A stretch of DNA of 64,000 bases, taken from assembly GCA_021513695.1 (NCBI GenBank), contig CP084166.1, forward strand, positions 3,008,001-3,072,000. Reading direction: 5' to 3'. Position 1 is the first letter of the stretch, and every line of letters begins with the position of its first letter. Positions 1 to 64,000 of this stretch are shown in pieces. The notes below the pieces were generated by a model. The model ran no database searches and was not told the DNA's origin. It was given only the letters and a program-made list of their open reading frames with translations. A program made the position numbers and the translations under genes. The DNA comes from Candidatus Heimdallarchaeum aukensis. GTDB lineage: Archaea > Asgardarchaeota > Heimdallarchaeia > Heimdallarchaeales > Heimdallarchaeaceae.

Positions 1-233
1 AAAACGACTATTCCAATAATTAAATATACATACCATTCTGCCATTTTCTTTCTCCTCAGTTAGATTCAAGATGGATTTAGTAATACGCTTTTTTAAAGGT
101 ATTCAAATGAAAATCACACATGAGGTTAAAAAAATAGAAAATTTAGTTTTTCACCATTTGTTAAAATAGCTTTAATGTTTATATTTTTTAACTTGATTTT
201 ACTTTAGAAAGAAAGAAAAAAGAAAAATTAAAA

Positions 234-995
234 TTATAAACTATCTACCAGATAAGTGTTGTTTTTGAAAGCTACAATCCTTACTTTTTCTCCTTTCTTG
301 AATTTATCAAAAGGACTGAAAGTTTTAGCATGCAGTTTTGTTAAACCTATATTTTGCCCTAAATCAACGACAATTATTCCTCCTTTTACATCTACAGAAA
401 CGAAAACCTCACCTATCTCCCCAACAAGCTGTTCTCCTTTTGGAACAATAATTGAAGTAGTAGCAGAAAGTTTTCTCCATGTTTTAGATAAAATCCAAGC
501 TAAAAAGTAGGGAACAACAAAAACACTTACTATACGTACGATTCTTAAACTAAGATCATCAGAAGAAATTCGAAGTGTTGAAACCCCTAAAATACCAAAG
601 ATTAGGAAATAGGTAGACATTAATAGGAATAAAGGAGCTGAAGAACGAGTAATATCAATACTTTCAACTACGGCTTTCGAAACTTTATGAGGGGTAAGAT
701 CAGAGACGTCTCCACTTTCACTGCTGACTTCATGGTCACCTACATCATGATCTCCAATATCATGGCTCACATCATGTCCCCCTATGTCATGATCTCCTAC
801 ATCATGGCTTATGTCATGCCCTCCAATATCATGATCTCCTATATCATGGCTTACATCGTGTCCTCCAAAAGCCTCTGTAATATTTTCAATGTTGAGAACA
901 AATGAAAGAATTACTAACAATGCTCCACTAATTAATAAAGCTAAAGCTATATTCCATAGTATTGTTTCAAAATTAAGTAAAAATTCAGGATTCAA
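234..995 (-). CDS. NfeD-like membrane protein: N-terminal TM helices, a His/Asp-rich repeat linker and a C-terminal NfeD OB-fold domain
   Basis: The hydrophobic N-terminus is followed by the linker GGHDVSHDIGDHDIGGHDISHDVGDHDIGGHDV... and an NfeD-type C-terminal beta domain (GEQLVGEIGEVFVSVDVKGGIIVVDLG...VRIVAF). Confidence 0.55.
   Translation of the reverse strand: MNPEFLLNFETILWNIALALLISGALLVILSFVLNIENITEAFGGHDVSHDIGDHDIGGHDISHDVGDHDIGGHDVSHDIGDHDVGDHEVSSESGDVSDLTPHKVSKAVVESIDITRSSAPLFLLMSTYFLIFGILGVSTLRISSDDLSLRIVRIVSVFVVPYFLAWILSKTWRKLSATTSIIVPKGEQLVGEIGEVFVSVDVKGGIIVVDLGQNIGLTKLHAKTFSPFDKFKKGEKVRIVAFKNNTYLVDSL
687..905 (-). repeat. Imperfect 15-nt-period tandem repeat (about 9 units) inside the NfeD-like CDS, encoding HD(I/V)(G/S)(D/G) units
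   Basis: DNA units of the form catcatg(a/g)tctcc(t/a)a(t/c)at repeat in series and translate to a His-Asp pentapeptide repeat. Confidence 0.7.
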
Positions 996-1181
996 TTTCT
1001 TCTTCCTCTTTTTCCTTTTCGATTAAAAATAGGACATGGTGATTTAAAAATCTTGATAAATAAATTCTATTAAAAATTAAAAACTAGTTTTTGAAAATCT
1101 ACAAAATGTAATAAAATAAAAAGGTACATTTGATAAATACAAAAATTTATCTTTAGAAAATAAAAGTTGGACTTGAAATAA

Positions 1182-2573
1182 TTGCGTTCTCTAAGTGTGT
1201 GCACAAAAATTTTGGAAGAGCAAGGAATAAACTATTCTATATACGAACTTGATTCTAAGTCGTTTAGCATAATAGACCCAAGAGTAAAAAAAAGAATAGA
1301 ACAAGTGAAACAAATAGCTGAGAGCTTGAATTGTGTAGTAGGAATAGTTGGTGGATTTATTCGAGACTTGTTATTAAAAAAACCGAGTAAAGATGTTGAT
1401 TTTGTAGTTATTGAAGGTGATTTAGAAAAATTAACAGAAGAAATTGCAAAAAAACTAAAGGCAAAAAAGGCTATAATTCATAACCAAACCTTAACTACGC
1501 AAATACGCTTCGGAGAAGGAATAGTATTTGAGTTTAATGCACCTAGAGTGGAAAGTTATGAGCCTTTGTCTCGCGTCCCAAAGGTAAGAAGAGGAACAAT
1601 AATAGATGATTTAACAAGGAGAGATTTCACTATCAATTCTTTTATACTTTTTGAAAACAAATACTTAGACATTTTTAACAGTAAAAAAGATCTTCTTGAA
1701 GGGATCATTAGAACTACAAGAGAACCATCAATTGTTTTCTCTGAAGATTACTTAAGAATATTTAGAGCAATAAGATTCGCATGTTTACTGGATTTTAAGA
1801 TAGAAGAGAAAACAAAGAAAGGAATAATAGAGAATGCACATCAGCTTAGTTTTGTAGCTAAAGAAAGAATAATTGAAGAGATAAGATTGACAGCTAAAAA
1901 GGATATAGTTTGCTGTTTCAAATTAATGACAGAACTGGCAATTATTCATACTCTTTTTCCTGAATTGAAAAACGAAAAAATAAATGATACTTACATAGTT
2001 TCTTTAAAATATGAAAAAATAGAGAAAGAGCTAGAACTTGTCAAACAACAAAAAGGGATAAACTATTTCCTTTGTTTTTTTGCTTTAGTAATGAAAGAAC
2101 AATTTATTGAAAAGGAAAATTATCTGGCAAAAATCAAAAATGAATTAAAAAAATTCAAGTTTTCAAAAAAAGAGATAGAAAAAATTTTGCTTATTATTAA
2201 ATATTCAAATACTCTAATACACCACATTTTTTATCCTGTTTCAAAAAAAGAATTAGGATTATTGTTAAGAGAAATATTTGAAATTAGAGAAGAAGTTATA
2301 GCTATAAATATTGCAGAAAACAAACTCTTAAAGAAGAAAAATAAAAATTTAGAAAAAATAATAGGCGATTTAAGAGAATTAAGTAAAGATAAAGAACTAA
2401 TTTTTATAAAACCTGCAGTAAATGGTAATGAACTAATGGAATTGGGAATAAAAAAAATGGAAATAAATCAATGTAAAGAATTTTTAATACATGCCTTGAT
2501 GGATGAGCAGCTAGAAAACACAAAGGAAGAATGTATTAAATATGTTAAAAGATATTATCTCCAGAAACGATAG
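1182..2573 (+). CDS. Class II (PolA-head) nucleotidyltransferase, CCA-adding enzyme / poly(A) polymerase family
   Basis: The GGFIRDLLL motif followed by DVDFVV matches the GGxVRD...DxD pol-beta-like signature of class II tRNA nucleotidyltransferases. The rest is a long alpha-helical body. Confidence 0.55.
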   Translation: MRSLSVCTKILEEQGINYSIYELDSKSFSIIDPRVKKRIEQVKQIAESLNCVVGIVGGFIRDLLLKKPSKDVDFVVIEGDLEKLTEEIAKKLKAKKAIIHNQTLTTQIRFGEGIVFEFNAPRVESYEPLSRVPKVRRGTIIDDLTRRDFTINSFILFENKYLDIFNSKKDLLEGIIRTTREPSIVFSEDYLRIFRAIRFACLLDFKIEEKTKKGIIENAHQLSFVAKERIIEEIRLTAKKDIVCCFKLMTELAIIHTLFPELKNEKINDTYIVSLKYEKIEKELELVKQQKGINYFLCFFALVMKEQFIEKENYLAKIKNELKKFKFSKKEIEKILLIIKYSNTLIHHIFYPVSKKELGLLLREIFEIREEVIAINIAENKLLKKKNKNLEKIIGDLRELSKDKELIFIKPAVNGNELMELGIKKMEINQCKEFLIHALMDEQLENTKEECIKYVKRYYLQKR

Positions 2574-2636
2574 TCATATCACATAAAATTTGTTTTTTAT
2601 GAATTTTAAATTAGTACATTTAAGCTCTAATCAAAA

Positions 2637-4556
2637 ATGAGATTTTCTGTTTTAAGAAATCCGATAACTTTTAATAGAATAAATGGTTGGTTTAATAATA
2701 TGATTAAATATCAATATGATATTTCCAATTATTTGGCAATTGAAACAGCTGGAGGAGTTGATTGGCATCCAATTGAACGAAAACTAGTTTTTACTTATAA
2801 TGCTCCTGGTTTGTTTCAGATATTTGAAACCAGAGTAAAAGAAGGAGTAACTGGGAGTGTTATTCAATTATCATCTGATGAAAATCGTAGTACAGATCCT
2901 TGTTTCTTGAGTGATGGTTCAATAGTTTTTCATAGAGATTTTGGTGGGAATGAGAATTTCCAACTTTTTGTTCTTAACAATTCAAACAAGGAGCAGAAAA
3001 TAACTTCAGACTATAATGCTAAGCATATTGTTTTATTCACTTCAGAGTCATATTTGTATTATAGAGCTAATATCACAAACAAATCTAAATTTGAAATTTT
3101 TAGGCAAAAAATACCCGTTTTACATAATCCTCCTGAAAAGATTTTCTCTCCCGAGGAAGGATTGCCTACCTCTTTACTTACTAATGATGATAATTTGTGT
3201 GTTATAGTTATTTCCTACGGAAATACAAATGAGAAAGTTATACTTTATGATGTTAATTCAGGAGAAGTGACTAACTTAACAGAATCACTTAAAAACGGAG
3301 AAAAGGAAACTTACCGTTGGGAAACCATTCGCTGGATAGATGATTCGCATTTACTTGTCGCAACTGACTTTAACAGTGATATCATAAGACTAGGAGTCCT
3401 TGATATTAATGGAAATTTCAATGAAATTAGTAATTTAGAACAAAAATACGAATTTAATGTTGCTACTTACAGAAAGGGAAGTAAAAAAACTTATTTCTCC
3501 ATTAATAAAGAGGGGTTTGATGAGCTGTTTTGTTGTGAATTTACAACTAAAGAGGCCCAGAATATAGAAAAAGTAGATCTTCCTTCCAAAGGAGTAATAC
3601 TTTATGGTGATACAAGATCATTTTCTAAAGCTATGTCATTATCTTACGATGGAAAATTTCTAGCAATATCTTTTTCTTCATCAACAATCCCTTCATCTCC
3701 ATGGCTAATAGATCTGGAAACAAAAAAAGCCTGGCCTGCAATTGAAGTAAGAACTGCAGGGATACCAATACACTCATTCGTAGATTGTAAACTAGAAAGG
3801 TTTTCAAGTTTTGATCAATTGTCTGTTCCCTACTTTATTTATTATCCTAACATCGAAAAACCAAAAAATGGTTTTCCAGCTTTGATTCTCATTCATGGAG
3901 GACCAGAATCTCAAATCAGACCTTATTTTAACCCAGTTATTCAATTCTTTGTTGCTGCAGGGTACGTAGTAGTAACACCTAATATCAGAGGAAGTTCAGG
4001 ATATGGACGCAAGTATATGGACCTTGATAACGTAGAAAAAAGGTTGGATTCAATAAAAGATATCGCATTTCTTGCTGAGGAGCTTAAAAAGAATGAGCAA
4101 ATAGATCCTTCAAAACTGATTGTTTATGGAGCAAGCTATGGTGGATTTGCAGTCTTATCTTCTTTAACAGAATATCCTGATATATGGGCCGCAGGGGTTG
4201 ATATTGTAGGAATTTCTAATTTCGTTACTTTTCTGCAAAATACAGCTAGTTGGAGAAGAAAATTGCGAGAAGCAGAGTACGGTAGCCTAGAAAAAGATTT
4301 AGACGTGCTAAAGTCTATTAGCCCCATAAATAAAATTGAAAGAATTAAAGCCCCCCTGTTTATTGTCCATGGAGACAATGATGAACGTGTTCCTCTATCT
4401 GAAACGTTACAAATGTATGAAAAAATGAAACAAAAAGGACTAAATGTAGCTCTTCTTCGTTTCTCAGATGAAGGACATGGTATAACAAAATTACCTAATA
4501 AAATTAAAGCTTATACTAAAATCCTTGAATGGTTAAATACTCTTCTAAAAAATTAA
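2637..4556 (+). CDS. S9 family serine peptidase (prolyl oligopeptidase / acylaminoacyl peptidase-like) with an N-terminal beta-propeller
   Basis: The C-terminal alpha/beta hydrolase domain carries GGPESQ, the nucleophile motif GASYGGF, Asp in HGDNDERVP and His in SDEGHGI. The N-terminal ~350 aa look propeller-like. Confidence 0.75.
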   Translation: MRFSVLRNPITFNRINGWFNNMIKYQYDISNYLAIETAGGVDWHPIERKLVFTYNAPGLFQIFETRVKEGVTGSVIQLSSDENRSTDPCFLSDGSIVFHRDFGGNENFQLFVLNNSNKEQKITSDYNAKHIVLFTSESYLYYRANITNKSKFEIFRQKIPVLHNPPEKIFSPEEGLPTSLLTNDDNLCVIVISYGNTNEKVILYDVNSGEVTNLTESLKNGEKETYRWETIRWIDDSHLLVATDFNSDIIRLGVLDINGNFNEISNLEQKYEFNVATYRKGSKKTYFSINKEGFDELFCCEFTTKEAQNIEKVDLPSKGVILYGDTRSFSKAMSLSYDGKFLAISFSSSTIPSSPWLIDLETKKAWPAIEVRTAGIPIHSFVDCKLERFSSFDQLSVPYFIYYPNIEKPKNGFPALILIHGGPESQIRPYFNPVIQFFVAAGYVVVTPNIRGSSGYGRKYMDLDNVEKRLDSIKDIAFLAEELKKNEQIDPSKLIVYGASYGGFAVLSSLTEYPDIWAAGVDIVGISNFVTFLQNTASWRRKLREAEYGSLEKDLDVLKSISPINKIERIKAPLFIVHGDNDERVPLSETLQMYEKMKQKGLNVALLRFSDEGHGITKLPNKIKAYTKILEWLNTLLKN

Positions 4557-4926
4557 TCTTCTTTTTTCTTCTATTTTTTTGTGTTTTTTAGAAACTAATC
4601 AACTTTTATGCTTGAAGCGGAAGACTTAAATTTCTTTCGTTTTTATACATTGATGCTAATTGTTTGTTTTAGGCTCTTAAACTGGAAATTTCGACTTTCT
4701 CTATTTATTTTTTTAAAAACTTTTTCCGAAACATTTATATATTATAAACACAATTTAAAATACGGACACCTAAAGTGGTTATGGCAGATTGGTTCTCTAT
4801 TTTGGATAGAAGAAGAAAGTAAAGAAGAGGAAAGAATGTACTAGGGTAGAGGAAGGATTCAAACATTGAAAGAATAATATAGAGAATCACACAGAAGCTT
4901 TAGTGTTTAAATAGGTGATAGAAAGA

Positions 4927-5868
4927 ATGAGTCATGGTAATTCATCTAGAGGATATGAGGAAGAGCAAATTACATGTCCTGAGTGTGGAAGTACTGATGT
5001 AGTATTGGATCAAACAAGAGGAGAGCATATTTGTAGAGAGTGTGGAACAGTAGTTGAAGATAAGTTAATAGATGATGGACCTGAGTGGAGGGCATTTACT
5101 GCAGAAGAGCGTTCAAAACGTTCAAGAGTTGGTTCTCCAACAACAATTACAATTCACGATAAAGGTTTGAGTACACAAATTGGTTGGGAAGATAGAGACG
5201 TTTATGGTAAGAAATTATCTCCAAAACGAAGAGCTCAGATTTATCGTCTTCGTAAGTGGCAAATACGTACTAGGGTACATAGTTCAATCGATAGAAATCT
5301 TGCTTATGCCATGTCTGAACTAGATAGACTGGCTTCACAGTTAGGTCTTCCTAGAAGCGTAAATGAGACTGCTGCAAATATATACAGAAAGGCAATAGAA
5401 AAAAGGTTAATTCGAGGACGTTCAATCGAGGCTATGATTGGTGCTACAGCTTATGCTGGAGCAAGAATAAGACGTGTTCCCCGAACTTTGGACGAGATAG
5501 CTCGTCATTCCAGGATTTCAAAGAAGGAACTAGGAAGATGTTACAGATTAATTATTCGTGAGTTAAATATCAAGATACCATTAGCAAACCCAAGAGATTA
5601 CATTGTTCGTTTTGCTGCTGAATTAAGGTTGAGTGGTAAAACTTCTCAAAAAGCTGTTGAACTATTAGAACGAGCTAAAGAGCACAATTTAACAGCAGGA
5701 AAAGATCCTACTGGTTTGGCTGCTGCAGCGATATATATTGCAGGAATAACAGAAGGCGAAAGGAGAACCCAACGAGAAATAGCTGAAACAGCTACTGTAA
5801 CAGAGGTTACTGTAAGAAATAGGTATAAAGAACTTGTAAGAAAGTTGAACATAGAAGTAACGATATAG
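4927..5868 (+). CDS. tfb: Transcription initiation factor IIB (TFB)
   Basis: An N-terminal zinc ribbon (CPECG...CRECG) is followed by two cyclin-like repeats. The ORF track starts at a GTG at 4915; the ATG at 4927 preceded by aggtga (4913-4918) is the more likely start. Confidence 0.93.
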   Translation: MSHGNSSRGYEEEQITCPECGSTDVVLDQTRGEHICRECGTVVEDKLIDDGPEWRAFTAEERSKRSRVGSPTTITIHDKGLSTQIGWEDRDVYGKKLSPKRRAQIYRLRKWQIRTRVHSSIDRNLAYAMSELDRLASQLGLPRSVNETAANIYRKAIEKRLIRGRSIEAMIGATAYAGARIRRVPRTLDEIARHSRISKKELGRCYRLIIRELNIKIPLANPRDYIVRFAAELRLSGKTSQKAVELLERAKEHNLTAGKDPTGLAAAAIYIAGITEGERRTQREIAETATVTEVTVRNRYKELVRKLNIEVTI

Positions 5869-5955
5869 ATTATCCAAACATTCAGAATATGTATTTACTC
5901 TTTTTTTTCTCTCTCTTTTTTCAAAGAATTTAATAATATGATTGATTTTCTGTAA

Positions 5956-7506
5956 ATGAGCTCTATGACTGAAGAAAATAAAATAGAAAAAGTAATTGAT
6001 GTTTGTCTCCGTAGAGGTTTCGTTAACCAAACTGCAGAAATTTATGGTGGAGCTTCAGGTTTTTTTGATTTAGGGCCTTTGGGTACCCTAATGCGTCAAA
6101 AACTAGTTGATTTTTGGAGACAATTATTTGTACTTGATAATGATAACGTCTTTGAAATTGATGGTTCTTTGCTACTACCAGAAAGTGTCTTCAAAGCTTC
6201 AGGGCATCTAGATTCTTTTGAAGACCCTCTAATCCAATGTAAAAATTGTAAATCTATGTACCGAGCAGACCATATAATCTCTCAAAATACAGGTATAAGT
6301 GCAGAAGGTTTGTCATTAGAAGAACTTGATAAAATTGTAGAAGAAAATAAAATTGTCTGTCCAAGTTGTAAAGGAGAGCTTGACAAAGCAAGACAGTTTA
6401 ATCTAATGTTTAGCACTGGAATTGGCCCTGTTAGTGGAAATAAAGGTTATCTTAGACCTGAAACAGCACAAAATATTTTTGTTAACTTTAAACGCTATGC
6501 TTCTTTCATGAGGAATAAGCTTCCTTTTGGAATTGCACAAGTAGGTAAGTCATTTAGAAATGAAATCTCTCCTAGGAACTTTCTCATAAGAGTTAGAGAG
6601 TTTGAGCAGATGGAAATTGAAATGTTCTTTGATCCTGAGCAGGCAAATGATTTTTCTCTCTTTGATTTTGTTGAAGATGTTGAAATTAATGTGGTAACAA
6701 AAGAGATGCAAGAAAAAGAGTGGTCTAAACCTCTATTAATTAGTGTTAAGGAAGCAATAGAAAAGGGAATAATACCAAACCAAGTTATGGGTTACTTTAT
6801 TGCTATGGAGAGTGAAATGCTACAAGCTTTGGGTATTCCCAAAGATTCTTTCTGGTTTAGATACATGCTACCACATGAAACACCACACTATTCTGGTGGT
6901 AATCTAGACCTTGAAGTAAAATTGTCTATTGGCAAAGTAGAAATAATAGGAAATGCTTATAGAACAGATTACGATTTAAAGAAACATCAAAAAGCTTCTA
7001 AATCTACCTTTACAATTGTATCAAATAACAAGAAAGTTTTACCCCATGTCGTAGAACCATCAATGGGTGTAGGTAGAATACTTTACACAGTTTTGGAATA
7101 TTGTTATAGAGAAGATGAAAGTAGATCTTGGTCTTGGTTCAAATTCCCAGCATCAATAGCTCCGATAGAGATCGCTGTTTTTCCATTAATGAAAAAAGAT
7201 GGACTTGCGGAATATGCTCAAGATTTACATTTAGATCTAAAGGACGCTGGTTTTGTTTCCTTTTATGATGATACAGGGAAAATAGGAAAAAGATATGCAC
7301 GAGCAGACGAGATTGGAATATTATACTGTATAACTGTTGATTATGAAAGCTTAGAAAAAGATACAGTAACGATCAGAGATAGAGATTCAACTAAACAAAT
7401 AAGAGTGTCTATTGAAGACCTTGAAGATGTTTTGGATGCACTTTTAGAGGAAGAGTTAACCTTTGAAGAACTAATTGAAAATCAGAAATATTTAATAGAG
7501 CAATAA
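5956..7506 (+). CDS. glyS: Glycyl-tRNA synthetase, archaeal/eukaryotic dimeric class II type
   Basis: Contains IYGGASGFFDLGPLG, motif 2 FRNEISPRNFLIRVREFEQMEIE, and a C-terminal anticodon-binding domain. A CxxC...CxxC insertion lies at roughly aa 95-140. Confidence 0.85.
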   Translation: MSSMTEENKIEKVIDVCLRRGFVNQTAEIYGGASGFFDLGPLGTLMRQKLVDFWRQLFVLDNDNVFEIDGSLLLPESVFKASGHLDSFEDPLIQCKNCKSMYRADHIISQNTGISAEGLSLEELDKIVEENKIVCPSCKGELDKARQFNLMFSTGIGPVSGNKGYLRPETAQNIFVNFKRYASFMRNKLPFGIAQVGKSFRNEISPRNFLIRVREFEQMEIEMFFDPEQANDFSLFDFVEDVEINVVTKEMQEKEWSKPLLISVKEAIEKGIIPNQVMGYFIAMESEMLQALGIPKDSFWFRYMLPHETPHYSGGNLDLEVKLSIGKVEIIGNAYRTDYDLKKHQKASKSTFTIVSNNKKVLPHVVEPSMGVGRILYTVLEYCYREDESRSWSWFKFPASIAPIEIAVFPLMKKDGLAEYAQDLHLDLKDAGFVSFYDDTGKIGKRYARADEIGILYCITVDYESLEKDTVTIRDRDSTKQIRVSIEDLEDVLDALLEEELTFEELIENQKYLIEQ

Positions 7507-7564
7507 ACTTAAACCTTAAAAACAATGTAATAAATGTCAAAATGAATTATAGAAAGTGAGTAAA

Positions 7565-7711
7565 ATGACCAAATATATCTGCCAAAATTGTAAAACAGAA
7601 ATTACACCTAATGATTTAAGACTTCTTCCAGGTGTAAAGTGTCCTAAATGCAGTCATAGAATATTAATTAAGAAACGTTCTCTTATAGCAAAGCCAGTGA
7701 AGGCTCGATAA
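7565..7711 (+). CDS. rpoP: DNA-directed RNA polymerase subunit P (RpoP/Rpb12-like zinc ribbon, 48 aa). Missed by the ORF track because it is shorter than 60 aa
   Basis: The translation MTKYICQNCKTEITPNDLRLLPGVKCPKCSHRILIKKRSLIAKPVKAR matches the RpoP pattern YxCxxC...RCPxCGx+IL.K.R. Confidence 0.65.
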   Translation: MTKYICQNCKTEITPNDLRLLPGVKCPKCSHRILIKKRSLIAKPVKAR

Positions 7712-7752
7712 TCTTCTTTTTATCTATTTTTTATCTATTTTTATTTAATTAA

Positions 7753-9357
7753 TTATTGTAGAAGTTCAACAACTTCAGCTTTTACTAATTTATCTGAGAG
7801 AGCATCAGTTATTTTTACTCTAGCTACCCTTTTTAGTATATCACTTTCGAATTCAATACTTACAGCAGGACCTGCGTTAATGAAATATCCAATGTAAGTA
7901 TTCTTTCTTTTGAAATCTTTCTCTGCGATAATAACAGTTTCTGTTTTTCCAATTAATTCCTTCTTTTTCTCCTTATTGAATGAAATAATAGTCTGTTTCA
8001 ATTCTTCTCGCTTTTTATGTAAAAGATATCTTTCAGGAGGAGAAGAAACATTCATTTTAGTAAAAGGGCTGTTGGGAAGAGCTAAATATTTGTATACTGT
8101 AACTTTATCTGCAACGTTCCATAAGCGTTTTCTTATTACATCAGTTGTTTTTTCAAGGGCTGATACTGTTTCCCCTGGTAAGGAATGAATAAGATAAATT
8201 TGTGGTTTCAATCCTGCTTCTGTTAAGAGTTTAGCTGCTTTCATTGCTCTTTCAGGGGAAGAAGGTCTTCCTAATTTTCTACTTAATTCTTCATCAAAAG
8301 TCTCACAACCTATAGAAATGGGAGTACCTGGTAGGTATTTGCCTAGAATTTCAGCTACTTGTTTATTTATTAGAGTAGGTTTAACATTTTCAATTATAAT
8401 AGATCTATTGGGTTTCTCATCTCTTATTTCTGCTAGTTCAGAAAGTAGTTGTTCTATCGCTTGTATATTAGGTTCTGGATAAGATGGAGAAACAACTTGA
8501 CCATCTTTCCCTCTCATATAGTCCAAAAAACCAGGAGCAGAAAGAACTATCCTATTTACCCCTAGATCAAATAATTCTCTTATTTCTTTTACGATTAATT
8601 CATGAGGACGACTGATTGGAGCTCCGAAAGTTGTGGGGACACTGCAAAACCCACAACCTGGTGGAATATTAGCAGGACAGTCTATTAGCTCTACTTCTCT
8701 CTCTACTGAGTCAGTACAAAATCCGCAATCAGGGCATAAACCTTTATCTTGTACTAATTCTCCTCTTATAAAGTTTGAACATCCTCTGACAGTTTCCACA
8801 TAAACTCTAGCAAACCAATATTCTTCATAGTCAGTTATAACTTTAGTAGAGGGGTTGTAATTAAAAATATAATATCCTTTTGCCTTCTTCTCTTTTATAA
8901 GATAAGTTTTTCCTATTTTTTCTATCTCAAACTGTTCTCTGTTGTTTTCAATGAAACTTAGAATTTCGAATTTGTTCTCAATCAATTTGTCAAGAAATAA
9001 TTCTCCTTGTCCTTGAACAGCTGCTGTGACTTTTAATTGAGAAACGAAATCAACATCAGAAGTAACAGGTCCACCAACGAAGATTTTTGGTAGCATTACT
9101 TCTGTTTTTAACATTCTTACTATTTCTATTACAGCGATTTCGTCAACACTCATTCCACTAATTAAAAAAGCATCAAAGGAAGTTAAATCATAGTTGTGAT
9201 TTCTAGAGAGTAAATTTTCAGCTCTAATTACCTTAGAGTAAATGTTTTTGTATTCACATATACCAGCAAGTAATCTCGGTCCTACTCCAATTACATCTCT
9301 AGTAAATTTTCTTTTTCCATCATTTGAAGCAAGAGCATCAACAATTAGAATTTTCAC
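7753..9357 (-). CDS. Putative Fe-S/radical-SAM-like enzyme with a B12-binding-like N-terminus and a C-terminal TRAM domain, with a non-canonical Cys cluster
   Basis: N-terminus MKILIVDALAS...; Cys-rich segment RGCSNF...CPDCGFC...CPANIPPGCGFC; C-terminal TRAM-like OB domain (GKTETVIIAEK...VARVKITDA). MiaB/MTTase-like architecture but without the classical CxxxCxxC motif. Confidence 0.4.
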   Translation of the reverse strand: MKILIVDALASNDGKRKFTRDVIGVGPRLLAGICEYKNIYSKVIRAENLLSRNHNYDLTSFDAFLISGMSVDEIAVIEIVRMLKTEVMLPKIFVGGPVTSDVDFVSQLKVTAAVQGQGELFLDKLIENKFEILSFIENNREQFEIEKIGKTYLIKEKKAKGYYIFNYNPSTKVITDYEEYWFARVYVETVRGCSNFIRGELVQDKGLCPDCGFCTDSVEREVELIDCPANIPPGCGFCSVPTTFGAPISRPHELIVKEIRELFDLGVNRIVLSAPGFLDYMRGKDGQVVSPSYPEPNIQAIEQLLSELAEIRDEKPNRSIIIENVKPTLINKQVAEILGKYLPGTPISIGCETFDEELSRKLGRPSSPERAMKAAKLLTEAGLKPQIYLIHSLPGETVSALEKTTDVIRKRLWNVADKVTVYKYLALPNSPFTKMNVSSPPERYLLHKKREELKQTIISFNKEKKKELIGKTETVIIAEKDFKRKNTYIGYFINAGPAVSIEFESDILKRVARVKITDALSDKLVKAEVVELLQ

Positions 9358-9507
9358 AAAAGAATAGTTTTTTCACTTTTTAAAAAGATTAGTTTTGTTA
9401 AAATAATTCAGAAATTAGAATTGAATTGCTTTTAAAATATTCACACTGCTTTTAAAAAAATATATAGAAAAAAAATATTGTTTAATTGTTGTTTTTTTGT
9501 ATATTAT

Positions 9508-9614
9508 AGTACTTCCGCAATAAGTTGACTGATTTCTATAGGTTAAAATTATAGGAGTTCATACTATCATTGGCGTGTTCTCAATTCATACTTTTTGAGA
9601 TAATTCGGAAGTAC
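9508..9614. repeat. 107-bp element bounded by a perfect 11-bp inverted repeat (tagtacttccg / cggaagtacta); candidate structured sRNA or MITE-like element
   Basis: Exact reverse-complementary 11-mers at 9508-9518 and 9604-9614 lie in the intergenic region upstream of aSUI1. Confidence 0.3.
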
Positions 9615-9662
9615 TAATATTAACAAAAAAATATAAAAAGGATTGGAAGTAACTTTTTATGA

Positions 9663-9974
9663 ATGGAAGAAGATTTGTGTCCAGTATGTGGTTTACCTCA
9701 AGACCTTTGTGTCTGTGAGGGGTTAGCAAAAGAAGTGCAGATAATTAGAGTTTATTTAGAAAAAAGAAGATACGGCAAGAACTATACGTGCATATCAGGG
9801 ATTGATCCAAAAGAAGTCGACTTGGGAAATTTAGCGAAAAAACTTAAGACCCAACTTGCTTGTGGAGGAACGTACAAAGATGGAAGAATTGAGTTGCAAG
9901 GAGATCATAGATTTAAAATAAAAGATTTACTTGTAAACGCAGGTTTTCCCGCGGAAAATATAGAAGTGCAGTAA
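9663..9974 (+). CDS. Translation initiation factor SUI1/eIF1 homolog (aSUI1) with an N-terminal zinc knuckle
   Basis: CPVCGLPQDLCVCE followed by RRYGKNYTCISG and ACGGTYKDGRIELQGDHR, which is the archaeal aSUI1 signature. Confidence 0.9.
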   Translation: MEEDLCPVCGLPQDLCVCEGLAKEVQIIRVYLEKRRYGKNYTCISGIDPKEVDLGNLAKKLKTQLACGGTYKDGRIELQGDHRFKIKDLLVNAGFPAENIEVQ

Positions 9975-10057
9975 GAAAGCTTTTTCTATTTTTTTATATC
10001 TTTATTAAAACTCTTAACCCATATTCTTAAATTAGTCTAAATTTTATTTTCTTAATA

Positions 10058-10309
10058 ATGAAGAAAAAAAAGAAAGAGAAAAAAGAAAAGCCAATGCGAG
10101 ATAGAGTGGAAGTTTGTCCGATTTGTTTTTCAATTGTAAAAAGATCTCCCCAAATCTTTGATGTCAACAGTACTTTTCACTGTACTAATAGTGATTGTGG
10201 ATGGAGTGGTTCTTTTGCTGTGGAAGTAGATATTAACGAGTATAAGCAATTTGTTAAGGATAGACAAAACAAAAATGAAAGTGATAAGAATAGTAGAGAT
10301 GAACCATAA
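10058..10309 (+). CDS. Small zinc-ribbon protein with a Lys-rich N-terminus
   Basis: CPICF...HCTNSDCGW is a putative four-Cys ribbon. No recognisable family. Confidence 0.35.
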   Translation: MKKKKKEKKEKPMRDRVEVCPICFSIVKRSPQIFDVNSTFHCTNSDCGWSGSFAVEVDINEYKQFVKDRQNKNESDKNSRDEP

Positions 10310-10351
10310 ATTTATTTGATAATATTGTATAAAGAGAGTAGTGAGATAAAA

Positions 10352-11188
10352 ATGGAAATAGCAATTGTTACTGATACAAGTAGAGCACTACCTTCCCAAT
10401 TATATAAATTATACAATGTCTATCCTTTAGGTTATTATTTAGAGGATTCTAAAGGAACGATCTTTGCAGAAAGAGTTAGTGCTCAAGAAGTTCAAACAGA
10501 TAAACTTCTAACAATTGCTGAAAAAGATAAGAATGCCCAACTTTACTCTCCGACTGTAAAGGACTTTGTAGAGTTATACACCTTTTTAGAGGAAGATTTT
10601 GATCATATAATTAGCTTTCATTCTTCGTTATTTACTCCAACTGTTTTTGAAAATGCTATACTTGCAAAAAAGGTAGTTTCTGATATAACAGTTGATGTTC
10701 TGGATACTTATTCTTTTGAGTCTTCCTCAGGATTGATTTTAAATCAGCTAGCTAAAAAAATTCAAGATGCAGAATCAATCAATGAAATAAGAAAAGAAAG
10801 TTTTTCTCTTCATGGTAGAATACATAGTCAATTATTAACAAAAAATGACCAATTCAACAAAATAGGATTAAGAAGAGTTACATTCCTTTCAAATATAAAA
10901 TCAGCTTTTGTTCCTTGGAATCTTTATTTGTTTAAACAAAGTAACTGGGATCTAGTCAAAAATTCTCGTTCAATAAAGACTCTACAATCAGAAATGGAAA
11001 CAAGACTAATCTCTCTTGAAAAATCCAAAGATTTGAAATTTTGTTATTATTCATCTTCAAAAAGACTGAACAAAGAAGTAAAAGAACTTCTAGAAAAATT
11101 GGATAATTTATATGTTGAAGAAACTCCTCAAACTTTAGTCGCCTATTTTCTCACTTCAGAATACTCAATGAATATTTCTGTTCTTTAA
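10352..11188 (+). CDS. Divergent DegV-family (fatty-acid-binding, FakB-like) protein
   Basis: MEIAIVTDTSRALP...YPLGYY...SPTVKDFVELY...HIISFHSS follows the DegV N-terminal pattern. The ORF track's TTG start at 10316 is unlikely; the ATG at 10352 is preferred. Confidence 0.5.
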   Translation: MEIAIVTDTSRALPSQLYKLYNVYPLGYYLEDSKGTIFAERVSAQEVQTDKLLTIAEKDKNAQLYSPTVKDFVELYTFLEEDFDHIISFHSSLFTPTVFENAILAKKVVSDITVDVLDTYSFESSSGLILNQLAKKIQDAESINEIRKESFSLHGRIHSQLLTKNDQFNKIGLRRVTFLSNIKSAFVPWNLYLFKQSNWDLVKNSRSIKTLQSEMETRLISLEKSKDLKFCYYSSSKRLNKEVKELLEKLDNLYVEETPQTLVAYFLTSEYSMNISVL

Positions 11189-11982
11189 CTCTCTTCTTTT
11201 ACTGTTTTTATTCTATAAAAATTTGAAACATTTTCTGTTGTAATATCTGCCAGTTTTTTTACATCCACTTTAATTAATTCTGCAGCTTTTTTTGTTGATA
11301 TTGCTATGGCAGAAGGTTCGTTTTTTTCTCCTTTTCTTAAGCTATGATATGGACTATCAGTTTCAAACATTAACTGAGTTTCCGGAATCAAAGACAAGAT
11401 TTTTTGGAAATTTTTTCTGTAAACTAAACTTGTTGGGACTGTAACAAACCAACCATTATCAACTACTCTTTCAATCTCATTTTCTGTTCCTGTAAAACAG
11501 TGCATTAAAACGTTTTCTAGATTATATGATTCAAGAATATTGATTGCATCTGTTTCTGCAGCTCTCGAATGGATTACAATTGGTTTGTTATTTTTATTTG
11601 CGAGTTCAATAAGACGTCTGAAGAAAACTTTCTGTTCTTTTCTTTTTTCTTCTTCTTTAACCCAATAGTAATCTAATCCAATTTCACCTATAGCTACTAT
11701 AAATTCTGAATTTTTTAATAAAAATTCTTCAATTTTCTTGAAGTTTTCTTCTTCTACTTCTGTTGGTTGCATTCCAATGGTTAGATGAGTCCCATAGTTT
11801 TTTGTTAAAAATACTCCGAATTCAAAGTGATGAGGGCTTAAAATACTATTTATAATTATTTCAACGTTATTTGATCTAGCTCTTTGAACAATTTCTGGTA
11901 TACTTTTTTTTGAGAAAAAAGGAGGGTAAAGGTGACAATGAGCATCTGCAAAAATTATTTTCTGATTTGACATATAATTCAC
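11185..11982 (-). CDS. tatD: TatD-family metal-dependent hydrolase / DNase
   Basis: FADAHCHLY N-terminal motif and TIM-barrel hydrolase features. Overlaps the upstream ArsA stop by 1 nt. Confidence 0.85.
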   Translation of the reverse strand: MNYMSNQKIIFADAHCHLYPPFFSKKSIPEIVQRARSNNVEIIINSILSPHHFEFGVFLTKNYGTHLTIGMQPTEVEEENFKKIEEFLLKNSEFIVAIGEIGLDYYWVKEEEKRKEQKVFFRRLIELANKNNKPIVIHSRAAETDAINILESYNLENVLMHCFTGTENEIERVVDNGWFVTVPTSLVYRKNFQKILSLIPETQLMFETDSPYHSLRKGEKNEPSAIAISTKKAAELIKVDVKKLADITTENVSNFYRIKTVKEES

Positions 11983-12959
11983 TATTTACAAATTATATCT
12001 TTTAGCTTCTTGAGCATCTTTATTCCGCGAATTTCTTGGTTGAAAGCTTCAACAGTAGTTACATCATGGTTTGGAAAAGCTTGTTTGATGTACTCTAAAT
12101 TAGCTAAATGCTCTTTTCTTCTATTCATACAGTAAGGACAACTTTTATTTTCTGGATTAATTTGATTGACAACTATTTCTTTATTCGGAATATAATGTTC
12201 TTTTAATTCTTCAAATAGTCGTTCTGACTCAAAAATAGACATAAGTGTAGGAATTCCAACAATTATAAATTGTGTCTTTTCATCATCCATTAGTGTTTCT
12301 CTGGCTATAAGTATCTTCTCTTTTAATTTTTCTAAGTTCTCTATTGTTCTATCTTTTTCTACATTTCCGCCAAAAAGAGATTTAATCATTGCCATTGTAT
12401 TAGAAATGAAGGTTTTCATTTTCAACATTCTACCAATAAAAGAATCTAAAAATTCTGGAATGTTGAGTAATCTCAATGTATGTCCTGTGGGCGCAGTGTC
12501 AAGTACAATCGTGTCGAATTCTTCATTATCCGCATACTCAAGGATTTTAGCAAAAGATAGAGCTTCATCCATTCCTGGTGGAGGGATTGATTTTAGATCT
12601 TGATCTATTCCCTTCATTGCTTCCATTCCTGGAATAGACATCAAACTAGAGAATTGATCTGCATCAAAGGAATCTCCTAATGCTTTTGTTAGTTCATCTC
12701 CTGATGATTCTGGGTTGATTTCTAAAGCGTACAATTCTCCTTTTACACCTTTAACTTTAGTTACAGTTCCAGATGAAAAATCCAAATCAAAAGAATCTGA
12801 AATGCTGTGTGCAGGGTCTGTTGAAACAAGTAAAGTTTTTTTACCTTTTTCAGCTAAAGCAATAGAAATTGCAGAAGCTATAGAAGTTTTCCCTACTCCT
12901 CCTTTTCCCCCTACCAAAATGAACTTTAGGTCCTTCTCTAATAAATCCTTGATAGTCAT
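11982..12959 (-). CDS. ArsA/Get3-family ATPase (archaeal Get3/TRC40 homolog)
   Basis: P-loop GGKGGVGKT, STDPAHS switch region, and the Get3-type CxxC motif (CPYC). Confidence 0.85.
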   Translation of the reverse strand: MTIKDLLEKDLKFILVGGKGGVGKTSIASAISIALAEKGKKTLLVSTDPAHSISDSFDLDFSSGTVTKVKGVKGELYALEINPESSGDELTKALGDSFDADQFSSLMSIPGMEAMKGIDQDLKSIPPPGMDEALSFAKILEYADNEEFDTIVLDTAPTGHTLRLLNIPEFLDSFIGRMLKMKTFISNTMAMIKSLFGGNVEKDRTIENLEKLKEKILIARETLMDDEKTQFIIVGIPTLMSIFESERLFEELKEHYIPNKEIVVNQINPENKSCPYCMNRRKEHLANLEYIKQAFPNHDVTTVEAFNQEIRGIKMLKKLKDIICK

Positions 12960-13073
12960 TAATATAGAAAAAAATCGACTCTTATTTAAAGATAAATATT
13001 AGTGATTAATAGAACTTTTAAGTAAAATAAAAAAAACTCTCGAAAAATAAAAATAGATAAAGAAAACAAATTT

Positions 13074-13838
13074 TTACTTTCTACGTTTTCTTTTCTTAAT
13101 TTTTCTTTTTTGTTCTTGTTTTGTTTTATGTGGTTTTTTAACCAATGGGGAAATCTTTCTTGAACTTCTTCTTCGTTTATGAACTTTCTGTATAGCGAAT
13201 AAATCTACAATGATTATAGTAGTGAATACTCCAACGATACCCAAGACAAAATAGAATAAGTTTAACCATTTTTCCGAGTCTATAACTTCTACATTTTCAG
13301 GTAATACGACATTTAACGAGTATCTTTGAGAATAAGACTTGTACATAACACTATTTTCATCATAGTATTTTATCTCTGTGGCTTCTAAGGTAAAGTTTCC
13401 TTCAAGTAAAGGTTGGATGTAATAAGTATAAACGAAGCTAGCATTTATTTCAACTTGTATATACTTTTGCTCTGTCAAATTAAAAGTTGAAACTGCCCAC
13501 TCTTCAAAGCTTGGTTCTGTAATAGAAAGATTATACGCTGTTCTGTTTCCAATATTGGTTATATTTAGGTCAATTCTAATCCATTGCAAAGGCTCAAGTT
13601 CAGTAACGTTAATTACCTTCTTTATAGCTAAAAGTGGTCTGCTAGGTAATGTATCATTAGTGTCATTTAATGCTAAATATGGTCGATAGTAATTTCTCTC
13701 TGGTTCCTGAATTTTTTGAATCTGGTCATTGTTGTTTATTACACTGTTGGAACCACTAATAAATGATGAATTTACAGCTAAAACTAACATCACAACTAAT
13801 ACAAATCGTAAATACTTTCTTCCGGGCATATGTTTCAT
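13074..13838 (-). CDS. Secreted or membrane-anchored protein with many N-glycosylation sequons, a C-terminal TM helix and a Lys/Arg-rich tail
   Basis: Signal-peptide-like N-terminus, multiple NxS/T sequons (NDTNDT, NVT, NITNIGNRT, NLS, NLT, NAS, NFT), and a C-terminal TM followed by KRRRSSRK...KKRKRRK. Confidence 0.45.
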   Translation of the reverse strand: MKHMPGRKYLRFVLVVMLVLAVNSSFISGSNSVINNNDQIQKIQEPERNYYRPYLALNDTNDTLPSRPLLAIKKVINVTELEPLQWIRIDLNITNIGNRTAYNLSITEPSFEEWAVSTFNLTEQKYIQVEINASFVYTYYIQPLLEGNFTLEATEIKYYDENSVMYKSYSQRYSLNVVLPENVEVIDSEKWLNLFYFVLGIVGVFTTIIIVDLFAIQKVHKRRRSSRKISPLVKKPHKTKQEQKRKIKKRKRRK

Positions 13839-14036
13839 TATCCTTTTATTGCTTATGGAGCATGAAATAATCTCGTTTAAATATTTTGCTCTTGGAACTA
13901 GAAATAAGCTAGCGCTTTATTTACTTATCGCCTATTTTTTTCCTTATATTTAGATGTTATTTTAAGAATTCTAGGTAACAATATTTTATGGTAAAAGAAC
14001 ATAGTAACAATTATAAAAAGGTGGATTTGTTTTAAA

Positions 14037-14936
14037 TTGAGAGCAATGACTGTTAAAATTCTATGTGATACTAGTGCAGATTTGAATCTTCCCACTGATC
14101 AAACAATCTATGACAAATATAACATTGGAACTTTTCCCATGCATGTTATTTTTGGAACGAATGATTATAGAGAATTAGTTGACATAAAAACTTCTGAATT
14201 CAGGAAAAAGATCTATGAAACAGATGTTCATCCCACCACTTCTCAACCAACACAATTTGATATCTTAACACAATTTGAGAAGTTTGGAAAAGACTACGAT
14301 GAAATCATATCATTTCATATCTCATCAAAATTAAGTGGGAGCTATGCTAATGCAAAAATAGCTAAAAAAATGTATGAGAAATCAAATAAAGAACATGCTA
14401 AAGTGTATTTAGTTGATAGTTTATTAGCTAGTTCAGCTTTTGGACTTGTAGTTATTAAAGCCGCTAAGTTAGCAGAAGAAGGTCTGTCTGGACAAGAAAT
14501 AGTTGATAAAATAAACGATTGGAAAAAAAATAATATAGTTGTTTATTTCACTGTAGAGAACTTAGAGTGGCTTTATCGCGGAGGTAGATTAAGTAAAACT
14601 AAGTACTATTTAGGTAGCATGTTAAACAAAAAACCAGTTTTAACATTAGTTGATGGAGAAATTGTGAGTGCAAAGACTGTTACAGGAATAGAAAAAACTT
14701 TTGATACTATAATTGACCTTGCCTTTAAACGCTTTCCAGAAGTTGAGCAGGAGAGAATAATGTACAATATTATCGAATTTGATTACAAAGATGTAGTAGA
14801 TGATGTAATTCAGAAAACGAAAAACAAGTATCCTAATGCTAAAGAAGGAAAAGTGTTTGAAATGGGAGGAACAATTGCAGCTCATACTGGTCCAAAAACT
14901 CTAGGGTTTATTGTTACCAAAGATTTTGAATTTTAA
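14037..14936 (+). CDS. DegV family protein (fatty-acid-binding, FakB-like)
   Basis: VKILCDTSADL...TSQPT...ISFHISSKLSGSY... are the classic DegV motifs. Confidence 0.85.
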   Translation: MRAMTVKILCDTSADLNLPTDQTIYDKYNIGTFPMHVIFGTNDYRELVDIKTSEFRKKIYETDVHPTTSQPTQFDILTQFEKFGKDYDEIISFHISSKLSGSYANAKIAKKMYEKSNKEHAKVYLVDSLLASSAFGLVVIKAAKLAEEGLSGQEIVDKINDWKKNNIVVYFTVENLEWLYRGGRLSKTKYYLGSMLNKKPVLTLVDGEIVSAKTVTGIEKTFDTIIDLAFKRFPEVEQERIMYNIIEFDYKDVVDDVIQKTKNKYPNAKEGKVFEMGGTIAAHTGPKTLGFIVTKDFEF

Positions 14937-15003
14937 TTTCTTTTTTTTCTTTTCTTTTTTGGAAAAAGATTTATTCAACACATTTTAAGTTAGTTTGAAA
15001 TAG

Positions 15004-15912
15004 ATGACAATAAAGATTTTGTGTGATACTTCAGCTGATCTTGTCTTACATCCAAATAAGCCACTGTATGACTCGCTAGGTGTTGGAATTCTTCCCATGA
15101 AAGTTTTTTTTGATGAGAATGATGTTTTTTTAGAGCAAAAAAATATTAGTAACATACAGTTTTATGAGTTAATAAGACTCTCCCAGACCCAACCTAAAAC
15201 CTCTCCTCCTTCAGCAGATGATATATTTAAAGAATTTCAAAGATATGGAAGAGAATATGATGAACTAATTTCTTTACATATTTCTAAAGATTTAAGTCAT
15301 ACATATTTTAACGCTGTTGAAGCAAAGAAGAGATACTTGAAAACTGAATCAAATCCAGCCAAAATAAATATAATTCATAGTGGTGTTGCAAGTTTAGCTC
15401 TGGGAAAACTTGTATTGAAAGCTGTTGAACTTAAAAATAAAGGTTTTGAAACTTCTGAAATTATAAAACAACTTTATTCTTGGAAAGAAAATAATGTTAA
15501 AGCAGCTTTTACTGTTAGAGATTTAAATTGGTTATATGAAGGAGGAAGACTTACAAGGTCACAGAAAACAATAGGTACAATATTAAATAAAAAACCTGTT
15601 CTTACTTTTGATCATGGAAAAATCAATGTAATTGGTTATTCAACAGGATTGGAAAGAACATTGAGATTTATGGTTAAATATCTCTTATCACAGATGGAGG
15701 AGGAGAAAATAAACAAACTTACCTTGTCTTTTATCACAGCACAGAATTTTGGTTTAATAGATGACTTCTCAAGAGTAATAAAGAAAGAATTTCCGAAAAT
15801 TAATTTAGGTCCTAAATTTGAGCTAGGTGCAACAATTACTAGCCATACAGGAATGGAGACAATAGGTTTTGTAATTTCAAGTAATCTTAAAATAGATCCT
15901 TTAATAAAATAA
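15004..15912 (+). CDS. DegV family protein (paralog 2)
   Basis: MTIKILCDTSADL...TSPPS...ISLHISKDLSHTY. Confidence 0.8.
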   Translation: MTIKILCDTSADLVLHPNKPLYDSLGVGILPMKVFFDENDVFLEQKNISNIQFYELIRLSQTQPKTSPPSADDIFKEFQRYGREYDELISLHISKDLSHTYFNAVEAKKRYLKTESNPAKINIIHSGVASLALGKLVLKAVELKNKGFETSEIIKQLYSWKENNVKAAFTVRDLNWLYEGGRLTRSQKTIGTILNKKPVLTFDHGKINVIGYSTGLERTLRFMVKYLLSQMEEEKINKLTLSFITAQNFGLIDDFSRVIKKEFPKINLGPKFELGATITSHTGMETIGFVISSNLKIDPLIK

Positions 15913-16035
15913 TTAACTTAACTTTAATGTTTTCTTACGTGTTGGCTATATTTGCCACTATAAAACAAGAATCTTTAAAGATTTTTTTCTTAAAAAAGAT
16001 TTAAAAAAAAGCGTTTTATATACAATTGAACACAA

Positions 16036-16926
16036 ATGACAGTAAAAATAATGACCGATAGTGCAGCAGATATTCCCGAATATCTCCTAAAGGAGTATGA
16101 TATCTCTACAGTCCCCACAGTAATCAGATTTGGTGATGATGTCTATTATGAAAACAAAGATTTGACTTTGGATCAATACTATGAACTATTTCATTCTCAT
16201 CCAGAACCACCTCAAACAGCTAATCCTACTTTAGCTGATGACTTTGAATTATACAAAAAACTAGGAGAAGAAGCTGATGAAGTGATAAATATTGTTATTT
16301 CTAGCGGTATTTCTGGTTCATTCAACACTTCTAATGCTGCTTTGAAAATGTATGAAAAGAGAGTAAAAGATGGTGCAAAAGTATATGTCTTTGATTCACA
16401 TTTTGCTACAATGGGTATAGGTGTCCAAGCTTTAAAGGCTTCAGAGATGGCTAAAGAAGGACATAATGCAGCTGAAATATTGGCAATGTTAGAAGAATAC
16501 AGAGACAAATTAGCTGTTGCTTTCACAGTAGATAATTTAAAGTATCTCCATAGAGGAGGAAGATTGTCAAAATCTAAATTTTGGATAGCCAAACTAGCTG
16601 ACTTACATCCTGTGATTACTTTTATTGATGGAAAAATGGAAGTTGAAAAGACTTCTAGAGGTTATGATAATGCAATGGAAAAAGCTTTTGATCTATCTTG
16701 GGAAAAAACGAATAAAGCTAAGAAATTCAATGCCTATATCTGTTATGGAGAAAATAAAGAACACGCTCTATACATGAGAGATTATATCCAAGATAAAGTA
16801 GATGCAGAATTTAATATCGAGATATATCAAGTAGGAGCAACAATAATTACCCATACAGGTCCAGAAGTAAGTGGAATACTGCTTGATCCTTATAATGAAA
16901 AACTCTATAAAGCATCAGAAAAATAG
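16036..16926 (+). CDS. DegV family protein (paralog 3)
   Basis: MTVKIMTDSAADIP...VISSGISGSF... Confidence 0.85.
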   Translation: MTVKIMTDSAADIPEYLLKEYDISTVPTVIRFGDDVYYENKDLTLDQYYELFHSHPEPPQTANPTLADDFELYKKLGEEADEVINIVISSGISGSFNTSNAALKMYEKRVKDGAKVYVFDSHFATMGIGVQALKASEMAKEGHNAAEILAMLEEYRDKLAVAFTVDNLKYLHRGGRLSKSKFWIAKLADLHPVITFIDGKMEVEKTSRGYDNAMEKAFDLSWEKTNKAKKFNAYICYGENKEHALYMRDYIQDKVDAEFNIEIYQVGATIITHTGPEVSGILLDPYNEKLYKASEK

Positions 16927-16927
16927 G

Positions 16928-17665
16928 ATGGATTGTATGATATCCTTTGATGCTTTTTTCTTTGACTTAGATGGGACTTTAATAGACTTTAATCCCAATA
17001 ATTTTGTAAAAATCTATTTAGGAGCTGCTGCAAAGTATTTTAAGGATTTGATACCTGATAGTGACTATTTTATTCAATCAATATTAGATTCAACAAATGT
17101 AATGGAAATGGCTGAAACTCCAAAGAAACTAGCTTTATACGACTTTTTTGATGATTTTTGTCAAAAGTTCGATCCTGAATGTTCAACTATAATTCAGAGA
17201 TTTAGAAATTTCTATAATGAAGGTTTTAATGTAGTAGAGAAAATTATAAGACCTATTCCTTACGCTGAAACTGTTCTTTCATTTATTAGAGACAATTATC
17301 CAAAAAGCAAAATTGTTCTAGCAACAAATCCGGTTTTTCCAGAAGTAGCTATTATTAAAAGATTGAACTGGGGGGGATTGTCAGAAAATCTTTTTGATTA
17401 CATTACCCATGCTGAAAATAGCTATTATTGTAAAGGTTCTTTAAATTATTGGATAGACTTAGCAAAAAAACTTGATGTGAAACCTGAGAAAACATTGGTT
17501 GTAGGAAATGATGGAGAACGTGATATGATTGCCAAAAAAGCTGGTTTCAAGACATTCTTTTTGACACAAACTGCTGAAAATGAGCACTCCATAGAGAAAT
17601 ACAAACCGGACTACAAAGGGAGCTTGGAATCACTATTAAATTTATTAAATGAAAAGAAAGACTAA
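16928..17665 (+). CDS. HAD-superfamily hydrolase
   Basis: FFFDLDGTL motif I, plus the downstream ATNP and GNDGERD motifs. The ORF track start at 16871 overlaps the upstream DegV; the ATG at 16928 or 16937 is more likely. Confidence 0.7.
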   Translation: MDCMISFDAFFFDLDGTLIDFNPNNFVKIYLGAAAKYFKDLIPDSDYFIQSILDSTNVMEMAETPKKLALYDFFDDFCQKFDPECSTIIQRFRNFYNEGFNVVEKIIRPIPYAETVLSFIRDNYPKSKIVLATNPVFPEVAIIKRLNWGGLSENLFDYITHAENSYYCKGSLNYWIDLAKKLDVKPEKTLVVGNDGERDMIAKKAGFKTFFLTQTAENEHSIEKYKPDYKGSLESLLNLLNEKKD

Positions 17666-17710
17666 TAAGTTGTAAAAATAGCTTTTTCTTAGTTTATAAA
17701 ATTATGATTG

Positions 17711-17783
17711 CATTCGCCTATGATGATGCAACGGTCTGCGATTCGAAAGAAAATGAACGCTGATGGGCGGGCTGAGGCGAATT
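17711..17783 (+). ncRNA. Candidate C/D box sRNA (2'-O-methylation guide)
   Basis: A terminal stem ttcgcc (17713-17718) / ggcgaa (17776-17781) encloses box C atgatga (17720-17726) just inside the 5' arm and box D ctga (17772-17775) just inside the 3' arm. An internal tgatgg is a possible C' box. The element is a GC-rich island in AT-rich intergenic DNA. Confidence 0.5.
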
Positions 17784-17839
17784 AAATATTTTCTTTAATT
17801 AAAAAAAGAAAGTAAATTGATTTTGTAAAAGAAATTTTC

Positions 17840-19543
17840 TTATTCTTTTACTGCTTTAATAACTTCTTTGTATTTGTAGAAGGCTAGTCTTTTGTGGCCA
17901 TTTTCTGCTACTAAACCGTTTAAATTAGCAGTAATAGTTCTATCCATCAAAGGATCACATATGAAACCAGTTATCTTCTGGTTATTTACCACTATTTCCA
18001 GCTGTCTAGCTAGGGTTCCTGCTTGAATTCTTTCTCCATACATCATAGGTGAAAAACTTGTTGAACTAATCCACACAGTCTTATTAGCTTGTACAGTTAT
18101 ATTCAGGTATTCATCGAAATTGAGGTCTCTATCTTGATAAACATAAATGTTGATTATTGCTAAATCAATAGTCGTAGAATTCCATAAATTATCGAACAAT
18201 CCGCTATCAATATCATCTAAGGTTACAGAAACTGCAACTTTTGTTTTATTAGAAAGTGAATGAATTAAGTTAGCAGTATTATTTATTGCTTGTGTCCAAT
18301 CGTTATTTGTTATAGTTTCTTCAGGATTCATGAAATAAGTTTGAAAAACAATTGGTTGAGGATAGATTACAAGATAATCTGGTTCATAATTTTCAACTAT
18401 CATTTGAGCCTCCATTTCTATTGTATTACTGTAATTTGCAAATGACTCATAGGGATAGCTCCATGTAGCATTTCCATAGGCAAAAAGAGCAATTTTCAAT
18501 CCTTCTGATTTAAGAGCATTGAGCATATTACCAAAAGATGTTTGATTTGCTAGAATAATATCAGTTAACACATCAATAGATACTGTATCTACTCCTAATT
18601 CTCTTATAAGATCAAGTTCTAGTGAAAAAATTTCTTCATAGTTTGATGGTAAAAAGGTTTGAAAGCTTCCAGTTCTAAGTGAAACAGCAAAACTAAAGTC
18701 TTCTCTTTGTATGTATGTTGGTTGATAATTTTTAGCAGTATATTGACTTAAAGATGATAGCACTCCCACTCCAATCATGCTAAATATTATTAAGAACAGG
18801 ACAATAAAAACAAAAATACCTTTTACTCCATTACTAAGAAAAGTCCCTATTCCTCTTTTTTCTTTCTTTTCTTGTTCTTTTTCTATTCTTTCAAGAAAAA
18901 CAGTACTTTTCTTTCTTGAAACTTTTTCTCCTTTTTTTTCTTGAGAAACAGCTTTTTTAGAAATTTGCTTCTTTTCTTCATCTACACTTTTTATTTTTCC
19001 TTTTTCAAAAAGATCAATAGGTATTGCTATCGGAATCAATATAAATAGTGGATACCAATAAGCTGTTCCTCCTGTAAAGAACAGAGCTTGAAGTAATCCA
19101 TATGAGATAGAAGGAATTGTTAATATCCAATTTAGAAAACGAGGAAGGTTTAATACGGTATAAGAAGCAATTACGTTTAATAATATTAGCGTTGAATATA
19201 AAGCCATAAAACTGAAAATTATTCCTCCCATACGCTTTAGAAAATCTGTTTCACTCTTGAAAATATAGACAGTAGCGATAATGTTGTTTACGCACAAGAA
19301 AAGAAAGCCAAAAAATCCAAGAAAGCCTGTAGACGGTAAATATAATCTTATGAACCATATAAAAGAAGATAGAGTTCCGATTGAAATCAATGCAGATGAG
19401 ATTAATGACCAAATAAACTGTTTATCTCTTTTCTTTCTTGAAAGATTCTTGTAAAGTGTTTTTACTACTATTACCATATTAAAAATAAATGCGAGAAATA
19501 TTAATACTATCGCACCATTTGTCCCAAGTAAAGCTGCCATCAT
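17840..19543 (-). CDS. Polytopic membrane protein with a large sequon-rich extracytoplasmic C-terminal domain (possible TIM-barrel glycosidase-like fold)
   Basis: About 6 N-terminal TM helices, a Lys/Glu-rich linker, another TM, then a ~320-aa domain with many NxS/T sequons. No confident family assignment. Confidence 0.45.
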   Translation of the reverse strand: MMAALLGTNGAIVLIFLAFIFNMVIVVKTLYKNLSRKKRDKQFIWSLISSALISIGTLSSFIWFIRLYLPSTGFLGFFGFLFLCVNNIIATVYIFKSETDFLKRMGGIIFSFMALYSTLILLNVIASYTVLNLPRFLNWILTIPSISYGLLQALFFTGGTAYWYPLFILIPIAIPIDLFEKGKIKSVDEEKKQISKKAVSQEKKGEKVSRKKSTVFLERIEKEQEKKEKRGIGTFLSNGVKGIFVFIVLFLIIFSMIGVGVLSSLSQYTAKNYQPTYIQREDFSFAVSLRTGSFQTFLPSNYEEIFSLELDLIRELGVDTVSIDVLTDIILANQTSFGNMLNALKSEGLKIALFAYGNATWSYPYESFANYSNTIEMEAQMIVENYEPDYLVIYPQPIVFQTYFMNPEETITNNDWTQAINNTANLIHSLSNKTKVAVSVTLDDIDSGLFDNLWNSTTIDLAIINIYVYQDRDLNFDEYLNITVQANKTVWISSTSFSPMMYGERIQAGTLARQLEIVVNNQKITGFICDPLMDRTITANLNGLVAENGHKRLAFYKYKEVIKAVKE

Positions 19544-19647
19544 TTTGTTTTTTGGTGGATATCTATTAAAATGTTGGGTTTTGCTTCATATTTAGCTTTT
19601 CAGAAAATTTTGGTGTTTAAATAATATGGTGACAGAGTACACTGAAA

Positions 19648-20022
19648 GTGTTAACTATGTTCACTTATGAGCTAGAGGACGAATACTTAACATTCATCAA
19701 AGAGAGCATAAAGGAGCATATATTTCAGTTACTCGATGAAAATAATGGAAAAATATCGTTAATGAAATTATTTGAAAAAATGATACACATAAATAATCAT
19801 TATTTGGCACAGAAATTAAGAATAGATGCGGCATTACATGAATTAGAATTGCAAGGGATAATTGAAATAAAAAATAAGCAAATAAGAAGGTTATCAATGG
19901 GTGTATTTGATGAAACTGGCTTTAAAGAAGAATATGTAAAAAACTTTTACGAAAAGAGGAAAAAGGATGAAGAAATAAGGAGAATGATTAGAGCTCTTAG
20001 TCAAACTATACTTTCAGAATAA
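19648..20022 (+). CDS. Hypothetical protein, possible winged-helix domain
   Basis: An ORF only. The central segment ISLMKLFEKMIHINNHYLAQKLRIDAALHELELQGIIEI resembles a winged-helix HTH. Confidence 0.3.
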   Translation: MLTMFTYELEDEYLTFIKESIKEHIFQLLDENNGKISLMKLFEKMIHINNHYLAQKLRIDAALHELELQGIIEIKNKQIRRLSMGVFDETGFKEEYVKNFYEKRKKDEEIRRMIRALSQTILSE

Positions 20023-20071
20023 TTTTTACTAAAAGTTTTTATTTTGAAATCAGTAATAGTTCTATGATACT

Positions 20072-20950
20072 ATGTCCGAAACAAATATACCTCGAATTGT
20101 TCTGGGTTCTGTATTGTATCCCTATTTTGAGCGCATCCCACAGGATCACATACTAAGAAACAAAGAAGAACTTGTTAAGTTGGTTGAGCGGTGTTATCAT
20201 GCAGGAGCAAAAGCGTTTTTATTTTATCTTTATAACAAAGAAATTGTTGAAATAGCAAACAGTATTACTGAAAGTATTCCTGATATTTTGTCAATGTTTC
20301 TCATAAAGTTTGACAACATGGATTACATATTAAACCTTCTTAAAGAACTCAAGAAAAAGCCCTATATTCTATTTTTGTCTTCTGAAATAAGTGATCAGAG
20401 AGACTCAGAACTTATACAACGGTTTAGGAAAGCTTTGAGCAAACATGCTGAACATATAGGCATATATTCAAGAGAGCCAATAGGCACAGTTTCCCAGTTA
20501 ATTACAAGTAATGGGGATATTGAGCATTTTCTAATACCTTTTAATTTGTTAGGTTATGGTGTCCAAAATAGAGCTTTACTTGAGATGATTGTTAACTCTT
20601 CTGAAAATATTTACTATAGCTCTAATCCCGTAGCTGATGGTAAACTAAAAGTAAGGCAGGCTTTAGAATATATTTCGAATCATAATGTCAGAGGAATTTT
20701 AGTAGAATTAGAAGACGAAGAAGACATGTTAGAAACAATAAAGTACGGGAGATATTTCTTAGAAACAAAAGATTTCTTACAAATAACGCTTGAATTTGAA
20801 GATATTACAGATGTATGTGAGTATTGTGGAATAGGAATGGAAAGATATTATCCACCAAGCAAGAGTGGAGGAAGTTACTTCTACTGTCCTTCATGTGGAC
20901 ATACAAAACAAATAACAGAAGTAACATACCAAGAGGAAACAGAAAAATAA
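20072..20950 (+). CDS. Hypothetical protein with a C-terminal CxxC...CxxC zinc ribbon
   Basis: C-terminal CEYCG...CPSCGH. The rest is unassigned. Confidence 0.4.
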   Translation: MSETNIPRIVLGSVLYPYFERIPQDHILRNKEELVKLVERCYHAGAKAFLFYLYNKEIVEIANSITESIPDILSMFLIKFDNMDYILNLLKELKKKPYILFLSSEISDQRDSELIQRFRKALSKHAEHIGIYSREPIGTVSQLITSNGDIEHFLIPFNLLGYGVQNRALLEMIVNSSENIYYSSNPVADGKLKVRQALEYISNHNVRGILVELEDEEDMLETIKYGRYFLETKDFLQITLEFEDITDVCEYCGIGMERYYPPSKSGGSYFYCPSCGHTKQITEVTYQEETEK

Positions 20951-21192
20951 TTTCAATTGGAAAAAATAAAAACAAAGATAAAACTTGAGTTAAGAAATAG
21001 TAAAGTAACTTTTATTTAATTAGCAAAGATATCTATTCTTAAAGATAATATTACTGTTATCACTTTAAAATATATTTTTGTAATTTTCAAAAAAATAGAA
21101 ACGATTATCTATGTTATTAGCTGAACTTCAATATCTGACTAATTGATTATATTAATAAAGTACAGTGTTTTCTCTTTGTTAGATAGGAAAGA

Positions 21193-21792
21193 GTGTTGAT
21201 ACGTATGGCTAGATGTAAATATTGTAACAAAATAATTCCCGATGAAGCTGAATTTTGTCCTTACTGCGGAAAAAAGAAGCCTATAAGAAAAATTGTGGGT
21301 GAAATCGAAGACATAACAAAAAAAGTTAGAGAAAAAATCGAAAAAAGAATTCCCACTATAAGGAAACAAGCTTTAGAAATACTAGACAGATTGTCATCTA
21401 AAGCAAAACAAGCTTCTCTTCCAGATTTTGTGGATAGAACAAAGGTTATCTCAATTCTTAATGATTTGAAAGCTAAATTAGATACTGAAACTGATCAATC
21501 CAAGATACAAGAATACTCTGAATGGGCTAATTTGATTGAGCAGACGATTAGTGGAGAAAATTGTATAATTTGTTATCAACCATTTGATATTCATAAAGAT
21601 GGTCATTTAGACGTCTCTCTCTGCCCTTCATGTCATTATGCCGCTCACGTTAATCATTTTGAAGCTTGGTTAGACAAAAAAGCTGTATGTCCAATATGTA
21701 AGGCTTCAATATCTAAAAATCAACTAGTTCGAGGGTATATTCAACATAAAGAAGGTGAAATTGTTTTTACTTCTTCAGAAAAACAATTTTAA
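21193..21792 (+). CDS. Zinc-ribbon plus RING-like (RING-H2/PHD-like) zinc finger protein
   Basis: N-terminal CKYCNK...CPYCG. C-terminal CIICYQ-x16-CPSCHYAAHVNH-x13-CPICK gives 8 Cys/His ligands in a cross-brace-like spacing. Confidence 0.5.
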   Translation: MLIRMARCKYCNKIIPDEAEFCPYCGKKKPIRKIVGEIEDITKKVREKIEKRIPTIRKQALEILDRLSSKAKQASLPDFVDRTKVISILNDLKAKLDTETDQSKIQEYSEWANLIEQTISGENCIICYQPFDIHKDGHLDVSLCPSCHYAAHVNHFEAWLDKKAVCPICKASISKNQLVRGYIQHKEGEIVFTSSEKQF

Positions 21793-21815
21793 ATCCTCTT
21801 TTTTTTATAGTTTTA

Positions 21816-22421
21816 ATGATAGTTAATAAATCTGAACTTGCAAGGATTTTAGTTTCAAATAATATCCTCAAATTTGGCTCTTTTACATTAAAATCTGGGG
21901 CAAAAAGCTGGTTCTATGTTGATTTAAGACTCATTCCTTCCATTCCTGAAGTATTCAACTATGTTATTGAATCATATATTAAAAAAATAAATGAATTAGA
22001 CACAGTAGATGCTGTTGCAGGAATAGCTGTTGCAGGAATACCTTTTTCCTCTGTTATAGGTTATAAACTTAATTTGCCTTCTTTAATAGTAAGAAAACAA
22101 TCAAAAGATTATGGATTACAGAAAATGGTCGAAGGGAGAGCTAAAGAGAAAGCAATTATTTTACTTATTGATGATGTAATTACCACTGGAGGAAGTAAAA
22201 CCCCTGCTATTCTCGCTCTTCGAGAAAATAACTATGTGGTAAAGGATCTTTTAGTACTTATAGATAGAAGTGAAGGAAAAGCAGAAGAATTAAAGAAACA
22301 AGGGGTTACAGTCCATTCTGTAGCTAAGATAGAAGAAATTTTTGAAGAATGCTTGAATTTATCTGATGAAGACATATCTCCAAATATTAAAGAAATAATA
22401 AGAAATAATTTCAAAAACTAA
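21816..22421 (+). CDS. pyrE: Orotate phosphoribosyltransferase
   Basis: LKFGSFTLKSGAKSWFYVD and the PRPP-binding motif LLIDDVITTGGS. Confidence 0.85.
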   Translation: MIVNKSELARILVSNNILKFGSFTLKSGAKSWFYVDLRLIPSIPEVFNYVIESYIKKINELDTVDAVAGIAVAGIPFSSVIGYKLNLPSLIVRKQSKDYGLQKMVEGRAKEKAIILLIDDVITTGGSKTPAILALRENNYVVKDLLVLIDRSEGKAEELKKQGVTVHSVAKIEEIFEECLNLSDEDISPNIKEIIRNNFKN

Positions 22422-23221
22422 AATCTCACTCTTCTTCTTACTACTTCTTTCTGTTTTTCATTGAACATTTTTTGATACTTTTCAGCTTCTTTTTTAGGAT
22501 CTGAAGAATAAATAATTGCTCTACCTACATTAACCATAGTCTTAGCTCCAAAGTGGAAAAAGAGAGAATCAGCACTTCCACCTTGTGCTCCTACTCCAGG
22601 AACTAAAGCAATACATCTGTCACCTACCTTTTTTCTAATTAAAGCTACATCCTCTTTTGATACATGACCTGTAGCTCCAATCACACAACCATCAGAAGAA
22701 GCTTCTTTGATCTGATTGGCAATATAAAGATAAAGAGGATTGTTATCAATTGTTGCTTTTTTCTGGTATTCTGCTTCAGGATTAGACATAAGTGTAAGTA
22801 CAATTATTCCTAATCCATGTTTATGGGCTGTCTTTGTTGCTTCTTTTGTGTTTCCAGCAAAAGGAGAAAAAGTAAAAGCATCAAATCCCTCTTCTTTAAA
22901 CCAGTAAATAGCAGAATCATTAGTTGAACCTATATCTCCAAGTTTATGATCAATAATAGAAAGCATACCTAAAGAGTGAATAAGTTTGTTTATTTCTTTA
23001 ACCTCATCAATTGTCAATCCAATGATATATTGTCTATTAATTTTTATTACACTTGTATGTTTTTCTACTGCTTTGATTGTGTCTATCATAAACTCTAGTT
23101 TTGTCATCCCTTTAGGAATAGTATTTTTTTCTCTTTGATTTGGTATTGCAGGATCTAAGCCTACACACAAATAGCTTTTCTTGATTTTAGAATGTTCCAG
23201 ATACTTATCTACAAAATTCAT
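22418..23221 (-). CDS. pyrF: Orotidine 5'-phosphate decarboxylase (long type 2 form)
   Basis: YLCVGLDP N-terminal motif, ~267 aa with a TIM-barrel pattern. Confidence 0.8.
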   Translation of the reverse strand: MNFVDKYLEHSKIKKSYLCVGLDPAIPNQREKNTIPKGMTKLEFMIDTIKAVEKHTSVIKINRQYIIGLTIDEVKEINKLIHSLGMLSIIDHKLGDIGSTNDSAIYWFKEEGFDAFTFSPFAGNTKEATKTAHKHGLGIIVLTLMSNPEAEYQKKATIDNNPLYLYIANQIKEASSDGCVIGATGHVSKEDVALIRKKVGDRCIALVPGVGAQGGSADSLFFHFGAKTMVNVGRAIIYSSDPKKEAEKYQKMFNEKQKEVVRRRVRF

Positions 23222-23234
23222 TCTTTTATTCCTC

Positions 23235-24428
23235 TTATCTCTTCAACATTATCTTTCCATCTTTTATAACGTATTTGATGTTAGCATATAGTGGAAGATT
23301 TTCGAAAGCTGACCATTTAACTTTTGATTTTACCCAGTCTTTATCGATAAAAATGGCTTCTTTAAGGTCAGCAATAATTATATTTCCATCTTCTATACTC
23401 GCATTGTTTATATTAAGTAATTTAGAAGGAAAACTATGATATGCTTCTATTCCTCTATCCCACGTAATTTCTCCTCTTTTTACTAAACTGAAAACAGAAG
23501 GTAATAGCTCTTGCACTCCAGGCATACCACTTAACCTTTTTTCTTTCTTTTCTTCTATGGTGTGAGGAGAGTGATCAGAGCTTATCATCTCAATTTCACC
23601 AGTAGAAAAGGCATCTTTTATTTCTATTCTATCTCCTTCTAACCTCAGCGGAGGATTGACTTTCTTTTTCCATTCTTCAATTTCACTCTTTTCATCAAAA
23701 AAAATGTAACGAGGACAAGTGTCAACTGTTAGATTGTTTCTTTTTGTTACTCTAAGCACACGGAGGGCAAGATAGGATGAAAGGTGAGTAACGTGAAATT
23801 TTAGTTTTGGGTAAATAGAAGCCCAGATACTTATTTGTCTCACAGCTTCTCCTTCTGCTTCTGGAGGACGTTGTTCAAGATGACTTTTCTTGTTTTTGTT
23901 TTCATTTAGAATATCCGGGTCTTCAGCATGAAAAATAATCGGTTTGTCTGTTTCTATGTCTTCAAGAATTGAAAGAGCTTTTTCTATATTTTCTTTAGTT
24001 ATTGAAAGGTTTCCAAAAGATTCAGACATAAAAACTTTGTAAGCATCACATACTTCATCTATTTCTCTTAACTGGTTAATATTTGAGTTAGTTATTGCAG
24101 AGGCAACAAGTATATCGATTTGGCTTTTTTTCGCTAGTTCTTTCTTTAGAATGATATTCTTCACTGAATCAGTAATAGGATTAGTATTAGGCATGTCTAA
24201 GACTTTAACTACTCCACCATTTAGTGCAGCAATTGACCCTGAAACGAAGTCCTCTTTATGTTCATAACCTGGTTGACGAAAATGAACATGAATATCAATT
24301 CCTACGGGTAGACCAATTAATCGTGTTCCATCAATCTTTATATCTTCTTTAGATTCAATTTCTAAATCTTGAATGTAGAAATCTTTTGTTAAATTGTCCC
24401 AACTTTCTATATTTTCTATTTTTATCAA
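23235..24428 (-). CDS. pyrC: Dihydroorotase
   Basis: Amidohydrolase motifs GIDIHVHFRQPG... Confidence 0.8.
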   Translation of the reverse strand: MIKIENIESWDNLTKDFYIQDLEIESKEDIKIDGTRLIGLPVGIDIHVHFRQPGYEHKEDFVSGSIAALNGGVVKVLDMPNTNPITDSVKNIILKKELAKKSQIDILVASAITNSNINQLREIDEVCDAYKVFMSESFGNLSITKENIEKALSILEDIETDKPIIFHAEDPDILNENKNKKSHLEQRPPEAEGEAVRQISIWASIYPKLKFHVTHLSSYLALRVLRVTKRNNLTVDTCPRYIFFDEKSEIEEWKKKVNPPLRLEGDRIEIKDAFSTGEIEMISSDHSPHTIEEKKEKRLSGMPGVQELLPSVFSLVKRGEITWDRGIEAYHSFPSKLLNINNASIEDGNIIIADLKEAIFIDKDWVKSKVKWSAFENLPLYANIKYVIKDGKIMLKR

Positions 24429-25283
24429 TCAAATCTCCTCTTTTTTTCCACTTGGTAAACGAGAATAATTACCAAAATCATCCATTTTTTCTAATTGCTC
24501 TCTAGAAAAAACAGGACCGTCGACGCAGATTCTTAGTCCTTCTGGATCTACAACACAAGCACCACAAAGACCAAAGCCACAACGCATGTGTCTATCAGCT
24601 AAACTCATTTGTATGTCAATAATATGGTTATAATTTTTACAGATATCAAACAATATTTTCATCATTTTTTCTGGTCCTGCAGAATATATAACAACACTTT
24701 TCTCATTATCTTTATTTAAATACTCCTTTACCCCTTCAGTAGGAAAACCTTTTTTTCCATAACTTCCATCATCAGTAAATGGGAAAAAATCTATTTTTTT
24801 CTCTTTTTTCCATTTTTCTAGAAGTTCAACATAAAGCAGTTTTTCTTTTGTTCTTGCTCCTTCAAAAACAAAGATTTCATCTTGTTCAGTTCTTCCTTTA
24901 ATTATCTCTTCTATTAAGTACTTAAGAGGGGGCATGCCGTACCCTCCCCCAACAATAATATGTGTGATTGATTTTTTAATCCGGAAAGCTTTTCCAAAAA
25001 ATCCTCTTATCCCTACAAGATCTCCTTGTTCAAGTTCAAACAATGCTTTTGTTCCTTCTCCAACTTTGGCAACGCAAAGTTCTAGTATCTGGTCCTTAAT
25101 CCCTGCGACACCTATTGGAAATTCATCTATTCCAGGAACCCATAACATAACAAATTGTCCGGGTTTAGGTTTTTTTGGTGTAAAAGGAAGTTTAATAGAA
25201 AATGTTCGTGTATCTTCGTTTTCTTCCATTATTTTAATAATTTTACACATCTCTGGTTTAGAGTTGTGAAAATACTTAGTCAT
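24429..25283 (-). CDS. pyrK: Dihydroorotate dehydrogenase electron-transfer subunit
   Basis: FAD/NAD-binding ferredoxin-reductase-like fold with a C-terminal 2Fe-2S Cys cluster (CGFGLCGACVV). Confidence 0.85.
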   Translation of the reverse strand: MTKYFHNSKPEMCKIIKIMEENEDTRTFSIKLPFTPKKPKPGQFVMLWVPGIDEFPIGVAGIKDQILELCVAKVGEGTKALFELEQGDLVGIRGFFGKAFRIKKSITHIIVGGGYGMPPLKYLIEEIIKGRTEQDEIFVFEGARTKEKLLYVELLEKWKKEKKIDFFPFTDDGSYGKKGFPTEGVKEYLNKDNEKSVVIYSAGPEKMMKILFDICKNYNHIIDIQMSLADRHMRCGFGLCGACVVDPEGLRICVDGPVFSREQLEKMDDFGNYSRLPSGKKEEI

Positions 25284-26208
25284 TATGGGCTCCTCCTATT
25301 AATTCAGAAATAGACTCTACCTTTTGTTCATGCATGTATTTCTTTATTTGTTGGATAAATAAGTTAGTTTTATTCTCTGGATATTTTATTCCTATAGCTG
25401 TTCCAACTTCCACTGCAGATGCTCCAGCGAGTAAATATTCTATGACATCATATCCTGAATTTATTCCCCCCACACCTACAATGGGGATAGTTTCTCCAAA
25501 ACGTTCGAATAAGTCATAAACAAACCTAATCCCAATTGGTTTAATCGCTGCTCCAGATAACCCTCCTCTCTTAAAACCCAAAATAGGTTTTTTTGAATAT
25601 ATATCAATAATCATGGCTTTTAAAGTGTTGATTGCTACTAAAGCCGAAGCACCTCCTTTTATTGCAGCTTCTGCAATTTCAAAAATATCTGTGATGTTGG
25701 GAGTAAGTTTAACCCAAATTGGTTTAGAAGTTCTTTTTTGCATTTCTTTTGTAATTTCATAAACAAGTTGGGGGTCTGTTCCTACTGCTAGTCCTTCTTT
25801 TTCAGTATTGGGACAAGAAAGATTTAACTCGAAACAAAGAAAAGGTAAATCATCTAACCCTTCTAATACTTCACTAAATTCATCAATATTACCACCAAAT
25901 ATAGAAACAATGGTAGGGACCTCTTTTTCGATGAGAATCTTTAATTCTTCTCTGTATAGTTTGTAACCAGGGTTAGCTAGTCCAACAGAGTTAATTGCAC
26001 TCTTGATCTCATGTAGAAAAAAAACACTAGGATTAGGGTTTCCTTTTCTCTCATCAATTCCAATACTTTTTGTTATAACTGCTCCAAAACCTGAATTGTA
26101 AATTCTGTTTAGTGAAGAATAGGAAGAACCTAGAACTCCTGAAGCTAGAATCAAAGGGTTACGTAGTGTTATTTTTCCTATTTTTGTTTCAAGGTTCATC
26201 AAAAACAT
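25276..26208 (-). CDS. pyrD: Dihydroorotate dehydrogenase catalytic subunit (class 1B)
   Basis: Typical DHODH motifs (LRNPLILASG, NLSCPN, GGI). Overlaps pyrK by 8 nt. Confidence 0.9.
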   Translation of the reverse strand: MFLMNLETKIGKITLRNPLILASGVLGSSYSSLNRIYNSGFGAVITKSIGIDERKGNPNPSVFFLHEIKSAINSVGLANPGYKLYREELKILIEKEVPTIVSIFGGNIDEFSEVLEGLDDLPFLCFELNLSCPNTEKEGLAVGTDPQLVYEITKEMQKRTSKPIWVKLTPNITDIFEIAEAAIKGGASALVAINTLKAMIIDIYSKKPILGFKRGGLSGAAIKPIGIRFVYDLFERFGETIPIVGVGGINSGYDVIEYLLAGASAVEVGTAIGIKYPENKTNLFIQQIKKYMHEQKVESISELIGGAHND

Positions 26209-26394
26209 TTTGTTTAGCTATTATTAAAATTTTAGAAGAAACTATACAGATTTGAATTTTGTAAACTTTTTTAATAAAAGTTTAACTTTATTGTTTAACT
26301 TGACCTAAAGGAAGGAAAAAAGTATTTCTTATAATAATAAAACATTAATACTGAGATGTAAAAGTCCTTTATCTCTCAATTTATATTAAATCTG

Positions 26395-27105
26395 GTGAAA
26401 CAGTTGACACGCATAGCAATTATCTCTGATATTCACGGTAATATCTTCGGTCTTAAAGCATTCTTTGAGGATATAAAAACAAAAAAAATCGATGAAATTA
26501 TCTGTTTAGGAGATGTTGTAGGTTACTATCCCTATCCAAATGAAGTAATAGACCTTGTCAGAGAAAAATGCTCAATAACCATCTTAGGAAATCATGATGC
26601 TGGAGTGATAGGTGTTGAACCAGAATTCAATTTTAATAAGTATGCTTTAGAAGCTCTTAACTGGACAAAGGAACATATAAACGAAGAAAACCTTAACTGG
26701 TTAAAAACCCTAAAGAAAAGGGTTCAAATTGTAAGTGATAATAAAAATCTATATCTAGTTCATGGCTCACCTTATGATGTTTTTGATTATATTTATGTCT
26801 TTGATGAAAGAGATAAAAAGATGATTTTAGAAACTATAGAGTTTTTCAAAACTGATGTTTTGATGGTGGGACATACACATGTTCCAGTAAAAGTAGAATA
26901 TGATAACGGAAAGCTTTTTCTTAATCCTGGTTCCATCGGTCAACCTAGAAATGGACATAAGGGCGCATATTATGCCATTTTAGATACTGAAACTTTTACT
27001 ACAGAGTTTTACAGGCTTTTATACGACTTTAGTGAATTACAAGAAAAAGTGATAGAAGAGGGTTTACCCGAAATTCTTGCAACAAGGTTAGATGAAGGAA
27101 GATAA
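26395..27105 (+). CDS. Calcineurin-like metallophosphoesterase (YfcE/MJ0936 family)
   Basis: IAIISDIHGN, GDVVGY, GNHD and GHTH motifs. Confidence 0.8.
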   Translation: MKQLTRIAIISDIHGNIFGLKAFFEDIKTKKIDEIICLGDVVGYYPYPNEVIDLVREKCSITILGNHDAGVIGVEPEFNFNKYALEALNWTKEHINEENLNWLKTLKKRVQIVSDNKNLYLVHGSPYDVFDYIYVFDERDKKMILETIEFFKTDVLMVGHTHVPVKVEYDNGKLFLNPGSIGQPRNGHKGAYYAILDTETFTTEFYRLLYDFSELQEKVIEEGLPEILATRLDEGR

Positions 27106-27108
27106 TTT

Positions 27109-27510
27109 CTAATAATCATCAAAGTCGTAAGGTATTAAATCTTCTCCATACTCTTTTTCTAGTTCTCTAAGTTGTGCTTCTTCATTTTCGTGATATAAAT
27201 CATGAAGGATTACTAAAGCTACTCCTGGAGGAGCTCCAATTAAAACACTTAATTCTCTGTAATCTATTCCTGGATTTTCTGGAATAATATTAGTTTGAAC
27301 ATAACCTTTTAAATTTGCATAGTTAGCTATACTTCTTACAGCATCGATTAGATCGTTGATTTTTCCTTGAAAGCCTGGAAAATTTACATGGTTTAGTTTA
27401 TATTGCTTTATTTTCTCTCTAAGTTTTCTTTTTTCTTCTTCTCTTCTTTTCCTAAGTTCTTTTATTTTTCTACCCCTATCTTCATCAATGAAATGAGTTA
27501 AATCGACCAT
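27109..27510 (-). CDS. Hypothetical protein with a Lys/Arg/Glu-rich N-terminal region
   Basis: An ORF only, convergent with the phosphoesterase. Confidence 0.35.
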   Translation of the reverse strand: MVDLTHFIDEDRGRKIKELRKRREEEKRKLREKIKQYKLNHVNFPGFQGKINDLIDAVRSIANYANLKGYVQTNIIPENPGIDYRELSVLIGAPPGVALVILHDLYHENEEAQLRELEKEYGEDLIPYDFDDY

Positions 27511-27615
27511 TTTTTTACCCCAGCTATTTCCGACGCTCTAAGTTATAAATCGATAATAATAAAAAAAGTTATGTATTGAATTTTTTTCTGAAAGTGAAAC
27601 TTTTTCAGAATGTAA

Positions 27616-29115
27616 TCACTTAATCCAACTTTTACTCCTTTTTACGGCCTCGTGCCATTTTTCTAGCATCTTGTCTTTTTTGTCGGCATCTAGGTGAGGA
27701 GTGAATTCAATATCAATACTAAAATTCTTTTCGATATCTGTTAAATTCTCCCAATATTCGACTGCTAATCCAGCTAGGTAAGCAGCTCCTAGGGCTGTAG
27801 TCTCCTTCACTAGTGGGCGTTGAACAACAGTTTGAGAAATATCAGATTGGAACTGGAGAAGAGGATCGCAATTTGTTACTCCTCCATCGACTCGAAGAAC
27901 AGGAATATCTTTTCCAGAATCCTTCTTCATTGCGTCTATAACATCTTGAGATTGAAAAACAATTGATTCTAGTGCTGCACGTATAATGTGGTTGCTTGTA
28001 GTAGCTTGGGTTAAACCTATGATTATTCCTCTAGCAAATGAGTCCCAGTATGGAGCACCTAAACCAACAAAAGCAGGCACCAAATAAACTCCTTCAGTCG
28101 TCGGAGTTCGATTCATTACTTCTGTAGTTTGTTTTACATCTGGAAGAATACCTATTTTATTCTTTAACCAGTTTAATAGTGCACCAGTGATAAATACACT
28201 CCCTTCAAGAGCATAAGTAATATTGTCATTATCCAACTTCCATGCGATAGTTGACAATAATCCATTTTTTGAGAAAACTATATCTTCTCCTGTATTTTGT
28301 AGGAGAAAGTTACCTGTTCCATAAGTATTTTTAACAGAACCTGGTTGAAAACATGTTTGTCCAAAAAGTGCAGCTTGTTGGTCTCCAGCAGCACCAGAAA
28401 CAGGAATAGAAACAGAAAAAAGATCTTTTTTTGTTTCACCATAGGTATTCTTATCACTTGAAGGTTTAATATCTGGAAGAGCATAAATTATGTCTTCTGG
28501 TAAACCAATTGTTTCTATAAGCTCATCGTCCCAAGTCCCTTTGTGAATATTCATAAGTAAAGTTCTTGATGCATTAGAATAGTCTGTAACGTGATTTCCT
28601 GTTAGGTTATAAATTAACCAAGAGTCAATAGTTCCAATTTGTAGTTTTCCGCTGTTTAACTTATCTCTTACTTTAGGAACATTTTCAATCAACCATTTTA
28701 TTTTTGTTCCAGAGAAATATGGGTCTAGAACCAATCCAGTCTTCTCTTTAAACAATTCAGAATAGTCCTTCCTTAGGTCTTCACAAAAGTTAGCTGTTCT
28801 CCTACACTGCCAAACAATAGCATTGTACAAAGGCTTACCGTTTTCTTTATCCCAAACAACAATAGTTTCTCTCTGATTTGTTATTCCAATTGCAGAAATT
28901 TGAGAGAAATCTATTTTTTCCTTGTTTACTGCGTCTATAATTACCTTTAAAGAATTTTTTAAAATTTCTTCCGGATTGTGTTCAACCCAACCTTCATTCG
29001 GAAAAATCTGTTGATGCTCTAAATAGGAGTTAGAAACCTCCAAACCTTTCTTATTAAATATTATTGCTCTAGTTCCCGTTGTTCCTTGATCGATTGCTAA
29101 GATATAATTATTCAT
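27616..29115 (-). CDS. glpK: Glycerol kinase
   Basis: FGGY kinase N-terminus ILAIDQGTTGTRAIIF, with full-length conservation. Confidence 0.9.
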   Translation of the reverse strand: MNNYILAIDQGTTGTRAIIFNKKGLEVSNSYLEHQQIFPNEGWVEHNPEEILKNSLKVIIDAVNKEKIDFSQISAIGITNQRETIVVWDKENGKPLYNAIVWQCRRTANFCEDLRKDYSELFKEKTGLVLDPYFSGTKIKWLIENVPKVRDKLNSGKLQIGTIDSWLIYNLTGNHVTDYSNASRTLLMNIHKGTWDDELIETIGLPEDIIYALPDIKPSSDKNTYGETKKDLFSVSIPVSGAAGDQQAALFGQTCFQPGSVKNTYGTGNFLLQNTGEDIVFSKNGLLSTIAWKLDNDNITYALEGSVFITGALLNWLKNKIGILPDVKQTTEVMNRTPTTEGVYLVPAFVGLGAPYWDSFARGIIIGLTQATTSNHIIRAALESIVFQSQDVIDAMKKDSGKDIPVLRVDGGVTNCDPLLQFQSDISQTVVQRPLVKETTALGAAYLAGLAVEYWENLTDIEKNFSIDIEFTPHLDADKKDKMLEKWHEAVKRSKSWIK

Positions 29116-29154
29116 AGTTTTTTTTTTAAAAAAAGTATTAATATGTTTTTTGTG

Positions 29155-30387
29155 CTACTTTAAAACAACAACTACTTGTTCATCTATATCTTCATTTATG
29201 TTCTCTTCGTTTTGTTCGATTCCATTTTTCTCTTGATTACCTTTTTGTGTGTTGATGTATTGTCTGTTTTTCCATTGGATAGGTTTTCCTAGAATTCCTT
29301 GAACGATAGAAGTGATTATTATAAAAACTGTAATAGTCATTCCTAAAGGATGGAAAATGTAGAAAAATAAACTACCATCTCCTCTCTTGTGCCAATAACT
29401 GAAATAGCTTGCTGAAAAACCAAAGTACAATCCTAAATTGAATAAAAGATCTATTGACCAAGCTGGATTATCAACAATGGTTTGCACAACAAAATATGCT
29501 GAAATAAAACTATACACTATCCATAATACAATAAAGAAAATTCTCCAAACAGGAAAGTTAAGTAAACCTTCAAAAATTACCTTCCTAAAACCCTTATAAA
29601 AAGACAAAAAACTATCAGGATACATTCTGGTTGAAACAAGTTTGTTAGGTTCTAGAAAATAGATTTTTTGACCGAACTCTTTCACTCTTTTAGCGAGAGC
29701 AATATCTTCAATTATTGAGCCTTTTACAGCTTCATGTCCTCCAATGCTTTCATAACCTTTTCTTGTAAAAAGAAGATATTGACCAATTGCCATATATGCA
29801 CTTTTATTGTTTTTATCTATGATAGCCTTCATAGGCCCTCCAACAAAATAACTCAAAAAGAAGTAGTATCCCACCATATATTCATACCATTTTTTCGCCT
29901 TTTGGTAAGGGAGCATAGAAACAAGAGTAGATTCAGAACCTAAAAGTTGGAAAATATTTATTTTTAATGAGCGTTCTTCATGAAATGTATCAGCATCAGT
30001 GAATAATAAAATATCTCCTTTTGATTCTTTGTAACCTAAATAACATCCATAGCTTTTCCCTAACCACCCTCTGGGGACTTCAGAATCAACAATAACTACA
30101 TCTGCATACTCATTTGCAATTTGTACTGTGGCATCTTTTGATCCCCCATCAGATACAATAATTTCGATTTTTTCTTTTGGATAGTCCAAATTTTTTAAAC
30201 TTTCTAAACAATTTTTGATGTTTCTTTCTTCATTTAGTGTGGGAATAATTATGCTTACTTTAGGAAGATTGGCATCTGTTACAGGTTTAAGTTGCCAACC
30301 TATAGCGCTTCCCTTTTGAATCCAGATTAGATAAAGAAAACAAATAAGAACTAATAATAAATACAGTCCATTGTACAACAATTTCAT
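29155..30387 (-). CDS. Family 2 glycosyltransferase with a C-terminal multi-TM region
   Basis: VSIIIPTLNEE...SDGGSKD and a DAD motif, then ~4 TM helices. Confidence 0.75.
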   Translation of the reverse strand: MKLLYNGLYLLLVLICFLYLIWIQKGSAIGWQLKPVTDANLPKVSIIIPTLNEERNIKNCLESLKNLDYPKEKIEIIVSDGGSKDATVQIANEYADVVIVDSEVPRGWLGKSYGCYLGYKESKGDILLFTDADTFHEERSLKINIFQLLGSESTLVSMLPYQKAKKWYEYMVGYYFFLSYFVGGPMKAIIDKNNKSAYMAIGQYLLFTRKGYESIGGHEAVKGSIIEDIALAKRVKEFGQKIYFLEPNKLVSTRMYPDSFLSFYKGFRKVIFEGLLNFPVWRIFFIVLWIVYSFISAYFVVQTIVDNPAWSIDLLFNLGLYFGFSASYFSYWHKRGDGSLFFYIFHPLGMTITVFIIITSIVQGILGKPIQWKNRQYINTQKGNQEKNGIEQNEENINEDIDEQVVVVLK

Positions 30388-30441
30388 TTATTATCTTCCC
30401 GTTTCAAAGAAAATACAGTTGTATTTATTTTTTCCTACAAA

Positions 30442-31134
30442 ATGCATAAGTGCAGATATAAAAAAATTCAAATTTTGTGTTTAATTTTGAACATAATGCT
30501 AATAATTTTTGATTTAGATGGAACATTAGTTCAGAGTAATATTCTTTACTCTACAATAAAAAGTGAACTTAAAGACTTGCTAAAAAGTATAATTGGTGAA
30601 GAATTATATTCTGAATTTGTTTCAATTCCAAGGTCAATTTTAGAAATATTAACCTTTATCTCAAAACATGATAATTCTGGCTTTTACAGCAAAAAAGCAT
30701 GGGAGATAGTAGAAAAATACGAGATTAAAGGATATGAACATGCTACGATTCATGATGATGTTCTACCTACATTGAAGATTCTTAAAGAAAAGGGAGCAAC
30801 TATTGCTATTTTAACAAATAATTCAAAGAAATTAACAGACTTTGCGATGAAACAGTTTAATTTGAATAAGTACATTGATTATGTTGTAACTAGAGACGAT
30901 GTTGAAAAGGTTAAACCTGATCCTGAGGGCATTTATAAAATAATGAAAAAATTCAACAAAGATAAAGAAGAAACTCTTTTTATAGGCGACTCATGGTTAG
31001 ATGCTGAGTCTGCTTTTAATGCAGGAGTAAAGTTTGCTTACTTTGGAAAAGCAAATGAGGAGACAAGAGAAAAAAAGATACCAGCTAAAATTGAAATAAA
31101 CTCTATTAGTGAAGTCTTAAATTTAAGTTTTTGA
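30442..31134 (+). CDS. HAD-superfamily phosphatase
   Basis: IIFDLDGTLV motif I and the GDSWLD motif. Confidence 0.75.
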   Translation: MHKCRYKKIQILCLILNIMLIIFDLDGTLVQSNILYSTIKSELKDLLKSIIGEELYSEFVSIPRSILEILTFISKHDNSGFYSKKAWEIVEKYEIKGYEHATIHDDVLPTLKILKEKGATIAILTNNSKKLTDFAMKQFNLNKYIDYVVTRDDVEKVKPDPEGIYKIMKKFNKDKEETLFIGDSWLDAESAFNAGVKFAYFGKANEETREKKIPAKIEINSISEVLNLSF

Positions 31135-31183
31135 ACTTTTGACTATCCTTTTAAAAACAAATAAATAGTACTTTGAGATTAGT

Positions 31184-32992
31184 TTGTTGATTGAAATGAA
31201 ACTTAGATTAATGTTTAGAGGAATTCTAACACTTACATTTTTGTGGGGATTAGTATTCGGATTAGTTTTAGCTATTGAAGCAGTTGTATATCTTTCAACA
31301 GATGGTTCAGTTACAGCTGCAGTATTATTCACTTATCTCCCAGTTGTAATCACTCTAGGAATTGTTTTTCTGCAATTTTTACTTTCACCATTCTTTATGG
31401 ATTTGAACCTTCGTTGGTTATATAAAATGACTTGGATTAAGCCACAACAGCTTCCTCCCCATTTGGCCAAATTCATTGCTGAACAAGAAGCAAAACACGG
31501 TATATCAATCAAAAAGGTTGGAATGATTCATGACCAAAATCCCCAAGCTTTTACATATGGCCATTTCAAAAAGAATGCTCGTATAGTTCTTTCTGATGGA
31601 ATACTAAATCTTCTTACTCCAGAAGAACAAGTTGCAGTAGTTGGGCATGAACTTGGACATATTGCTCACATGGATTTCTTATTCATGACAATAGCTGCTG
31701 CTGCTCCTGTTATTCTCTACACTTTTTATGCTTTTTCAAGAGGAGTTCTAAGAACAATGCGATATACTTCTAAAAGTGGAGGAAAAGATTCAGGAAAAAC
31801 TGCTGCAGCTATAGGTCTCACAGCTTTTGTTTTTATGATTATAAGCTATTTGTTTTATATCATTAGTCAATTCTTAGTTCTCTTTTTAAGCAGAATACGT
31901 GAATACTATGCAGATAGTTTTTCCGCTGAAAACACTGAGAATCCTAAAGGTTTGTCGACAGCTTTAGTTAAAATAGCTTATGGAATGGTTCAAAGTCAAG
32001 CTGCCTATGCAGCACAAATGAATGACAAATCTGCTTCAATGAAGGGTAGAGTTAAAGCTTCTCAACGTTTTGGTTTTACAAACGCTGTTCGCAGTATGAA
32101 TATCTTTGATGTCAAAGCAGCTCAAGGTTTAGTCATGTCTGCTTATGCTCAAACAGCTACTGCTGAAATAGAACCTGAGATGGTTGTTCGTGCTGCAGCT
32201 TGGGATTTAGAAAGTCCATGGGCTACTTTTCTTGAACTTCAAAGTACACATCCACTTGCAGCTAAAAGGTTACTGGCATTGGACGACATTGCTGAAGAAA
32301 TGGGATTAAAACGCGCTTATCCAACTTTAGGAACTGATAAGATTCATGAAACTCTCTGGGATGAATTCTTAGTAGATGTATTTGTTTATTATGTTGTTCC
32401 TTCTTTATTGTTTATTCTTCCAGCATTAGGTTATCTAGTTATTATTGCTGAGATTAATCCACTTATTGGTGTAGGAGGAGGATTAGCTTTAGCTGCATTG
32501 TTGTGGTTATGGAGAATTAAAATTCGATATCCAAGAATCTCTCCTGATCTACTTCCAATTAACATTATGGATGCTGTTACAGATGTTTCCGATAATGGAT
32601 ATGCCGAGGCATCACCCGTCAGAGGAAAACCAATTAAACTTGAAGGTTTAATAATCGGAAGAGGACAAGCAGGTTACTACTTCAGTGAAGATATGGTTCT
32701 ACAAGATTCAACAGGAATTATTACTTTAGATTACAATCCGGTCTTCAATTTCATGAGATGGATAACAGCTTTGTTCCGTGTTGAAAAGTTGATTGGAACT
32801 AGAGTAGTAGTTTTAGGTTGGTACAGACGTTCACCAAAGCCATATGTGATGATAAAAAAGATGATCAAACCTGATGGAAGATCGATAGGTAGCAATTGGG
32901 ATATAGCTAACTGGATGCTTGTTTTTGCTCTCCTTATAGGTGCAGTAATTTTTGCAGTTTTTGGTTTTGGAATGCCAGTTTTAGGTTTATGA
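31184..32992 (+). CDS. Membrane-embedded M48-family zinc metalloprotease (HtpX/Ste24-like) with an extended C-terminal region
   Basis: HELGHIAH (HExxH) between TM helices, a downstream glutamate motif (YYADSF), and multiple TM segments. Confidence 0.65.
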   Translation: MLIEMKLRLMFRGILTLTFLWGLVFGLVLAIEAVVYLSTDGSVTAAVLFTYLPVVITLGIVFLQFLLSPFFMDLNLRWLYKMTWIKPQQLPPHLAKFIAEQEAKHGISIKKVGMIHDQNPQAFTYGHFKKNARIVLSDGILNLLTPEEQVAVVGHELGHIAHMDFLFMTIAAAAPVILYTFYAFSRGVLRTMRYTSKSGGKDSGKTAAAIGLTAFVFMIISYLFYIISQFLVLFLSRIREYYADSFSAENTENPKGLSTALVKIAYGMVQSQAAYAAQMNDKSASMKGRVKASQRFGFTNAVRSMNIFDVKAAQGLVMSAYAQTATAEIEPEMVVRAAAWDLESPWATFLELQSTHPLAAKRLLALDDIAEEMGLKRAYPTLGTDKIHETLWDEFLVDVFVYYVVPSLLFILPALGYLVIIAEINPLIGVGGGLALAALLWLWRIKIRYPRISPDLLPINIMDAVTDVSDNGYAEASPVRGKPIKLEGLIIGRGQAGYYFSEDMVLQDSTGIITLDYNPVFNFMRWITALFRVEKLIGTRVVVLGWYRRSPKPYVMIKKMIKPDGRSIGSNWDIANWMLVFALLIGAVIFAVFGFGMPVLGL

Positions 32993-33122
32993 ATAATATA
33001 ATCCTCTTTTTTTTTATTTTCTTTTTTTTGAAGTTTTTAAAGAATAATCAAATTAAGTTAGCACAAATAACAGCAAAGTTAAATATGACTACCTTTGAGA
33101 ATAAAGTAAGATTGGTGAGATT

Positions 33123-34079
33123 ATGTCTGAGGATGAACAAAAAACTCAAGTTGAAGAAGAGAAAACTGAGGTAAAAGAAGAAAAAGAAGAAACTCCCTTG
33201 GAAATGTACCAAAAAGCTGGAAAAGTAGCTCACGAAATTCTTCAAACACTTAAAGATATGGCTAAACCCGGAGTTAAAGCTCTAGATTTAAGTGAAAAAG
33301 CAGATGCAATGATAGCTGAAGCAGGAATGAAACCTGCATTTCCTCTAAATATAGCAATAAACAATCATGCTGCTCATTACACTTGTCCTTGGGAAGATGA
33401 TTTGATTCTTCAAGAGGGAGATGTAGTAAAAATTGATGTTGGTGTTCATTATAAAGGTTTTATTGCAGATACAGCTTTAACTGTTGCTTTTGATGATGTC
33501 CATAATGATTTAATTAAAGCAAGTAAAGAAGCAACTGAAACAGCCGTAAAAGTTATACGTGTAGGAAATTATACTGGTAAATTAGGAGATCTAATTGAAA
33601 ATATTATTGAAGGATACGGCTTCTCAACAGTAAAAGACTTGTCAGGCCATTTGCTTATGCCTTATCTTGTTCATGGTCCAAAAACTATTCCAAATGTAAG
33701 TGGAAGAAAAGGTAACTTGATTTTACAAGATGAAGCTTATGCTATTGAAACCTTCGCAACAACAGGTGCAGGAGAATCAAAACCAGATAAAACAAAGTTA
33801 TATATTGTAAGGTTAGCAGAAGGAAGATTTCCACTAAGAACAAGAGCTGCAAAAGATGTTAGAAATCTTCTAGATAGAGAATATCATAGAATGCCTGTAG
33901 CAACAAGATGGATATATAAGGCCCTTGGTCCTGCTAAGGCAAAAATGGGTATTAGAGAATTAATTAATGTGGGAGCTTTATATCAATATCATGTGCTTTC
34001 TGATACTTCTGGATCTTTTGTATCACAGCATGAGCATACAGTTTACATGACAGAAGAAGGGCCAGTACAAACTACATAA
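33123..34079 (+). CDS. map: Methionine aminopeptidase type 2 with an acidic/Lys-rich N-terminal extension (copy 1)
   Basis: Pita-bread fold motifs (HAAHYTCP, DVGVHYKGFIADTA, SGHLL, IETFATTGAG). N-terminal MSEDEQKTQVEEEKTEVKEEKEE extension. Confidence 0.9.
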   Translation: MSEDEQKTQVEEEKTEVKEEKEETPLEMYQKAGKVAHEILQTLKDMAKPGVKALDLSEKADAMIAEAGMKPAFPLNIAINNHAAHYTCPWEDDLILQEGDVVKIDVGVHYKGFIADTALTVAFDDVHNDLIKASKEATETAVKVIRVGNYTGKLGDLIENIIEGYGFSTVKDLSGHLLMPYLVHGPKTIPNVSGRKGNLILQDEAYAIETFATTGAGESKPDKTKLYIVRLAEGRFPLRTRAAKDVRNLLDREYHRMPVATRWIYKALGPAKAKMGIRELINVGALYQYHVLSDTSGSFVSQHEHTVYMTEEGPVQTT

Positions 34080-34209
34080 TCCTTTTTTTATTTTACTGTT
34101 TATTTTTTGTTTTGAGAATAGTAATTTTGTATTTTCATTTAAAAAAATCATTTTTTAAGAACAATAAATCTTTAATATTGAAAAGTTGTAAATGAATGTG
34201 TTGATATAA

Positions 34210-35432
34210 TTGACTTTACAGACAAGTGAATTCAAATTTATAATGTATGAACCATGTTTTAATAATTACGATATTGTGTATAACGAATATATGCTGGCTT
34301 ATGAAGAATTTAAGAAACTAGGAGAAGAGATGTCAATTTTCGCGTTCTCTCTTACTTCTATGAAGGAATGCTCTATCTTATTAATGGTGACAAATTCTTT
34401 TCTCAGAAGGAATACAAAAAAGCAAATGAAAACTATGAAGAAGCACAAAAATTAATTACTCGCTCTAGAGCATCAAGAGGAATTGAAAAAGATACTATCT
34501 GGCAAGAAATGGTTAAATGGATAGCATATTGCGAATCTTATACTAATCTTTCCAAGAGTTATTTAGTCAAAGATTTCTCAGAAAAAATTGAACTATTAAA
34601 GAAAAGCAAGGCAGCAATTAAAGATTTTGTAGAAAAAAGGAAATATGATGAAAACATCATCTTGGATATCTATGCAAAAGCTAAAGAAAATTATATCAAG
34701 TACATTTATTACATAAATTTAGCTCAAAAATATGAGAAAAACACAAGAATGCAGAAAAAAATACTCCTTAAAGCGAGAAGAAAGCTACTTTTAGCTCACT
34801 TTATTCTTAATCACTATGAAGAAGAAATAGATGATTTAGACTTTAAAATTGATGAGCTAACAAAGACACACATAGTTGAAAGAGCAGAAATGTACTGGAA
34901 CAAGGGAACTTTACTAATTTCTCAAAGTGACTTTATGAGTGCACACAAATATCTTCTTCTAGCTTCTCAGTACTATGAACGAGCAAGCAAAATATGTTCA
35001 GAATTTATTGAATTAAGATTATATTTAGCTCTTAGTAAAATAACAGAAAGTAGCGGTCTTGAAGCAAAAGCTAATGAACTTTACAGAAGGCAGGACAAGC
35101 CCCTAGAAGCCAGTAAACTGTTTGAAGAAGCATATGAAGTTGTAGACGAATCCCTCGGTTTACTAGCTACAATTCACAATGAAGTGTTAATAAACAATAT
35201 GACTGCACAAAGATCTTATTATGAAGCTTTAGCACTCGAAGCAAAAGGTATATCCCTCTTTGACGAAGAGAAATATAAAGAATCTATAGAAATTTTTGAA
35301 CAATCAATGCAAAAATTAGAAGAAACAGAACGCTTAGTAGTCGAAGGTAGTTCAGAGCATTTACAAGAGTACATTCGCTTAGCTAAGAATGAGATTGAAG
35401 GTTATTTATCTATGGCAAAAACTATGCTTTAG
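34210..35432 (+). pseudogene. Frameshifted copy of the 407-aa alpha-helical (TPR-like) protein gene. It is split into 81-aa and 354-aa ORFs by a 1-nt deletion near 34330
   Basis: Copy 2 (39065-40288) reads ggagaagagaatgtc. Copy 1 reads ggagaagagatgtc, which shifts the frame. Confidence 0.55.
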
Positions 35433-35490
35433 TATCAAATTTTTCTTCAATCAATAATCTTTATTTATCACAATATAAACAATAAATGCA

Positions 35491-36186
35491 ATGCTGTTTG
35501 ACGATTTTGAAATAAAGGAGTACTTGGAAAATTTTTTCTCAAAGAATCTATCTGCCAAAGATTATCCTGAACCCGACACTGATCTCGATCATAAATTAGT
35601 TTGGAATTACAGTGAAAATGGAGATGCTTTTTCAGTACTTCTTGATCCAATAAATGATGCTTACGAATACTTTGGAGTTACTGTAGGTGAGATATTTGCT
35701 CACCATCGATTCAAACCAATTGTTTGGCACTTGTATCTTTTTGGCAATAAAATAAAGAGCTTTGAATGGATTAAATTAAAAGATGGAACTGATTATCTTA
35801 TTAATGTTGGGACTTACTCTTTTATTTCTTATATCTACGATTTTAAAAGTGGGAAAAGGTTATACAGAAACCCAATAGAAGAGATAAAATCTCAAATATA
35901 TTCACTTAACCTCAAGTATGATATATCTGTAAATGATGTAAATGAATTTGTAGAATATTCTTTTATTGAAGACTACAGGTGGGGAGAAGTTTCGAGAAAC
36001 GCTATAATAGCTCTTATACTAGATAATTTCAATAAAGATAAAATAAATGTTAATGTTCTAGGATTAATTAATCGTGTTTTACACGAATATTCTAATTACG
36101 AATCAGACAAACAACTACTAGAAAGAGTGAAAAAAGGAGAATCACCTTTTGAACTAGGGACTATCTTTTATAACGATTTTATATAA
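35491..36186 (+). CDS. Hypothetical protein (231 aa), copy 1
   Basis: An ORF identical to 40347-41042. Confidence 0.45.
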   Translation: MLFDDFEIKEYLENFFSKNLSAKDYPEPDTDLDHKLVWNYSENGDAFSVLLDPINDAYEYFGVTVGEIFAHHRFKPIVWHLYLFGNKIKSFEWIKLKDGTDYLINVGTYSFISYIYDFKSGKRLYRNPIEEIKSQIYSLNLKYDISVNDVNEFVEYSFIEDYRWGEVSRNAIIALILDNFNKDKINVNVLGLINRVLHEYSNYESDKQLLERVKKGESPFELGTIFYNDFI

Positions 36187-36199
36187 AAAGAGAAAAAAT

Positions 36200-36499
36200 T
36201 TAACTCATTTTAAATTCTACACCGAATCCTCCATGAGGATAGTGCCAATCAACACTTCCGTGAGGACAAACAAGCCTACATGTTCCACATTCAACACAAG
36301 GTGCATAATCAAACGTTACAGGTACATCTCCATCTTCAACTAGTTTATAACATTCTGCAGGGCAACCATATACACAGTCATATGTCTTACATTTAGTTTT
36401 GCATATCTCCTCGTTTATGGTAATGTGAGCAAAATTTTTGTCTGTAACATACTTTGTTAATGCAAGTTTTTCTTCAATTTTTATTGGATTTTCTACCAT
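36200..36499 (-). CDS. fixX: Ferredoxin-like protein FixX (copy 1)
   Basis: CVECGTCRLVCPHGSV 4Fe-4S-like motif, ~99 aa, immediately downstream of fixC. Confidence 0.8.
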   Translation of the reverse strand: MVENPIKIEEKLALTKYVTDKNFAHITINEEICKTKCKTYDCVYGCPAECYKLVEDGDVPVTFDYAPCVECGTCRLVCPHGSVDWHYPHGGFGVEFKMS

Positions 36500-36511
36500 T
36501 CTTTTCTCCTC

Positions 36512-37825
36512 CTAAATAGATCTTAAAGCAGCAAAAGCATCTCCCATGAGCTTAAACAGCTTACCTTTCTTTAGGAAGTGCTTAATAGCTGTAGGAACAA
36601 TTCTTTTTCTAGGCTCTCCAGTGTTGTGTAAAAGTTGATACATCAAAGAATTAAGCAGTTCTGGATAAACATTGAAAATTCTCTCTCTCTCCAAGAACTT
36701 TGCAGCTCGTTTAAATCTCTTCAAATCTTGCAAAACAAAACTATCTCGCAATAATTTCAAATAAATCTTTGTTCCTTCTGCAGAATAATCATTTGTTGTT
36801 AAAGCTTCTTTTGCTGCTAACCCTGCTAGTCTTCCAGACTCTAAAGCAAAATTCATACCTTCTATGTACAAACCTGCGTTAAGAACCATACCAGCAGCAT
36901 CACCAGCAATCATCACACCGTTCCCATATAACTTAGGCATGTGTTTGTATCCCCCTTCAGGAATAGCGTGAGCAGAGTATTCAACCATTTTAGCATCTTT
37001 AAGGAGCTTTTGGATGTAGGGGTGTTTCTTAAAATCTTCAAAAGCATCAATCGCTCTGATCTTTTTTTGTATAAGTTTTTTCATGTTTAAGATCAATCCA
37101 AAAGAAAGTGTTTCTTTATTTGTATAGAAGAATCCTCCTCCTGGAATTCCATGAGTATAACCTAGAAACTCGTTACTTATTCCTTCATTTCCATTAAGAT
37201 GAAATCTCTCTTCAATTATTTCTTTCTTTAATTCATATGTTTCTTTCATTCCTACAGCGTAGTGTGAAGGTGAAGGCTTTTTAGCAAGTTTAGCTTTTTC
37301 TGCTAATAAAGTAACAGCTCCTTCAGCAATTATAGTGAGTTTAGCTTTTAATTCATCTTCTCCAGATTCTATTCCTATAATTTGATTATCCTTCCAAATG
37401 AAATCTTCAGCTACAGTGTTGTCGAGAATAAAAGCTCCTGCTTCTTCTGCTTTTTGGGCCAACCATCTGTCAAATTTTGGACGAATAACAGTTACACCAT
37501 TGTAAGGTGGTTCGGCAAAATCTTGTAAATCAATATCAATAGTCATTGCTCGCTTTTCAGACAAAAGAGTAATCTTTTTAGTTGTTAAATATCTCTCAAT
37601 AGCATCTTCTTCCCAATAGTTAGGAACGATTTTATTTAGTACTGGGCCGTAAAGAGCTCCTCCACTTACATTTTTTGCACCAGGATACTGTCCTCTTTCA
37701 ATAATAGCAACCTCTTTTCCTTCCTTTGCTAAAGTTAATGCTGCAGAAGAACCAGCTAGTCCAGCTCCAACTATAATTACATCAAAATCGTATTCTACAG
37801 TCATAAAAAAATGTTTGATTTTCAA
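36512..37825 (-). CDS. fixC: FAD-dependent oxidoreductase FixC (ETF-quinone oxidoreductase-like), copy 1
   Basis: DVIIVGAGLAGSSAAL Rossmann motif; ~437 aa, FixC-like. Confidence 0.85.
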   Translation of the reverse strand: MKIKHFFMTVEYDFDVIIVGAGLAGSSAALTLAKEGKEVAIIERGQYPGAKNVSGGALYGPVLNKIVPNYWEEDAIERYLTTKKITLLSEKRAMTIDIDLQDFAEPPYNGVTVIRPKFDRWLAQKAEEAGAFILDNTVAEDFIWKDNQIIGIESGEDELKAKLTIIAEGAVTLLAEKAKLAKKPSPSHYAVGMKETYELKKEIIEERFHLNGNEGISNEFLGYTHGIPGGGFFYTNKETLSFGLILNMKKLIQKKIRAIDAFEDFKKHPYIQKLLKDAKMVEYSAHAIPEGGYKHMPKLYGNGVMIAGDAAGMVLNAGLYIEGMNFALESGRLAGLAAKEALTTNDYSAEGTKIYLKLLRDSFVLQDLKRFKRAAKFLERERIFNVYPELLNSLMYQLLHNTGEPRKRIVPTAIKHFLKKGKLFKLMGDAFAALRSI

Positions 37826-37977
37826 TATAAAATGTTTATGTGAAAATATAAAAAAGAAAATAGAAAAGAATGAAAAATTATTTTATCTTTTTTAAAGAAT
37901 AATCAAATTAAGTTAGCACAAATAACAGCAAAGTTAAATATGACTACCTTTGAGAATAAAGTAAGATTGGTGAGATT

Positions 37978-38934
37978 ATGTCTGAGGATGAACAAAAAAC
38001 TCAAGTTGAAGAAGAGAAAACTGAGGTAAAAGAAGAAAAAGAAGAAACTCCCTTGGAAATGTACCAAAAAGCTGGAAAAGTAGCTCACGAAATTCTTCAA
38101 ACACTTAAAGATATGGCTAAACCCGGAGTTAAAGCTCTAGATTTAAGTGAAAAAGCAGATGCAATGATAGCTGAAGCAGGAATGAAACCTGCATTTCCTC
38201 TAAATATAGCAATAAACAATCATGCTGCTCATTACACTTGTCCTTGGGAAGATGATTTGATTCTTCAAGAGGGAGATGTAGTAAAAATTGATGTTGGTGT
38301 TCATTATAAAGGTTTTATTGCAGATACAGCTTTAACTGTTGCTTTTGATGATGTCCATAATGATTTAATTAAAGCAAGTAAAGAAGCAACTGAAACAGCC
38401 GTAAAAGTTATACGTGTAGGAAATTATACTGGTAAATTAGGAGATCTAATTGAAAATATTATTGAAGGATACGGCTTCTCAACAGTAAAAGACTTGTCAG
38501 GCCATTTGCTTATGCCTTATCTTGTTCATGGTCCAAAAACTATTCCAAATGTAAGTGGAAGAAAAGGTAACTTGATTTTACAAGATGAAGCTTATGCTAT
38601 TGAAACCTTCGCAACAACAGGTGCAGGAGAATCAAAACCAGATAAAACAAAGTTATATATTGTAAGGTTAGCAGAAGGAAGATTTCCACTAAGAACAAGA
38701 GCTGCAAAAGATGTTAGAAATCTTCTAGATAGAGAATATCATAGAATGCCTGTAGCAACAAGATGGATATATAAGGCCCTTGGTCCTGCTAAGGCAAAAA
38801 TGGGTATTAGAGAATTAATTAATGTGGGAGCTTTATATCAATATCATGTGCTTTCTGATACTTCTGGATCTTTTGTATCACAGCATGAGCATACAGTTTA
38901 CATGACAGAAGAAGGGCCAGTACAAACTACATAA
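37978..38934 (+). CDS. map: Methionine aminopeptidase type 2 (copy 2)
   Basis: Identical to 33123-34079. Confidence 0.9.
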   Translation: MSEDEQKTQVEEEKTEVKEEKEETPLEMYQKAGKVAHEILQTLKDMAKPGVKALDLSEKADAMIAEAGMKPAFPLNIAINNHAAHYTCPWEDDLILQEGDVVKIDVGVHYKGFIADTALTVAFDDVHNDLIKASKEATETAVKVIRVGNYTGKLGDLIENIIEGYGFSTVKDLSGHLLMPYLVHGPKTIPNVSGRKGNLILQDEAYAIETFATTGAGESKPDKTKLYIVRLAEGRFPLRTRAAKDVRNLLDREYHRMPVATRWIYKALGPAKAKMGIRELINVGALYQYHVLSDTSGSFVSQHEHTVYMTEEGPVQTT

Positions 38935-39064
38935 TCCTTTTTTTATTTTACTGTTTATTTTTTGTTTTGAGAATAGTAATTTTGTATTTTCATTTAAAAA
39001 AATCATTTTTTAAGAACAATAAATCTTTAATATTGAAAAGTTGTAAATGAATGTGTTGATATAA

Positions 39065-40288
39065 TTGACTTTACAGACAAGTGAATTCAAATTTATAATG
39101 TATGAACCATGTTTTAATAATTACGATATTGTGTATAACGAATATATGCTGGCTTATGAAGAATTTAAGAAACTAGGAGAAGAGAATGTCAATTTTCGCG
39201 TTCTCTCTTACTTCTATGAAGGAATGCTCTATCTTATTAATGGTGACAAATTCTTTTCTCAGAAGGAATACAAAAAAGCAAATGAAAACTATGAAGAAGC
39301 ACAAAAATTAATTACTCGCTCTAGAGCATCAAGAGGAATTGAAAAAGATACTATCTGGCAAGAAATGGTTAAATGGATAGCATATTGCGAATCTTATACT
39401 AATCTTTCCAAGAGTTATTTAGTCAAAGATTTCTCAGAAAAAATTGAACTATTAAAGAAAAGCAAGGCAGCAATTAAAGATTTTGTAGAAAAAAGGAAAT
39501 ATGATGAAAACATCATCTTGGATATCTATGCAAAAGCTAAAGAAAATTATATCAAGTACATTTATTACATAAATTTAGCTCAAAAATATGAGAAAAACAC
39601 AAGAATGCAGAAAAAAATACTCCTTAAAGCGAGAAGAAAGCTACTTTTAGCTCACTTTATTCTTAATCACTATGAAGAAGAAATAGATGATTTAGACTTT
39701 AAAATTGATGAGCTAACAAAGACACACATAGTTGAAAGAGCAGAAATGTACTGGAACAAGGGAACTTTACTAATTTCTCAAAGTGACTTTATGAGTGCAC
39801 ACAAATATCTTCTTCTAGCTTCTCAGTACTATGAACGAGCAAGCAAAATATGTTCAGAATTTATTGAATTAAGATTATATTTAGCTCTTAGTAAAATAAC
39901 AGAAAGTAGCGGTCTTGAAGCAAAAGCTAATGAACTTTACAGAAGGCAGGACAAGCCCCTAGAAGCCAGTAAACTGTTTGAAGAAGCATATGAAGTTGTA
40001 GACGAATCCCTCGGTTTACTAGCTACAATTCACAATGAAGTGTTAATAAACAATATGACTGCACAAAGATCTTATTATGAAGCTTTAGCACTCGAAGCAA
40101 AAGGTATATCCCTCTTTGACGAAGAGAAATATAAAGAATCTATAGAAATTTTTGAACAATCAATGCAAAAATTAGAAGAAACAGAACGCTTAGTAGTCGA
40201 AGGTAGTTCAGAGCATTTACAAGAGTACATTCGCTTAGCTAAGAATGAGATTGAAGGTTATTTATCTATGGCAAAAACTATGCTTTAG
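39065..40288 (+). CDS. Alpha-helical repeat (TPR-like) protein, 407 aa, intact copy
   Basis: Uninterrupted ORF; all-helical and Lys/Glu-rich. No family recognised. Confidence 0.5.
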   Translation: MTLQTSEFKFIMYEPCFNNYDIVYNEYMLAYEEFKKLGEENVNFRVLSYFYEGMLYLINGDKFFSQKEYKKANENYEEAQKLITRSRASRGIEKDTIWQEMVKWIAYCESYTNLSKSYLVKDFSEKIELLKKSKAAIKDFVEKRKYDENIILDIYAKAKENYIKYIYYINLAQKYEKNTRMQKKILLKARRKLLLAHFILNHYEEEIDDLDFKIDELTKTHIVERAEMYWNKGTLLISQSDFMSAHKYLLLASQYYERASKICSEFIELRLYLALSKITESSGLEAKANELYRRQDKPLEASKLFEEAYEVVDESLGLLATIHNEVLINNMTAQRSYYEALALEAKGISLFDEEKYKESIEIFEQSMQKLEETERLVVEGSSEHLQEYIRLAKNEIEGYLSMAKTML

Positions 40289-40346
40289 TATCAAATTTTT
40301 CTTCAATCAATAATCTTTATTTATCACAATATAAACAATAAATGCA

Positions 40347-41042
40347 ATGCTGTTTGACGATTTTGAAATAAAGGAGTACTTGGAAAATTTTTTCTCAAAG
40401 AATCTATCTGCCAAAGATTATCCTGAACCCGACACTGATCTCGATCATAAATTAGTTTGGAATTACAGTGAAAATGGAGATGCTTTTTCAGTACTTCTTG
40501 ATCCAATAAATGATGCTTACGAATACTTTGGAGTTACTGTAGGTGAGATATTTGCTCACCATCGATTCAAACCAATTGTTTGGCACTTGTATCTTTTTGG
40601 CAATAAAATAAAGAGCTTTGAATGGATTAAATTAAAAGATGGAACTGATTATCTTATTAATGTTGGGACTTACTCTTTTATTTCTTATATCTACGATTTT
40701 AAAAGTGGGAAAAGGTTATACAGAAACCCAATAGAAGAGATAAAATCTCAAATATATTCACTTAACCTCAAGTATGATATATCTGTAAATGATGTAAATG
40801 AATTTGTAGAATATTCTTTTATTGAAGACTACAGGTGGGGAGAAGTTTCGAGAAACGCTATAATAGCTCTTATACTAGATAATTTCAATAAAGATAAAAT
40901 AAATGTTAATGTTCTAGGATTAATTAATCGTGTTTTACACGAATATTCTAATTACGAATCAGACAAACAACTACTAGAAAGAGTGAAAAAAGGAGAATCA
41001 CCTTTTGAACTAGGGACTATCTTTTATAACGATTTTATATAA
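40347..41042 (+). CDS. Hypothetical protein (231 aa), copy 2
   Basis: Identical to copy 1. Confidence 0.45.
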   Translation: MLFDDFEIKEYLENFFSKNLSAKDYPEPDTDLDHKLVWNYSENGDAFSVLLDPINDAYEYFGVTVGEIFAHHRFKPIVWHLYLFGNKIKSFEWIKLKDGTDYLINVGTYSFISYIYDFKSGKRLYRNPIEEIKSQIYSLNLKYDISVNDVNEFVEYSFIEDYRWGEVSRNAIIALILDNFNKDKINVNVLGLINRVLHEYSNYESDKQLLERVKKGESPFELGTIFYNDFI

Positions 41043-41055
41043 AAAGAGAAAAAAT

Positions 41056-41355
41056 TTAACTCATTTTAAATTCTACACCGAATCCTCCATGAGGATAGTG
41101 CCAATCAACACTTCCGTGAGGACAAACAAGCCTACATGTTCCACATTCAACACAAGGTGCATAATCAAACGTTACAGGTACATCTCCATCTTCAACTAGT
41201 TTATAACATTCTGCAGGGCAACCATATACACAGTCATATGTCTTACATTTAGTTTTGCATATCTCCTCGTTTATGGTAATGTGAGCAAAATTTTTGTCTG
41301 TAACATACTTTGTTAATGCAAGTTTTTCTTCAATTTTTATTGGATTTTCTACCAT
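41056..41355 (-). CDS. fixX: Ferredoxin-like protein FixX (copy 2)
   Basis: Identical to copy 1. Adjacent to fixC and fixB. Confidence 0.8.
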   Translation of the reverse strand: MVENPIKIEEKLALTKYVTDKNFAHITINEEICKTKCKTYDCVYGCPAECYKLVEDGDVPVTFDYAPCVECGTCRLVCPHGSVDWHYPHGGFGVEFKMS

Positions 41356-41367
41356 TCTTTTCTCCTC

Positions 41368-42681
41368 CTAAATAGATCTTAAAGCAGCAAAAGCATCTCC
41401 CATGAGCTTAAACAGCTTACCTTTCTTTAGGAAGTGCTTAATAGCTGTAGGAACAATTCTTTTTCTAGGCTCTCCAGTGTTGTGTAAAAGTTGATACATC
41501 AAAGAATTAAGCAGTTCTGGATAAACATTGAAAATTCTCTCTCTCTCCAAGAACTTTGCAGCTCGTTTAAATCTCTTCAAATCTTGCAAAACAAAACTAT
41601 CTCGCAATAATTTCAAATAAATCTTTGTTCCTTCTGCAGAATAATCATTTGTTGTTAAAGCTTCTTTTGCTGCTAACCCTGCTAGTCTTCCAGACTCTAA
41701 AGCAAAATTCATACCTTCTATGTACAAACCTGCGTTAAGAACCATACCAGCAGCATCACCAGCAATCATCACACCGTTCCCATATAACTTAGGCATGTGT
41801 TTGTATCCCCCTTCAGGAATAGCGTGAGCAGAGTATTCAACCATTTTAGCATCTTTAAGGAGCTTTTGGATGTAGGGGTGTTTCTTAAAATCTTCAAAAG
41901 CATCAATCGCTCTGATCTTTTTTTGTATAAGTTTTTTCATGTTTAAGATCAATCCAAAAGAAAGTGTTTCTTTATTTGTATAGAAGAATCCTCCTCCTGG
42001 AATTCCATGAGTATAACCTAGAAACTCGTTACTTATTCCTTCATTTCCATTAAGATGAAATCTCTCTTCAATTATTTCTTTCTTTAATTCATATGTTTCT
42101 TTCATTCCTACAGCGTAGTGTGAAGGTGAAGGCTTTTTAGCAAGTTTAGCTTTTTCTGCTAATAAAGTAACAGCTCCTTCAGCAATTATAGTGAGTTTAG
42201 CTTTTAATTCATCTTCTCCAGATTCTATTCCTATAATTTGATTATCCTTCCAAATGAAATCTTCAGCTACAGTGTTGTCGAGAATAAAAGCTCCTGCTTC
42301 TTCTGCTTTTTGGGCCAACCATCTGTCAAATTTTGGACGAATAACAGTTACACCATTGTAAGGTGGTTCGGCAAAATCTTGTAAATCAATATCAATAGTC
42401 ATTGCTCGCTTTTCAGACAAAAGAGTAATCTTTTTAGTTGTTAAATATCTCTCAATAGCATCTTCTTCCCAATAGTTAGGAACGATTTTATTTAGTACTG
42501 GGCCGTAAAGAGCTCCTCCACTTACATTTTTTGCACCAGGATACTGTCCTCTTTCAATAATAGCAACCTCTTTTCCTTCCTTTGCTAAAGTTAATGCTGC
42601 AGAAGAACCAGCTAGTCCAGCTCCAACTATAATTACATCAAAATCGTATTCTACAGTCATAAAAAAATGTTTGATTTTCAA
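41368..42681 (-). CDS. fixC: FAD-dependent oxidoreductase FixC (copy 2)
   Basis: Identical to copy 1. Directly downstream of fixB. Confidence 0.85.
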   Translation of the reverse strand: MKIKHFFMTVEYDFDVIIVGAGLAGSSAALTLAKEGKEVAIIERGQYPGAKNVSGGALYGPVLNKIVPNYWEEDAIERYLTTKKITLLSEKRAMTIDIDLQDFAEPPYNGVTVIRPKFDRWLAQKAEEAGAFILDNTVAEDFIWKDNQIIGIESGEDELKAKLTIIAEGAVTLLAEKAKLAKKPSPSHYAVGMKETYELKKEIIEERFHLNGNEGISNEFLGYTHGIPGGGFFYTNKETLSFGLILNMKKLIQKKIRAIDAFEDFKKHPYIQKLLKDAKMVEYSAHAIPEGGYKHMPKLYGNGVMIAGDAAGMVLNAGLYIEGMNFALESGRLAGLAAKEALTTNDYSAEGTKIYLKLLRDSFVLQDLKRFKRAAKFLERERIFNVYPELLNSLMYQLLHNTGEPRKRIVPTAIKHFLKKGKLFKLMGDAFAALRSI

Positions 42682-42733
42682 TATAAAATGTTTATGTGAA
42701 AATATAAAAAAGAAAATAGAAAAGAATGAAAAA

Positions 42734-43708
42734 TTATTTTATCTTTTCTTTTAAAATAGGAAGAATTTGATGAAGATCTCCAACTATTCCATAATCACAA
42801 TATTTGAATATAGAAGCTCTTTCGTCAGTGTTTATTGCTATCAAGGTCTTGGCTTTAACTCCACAGATATGTTGAGGTGCACCACTAATTCCTGCGGCAA
42901 TATACAAATCAGGGGAAACTGACTGACCAGTTTGGCCTATTTCATAAGTTTCTTCTATCCAATGTAGATCTGTGCAGGCTCTTGTTGCACCCATTTCTCC
43001 TCCAAGCAAGTCAGCTAGTTCTTTAATAATAGCGAATTTGTCTTTTCCACCTACACCCCTTCCTCCAGCAACAATTATCTTTGCATCTTTAAGATTAACT
43101 GTCTTCTTCGCTTTAAGAATCTCTACACTTTTAACAATTCTATCTTTTTCATCGAATGAAACAGTTAATTTTTCTATTTCTGGTTCTTGTCCTTCTGGAT
43201 TCTCATCTATAAAGAAAGCTCCTGCACGAGTTGTGATGAATATTTTTTCTCCTTTAGATTTCATTTTTACCATAGCTTGGTCGTCTCTAACTGGAGTAAT
43301 AGCTATAAGATCATCACCCTCTAAAATCAAGTCAGTTACTCTTTCAAGACAAGTAGTGTTATAATGAACAGCTAATCTGGGAATGAGGTCTTCTACATTA
43401 ACTAGTCCTCCACCAATAACTACTTTAGGGTCAGCAGTTTTGATAATCTCTAACATAGCTTTTACATAAGCTCGAGAAAGGTAAGTGCTCAATTCAGGAG
43501 CTTCTACTACAAAGACTTTTTTAGCTCCGTGCTTACCTAAAGTGGAAATCCATTCATCTTTAGCTTGTTCACAGAGGAGAGCAGCAGAAACATCTCCTAA
43601 ACTAGTAAAGTTTTTGACTTTATTTAGAACTCCTAAAACGTTTTCTTCTATTTCTCCATCTCTGATTAAAGCAAAAACAAGTATTCCAGTCATTTTATGC
43701 ACCCCCAA
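42734..43708 (-). CDS. fixB: Electron transfer flavoprotein alpha subunit (FixB/EtfA)
   Basis: ETF alpha FAD-binding C-terminal domain motifs (IIVAGGRGV, YIAAGISGAPQH). Confidence 0.85.
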   Translation of the reverse strand: MGVHKMTGILVFALIRDGEIEENVLGVLNKVKNFTSLGDVSAALLCEQAKDEWISTLGKHGAKKVFVVEAPELSTYLSRAYVKAMLEIIKTADPKVVIGGGLVNVEDLIPRLAVHYNTTCLERVTDLILEGDDLIAITPVRDDQAMVKMKSKGEKIFITTRAGAFFIDENPEGQEPEIEKLTVSFDEKDRIVKSVEILKAKKTVNLKDAKIIVAGGRGVGGKDKFAIIKELADLLGGEMGATRACTDLHWIEETYEIGQTGQSVSPDLYIAAGISGAPQHICGVKAKTLIAINTDERASIFKYCDYGIVGDLHQILPILKEKIK

Positions 43709-44510
43709 GTTTAATACCGTCTTCTTTCATCTTCTCAAGAAGCTTGTCAACCATTTCCTCAGGTTCGCCTTCTGAAATAATGAAGCTTTCTTTCTCAATG
43801 ACAATATTCTCCAATGAAAGAACCTCTAGATCAGAGATGTCTTGTCCTACATCATTAGCAGAAAGACCTAAATCTTCAAGTGTCCATGCAGGTATTTGAG
43901 CTCTTTTCGACATCATAATTCCACGCATTGAGGTATAACGAGGAATAAAATACTCAGAGTCAGAAATACTGAACAAAGACTTACCTAAAGGAACTTGAAC
44001 AATCTCTTTTCCTCCTTCTAGCACTCTAGAAACAATAAAGGCATCATCCTTCTTTTCAAGTTTTTCAACATAAAGAACAGAAGGAATATCTAAAAGCTCT
44101 GCAAGTATAGGCGCTTCAGCGTAGGATGAAGTAGGCATTACTTGTCCACCAATCATAACTAAATCATACTCTCCAATTTTCTCAAGAACTTTATGGTAAA
44201 CTTTAGCCATAATAAGAGGGTCATGACTAAAAATGTCTTTAGAATTGACAACAATTCCAGAGTTACAACCCATGGCTATTGCTTCTCTAACTGCTTTCTC
44301 AGGCTTCAAATCTCCAACACAAACAGCAGTTACAGTTGCTCCTTCACTGTCTTTGAATTTTAAAGCTCCTTCAATGGCGTTCTTGTCAATAGGGTTGATT
44401 ATAAGATCATCAGCATTAATTTTTGATTCATCAAAATAGTCTATTCCCTCAAGATTGACCTGAGGATCAAGAATCTGACGTATAAACACAACGATATTCA
44501 TATTAATCAA
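43695..44510 (-). CDS. fixA: Electron transfer flavoprotein beta subunit (FixA/EtfB)
   Basis: ETF beta fold; overlaps fixB by 14 nt. Confidence 0.85.
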   Translation of the reverse strand: MINMNIVVFIRQILDPQVNLEGIDYFDESKINADDLIINPIDKNAIEGALKFKDSEGATVTAVCVGDLKPEKAVREAIAMGCNSGIVVNSKDIFSHDPLIMAKVYHKVLEKIGEYDLVMIGGQVMPTSSYAEAPILAELLDIPSVLYVEKLEKKDDAFIVSRVLEGGKEIVQVPLGKSLFSISDSEYFIPRYTSMRGIMMSKRAQIPAWTLEDLGLSANDVGQDISDLEVLSLENIVIEKESFIISEGEPEEMVDKLLEKMKEDGIKLGGA

Positions 44511-44737
44511 AAAATGAACAAATAAGAATTACAAAAATCTTTCTCTCCGTTAATTTCAGCAAAAGTGAAAAAAGTACCTTTATAAGCTGAAAAATCTTTT
44601 AAAACTAATAGAATAGAAGAGACAATAAATTTTCATTGTTTAAATTACAATTTTTTATAGCATTCTTTCTTTATTGTTCTTTGTTAAATATATTTAGTAA
44701 ATCTTTTTAAATTGAAAGAATAGTTCTCTTAGATTTT

Positions 44738-45793
44738 ATGAATATCGACAGAAATGAAATTATAAAGATGCAAGAAAAGCTAAGCAATCTTATTGGTTGC
44801 CCAGGGCATGAAGAAGAAGTTGCAGAATTCATATTATCACAATTAAATGATTGTGTAGATCGAGCTTGGATTGACCCTCTTGGTAACGTATTAGCTATTA
44901 AAAAAGGAACAGTAGAAAATGGTATGAAAATTCTTTTAGATGCTCACATGGATGAAGTAGGATTTATGATTTCGCACATTGAAGAAAAAGGTTTTCTAAG
45001 AATTGCTCCACTTGGTGGAATAGATAAAAGAGTTATGCTTGGCTCTTTACTTCAATTTCAGACAGATAACAATGAAAAAATAGTTGGGATAGTTGGCTCT
45101 CATCCTCCTCATATAACAAAAAGTGAAGAAAGAGAAAGAGTTCCTGAAATATCAGAAATGTTTGTTGACATTGGTTACCAATCGCGAGAAGAAGTACTAG
45201 CAAAAGGATTACATGTAGGAAGTGTTGGAACTTTCTATACCAAATTTGAACAATTAGATGATGAAACTGTAATAGGTAAAGCATTTGATGATAGAACAGC
45301 TTGTAATGTCTTGTTACAAGTTTTAAAAGCTCTTAAAGATGTCGAGCATCCCCATACAATTTTAGCAGTATTTGCAGTGCAAGAAGAAGTAGGAGGAAGA
45401 GGAGCGACAGTAGGAGCTTTTGAACTTCAACCTACAATGGCTTTAGCTTTAGAAAATACTATCGCAAGTGACGTGGTAGGAGTCCCCACTAACAAAGTAG
45501 TTACAAGTATTGGAAAGGGACCAGCAGTAACTGCTGCTGATAGATCACTAATAACACCAAAAAAAGTCCTAAATCGTATTAAACAAGCCGCAGAAAAAGA
45601 TGACATTAAAACACAGTATAAAATGCCCATTTTTGGAGGATCAGATGGAGGAAGAATAGCTATCACTCGATCTGGAGTACCAACAGGTGTGGTTAGTGTT
45701 CCCTGTCGATATATTCACGGGCCTGTAGCTATGTTAAAAATAAAAGATATAGAAGAAACTATAAAACTAGTTTACAACTTTTGCACAATTTAA
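44738..45793 (+). CDS. M42-family aminopeptidase (TET/FrvX-like)
   Basis: LLDAHMDEVGFMI, plus the conserved DDR and EEVG motifs. Confidence 0.85.
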   Translation: MNIDRNEIIKMQEKLSNLIGCPGHEEEVAEFILSQLNDCVDRAWIDPLGNVLAIKKGTVENGMKILLDAHMDEVGFMISHIEEKGFLRIAPLGGIDKRVMLGSLLQFQTDNNEKIVGIVGSHPPHITKSEERERVPEISEMFVDIGYQSREEVLAKGLHVGSVGTFYTKFEQLDDETVIGKAFDDRTACNVLLQVLKALKDVEHPHTILAVFAVQEEVGGRGATVGAFELQPTMALALENTIASDVVGVPTNKVVTSIGKGPAVTAADRSLITPKKVLNRIKQAAEKDDIKTQYKMPIFGGSDGGRIAITRSGVPTGVVSVPCRYIHGPVAMLKIKDIEETIKLVYNFCTI

Positions 45794-45825
45794 AGAAAAA
45801 GTAAAAATTTCTTTTTCTTTTTTTC

Positions 45826-46392
45826 TTATTTATACAATTCTAAATATTCATCAAACAGGATATCCATTAGAATTATGTCATAGTATTTGCCTTCATGAAA
45901 GCGAGCCTTTCTTCTTCTACCAATGTGTTTGAAACCTAATTTCTCATAAACGTGGACAGCTCGTTTATTAAACTCAAAAACCTCGAGTTCTATTCTGTTT
46001 AAGTTGAGAATAAGAAAACCAAATTTCAAAATACATTTTGTAGCATCAGAGCCATATCCTTTGTTATGATTAGCAGGATTGTGAATAGCTATTCCAAAAA
46101 CACAAGTCCTATTTATCCAGTCAATATTCATTAAAGAAACGCTACCAAGAAATTCATTTTTTTCCTTCTCGACAATAGCAAATGTGAAGGATGAACGACG
46201 ATTAGCATCACGATAAAGGCTTTGAATCCATTCTTCTTCTTGTGTTGAACTGTGTGGAATAGGATGACCAAGGTATTGCCTAGTTTCATAAGTATTCCAA
46301 TATTTCATTATGTCTTTAAGATCTGATTTTTCAACAGGTCGAAGTATAACTTTTTCACCTATGAATGGTGAACCAAAGTCTTTTGATGTCAT
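45826..46392 (-). CDS. GNAT-family N-acetyltransferase (RimJ/RimL-like)
   Basis: Acetyl-CoA binding motif region (GYGSDA) and a RimL-like N-terminal region. Confidence 0.8.
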   Translation of the reverse strand: MTSKDFGSPFIGEKVILRPVEKSDLKDIMKYWNTYETRQYLGHPIPHSSTQEEEWIQSLYRDANRRSSFTFAIVEKEKNEFLGSVSLMNIDWINRTCVFGIAIHNPANHNKGYGSDATKCILKFGFLILNLNRIELEVFEFNKRAVHVYEKLGFKHIGRRRKARFHEGKYYDIILMDILFDEYLELYK

Positions 46393-46529
46393 AATAGTCT
46401 GAAATTCTTCAAAGTTTAAAAATTTGTCTAATCAAACCTTATTTATAAACAATTACAGTTTAAAAAAAGAAAAAAAGAAAAAAAGTTATTTGATATGAGC
46501 TGGTCTATATCCAGCATGTGCAAGAATAC

Positions 46530-46880
46530 TTGTTGCTTTACCTATGATTTACTTTTTTACATAAAGTTTTTCGCACTCTGTCTTGCAAGAGAAAAAACTA
46601 AAGGAAGTTTAATCTCTTGAACTCAACCAAGCCATACAATGCCGTGAAGGGGTTGAGACAGACATCATACACGAATCGTGGGAATCATAAAGAAGAAAAG
46701 AGTTGTAAGTTCTTTTCTTCACTCCACGAGAGACAAAAAAGAAAGAATTACCCACTAAAAGAGAGAAGTAATTACTTTCCTTTTTGTCTACTGGGACTGC
46801 AACCAATGGCTGAGCCCTAGACAAACAGTGAAATGAGTGAGACTGTATTTCTGACCAGTGAGGTAATCGGTGATAGTATT
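46530..46880 (-). ncRNA. Putative omega-RNA (reRNA) of the TnpB element, overlapping the tnpB 3' end and extending downstream
   Basis: A conspicuously GC-rich, stop-codon-poor segment sits immediately 3' of tnpB on the minus strand. It explains the symmetric spurious ORFs on both strands at 46609-46824. Confidence 0.4.
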
Positions 46881-48245
46881 TCCTCGAGGACGGAAAAGTT
46901 CCCCAAGGAACTTACGCGCGATATTCATTGCTCCAGTGAGGTCAGAGTGGAAAGTGTAATTGCAAGAGGGACAATGGACTAAACCTCTAACGGGACGGAT
47001 AACTTTCCTTCCGCAACGAGTACAGTGAGAGGATGTTCCTTTTTCCTCTATCGTTAATATTCGGTGAGGTTCAAAACCTCTTAATATCAATGCTCGATGA
47101 AGAAGAGCAAGAACAAGAGAAAAGTTCCACTGATGAAGTTTTCTACGAAACTTACGAGTAATTTTTCTCTTTCCTTTCTCCTCTCGAATGTGTTTAGGAT
47201 AACCTACAACGACGAAAAGGTCATACCTTTGTGCATAAGTTTCTATCGTCTGCACGACATTGTTTATAAATTGGTGAATATAGACGCGTTTAACGTTTTT
47301 ATATCTTCTTCGGAGAAGGCCGAGAAAACGGTAAATTTGGTGTTTTTTACCAGATTGGTCGTTTAAAGCCGCTTTCCTCTGAAGACGGGAAAGTTTGAGT
47401 TTATATCGATGATTAACTCTATTCCACTGTTTGGTATACCAGAATTTTATCTCTTTGTTTGTTAATTTCTTTTTAGGGGTTAGAAGCACTCCTGCAGCAG
47501 GAATGTTTATACCTAGATCTATTCCCAGCACAGCTGGGGGAAGAGAAGAAGAATTCTCTTTTTCAGGAGAATAAAAAGAAGGAGGAGGAAGAACTTTTAG
47601 TTGGAAATACACCCACCACTCACGTGTAGAACGTTTATATCTTAGTTCTAAACTTTTCACTCTCCCTTTCTTTAACTCTTTCTGGTGGAAAGTGCTCATC
47701 TCTAAAGGTAACCATAGTTTCTGATGATAAGGTGTGTTTCTTCTCCACGTATCTAACGAGTCTCTTATCCCCACCCACCAACGAGTAAGTGTATTATTCT
47801 TCTCTTTTGGCAGATGCACGAGAACAAACCTCTTTGCATTAATTAGTTGTCTTCTTGCTCTCTTTATTGGAAGACGAGTAGGACTGGGTCTATACCCTTG
47901 CTCGTATAGTTGCACAGCTATATCTCTACATTCTTGGAATTCATTGTGAGAACAATAAGGGAACATTTTCTTGAAATCGTGAAGAACAGTCTCTCTCCTC
48001 TCTTCTACTCTCTTTAATCTTGATGTCGTTAGCGTCAGTTCATCTAGTTTTCCTCTGTGAACTCTTATTTTCCCATTTTTAGTTTTAGTACATATTTTTC
48101 TTCTGTTGTGATGTATAATTCTCACATACTTTTCTATTATCCTTGTGTCTCTCCCCGTTATTTTCCTTAACTTTTCCTTTTTTCTCGTCGTCAATACCTC
48201 ATTCTTTATCCTCACTTTCAAGGTTTTGACGACGTCCTCCACCAT
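46788..48245 (-). CDS. tnpB: TnpB-like RNA-guided endonuclease (IS200/IS605 OrfB family)
   Basis: RuvC-I GIDLGINIP, zinc finger CTRCG...CPSC, RuvC-III DLTGAMNIARK at the C-terminus. GC content is clearly higher than in flanking genes. No adjacent tnpA. Confidence 0.85.
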   Translation of the reverse strand: MVEDVVKTLKVRIKNEVLTTRKKEKLRKITGRDTRIIEKYVRIIHHNRRKICTKTKNGKIRVHRGKLDELTLTTSRLKRVEERRETVLHDFKKMFPYCSHNEFQECRDIAVQLYEQGYRPSPTRLPIKRARRQLINAKRFVLVHLPKEKNNTLTRWWVGIRDSLDTWRRNTPYHQKLWLPLEMSTFHQKELKKGRVKSLELRYKRSTREWWVYFQLKVLPPPSFYSPEKENSSSLPPAVLGIDLGINIPAAGVLLTPKKKLTNKEIKFWYTKQWNRVNHRYKLKLSRLQRKAALNDQSGKKHQIYRFLGLLRRRYKNVKRVYIHQFINNVVQTIETYAQRYDLFVVVGYPKHIREEKGKRKITRKFRRKLHQWNFSLVLALLHRALILRGFEPHRILTIEEKGTSSHCTRCGRKVIRPVRGLVHCPSCNYTFHSDLTGAMNIARKFLGELFRPRGNTITDYLTGQKYSLTHFTVCLGLSHWLQSQ

Positions 48246-48375
48246 TTTTTTCCTTCCTTCTTTTCTTTTTCTGTTTATTTTTTCTATTTTTTTTCTTCTT
48301 CTCTTTTTATTTTACTTTTTTTTCCTATAAAAACCCCTCTCCTTCCTCTCCTCTCTTCTCTTTCTTCCTCACTTT
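48246..48375 (+). repeat. ~130-nt polypyrimidine (C/T) tract on the plus strand, immediately upstream of the tnpB start
   Basis: The run tttttttccttccttcttttctttttctg...cctctccttcctctcctctcttctctttcttcctc is a near-pure pyrimidine strand. Confidence 0.7.
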
Positions 48376-48565
48376 GCTGTCAACAACTGTAAATTACGTA
48401 AAAAATAGACGCATGTGAATCGTCAATACTTAGTTTATATATTATTTAAATATTATTCCTCTTAAACTGCCATTATCCAGTAAAATATTTATATATTTTT
48501 GAGAAAAACATATTTTCTTAAAATTATATTTTTTGAATAAGGAAAAAGATAGTCCAAGACCAAAT

Positions 48566-49072
48566 TTAAGTAGATTCGTTTTTATCTTTTTCAAAATTAC
48601 TTATTATTTTTTCCAAAACTTGTTCTATCTCTGTTTTGGATTTAAGAGAAAGGAAATAATATTCAATATTGAATTTGTTTGCTATACTTGCCACTTCTTC
48701 TTCACTTATTTCATGATATGCTTCTAAGTCTTTTTTAGACCCAATAAAAATGATGTTAGGTATGAATTTCAAAGCTTCTGCTACTTCTTTTATCCACTTA
48801 TGAACATCTATAAACGAGCTCCTTCTAGTGAGATCAAAGACAACAAAAATCACATTACTGCCAACATAATATGACTTCCTTATTTCAGTAAATCTTTGTT
48901 GAGCTGGTAGGTCCCAAAGAGTTAAATTGTACTTTTCTCCTTTAATTTCGATAGAATAAGTAGCAATATTTTGGCCATATTCTTCTTTTCTTACTTCTGT
49001 GGTTAGCGTTCTTAGTAACTCTGTTTTACCTACTCCTGCCTCACCGACGATACAAATCTTTAGATTATGCAT
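48566..49072 (-). CDS. Ras/Rab-like small GTPase
   Basis: G1 GEAGVGKT, G3 WDLPAQ (DxxGQ-like), G4 GSKKD (NKxD-like), G5 LSLKS. 168 aa, a typical small GTPase size. Confidence 0.8.
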   Translation of the reverse strand: MHNLKICIVGEAGVGKTELLRTLTTEVRKEEYGQNIATYSIEIKGEKYNLTLWDLPAQQRFTEIRKSYYVGSNVIFVVFDLTRRSSFIDVHKWIKEVAEALKFIPNIIFIGSKKDLEAYHEISEEEVASIANKFNIEYYFLSLKSKTEIEQVLEKIISNFEKDKNEST

Positions 49073-49153
49073 TAATAGATACTTCTTTTTACTACAAAAA
49101 AAAGCTTTTGTATGAATTTTTGTTTTGTTAATTTATCACGTATTTGTTGTTTT

Positions 49154-49792
49154 TTACTTTCTTATTCCTTCAAATAGGATTGTAAGTATTTCTTTTATGT
49201 TTTCTTCAATTTCATTACTCTCAATTTTAAATCCTTCTTCTAAATAACCTGTCGCTCCTAAAGCTGGTCTAGAAGAAGATATGAAAAGAAAAGCTAGAGT
49301 TTTAGCTCTTACATCTTTTCTTATTTTTCCTTTTTCTTGACATTTTCTAAAAAACTCTGTAAGTTTCTCTAGGGCAATTGTAGATTGGGCAAGTTCTTCG
49401 AATATAGGTCTTAATTCAGGATTGTGAAATTCTTTATACAATATAAGTAAAATTTTCCTAAATTTCAAGGCAAAATTCCAAAATTCAAGACTAACTCTAT
49501 ATAGAGTTTCATAGGGATTTTCTGATAATTCATCAATTTTTTCTCCAAATTGTTTCCACATCTTGTTGGATAGTTCTATTCCTCTTTTAATTATGGTTTC
49601 AAAAATCTCTGTTTTATTTCTAAAATATTTGTAAACTAAAGCTTCTGAAACTCCTTCTTCTTCTGCTATATCTTTCATAGTTGTGTAGGCTACTCCTTTT
49701 TTAGAAAATAGTTCTATAGCTGTACGTAGAATTCTCTCTTTTCTTTCTTCTTTCTTAAGCCATTTATGCTCTTCTTTTTTGTTTTCACGCAT
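49154..49792 (-). CDS. TetR/AcrR-family transcriptional regulator
   Basis: N-terminal HTH (RILRTAIELFSKKGVAYTTMKDIAEEEGVSEALVYKYF). Divergent from the ABC transporter genes. Confidence 0.85.
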   Translation of the reverse strand: MRENKKEEHKWLKKEERKERILRTAIELFSKKGVAYTTMKDIAEEEGVSEALVYKYFRNKTEIFETIIKRGIELSNKMWKQFGEKIDELSENPYETLYRVSLEFWNFALKFRKILLILYKEFHNPELRPIFEELAQSTIALEKLTEFFRKCQEKGKIRKDVRAKTLAFLFISSSRPALGATGYLEEGFKIESNEIEENIKEILTILFEGIRK

Positions 49793-49894
49793 TTGATCAC
49801 AAAAGTGAGTATTTACTAACTTTTATATATTCTTTAATGAATATAAATTTAACTATAAATGAAATACAATTTTTGAATCAATAAAAGAGGAATA

Positions 49895-52800
49895 ATGATG
49901 GATTACATTAATAGCTTACTAACAAAAACATTTAGGCGCAGAATAGGAAAAAATGTAGGAACAATGATAGGTATTGCTCTTTCTGTGAGTTTAATGCTAG
50001 GAGTACAAATAACAATTACAAGTTTTTCAACAAAAGCTTTGGGCTTTTTTACTGAAGCTATTGGTGAAAATGATATCATTATTCAAAATTTTGGCTTTCC
50101 AATTGAAAATTACCAAGAGATAATAGAAAAAATAGATAATTCTTCGATTCCGTATGCCGCTATTAATTGGCGTGTTTCTCAAGATGTTGCTGTTTATAAC
50201 CTTGAGAAAGGATATCTGGAAAAAGGGGTAAGCTTTATAGGAGTCGAGCTGGATGAAGATCAAACTTTTGGTAGATTTTATCATCCTGATAGTGAAACAG
50301 AATATAGTAAAGAAGAATTAGAACAGATTTTTGCAGATAACACCAGTGTTCTAGTTGGAAAGTATTTATTTGATGATATGGAATTAAAAGTTAATCAAAC
50401 TATTAAGATTAGAATTGGAGAGTTACAAGGATTACAATTTAATTATAAAACATATGACCTAAAAATTGCTGGATTTATTGCAGACAAAGAAAAAGGAAAA
50501 GAGAGTGGGGGAAGGGTTTTATGGACCTCTATAGACAATATTCGTTCAATTATTGGTGTAAGTAACAATTCAGTTACAGAGATAAACATCTCTTTGAGTC
50601 CCAATCATGATGAACAACCCGTATCAAACGATTATGCTTATGAAGTTGAAGAACAGTTAAAAGAAATACTAGATGTAGAAAACACAGGATTACTTGTTAT
50701 TGCTTTTAGAGCTTTAGTATTAGACACAGCAGATAAAATAATTAAAGATGTGCTTATAGCTTTTAACTTGTTTGGTGCTTTAATTATCTTTTCTGGAGTA
50801 CTATTACTAGTAAATATCCAGTTAATTCAAGTAGAGGATAGAATGCAACAATTAGGAGTCTTAAGAGCTATAGGTTCAAAGAGAAAAGAAATTATTCGAA
50901 TGTTTCTCATGGAGTCAGCTATTTTAGGTTTTATAGGTTCACTCCTTGGTTTAGGCGGAGGATATGCGATGTCTATATTTCTAGTCTGGAGAATAGGAAT
51001 AACTTTCTTTAACACTACCGTCTTTCTCACTCCAATTGTAACAGGTTCTGCTGTGTTATACTCGTTTATTGTAGGTTTCACATTAGCTATCGGAGCAGGA
51101 TTGTTACCAGCAATAAGGGCAAGTAGAGTTGATCCTATAGAAGTGATTAGAGGAATTAAAAAAGTGAAAGAAAGGAGAATGGGAACTGGTATTTTAGTTC
51201 TCGGAATCTCTCTGATTGTTATCGGAATAACCACTTTTGCTACTCAACTAGCTGTTGGCGATAGTTTCTTTTCTAATCAAGGGTGGAATACTGCAAATGA
51301 GCAATGGACTTTTATGGGTGCTGTAGGAGGAATATTATTAGGTTTAAGTGTTCTAACAGCTTATCTTGTTTCGAGGAAAGTAATGGGGAATGCCATAGGT
51401 TTTTCTCTTATCACAATTGCCATCTCAATGTTACTATTCGCTCTCCCTCAACTAAAAGATGTGACTGACAATAATAAAATACTCATAACTTGTGTAGTGA
51501 TATTAGCTTTAGGAACAATTATCTTGGTTGGAGTAAATCTCAAATTTGTTACAAACTTGGTAAGAACGATTTTATATAAGACTAAAATAAAGAAAGGAGT
51601 ATCACTAATTTCAGCTAAATACATGACCTCAAAAACAATGAGAAGTACATTGACTTTTGGAATATTTACATTAGTGCTTACAATGAACATTTTTGCTTCA
51701 ATATACCAAGCAACTTTTTCGTATAACACCTTAGAATCAGTAGAATTTCTAAGTGGAGGAGCTTCAATATATGTTGAGTTAGATACTCCTATACAGAATG
51801 ATTCGTTAGTAGATGTAGAACGAGATTTACCTAAAATAGATCCCTCAATAGAATATGTAAAAGGAATAAACACGACAATTTCGCTCTTACAAGCAGATCC
51901 TTCTGCAAAATTGTCTATTCCCTCTGAAATATTTGCAGCTCAGATACAATTGATATATAATGATACATTCAAAAATGGTTCAGAATATGTCTTTGACTTT
52001 ATGATCGAACAAAGTATAGGAAAGTTAAACGAAGAATATAAACCTGCAGCTTCAGAAGAATATCAACGTAGATACAGTCACAAGATTTGGGACCTATTCT
52101 ACAATAGAACGAGATTTAATAAAGATGGAGAAAAAGATCCTAATGGATTACCCACCGTTATTTCTACAAATCCTATTCTTAAACCTGGAGATGTTTTTAA
52201 TATAACTGGTCTTTTCAAACCCCCAATTGAAGTTATTGTATTGGCAAATGTAAGGCAGTATCCTTTTTCTATAAGTTCAGGTTTTCCGATTCTGTTTGTT
52301 ACTCCTGACCTTTTACCATTCTTGAGTTATAATTTCGCTATATTTCCCAAATACACTAATTTTCTAGTGAAGACAAGTGAAGACTTTAGAAATGGTAGAA
52401 ATTCGGAGATAGCAAATAAAATTGAAACATTCTTTAATGGAAATGAATCCATATTAATAAAAAATAACGATTTTGTTGCTGCTTCAGCATATAATGTCTG
52501 GGAAGAAATGCTGGAACAAGTTGATTTTCAAGTTAGAACATTTGATTTTATGCAGATATTTGTAAGCTTTGGTTTAGTTGTCGGCGCGATAGGGATGATA
52601 ATTATTGCCATTCGTAACGTTTCGGAACGTAAAAGAGAAATAGGAATGATGAGAGCAATAGGTTATAAGAAATCACAAATAATTCTTTCAATTTCTCTAG
52701 AACTCTTTATTTTAGCAGGATTAGGGTTGTTTATGGGTTTAATCAACAGTATTGTTCTAGGAGCTACTTTTGCGCGGTTATATGATTGGTATCTCATAAT

Positions 52801-52924
52801 CCCAATAGGAAGAGTGTTGCTTTATACAGGTGTGATGATAGGGATTGCTTTTCTCGCTTCAATTATTCCAGGTATAAGATCTAGCAGGATTACTCCTGCT
52901 GAAGCTTTAAGGTATGTGGGGTGA
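49895..52924 (+). CDS. Large MacB/FtsX-type ABC transporter permease (1009 aa, two FtsX modules, each with an extracytoplasmic domain)
   Basis: Two repeats of the 4-TM FtsX domain with large intervening soluble domains; MacB/FtsX architecture. Confidence 0.8.
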   Translation: MMDYINSLLTKTFRRRIGKNVGTMIGIALSVSLMLGVQITITSFSTKALGFFTEAIGENDIIIQNFGFPIENYQEIIEKIDNSSIPYAAINWRVSQDVAVYNLEKGYLEKGVSFIGVELDEDQTFGRFYHPDSETEYSKEELEQIFADNTSVLVGKYLFDDMELKVNQTIKIRIGELQGLQFNYKTYDLKIAGFIADKEKGKESGGRVLWTSIDNIRSIIGVSNNSVTEINISLSPNHDEQPVSNDYAYEVEEQLKEILDVENTGLLVIAFRALVLDTADKIIKDVLIAFNLFGALIIFSGVLLLVNIQLIQVEDRMQQLGVLRAIGSKRKEIIRMFLMESAILGFIGSLLGLGGGYAMSIFLVWRIGITFFNTTVFLTPIVTGSAVLYSFIVGFTLAIGAGLLPAIRASRVDPIEVIRGIKKVKERRMGTGILVLGISLIVIGITTFATQLAVGDSFFSNQGWNTANEQWTFMGAVGGILLGLSVLTAYLVSRKVMGNAIGFSLITIAISMLLFALPQLKDVTDNNKILITCVVILALGTIILVGVNLKFVTNLVRTILYKTKIKKGVSLISAKYMTSKTMRSTLTFGIFTLVLTMNIFASIYQATFSYNTLESVEFLSGGASIYVELDTPIQNDSLVDVERDLPKIDPSIEYVKGINTTISLLQADPSAKLSIPSEIFAAQIQLIYNDTFKNGSEYVFDFMIEQSIGKLNEEYKPAASEEYQRRYSHKIWDLFYNRTRFNKDGEKDPNGLPTVISTNPILKPGDVFNITGLFKPPIEVIVLANVRQYPFSISSGFPILFVTPDLLPFLSYNFAIFPKYTNFLVKTSEDFRNGRNSEIANKIETFFNGNESILIKNNDFVAASAYNVWEEMLEQVDFQVRTFDFMQIFVSFGLVVGAIGMIIIAIRNVSERKREIGMMRAIGYKKSQIILSISLELFILAGLGLFMGLINSIVLGATFARLYDWYLIIPIGRVLLYTGVMIGIAFLASIIPGIRSSRITPAEALRYVG

Positions 52925-52929
52925 TATGA

Positions 52930-53631
52930 ATGAGTGATGAAATAATATTAAAAACTGAAAATCTGGGCAAAATTTATGCTGGAGGGACACCAATGGAAGT
53001 TCATGCTCTTCGAGGAATCAATCTAGAGATAAAGCGAGGAGAAATGGTAGCTATTATGGGTCCTTCAGGATGTGGAAAAACTACTCTGTTAAACCTTATT
53101 GGAGGAATAGATAAACCCACATACGGAAAAATTATAATTGAAGGAAAAGATATTTCGACACTTACAGATGAAGAAATGACAGAATTTAGGCTATTTAATA
53201 TAGGTTATATCTTTCAGCTGTTTAATCTTTTCGATTTCTTAACAGCTTTAGAAAATACAGTTTTACCTTTATTGTTAACTAATACTAGTAGGTTTGAAGC
53301 TGAAGAAGAAGCAAAAATGATGTTAAGACAAATGGGTTTAGGGGATAAACTTAATCATCTTCCCTCTGAACTTAGTGGAGGAGAGCAACAGAGAGTTGCA
53401 GTATCAAGAGCACTACTCATGAATCCTGCAATTATTCTAGGAGATGAACCTACTGGAGATCTCGATGAAATGACTTCAAAAGACATCATGGACCTCTTTA
53501 GAAGCATAAATGAAAATTTCAAACAGACTTTCATAGTGGTTACACATAGTAAATACATTGCTGAATTCTGTGATAGAACTATTCGTATAATAGACGGTCA
53601 GATCGTAGATGACGGGTATGGTGGAAAATAA
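52930..53631 (+). CDS. ABC transporter ATP-binding protein (MacB/LolD-like)
   Basis: Walker A GPSGCGKTT, signature LSGGEQQR, Walker B ILGDEPTGDLD. Confidence 0.9.
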   Translation: MSDEIILKTENLGKIYAGGTPMEVHALRGINLEIKRGEMVAIMGPSGCGKTTLLNLIGGIDKPTYGKIIIEGKDISTLTDEEMTEFRLFNIGYIFQLFNLFDFLTALENTVLPLLLTNTSRFEAEEEAKMMLRQMGLGDKLNHLPSELSGGEQQRVAVSRALLMNPAIILGDEPTGDLDEMTSKDIMDLFRSINENFKQTFIVVTHSKYIAEFCDRTIRIIDGQIVDDGYGGK

Positions 53632-55505
53632 TGAGTAAAGCAATAAACAAGCAAACTAATTCGATCTATGATGAAGAAGCCATATTCTCAGCAGGATTAT
53701 TAATAAATAAACTCGATAGAGACTCACTTAAGGATTTAACAAGATCTTTGAGAAGATTCATAGTTAGGAAATGTAAAGCAAAAGCATTTGAAATTAAAGA
53801 AGTTAATACATTCTTATTTGTTAATGCTTCTTTTCCTCCAAACTTAATTAGTGATACTGAAAGCCGTATTAAAATAGAAAATGGTGTCAAGAATATAATT
53901 ATTGATTATGCTTTAAAAGAAAATAACAAATTTTCCAAGCAAATTGCAAAAAATATTGAAATAAAAGACATTACACAAATTTTACTAGATCTGATAAATA
54001 ATTCTAATTCACCAAAAAAGAAACAACTGATTGAAACAGTAATAAGAAGAGGAAAAGAGATTCAACAACGTTCTATTGTTCATGTAACAAATGTCATTCT
54101 TAATTCATTCATTTTGTCATGGGATAAAGAAGATTATAGAATTATTTTCCCGGATGAACGTGTAGAAAGAAAAGAAAAAAGTGCAGATGCTTTTGGCACA
54201 TTTCAAAGTTTATTAGAAAATCTTTCAGTAATACAATATGCTCATATTTCAATGGAAAATCTCAGCTGGATAATTGGTTCATATGAATACGCTTTAGACA
54301 ATTTGTATGAGTTAATATCTAATCTTTCTAAAGAAATTAAGACTTCTCCTACAATCTCTAAATCTTTTTGGAGGGCTTTAAGAGTAATTTTTGGGTTGTT
54401 ATCAACAACTCAGCAAATCCTATCTGATTTGTTGAAGCAACTAAACAAATTTGTTGAGATAAAAGAAGAATTTAAGAAACAATGTAAACAGTTGGATTTT
54501 CACTCTCTTACTGACGTTTTGAAAAGATACAATATTGAAAATGAAACCGCTGATTTTATTGTTTGGATTAGTCAGTTACTTCAAAATACTAAGATGGCTT
54601 ATAGTCTACTTTTAGACTTGATTAATTGCTGTAAGACTTCAGATAGGCTGGAAATGGAAAATATAGAACTCATTATCTCAAATTTCGGATGGGTTCTTTC
54701 AGATATTCAAACAATGAAATTCTTTGCAGAAAAATTTAGAGACATAACTTTCTTTCAATCTTTTCCACCAGAAATAGTTGTAGAAACAAAGAAAGAAATG
54801 CGTTTGCCTGAAGATGTAGTAATTAAAGGAGTTAGTTTGTTCAAGACATATCGATTATTTGGTTCTACTGTCTATGCTTTAAGGGGAATAGATATAGAAG
54901 TGTGTAAAGGAGAAATGGTTGCTATTTTAGGTCCTTCTGGTAGCGGTAAAACCACTTTGTTAAATCTTTTAGCTGGGCTTGATTCACCTGATAATGGAGC
55001 AATTTTCTTTAAGGGCAAAAATATTCATTTATTGCCTGATTCTGTTTTCTCCATGTACAGAAGGAAAGATATGGGTTTTATCTTTCAGTACTATAATCTT
55101 ATTCCACAGTTAACAGTATTGGAAAATGTAATGTTGCCTGGATTGATGGTAGGAAGACCAGTGAAAGAGGTTAGACAAAAGGCCATTGAATTACTTGAAA
55201 TAGTAGGTATTGAGCGTTTTAAAAACCAGTTTCCAATCAAATTATCAGGGGGACAAATGCAAAGAGTAACTATAGCAAGATCAATGATAAATGATCCTGT
55301 GCTTCTTTTTGCAGATGAGCCTACAGGAGATTTAGATAACGCTACAGGAAAAATAGTAGTTGATCTTATTCATCGTTTTTCTAAAGAAAAAGGGACAGCT
55401 GTGATCTTTGTTACTCATGATGAAGAAATGGCAAGAAAATGTGATAGAATAATAAGAATTAGAGATGGAAGAATTCATTCGGAAGAAATAATTAAAAAGA
55501 ATTAA
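53631..55505 (+). CDS. ABC ATPase with a ~390-aa N-terminal alpha-helical domain of unknown function
   Basis: The C-terminal ~230 aa carry GPSGSGKTT, LSGGQMQR and LFADEPTGDLD. The N-terminal half matches no family. The start overlaps the upstream stop (taATGa). Confidence 0.8.
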   Translation: MSKAINKQTNSIYDEEAIFSAGLLINKLDRDSLKDLTRSLRRFIVRKCKAKAFEIKEVNTFLFVNASFPPNLISDTESRIKIENGVKNIIIDYALKENNKFSKQIAKNIEIKDITQILLDLINNSNSPKKKQLIETVIRRGKEIQQRSIVHVTNVILNSFILSWDKEDYRIIFPDERVERKEKSADAFGTFQSLLENLSVIQYAHISMENLSWIIGSYEYALDNLYELISNLSKEIKTSPTISKSFWRALRVIFGLLSTTQQILSDLLKQLNKFVEIKEEFKKQCKQLDFHSLTDVLKRYNIENETADFIVWISQLLQNTKMAYSLLLDLINCCKTSDRLEMENIELIISNFGWVLSDIQTMKFFAEKFRDITFFQSFPPEIVVETKKEMRLPEDVVIKGVSLFKTYRLFGSTVYALRGIDIEVCKGEMVAILGPSGSGKTTLLNLLAGLDSPDNGAIFFKGKNIHLLPDSVFSMYRRKDMGFIFQYYNLIPQLTVLENVMLPGLMVGRPVKEVRQKAIELLEIVGIERFKNQFPIKLSGGQMQRVTIARSMINDPVLLFADEPTGDLDNATGKIVVDLIHRFSKEKGTAVIFVTHDEEMARKCDRIIRIRDGRIHSEEIIKKN

Positions 55506-55519
55506 GTAACTACTATGTT

Positions 55520-55990
55520 ATGTCTGACACAGAACTAAAAACATACGTTAAAATAATAGAGCAGAGTTACGCTTCTTTTAGAGATTACCTAGAACATTTA
55601 CCAGAAGATGCTTTAGATTGGAAAATAAATGAATTTTCAGGTTCTCCACGTTGGATAATAAGCCATGTAATAAAAGATCAATATTTATTTACAGATTTTA
55701 TTGTAAAAGGAAAAACTTTCAGTTCTCAATTAGAAATAGAGGAAATAAAAGGAGATATAGACACTATTCTAAAAAAATTTGACAAAATGGTAAAAGAAAC
55801 AGTTGGATCTATCCAAACTCTAAGAAATGAAGATTTAGAAAGAATCAGAGAAATGAAAAATTATAAGATGACAGTAGAAGAATTGTTGTTTGAATTTATA
55901 TACCACATTAATCATCATAGTGGTCAATTAGCAATGATTTTAAGTTCATGGAAAAGATCTAGAAAAGCAAAATCTGATAAAAAAGACTAA
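55520..55990 (+). CDS. DinB/YfiT-like (DinB_2 superfamily) protein
   Basis: Four-helix-bundle-type His motif (HVIKD...HINHHSGQLAMIL). Confidence 0.5.
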   Translation: MSDTELKTYVKIIEQSYASFRDYLEHLPEDALDWKINEFSGSPRWIISHVIKDQYLFTDFIVKGKTFSSQLEIEEIKGDIDTILKKFDKMVKETVGSIQTLRNEDLERIREMKNYKMTVEELLFEFIYHINHHSGQLAMILSSWKRSRKAKSDKKD

Positions 55991-56047
55991 AAACAGTTTT
56001 CTGTTAACAAACTTTATCATTTTAATGTGTTTATCTAGAGTTATAGA

Positions 56048-57031
56048 ATGGATAACCATCAACTGATTAGGGATTGCATTAATAACATAAATGCATATGT
56101 TGTAATAGTTGGACTTGAAGGTAAAGTGATTTTTGCTAATGAGAGAACATTAAATCTTTTTTCTACAGATCAAGAATCAATTCGTGAAAAAAAGTTTTAC
56201 AATATGTTAAAGGATAGTGATACAAGTCAAAAAAATATTGAATTTTTTATTTCTTTTAAGAGACTTATTCAATTTCCTCAAAATAATACATTTTTAGAAA
56301 CAACTCATACAAAGAAACAAGGTTTTACAACAATATTATGGTCAGCTAAAAATGTTAATAATTATACTTACTTCACAGGATATGATGTTTCAATATTTAA
56401 AGCAATAGAGGAAGAACTGAGAACTAGCTTTGAAAAATACAAAATAATATTTAACAACACTCTAGATGCGATGTATCTAATTAAAATTACGGAAGAGTAC
56501 CCTGAAGGAATTTTTATTGATGTAAACAAGGCTGCCAGTGTGCAAACTGGTTATACTATTAGAGAACTTTTAGATTTTGATCCTAAGTTATTTTTCAAAG
56601 ATTTCTATAGTCAAATTTTTTCAATTAATACTATTGGACCATATACTTTTGTAAATAAGCTACAAAACAAAGAAGGAAAATCCTTTCCTATACGGGTTAT
56701 TACAAGAAAATTAAGGATTCAAGGGGAGTTTTTCATATTAGTTGTAGTTAAAGATATTACAAAGGAAAAGGAAGAAATAGACTTAATGCATGCTTTGATG
56801 AACAAACTGGAAGAGGAAATTTATCATTATTTAGTTTTAATTGATAAAATAAGAAATCCACTAACAGTTATTTCAGCTCTCGCTGATTTAGAAAATACAA
56901 AATATTCAGAAAAAATAATTAGTAAAGTAAATGACATAAATGATATTTTATTAGAAATAGATGATTCATTGATAAATACTGAAAAGTTAAGAAATAAGAT
57001 ACTAAAATATATTTCTAAATATCTTAAATAA
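56048..57031 (+). CDS. PAS-domain protein with two PAS-like segments and no obvious output domain
   Basis: PAS-like blocks (INAYVVIVGLEGKVIFANERTLNLF; IIFNNTLDAMYLIKI...). Confidence 0.45.
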   Translation: MDNHQLIRDCINNINAYVVIVGLEGKVIFANERTLNLFSTDQESIREKKFYNMLKDSDTSQKNIEFFISFKRLIQFPQNNTFLETTHTKKQGFTTILWSAKNVNNYTYFTGYDVSIFKAIEEELRTSFEKYKIIFNNTLDAMYLIKITEEYPEGIFIDVNKAASVQTGYTIRELLDFDPKLFFKDFYSQIFSINTIGPYTFVNKLQNKEGKSFPIRVITRKLRIQGEFFILVVVKDITKEKEEIDLMHALMNKLEEEIYHYLVLIDKIRNPLTVISALADLENTKYSEKIISKVNDINDILLEIDDSLINTEKLRNKILKYISKYLK

Positions 57032-57220
57032 AATTAACATCTTAAGGGAATAAAATCAATAAATTATATGGAAGTAATGTAATTAGCTAAATTTTGACCA
57101 TTTTTACAAATTTTTCCATTTTTACAATTCTTGTGATTTAAGCTTTGTTAGAATTATTTCTCTTTCTATTCTTTTTCTTATAAATTCTGCATTATCTGAC
57201 ATTTTTGCTTTTTAAAAACA

Positions 57221-58183
57221 TTAAATTTCTGTTATAAAATAGTTCTTTAAATCATTTACTGATTTGCATGCAATTAGTTCTCTTCTTATTTCTCTTCCTC
57301 CTGGCTCATTTTTGGTTAAATCTAAAGCAAATCTTTTTATTAGTTCTAAGTCGGTTGTTATTTCGTCGCAATCTTTGTACATCCTAATTGTATATTCTAT
57401 AAATTTATCTAACAATTCTACTTTTTCTTCCCAAGAAGCATTTTCTTTTCCCATAAAAATATAAGGTCTTCCTTTGGCCCATCTCCCTATTGCTACAGCA
57501 TAAGCTCCTCTTTTCATATACTCTTCTATGTCTTCAAAAGAGAAAACATCACCATTTGCAATTATTGGCAAATCTGTTTTGTTGGATATTTCATTTATAA
57601 CTTCTAGGTGTGCAGGAGTAGCAAAAGTTTCTGTTGCATATCTAGTATGAATAATAATCCAAGGATTACTGTATTCTTCAGCTATTTTGACTATTTCAGG
57701 TAAAACATTTCTATTCCATCCTATTCTAACTTTGAGAGTTATAGGTAAATTAGTTCCTTTTGAAAGACTGTTTACTAATTTTTCTACCAATTCAGGATGT
57801 CTTAGGAGTGCAGCTCCCATGTTTTGTTGACTAATTTTCTTTTTAGAACAGCCTAAATTAATGTTGATGAATTTGAATTTAGTTTTATCTTCGATTTCTG
57901 AACCAACTTCTTCAAATTCTTTTGGCTCATTACCAAAAATTTGTATTCCTACATTTTCTTCTTTTGAATCTGTATAAATCAATCTATATGTATTAAGGTT
58001 AAATTTCTTGCTGAAATGTGCAAGAAAAGACTTTATACTTACCATTTCTGTAATTGTTACACTTGCACCATATTCAGTAGCTAATACTCTGAAAGGATAT
58101 CGTGTATACTTAAAAAGAGGAGAAAGAATCAATGATCCTTTTTCAATCATTGACCAAACCATTCCTTTTTTATTTTCCGCCAC
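57221..58183 (-). CDS. tRNA-dihydrouridine synthase (Dus family)
   Basis: LSPLFKYTRYPFRVL...TEMV N-terminal motif; catalytic INLGCS; FMN-binding TIM barrel. Confidence 0.75.
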   Translation of the reverse strand: MAENKKGMVWSMIEKGSLILSPLFKYTRYPFRVLATEYGASVTITEMVSIKSFLAHFSKKFNLNTYRLIYTDSKEENVGIQIFGNEPKEFEEVGSEIEDKTKFKFININLGCSKKKISQQNMGAALLRHPELVEKLVNSLSKGTNLPITLKVRIGWNRNVLPEIVKIAEEYSNPWIIIHTRYATETFATPAHLEVINEISNKTDLPIIANGDVFSFEDIEEYMKRGAYAVAIGRWAKGRPYIFMGKENASWEEKVELLDKFIEYTIRMYKDCDEITTDLELIKRFALDLTKNEPGGREIRRELIACKSVNDLKNYFITEI

Positions 58184-59534
58184 TAACTTTGAGATTTTCG
58201 ATTAACATCCAAGGAGCTATTTGTCCTTTTCTGTTCTCTATTTCTTTTGAGAAATAAGTTATACTGTTCAGCAACTCAAAGATATTTCCGCCAATTACTG
58301 CATTTTTTACAGGGTGGACAATTTCTCCATCTTTCACATAAAATCCTTGATTTATTTGAGAAGAAATTGTTGGGCTATCTCCACTTGGATGAATACTTGA
58401 GCCTAGTAGGAAAATTCCCTCTTTCAACTCTTCGAGGAGAGAATCTTTACTTATCTCTCCTTCTTTTATTTGAAGGGCGTAAACTGAGGGAACAGGTCTT
58501 GAAGAAAATGTTCCTCTTGATGCATGACCTGTATTTTCTAATCCTACGAGTGGAGCGGTGTAAGAGTCTGTAACATATGTTTGAAGTATTCCATCTTTTA
58601 CTAGAACTGTTTTTTCTTGAGGAACTACTCCTTCGTCATCGAATCTAGTAGAGTTTGTTCCTCCTGGATAGAAGGGGTCATCGATAATAGTCAATTTTTC
58701 AGTGGCAATTTTGTCTCCTATTTTGTCTATGAAGAATGAGGTTTTATTAATAACATTGAAAGCATTTACTCCTTGAGCAATAATAGAACCTAACGTTCCG
58801 TAAGTGCTTTCAGGGTCTAAAAGTATGGGTAAGCTTTTTGTTTCTATTTTCTTTGCACCTAACATCTTTTTTGCTCTAATGCCTGCTTCTTTACCAATTT
58901 TTAGATAATCAAATTGCTTGAGAGTATTAGAGCTGTCATAATAATAAGCTACTCCTAAGTCATCTTCTTTCTCAATTTTTACTGAAAGATAACCTGAGAT
59001 GGATGTAGCTTTGCACCATCTTTCAATTCCTTGAGAGTTTAGAATCAATCTTTCTAATTTACCTAGTCCATAGTTTCCTCCAATAATAACATCTTTTTCT
59101 ATTTTTCCTTCTTCTACAGATTGAAGCATCAAATCTGTAAATTCTTCAACTGATAGGTTTTCTACTGCTTCATCGTATAAATCTTTAATATCTGGTATTG
59201 GTCTATCATCTGAAGGGAGAGATTGAAATTTAGGGTCAGGTTGACTGATTTTTGATAAAGAAAAAGCGTTTTTAACAGTTTTTTCGATGTTTTCTTTTGT
59301 GAATATAGTTGTTGAACTCATACCTACTGCTTTGTTCTTAAAAATCCTAACACCTATTCCAGAACCAGAAGTTTCAGAAAATCGAGAAATGGCTGATTTC
59401 TCTAGTTGTACTGTTCTACTAAATCCCTTTACTGCATATATTTCAATCTCTTCTGCTCCTAAACTAAGTCCATAATCGAGAGCATGTTTTGCTAGATCAA
59501 AAAATTCGTTATTCATCTTACTTTCCTCCAACAA
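58170..59534 (-). CDS. pmbA: TldE/PmbA-family protein, partner of TldD
   Basis: TldD/PmbA fold without an HExxxH motif. Adjacent to and overlapping tldD. Confidence 0.8.
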   Translation of the reverse strand: MLEESKMNNEFFDLAKHALDYGLSLGAEEIEIYAVKGFSRTVQLEKSAISRFSETSGSGIGVRIFKNKAVGMSSTTIFTKENIEKTVKNAFSLSKISQPDPKFQSLPSDDRPIPDIKDLYDEAVENLSVEEFTDLMLQSVEEGKIEKDVIIGGNYGLGKLERLILNSQGIERWCKATSISGYLSVKIEKEDDLGVAYYYDSSNTLKQFDYLKIGKEAGIRAKKMLGAKKIETKSLPILLDPESTYGTLGSIIAQGVNAFNVINKTSFFIDKIGDKIATEKLTIIDDPFYPGGTNSTRFDDEGVVPQEKTVLVKDGILQTYVTDSYTAPLVGLENTGHASRGTFSSRPVPSVYALQIKEGEISKDSLLEELKEGIFLLGSSIHPSGDSPTISSQINQGFYVKDGEIVHPVKNAVIGGNIFELLNSITYFSKEIENRKGQIAPWMLIENLKVSGGK

Positions 59535-61029
59535 CTAAATTAGAGACACCAATATTTGGTCCTCCTCCTGTAACAGGAACCCATTGTCCACCTTTTCCAC
59601 AAGTTCCAAGAAAAGCAGGTTTCCATTCTTTACTTATTCCATACGCATTATTCAAAACTTCTAAAGTCATTCCTGACATACCTACATTGCCAAAAAGTTC
59701 TCCTATCTCTCCATTTTCTATAATGTATCCATATTGACAAGTAAAGTAAAATTGTCCTTTAGTTGGATGAACATATCCACCATAAGAGTTCTTGAGGTAT
59801 ACTCCTTCTTTAGTCATTTCAGCTATTTCTTCTAAAGAAAGATCTCCAGAATCAACATAGGTATTTGCCATTCTCGGAATTGGTATAGAGTTGAAATCTT
59901 GAGCTCTTCCTGCTCCATTGGGTTTCATCTCCATCATTGTAGCAGTTTCTAATGTTTGGAAATATTCCTTCAAAATCCCTTTTTCTACAATTGTCCTTTT
60001 TTCAGATTTTGTTCCTTCTGAATCAAATACAAATGATCCTCTTAACCCTGGAATTGTAGGGTCATCATAAACACTTATTCCCTCAACACCTATTCTTTCG
60101 CCTATTTTACCTTCTAAAACAGAATTTTTGGCAAACACACCATCAGCTTCTGCTGCATGACCAAAAGCTTCGTGAATGAATACTCCTACTAGTGATTCAT
60201 CCATAATGACATTCATTTTACCACTTGGGGGGCTACGGGCGTCAAGCAATTTTTCTGCTTGTTCTGCACTTTTTCTCCCTTCTTCTTCGGGGTCCCAAGT
60301 CTCAAGTAGTTCCCATCCTCCTGTTCCTCCTATACTATCAAAAACACTTTGCATCTTTTCTCCTCTACGTGCTACAACGTCTTTCATTAGCCTTATAACA
60401 TGATACTCGTTTTCAACGTTGGTTCCTTTGTTATTAACAATATATTCTACCTTGTGCATCTCTTGATAGGTTGAAGAAGCTTGAGCTATGTTATCTGAGA
60501 ACTCTCTAGCCGATTTTTCTATAATCTTTATTTTTTCTAATTTCATCTCTTTATCAAGTTCTCGAGGGTCGATCTTAATTTCTGTTGCTCCTTTTCCCTC
60601 AAAAACCCATTCATCTGAAATTCTTCTTTCTTCCTTTGCATATTTAGAAGCTATCTTAGCCATACTAATGGCTTTTTTAACACTTTTCAGAATATCTTCA
60701 GTCTCTAATGATACAGTGGTAGTAAATCCCCAAGCGTTGTCAATTAGAGCTCGAACAGCAATTCCTCCAGAAGTACGATTTGAGATTGTATCGAATCTAC
60801 CATTTCGTACTGAAAAAGTCTCACTTTCACTTTGTGCATATCTGATATCTACAAAATCCTTACTTGAAAGTTCGACTTTATTTATGATTGCGTTTAATTT
60901 ATCTAACATAATCATAGTCCGAGAAAAAAAAAGAATTAAAAATGTATTCATATCTCTATTTTTAAATTGTTTAAATTCAATTGCGTCTAGAACGGTTTTT
61001 TTGAAAGAAAAACTTCTTAGACTATCCAA
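59518..61029 (-). CDS. tldD: TldD-family zinc metalloprotease
   Basis: HEAFGHAAEAD (HExxxH) motif and a Gly-rich C-terminus (GGGPNIGV). Confidence 0.85.
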   Translation of the reverse strand: MDSLRSFSFKKTVLDAIEFKQFKNRDMNTFLILFFSRTMIMLDKLNAIINKVELSSKDFVDIRYAQSESETFSVRNGRFDTISNRTSGGIAVRALIDNAWGFTTTVSLETEDILKSVKKAISMAKIASKYAKEERRISDEWVFEGKGATEIKIDPRELDKEMKLEKIKIIEKSAREFSDNIAQASSTYQEMHKVEYIVNNKGTNVENEYHVIRLMKDVVARRGEKMQSVFDSIGGTGGWELLETWDPEEEGRKSAEQAEKLLDARSPPSGKMNVIMDESLVGVFIHEAFGHAAEADGVFAKNSVLEGKIGERIGVEGISVYDDPTIPGLRGSFVFDSEGTKSEKRTIVEKGILKEYFQTLETATMMEMKPNGAGRAQDFNSIPIPRMANTYVDSGDLSLEEIAEMTKEGVYLKNSYGGYVHPTKGQFYFTCQYGYIIENGEIGELFGNVGMSGMTLEVLNNAYGISKEWKPAFLGTCGKGGQWVPVTGGGPNIGVSNLVVGGK

Positions 61030-61065
61030 AAAATAATAAAGAAAGAAGATTCTTGTTAATTAGGA

Positions 61066-61917
61066 ATGATTCATTTAGTAGCTTTTCAGAATCTTGACAG
61101 TGGTATAGGTTATCCTATTTACAGCGACGATACAATAAATGTCAGTTTAGAATTAATCTTTCCCATGATTAGTGCTTTGAACAACTTTGTAGAAGAATGT
61201 ACAAATGATGAACGAGGATTAGTCAATGCTGCTCTAGAAGATGTAAAGATTTTTTTGTATGCCCCTGAAGGCGAAGAGAACCCACTGAGATATGTTTTTT
61301 TTACAGATATATTCGATGATAATCTCTATTTAAGTTATAAGGCAGTAGAAATACACAAACATCTTTCTCCTTATATAAAATATGATTATTTTTCAATACC
61401 TGAGGAAAAAGCAAAGAAAATCACAGAAATTATCACCTTTACGCACGAATTCCCTAGAAAAGAATTATCCAATTATTTCTTGAGTGAGGTAGAGAATAAG
61501 ATAAAGAGTTATGAGAAAAATAAAGAAGTCTTCTTTGGAGATCTCTTTATTGGAGATCTGGACCAAGGGATTGTTTTGTCTTTCTTTGAGAATGATGAAA
61601 TTAAAGAGAAACCGAGTAAAGAGTTGTTTTCAGAATTAATTCAAACTTTCACCTTTCTTGAAAACGATTTATGGGCAAATTCTTCTATTAACGAAATAGA
61701 AAAAGATAAGCTTTCTAAATATGTAGAAAACCCTGATAAATTCAGAGAAGGCTGGTTTCTTTCTCAACTTGCTAGTTATAATAAGAGTGACTTTTGGTTA
61801 GTAGGTTATTTTGTCTACAGGACTGATATGGAACAAGAAGTAAAGGAGTTCTTATATTCACTATCAGAAAAAATTACTTCTATTATTTCTCCTTTTATAA
61901 CCAAAAGAAAATTCTAA
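61066..61917 (+). CDS. Hypothetical protein (283 aa)
   Basis: An ORF only; no family recognised. Confidence 0.35.
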   Translation: MIHLVAFQNLDSGIGYPIYSDDTINVSLELIFPMISALNNFVEECTNDERGLVNAALEDVKIFLYAPEGEENPLRYVFFTDIFDDNLYLSYKAVEIHKHLSPYIKYDYFSIPEEKAKKITEIITFTHEFPRKELSNYFLSEVENKIKSYEKNKEVFFGDLFIGDLDQGIVLSFFENDEIKEKPSKELFSELIQTFTFLENDLWANSSINEIEKDKLSKYVENPDKFREGWFLSQLASYNKSDFWLVGYFVYRTDMEQEVKEFLYSLSEKITSIISPFITKRKF

Positions 61918-62047
61918 ATGGATTTTTTTATTCCAATTATTTCATTTTTGTTCAAAAATAAAATGCTGTAAAACAATTATCTTTATTAATTCTTATATTT
62001 AGAGTGAATTATAGAGGTAAAGGTACTATTATTTTAAGTGAAGAATA

Positions 62048-64000
62048 ATGACTAAAGATAGAAAAGAGACCGACATTTCTAAATTCAATAATGATGATAC
62101 AAAAAATAAAAGTGGAAAGGAGCAAGTATTAGAAAAAGAAGAACCTCTTTTAGATATTTCATTCAATGATACTTCAGAAATATCTGTTCCTCCGAGACTA
62201 ATTGATCAAGTGATAGGTCAAGATGAAGCTGTTGAAATAATAAAAAAGGCTGCTTTGCAAAAAAGGCATGTCATGCTCATTGGGGATCCTGGAACAGGAA
62301 AGAGTATGTTAGGTCAAGCAATGGCAGAGCTTTTACCCAAAGAAGATCTTGTAGATATTCTTTGTTTACCTAATCCTAAATACCCAAATCAACCTAGAAT
62401 TGCTACTCTTCCAGCAGGGCATGGAACAAGAAAAGTTCAGATGGATACAGAGTTGGCTCGAAAGAAGGGTAATAAGAGATTTGTGGTTTCTTTATTCATT
62501 TTAATTGCTATAATTGGTTACGCTATTATTGCTACATCCTCTAGACCTGATTTACAACCTCAAACTCTTTTAATGGCAATGTTTGTAGGGTTCTTCATAT
62601 TCTTCATGCTCAATCAATCCAGATCAAGACCAGAAGCACTAATACCAAAATTATTAGTTGATAATAGTAATAGCAAAAGAGCACCATTCAATGATGCAAC
62701 AGGAAGCCACGCAGGAGCCTTACTTGGCGATGTACGTCACGATCCGTTTCAAAGCTTTTTAAGCGGAAATATTAAGATTTTTGAAGGAAATGGTCTGACT
62801 GAAGTCAACATTAAGGAATATGCAGATAAGCTATTTGAAAAGTATAGCAACAGGATTGTAAAAGACAAATCCAACAATTATGAAGCCATTTTTCTAGAAA
62901 AACCTATTAGAGTGATTGGTGAAGAAAAAGGACAATTAATTTCTGCTGATGTTTTATCTGTTAATAGGTATGAATATAGTGATTATGCAGTAGAAATAGA
63001 GATAGAAAATGGCAAAAAAGTAGCTGTTACACCTGAACATCGGATATTCGTACAAAATGAGAACGGATATATGATCGAAAAACCTGCAATGAAATTAAAA
63101 AAAGGAGAAAGAATAGTGTCTATTGATAATGAGATTATTATTGATGGAGAAGATATTGCATCTACATTTGGCGAAAATGATCTAAAACAGTATCTTCTCT
63201 ATAAAAGATTTTTAGAAGTTAGAAAACTTCATCCTACGTGGGGATATAAGCGAATTTCCAAGTTTTTAGGAGAAAAAAGCAGTAAAACAAGATGGTGGTA
63301 TGAAGAAAAGCATATACCTAAAGCTCAAAGAACTATAAATTGGCTTGAAAATAAAGGATTACTTCCATTAAAAATTAGTAATTCTAAATTACTTTTGATT
63401 GCCAAAGTTTTGGGTGCTTTATTTGGTGATGGAGGAATATTTGAAAACTTAAATGGCATATTTTTATCAAGTTCAGAATTAGAATCTGTCAAGGAATTTC
63501 AATCCGACATTGAGAAAATTTTTGATTTAGATGAAAATGAGTTTGGAAGGATTATTGAAGGTGGTGAAAAAGGTCATTCTTGGTGCTACCAAAACACTAA
63601 CCGAGCCATAGTTAGATTTTTTTTGGCACTTGGTGCTCCAAAGGGTAAAAAAACTGAACAACCTTTGTATGTTCCAGCTTGGATTTATACTGATGATGCA
63701 GTTGAAGAAGAGTTCTTTAGTTCATTTTTAGGAAGTGAGATAGGAGTACCCAAGGTACACATTTCTGGTATAAGGCTACAAACATTTGATCTAGCAATCA
63801 CTGGAAAAAAAGAACTGTCTAAGAACAGACTAGAATTTTTGAATCAAGTTATACAATTCTTGGAAAAAAGGGGCGTAAAATGCAATAATGTACGAGTCTA
63901 CGATACTCCCAACAAGAGGTATTACAAATACAGATTATTCATATCTACACAATTTTCAAATGTGTATCAGTTTTCTAAAGAAATTAAATTAAATTACTGT
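62048..64000 (+). CDS. lon: Archaeal membrane-bound Lon protease (LonB), 5' partial, interrupted by an intein; runs off the window end
   Basis: AAA+ Walker A LIGDPGTGKSMLGQA, a TM insertion (FVVSLFILIAIIGYAIIATS), and the conserved LGDVRHDPFQ segment after which the intein begins. There is no stop codon before 64000. Confidence 0.85.
   Translation, partial: MTKDRKETDISKFNNDDTKNKSGKEQVLEKEEPLLDISFNDTSEISVPPRLIDQVIGQDEAVEIIKKAALQKRHVMLIGDPGTGKSMLGQAMAELLPKEDLVDILCLPNPKYPNQPRIATLPAGHGTRKVQMDTELARKKGNKRFVVSLFILIAIIGYAIIATSSRPDLQPQTLLMAMFVGFFIFFMLNQSRSRPEALIPKLLVDNSNSKRAPFNDATGSHAGALLGDVRHDPFQSFLSGNIKIFEGNGLTEVNIKEYADKLFEKYSNRIVKDKSNNYEAIFLEKPIRVIGEEKGQLISADVLSVNRYEYSDYAVEIEIENGKKVAVTPEHRIFVQNENGYMIEKPAMKLKKGERIVSIDNEIIIDGEDIASTFGENDLKQYLLYKRFLEVRKLHPTWGYKRISKFLGEKSSKTRWWYEEKHIPKAQRTINWLENKGLLPLKISNSKLLLIAKVLGALFGDGGIFENLNGIFLSSSELESVKEFQSDIEKIFDLDENEFGRIIEGGEKGHSWCYQNTNRAIVRFFLALGAPKGKKTEQPLYVPAWIYTDDAVEEEFFSSFLGSEIGVPKVHISGIRLQTFDLAITGKKELSKNRLEFLNQVIQFLEKRGVKCNNVRVYDTPNKRYYKYRLFISTQFSNVYQFSKEIKLNYC
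62753..64000 (+). other. Intein (Hint domain with LAGLIDADG homing endonuclease) inserted in lonB after the DPFQ motif; its C-terminal end is outside the window
   Basis: Starts with Ser (SFLSGNIKIF, block A-like). Block B is VAVTPEHRIFV. LAGLIDADG-type block LLIAKVLGALFGDGGIFEN. Confidence 0.7.

Follow-up and report, generated by a model that had tools for sequence, protein, structure and literature searches.

The analyzed window, a 64,000-nucleotide stretch of the Candidatus Heimdallarchaeum aukensis genome (contig CP084166.1), ends inside a lonB gene that is distributed over two adjacent genes by an intein. According to our analysis, the window most probably holds the first 651 of the 705 codons of gene 1 in such a two-gene split lonB, the two products of which would be joined by trans-splicing, and the intein cassette of which would spread by homing. 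The two-gene architecture, the continuity of the exteins across the break and the conservation of this arrangement among relatives were observed in the sequences compared, and are described below together with the protein domains involved and the alternative explanations considered.

From the ATG at position 62048, a forward-strand frame of 651 codons runs without a stop as far as base 64000 in the window translation. This frame is absent from the list of open reading frames because those running off the source are left unlisted; the first-pass annotation had thus given the right reason for the omission, although the overrun is slight, the stop codon lying, on near-identical contigs, 163-165 nt beyond the window. 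The features recognized within the frame are the following:

62048..62752, forward strand: N-extein, LonB residues 1-235, ending in LGDVRHDPFQ (TIGR00764 and 4zpx matches)
62282..62305 (aa 79-86), forward strand: Walker A or P-loop motif GDPGTGKS (sequence)
62480..62611, forward strand: membrane hairpin inside the AAA+ module, with hydrophobic helices at aa 145-164 and 174-188 (sequence)
aa 226-235, forward strand: the LGDVRHDPFQ motif (sequence)
62753..64000, forward strand: endonuclease-bearing part of the N-intein, comprising residues 1-416 of the 470-aa IntN, with the rest past the window end (Pfam Intein_splicing, near-identical contigs)
62753..62782, forward strand: intein block A SFLSGNIKIF, with Ser236 as predicted N-terminal nucleophile (sequence)
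aa 325-335, forward strand: VAVTPEHRIFV, which holds block B (sequence)
63029..63040 (aa 328-331), forward strand: intein block B TPEH, with Thr B:7 and His B:10 (sequence)
63128..63391 (aa ~361-448), forward strand: helical accessory region between Hint lobe and endonuclease, with a WGYKRI...RWW motif (AF2)
63392..64000, forward strand: LAGLIDADG homing-endonuclease domain, incomplete at the window end (Foldseek, conservation)
aa 449-464, forward strand: endonuclease-block motif LLIAKVLGALFGDGGI (sequence)
63410-63436, forward strand: LAGLIDADG motif 1 LGALFGDGG, with Asp461 (sequence)
63713-63745, forward strand: LAGLIDADG motif 2 FFSSFLGSEIG, with Glu564 (sequence)

The assignment of the gene to LonB, already made in the first-pass annotation, was corroborated by two matches. 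Amino acids 37-243 of the N-extein correspond to positions 2-196 of the NCBIfam LonB model TIGR00764 (E 1.6e-68), and the LonB of T. onnurineus (TonLonB, 4zpx) was matched with E 7.2e-60, in an alignment extending to ...GDVRHDPFQS. The window part alone reaches 231.8 bits against TIGR00764, under the cut-off of 516.6, because it represents one third of the protein. In 60 homologues, no variation occurs at the Walker A residues G79, P81, G82, G84, K85 and S86. A membrane hairpin within the AAA+ module is typical of LonB; here it was modeled by AF2 as helices 126-162 and 167-193, and it aligns with the TM region of TonLonB. The AAA+ module and membrane anchor are followed, right after LGDVRHDPFQ, by the Hint and LAGLIDADG insertion, all of these features being present as had been proposed. 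The insertion site falls after the membrane hairpin and before Walker B (GVLYIDEI), which is encoded in the downstream gene. The same site is filled in T. nautili LonB. Its earlier placement in the "AAA+ sensor region" is inaccurate, since the site is upstream of Walker B.

Regarding the intein itself, the window protein exceeds the cut-offs of both Pfam Intein_splicing (44.1 bits, cut-off 35.8) and TIGR01445 intein_Nterm (31.1, cut-off 24.5), and its Hint N-lobe, for which AF2 confidence is moderate (pLDDT 57-88), matches the MJ0781 KlbA intein (E 3.8e-12). The first intein residue is Ser (Ser236, at 62753), in agreement with the initial reading. Position 1 is one of three nucleophilic residues in all 111 scorable sequences among the 120 homologues listed (Cys in 46, Thr in 33, Ser in 32); Thr1 is an unusual intein nucleophile. 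T328 and H331 of block B do not vary across 60 homologues. The accessory region that follows was modeled with pLDDT >90 as helices 376-394, 400-407, 411-418 and 425-435, and in the same number of homologues its WGY motif (residues 398-400) is at least 90% conserved and its RWW motif (415-417) is invariant; this region is probably a DNA-binding module.

A LAGLIDADG fold of two-fold pseudo-symmetric organization, followed by a helical IntN tail, was confirmed by the AF2 model, with pLDDT >90 over aa 370-705, together with Foldseek searches. The endonuclease of full-length gene 1 is complete, with two LAGLIDADG helices, each ending in an acidic residue, of which D461 is invariant and E564 at least 90% conserved in 60 homologues. 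The best structural matches over Hint plus LAGLIDADG in Foldseek searches were the TliVMA intein (7QSU, E 2.5e-11), PI-PfuI (1DQ3, 4.9e-11) and PI-TkoII (2CW7, 9.7e-10), all of them contiguous inteins which differ from the present one by sharing 15-18% sequence identity and by having other helical accessory regions; I-DmoI (TM 0.6-0.7) and I-Tsp061I were also recovered. At the sequence level, the PDB profile search gave no match for the endonuclease region, and Pfam LAGLIDADG_3 matched 1 of 11 members (E 0.037). Mean identity is highest in the endonuclease region (60%, vs 59% in the extein and 47% in the Hint N-lobe). With the integration of fold, acidic residues Asp461 and Glu564, and high conservation, the predicted endonuclease looks functional.

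The stop codon, the C-intein and gene 2 are all beyond the window. The last 51 nt of the window had no exact match among genome or metagenome contigs, and the downstream part was therefore read from two near-identical contigs. The window tail shows 99.17% identity to contig L001 over 6299 nt, gapless, and 99.51% to contig L002; the 705-aa homologue P0001 differs from the window protein at 3 of 651 residues. The first-pass annotation had envisaged a single long frame running through the C-terminal splice junction, which is contradicted by both contigs: a TAA, 54 codons past the window end, precedes blocks F and G, and is followed by "CT" and then by the ATG of gene 2, in a different frame. The downstream blocks F and G and the resumption of the extein, looked for as evidence of the intein, were indeed found on both contigs, in this separate gene; therefore, the intein is not refuted, but naturally split. 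Gene 2 encodes a 39-aa C-intein (IntC) with blocks F and G that ends in Asn; Ser+1 comes next, and after it the other 421 LonB residues, carrying Walker B, sensor 1, the Arg finger and the Lon protease domain (Lon_C), and it matches TIGR00764 at positions 194-593 (631.9 bits). When the exteins were ligated in silico (window N-part plus L001 C-part), a single unbroken TIGR00764 match resulted, spanning positions 2-593 of 608 and scoring 883.5 bits. No other copy of the LonB C-terminal half was found by tblastn within the window.

The same organization is widespread among relatives. The 120 homologues listed are all 507-761 aa long and without Lon_C, Mg_chelatase and/or Intein_splicing being their main Pfam matches, and they share a terminal tail L.LTP.SLY..LN. 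From 73 related loci with a C gene, 55 display the two-piece layout, in DPANN archaea and Ca. Heimdallarchaeum, including the closed genome CP084167; in 16-18 others (e.g., L055, L066 and L073), a free-standing endonuclease ORF lies between the halves. IntC is 39 aa long in 66 of the 73 loci, the C-gene start being located 37-45 codons before the splice junction (39 in 66 loci), and the terminal Asn and Ser+1 are present in all of them. Intein-free lonB alleles occur in the same clades, as found with a Thermococcales LonB N-terminus as query; this query, used to seek Pyrococcus Lon inteins, returned short or partial proteins only. A junction-spanning profile, made from the end of IntN, the whole IntC and the first 15 residues of the extein, with which unsplit relatives were sought, recovered short fragments only; it missed full-length N genes too, and its negative outcome is weak.

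Of the alternatives to trans-splicing, the most resilient, yet improbable, is that the two products associate without splicing, the intein halves acting as a non-covalent docking module of a two-chain LonB. For a ribonucleotide reductase of a phage, which a mobile element has broken into pieces, assembly via protein interaction domains is reported (PMC3045599). Several assisting positions are also non-canonical, with Asn at F:4, a residue other than His at F:13, and no penultimate His (G:6 is Ser in L001, and Lys, Ser, Ala or Arg in other loci), in addition to Thr1 in many homologues. Charge complementarity between the halves is typical of split inteins, and here it is not grossly evident (mean IntC charge +4.5, IntN about neutral). 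The invariant Ser+1 is uninformative as to splicing, because SGG belongs to LonB itself. Conversely, retention of the terminal Asn in 73/73 loci, variation of position 1 among nucleophilic residues only, and the invariant block B Thr and His argue against mere docking. Furthermore, the F:4 Asn and a G:6 Lys/Ser are found in the contiguous intein of cultured T. nautili (G:6 = Lys), and inteins of this kind must splice to give T. nautili LonB; a study of splicing without penultimate His is cited in PMC4031507. Finally, an unspliced association would leave the AAA+ core cut in two, Walker A on one chain and Walker B on the other, and a domain of 470 aa would protrude where they meet.

The identical site is occupied by contiguous inteins in some proteins (T. 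nautili LonB, P0286, P0292 and P0298), and no stop codon occurs inside the window, both facts being compatible with an ordinary cis-splicing intein in one long lonB frame extending into the C-extein. We consider this very unlikely, given that contigs 99.2-99.5% identical to the window carry the TAA and the C-intein in another frame with its own ATG, and that the contiguous form was found in none of the 120 homologues listed and in none of 80 genome-scan loci. Translational recoding by read-through, frameshift or bypass, yielding a single cis-splicing precursor, could be entertained for loci L007 and L014, where the halves are in frame and separated by one stop plus one codon, but it is hardly plausible for the group. 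The relative frame of the halves varies (+2 in 43 loci, +1 in 6 others and 0 in a further 6), each of the three stop codons is represented at gene 1 ends, and the spacing is variable: an ATGA stop/start overlap occurs in 33 of the 55 two-piece loci, and elsewhere it ranges from -11 to +325 nt, exceeding 1 kb in three-piece loci. Moreover, the C gene has a start codon of its own in every locus (ATG in 72/73, TTG in 1/73), with GGAGG located 11-15 nt upstream in L001 and L010, and the junction in L001 shows nothing resembling a slippery sequence. A decaying pseudogene or assembly artefact, with a nonsense mutation in a degenerating intein, might be suggested by the sole label "ATP-binding protein" of gene 1 and by the many database entries that are fragments, but is scarcely credible considering the same break position in 73 loci of DPANN and Heimdall archaea, a closed genome included, and the intact frames and catalytic motifs of both genes, whose ligated product scores as a LonB equivalog well above the cut-off. 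The plain cis intein, recoding and the pseudogene were rejected on these grounds.

Contig L001 and the Heimdallarchaeum endolithica locus L010 have flanks with 90.1% and 88.6% identity; their homology breaks off with the final base of the N-extein and is regained 50 nt ahead of the C-extein, and homology of the window DNA to L010 likewise stops exactly at 62752. At the protein level, identity between P0001 and P0002 is 97% for the exteins and only 46% for the inteins. The position of the break and this uncoupled divergence lend indirect support to a site-specific cleavage of DNA. This pattern shows a signature of horizontal replacement at the level of sequence, and such a sharp homology break between Heimdall genomes of about 90% identity suggests that the intein, although split, is still able to home in one piece. 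According to the proposed mechanism, the two polypeptides would be translated separately, often in a coupled manner given the ATGA overlap in most relatives; the gene 1 and gene 2 products would associate via their intein halves, and trans-splicing would yield a 656-aa LonB. The excised complex of IntN-endonuclease and IntC could then cut intein-free lonB alleles, so that the whole cassette, internal stop and start included, would be copied in by homing.

Inteins have been recorded in the LonB of Euryarchaeota (PMC4760082), and the Lon intein of Pyrococcus abyssi is cited as experimentally studied in PMC4031507 (its ref. 84). One of the closest counterparts is the LonB of T. nautili (WP_042693108.1, 1108 aa), with a contiguous 474-aa intein at the identical site (...HDPFQ / SGGLGTP), homologous Hint and LAGLIDADG domains (profile E 5.9e-49) and the same block F/G residues (YN.TTE.GN…VKN|S); it is however encoded in one ORF and cis-splicing, whereas in the intein studied here the endonuclease is separated from block F by a stop codon and a second start. 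The fractured genes described by Dassa et al. (2009, PMC2677866) are alike in that a split intein interrupts the host gene, with adjacent halves in order and an endonuclease encoded between them, and their three-ORF layout is exactly that of the 16-18 three-piece relatives, though not of the window's lineage, in which IntN and the LAGLIDADG domain share one continuous reading frame, and there are therefore two ORFs instead of three. These fractured genes differ in their free-standing GIY-YIG or Vsr-like endonucleases and in their hosts, enzymes of DNA synthesis and repair encoded in marine metagenomes; a term search of that paper found no mention of LAGLIDADG or a LonB host. The classical split inteins (cyanobacterial DnaE, Nanoarchaeum equitans DNA polymerase and metagenomic gp41-1) are also made as two polypeptides, with the break at the canonical position about 35-40 residues from the intein C-terminus, but they are described as endonuclease-free mini-inteins (PMC6801210, PMC8966425), in comparison with which IntN has about 345 extra residues of endonuclease. 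In addition, the halves of DnaE and Neq Pol are unlinked in the genome (PMC2677866), whereas the genes at the window locus abut.

Natural split inteins have been described as a few endonuclease-free mini-inteins (PMC6801210, PMC8966425), and accounts of their origin draw chiefly on the gene-breaking model that Dassa et al. put forward (PMC2677866). In a literature search covering few subscription journals, neither a split LonB intein nor an endonuclease-bearing natural split intein was encountered. We are inclined, with some reservation, to regard this as the first described split-intein family with an apparently active endonuclease held covalently in one fragment, so that the split intein itself would be mobile, and in which one LonB site may preserve every stage of the break-up. 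If so, this site would retain contiguous, two-piece, three-piece "fractured", endonuclease-free and doubly split (three-polypeptide LonB) states, constituting a natural series in which the origin of split inteins could be studied. Across many archaeal species, this one insertion site does present the contiguous, half-fused, fully fractured and endonuclease-free states, which makes the order and number of splittings accessible to phylogeny and experiment. Hundreds of split-intein sequences could moreover be assayed for orthogonality, many of them with Ser or Thr, not Cys, nucleophiles. Protein engineering has a use for split inteins with Ser or Thr nucleophiles and is looking for them, those that lack cysteine being called rare (PMC11923092); the split LonB family would offer many natural candidates for such tools. 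As a separate observation on annotation, gene 1 is named just "ATP-binding protein" by NCBI, and LonB can therefore seem truncated or absent in Asgard and DPANN reconstructions.

At the end of the window, the forward strand carries a lonB frame (gene 1) that is still open at the last base. As the first-pass annotation had supposed, this accounts for its absence from the ORF track, since ORFs leaving the source go unlisted. All the motifs cited there were located in the translated frame.

Features of gene 1 (plus strand; motifs read from the translated frame)
62048-64000: gene 1 frame from its ATG, 651 codons, no stop before the last window base
aa 37-243: N-terminal third of LonB (TIGR00764 positions 2-196, E 1.6e-68)
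aa 79-86: Walker A, GDPGTGKS
aa 145-164 and 174-188: two hydrophobic helices (membrane hairpin)
aa 226-235: LGDVRHDPFQ, end of the N-extein
62753: Ser236, first intein residue
aa 328-331: block B, TPEH
aa 455-463: LGALFGDGG, first LAGLIDADG motif

The TIGR00764 match and the alignment to T. onnurineus LonB (4zpx; E 7.2e-60), which reaches as far as ...GDVRHDPFQS, support the LonB identity read from the sequence. Likewise, the Hint domain proposed after DPFQ scored above the curated cut-offs of Pfam Intein_splicing (44.1 bits; cut-off 35.8) and TIGR01445 intein_Nterm (31.1 bits; cut-off 24.5), with block B in place, and the intein does begin with Ser, directly after LGDVRHDPFQ. The insertion, formerly assigned to the AAA+ sensor region, lies instead after the membrane hairpin and ahead of Walker B (GVLYIDEI), which, like sensor 1 (LVAAGN), belongs to the downstream extein, encoded by a second gene (gene 2) on the near-identical contigs L001 and L002.

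The window ends before the stop codon, which was read, together with gene 2, from L001 and L002; these align ungapped to the window tail with 99.17% identity over 6299 nt and 99.51% over 4729 nt, respectively. In both, gene 1 ends at a TAA 54 codons past the window end, and P0001, a Heimdallarchaeaceae MAG protein with 3/651 differences to gene 1, has a full length of only 705 aa. Gene 2 (460 codons) starts at an ATG 2 bases after this stop, in a different frame, with GGAGG 11-15 nt upstream; its product opens with a 39-aa C-intein (IntC) that contains blocks F and G and ends in Asn; next come Ser+1 and the remaining LonB, which matches Pfam LonB_AAA-LID (weakly) and Lon_C. TIGR00764 positions 2-196 are covered by the N part and 194-593 by gene 2, and the exteins ligated in silico (235 + 421 = 656 aa) gave an unbroken match to positions 2-593 of 608, with 883.5 bits vs a cut-off of 516.6. 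Because of the stop/ATG layout, the C-intein in gene 2 and this complementary coverage, lonB, as read from the near-identical contigs, is best described as a split gene whose break falls within the intein, leaving the endonuclease on the N-terminal fragment. The proposed intein-interrupted LonB holds insofar as a C-intein, terminal Asn and extein resumption exist downstream, but in a separate gene; the predicted C-terminal junction (HN + S/T/C) has its counterpart in L001 and L002 in the terminal Asn and Ser+1, after an ATG of its own, though in L001 the penultimate residue is Ser and not His.

In the PDB profile search, the Hint N-lobe was the only part of the gene 1 intein matched, and Pfam LAGLIDADG_3 matched weakly in 1/11 members (E 0.037). 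An AlphaFold2 model of P0001, made with 60 homologues, reached pLDDT >90 for residues ~370-705, and Foldseek matched it to the TliVMA intein (2.5e-11), PI-PfuI (4.9e-11), PI-TkoII (9.7e-10) and the monomeric LAGLIDADG enzymes I-DmoI (TM 0.60-0.70) and I-Tsp061I, with TonLonB matching the extein part. These structural matches bear out the homing-endonuclease block noticed earlier, and the insert is predicted to be a LAGLIDADG endonuclease. At the acidic ends of its two LAGLIDADG helices, Asp461 is invariant and Glu564 at least 90% conserved (60 sequences); within gene 1, mean identity is highest in the endonuclease region (60%), followed by the extein (59%) and the Hint N-lobe (47%).

The 120 listed homologues of gene 1 (P0001-P0120) are all 507-761 aa long and share a C-terminal tail, L.LTP.SLY..LN; their main Pfam matches were Mg_chelatase and/or Intein_splicing, and none to Lon_C was found among them. 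Intein position 1 is Cys in 46, Thr in 33 and Ser in 32 of the 111 scorable homologues; Thr also occurs in the contiguous intein of P0286, and a review gives this nucleophile as Cys or Ser only (PMC4031507). Scanning species-representative genomes with an intein-only alignment yielded 80 loci from Woesearchaeota, Nanoarchaeota, Iainarchaeum, Parvarchaeota, Micrarchaeota and Ca. Heimdallarchaeum endolithica PR6, the latter from a closed genome. Among these 80 and three further contigs, 73 loci include the C gene, 55 of them in the two-piece layout of the window's locus; 16-18 have three ORFs, namely N-extein with ~130-aa IntN (N-intein), a free-standing endonuclease (320-410 aa), and IntC with C-extein. 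The terminal Asn and Ser+1 are kept in all 73, IntC is 39 aa long in 66, and a start codon heads it throughout (ATG 72, TTG 1). We take the split arrangement to be conserved, and not an error. Stop and start overlap as ATGA in 33/55 two-piece loci, the others being spaced by -11 to +325 nt, in variable relative frame and with all three stop codons in use, which argues for separate, often coupled translation of the two genes and disfavours read-through or frameshifting. In eight two-piece loci (L008, L016, L026, L049, L051, L058, L063, L065) a spacer of 223-325 nt replaces the usual ATGA overlap, and several of them share an A-rich 'aaaaaatatc.gaaaaaATG' at the C-gene start; the spacer may represent a promoter or leader that was inserted, or a remnant. 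On many contigs titled 'uncultured Methanosarcinales archaeon' (e.g. L004, L006, L009), LonB and inteins group with Woesearchaeota and Nanoarchaeota members, and these MAG labels look unreliable.

The flanks of L001 match those of the H. endolithica locus (L010) at 90.1% identity upstream and 88.6% downstream, and homology between the two loci ends at the last N-extein base and returns 50 nt before the C-extein, with only one alignable 631-nt stretch (67% identity) in between; the window breaks from L010 identically, at 62752. P0001 and P0002, another gene 1 homologue, are 97% identical in exteins and 46% in inteins, and other pairs display the reverse, with inteins closer than exteins. The whole cassette, internal stop and start included, has evidently moved by horizontal exchange.

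Of 1.84 billion representative proteins searched with a profile, 1154 matched at E ≤ 1e-3. Contiguous LonB with a homologous intein at the identical site was found in Thermococcus nautili (WP_042693108.1; 1108 aa, 474-aa intein, junction ...HDPFQ|CFSGNES...) and in the metagenomic P0286, P0292 and P0298, and intein-free lonB alleles in fragments from Heimdallarchaeaceae, Hodarchaeales, Woesearchaeota and Nanoarchaeota. The split family and the contiguous inteins have in common an Asn at F:4 and a penultimate residue other than His; since one such intein has to be spliced in a cultured organism, these substitutions are compatible with splicing. P0132 (162 aa, on a 728-nt ENA contig), with the IntN end in frame with a Met-led IntC and no endonuclease between, looks like a re-joined contiguous mini-intein; its extein frame degenerates shortly past the junction, and the assembly may be poor or chimeric.

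We consider it probable that the gene 1 and gene 2 polypeptides dock via their intein halves and trans-splice into LonB, and that the excised IntN-endonuclease/IntC complex promotes homing; the gene layout, the fit of the exteins, the conservation and the replacement pattern are observed, and splicing and DNA cleavage are the steps that we infer. At gross level, the charges of the two halves showed no evident complementarity. That the halves dock two LonB chains without splicing is unlikely: the non-canonical assisting residues and Thr1 would fit it, but the terminal Asn is invariant, position 1 varies among nucleophiles only, and the same unusual residues occur in cis inteins. Recoding is very improbable, as the frame varies, all three stops are used and IntC has its own start codon throughout; we give equally little credence to a plain cis intein, and still less to a pseudogene.

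The closest known system to the trans-splicing arrangement proposed here is the contiguous Thermococcales LonB intein, homologous and at the same site, but unsplit. The layout is also similar to that of the 'fractured genes' in Dassa et al. (2009), which involve free-standing GIY-YIG or Vsr-like endonucleases and DNA-metabolism genes in marine metagenomes (PMC2677866); their defining free-standing endonuclease gene is absent at the window's locus, but 16-18 relatives have one. PMC6801210 and PMC8966425 describe natural split inteins as mini-inteins without endonuclease domains, and the literature searched, with incomplete coverage, gave no report of a split LonB intein or an endonuclease-bearing natural split intein.

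Another insertion site in LonB, …RTEAVP|C…FVLVAAG, adjoins sensor 1 (locus L083; P0302, P0303, P0309). The intein there is likewise split; its IntN carries a fused endonuclease, and its block G is canonical (…VVHN|C). In L083 (CAYJWT010000022.1, 1452-7101), LonB lies on three polypeptides: N-extein with IntN(a) lacking an endonuclease; IntC(a), a ~73-aa middle extein and IntN(b)-endonuclease; and IntC(b) with the Lon protease domain. Its assembly would need two trans-splicing events. The LonB N gene P0278, from a DPANN-type contig, carries, ahead of its split intein, an extra contiguous one in the Walker A loop (…HNFLANNIFVHN|SM…), bringing the intein sites of a single lonB to as many as three; the N-gene frames of L015, L020 and L040 (934-1210 aa) are long enough for such an intein.

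Upstream of lonB, the PmbA/TldD-family ORFs lie on the opposite strand, beyond a 283-aa ORF with no Pfam match on record. Farther downstream, on L001, an ARPC4 match agrees with the window being of Asgard (Heimdall) origin.

Neighbouring genes
58170-61029, minus strand: a side-by-side pair of PmbA/TldD-family ORFs (454 and 503 aa; Pfam via near-identical L001 genes)
61066-61917, plus strand: 283-aa ORF immediately preceding the lonB N gene, conserved in L001 and L002
L001 16229-16464, ~10 kb past the end of the window: gene matching Pfam ARPC4 (Arp2/3 complex subunit)
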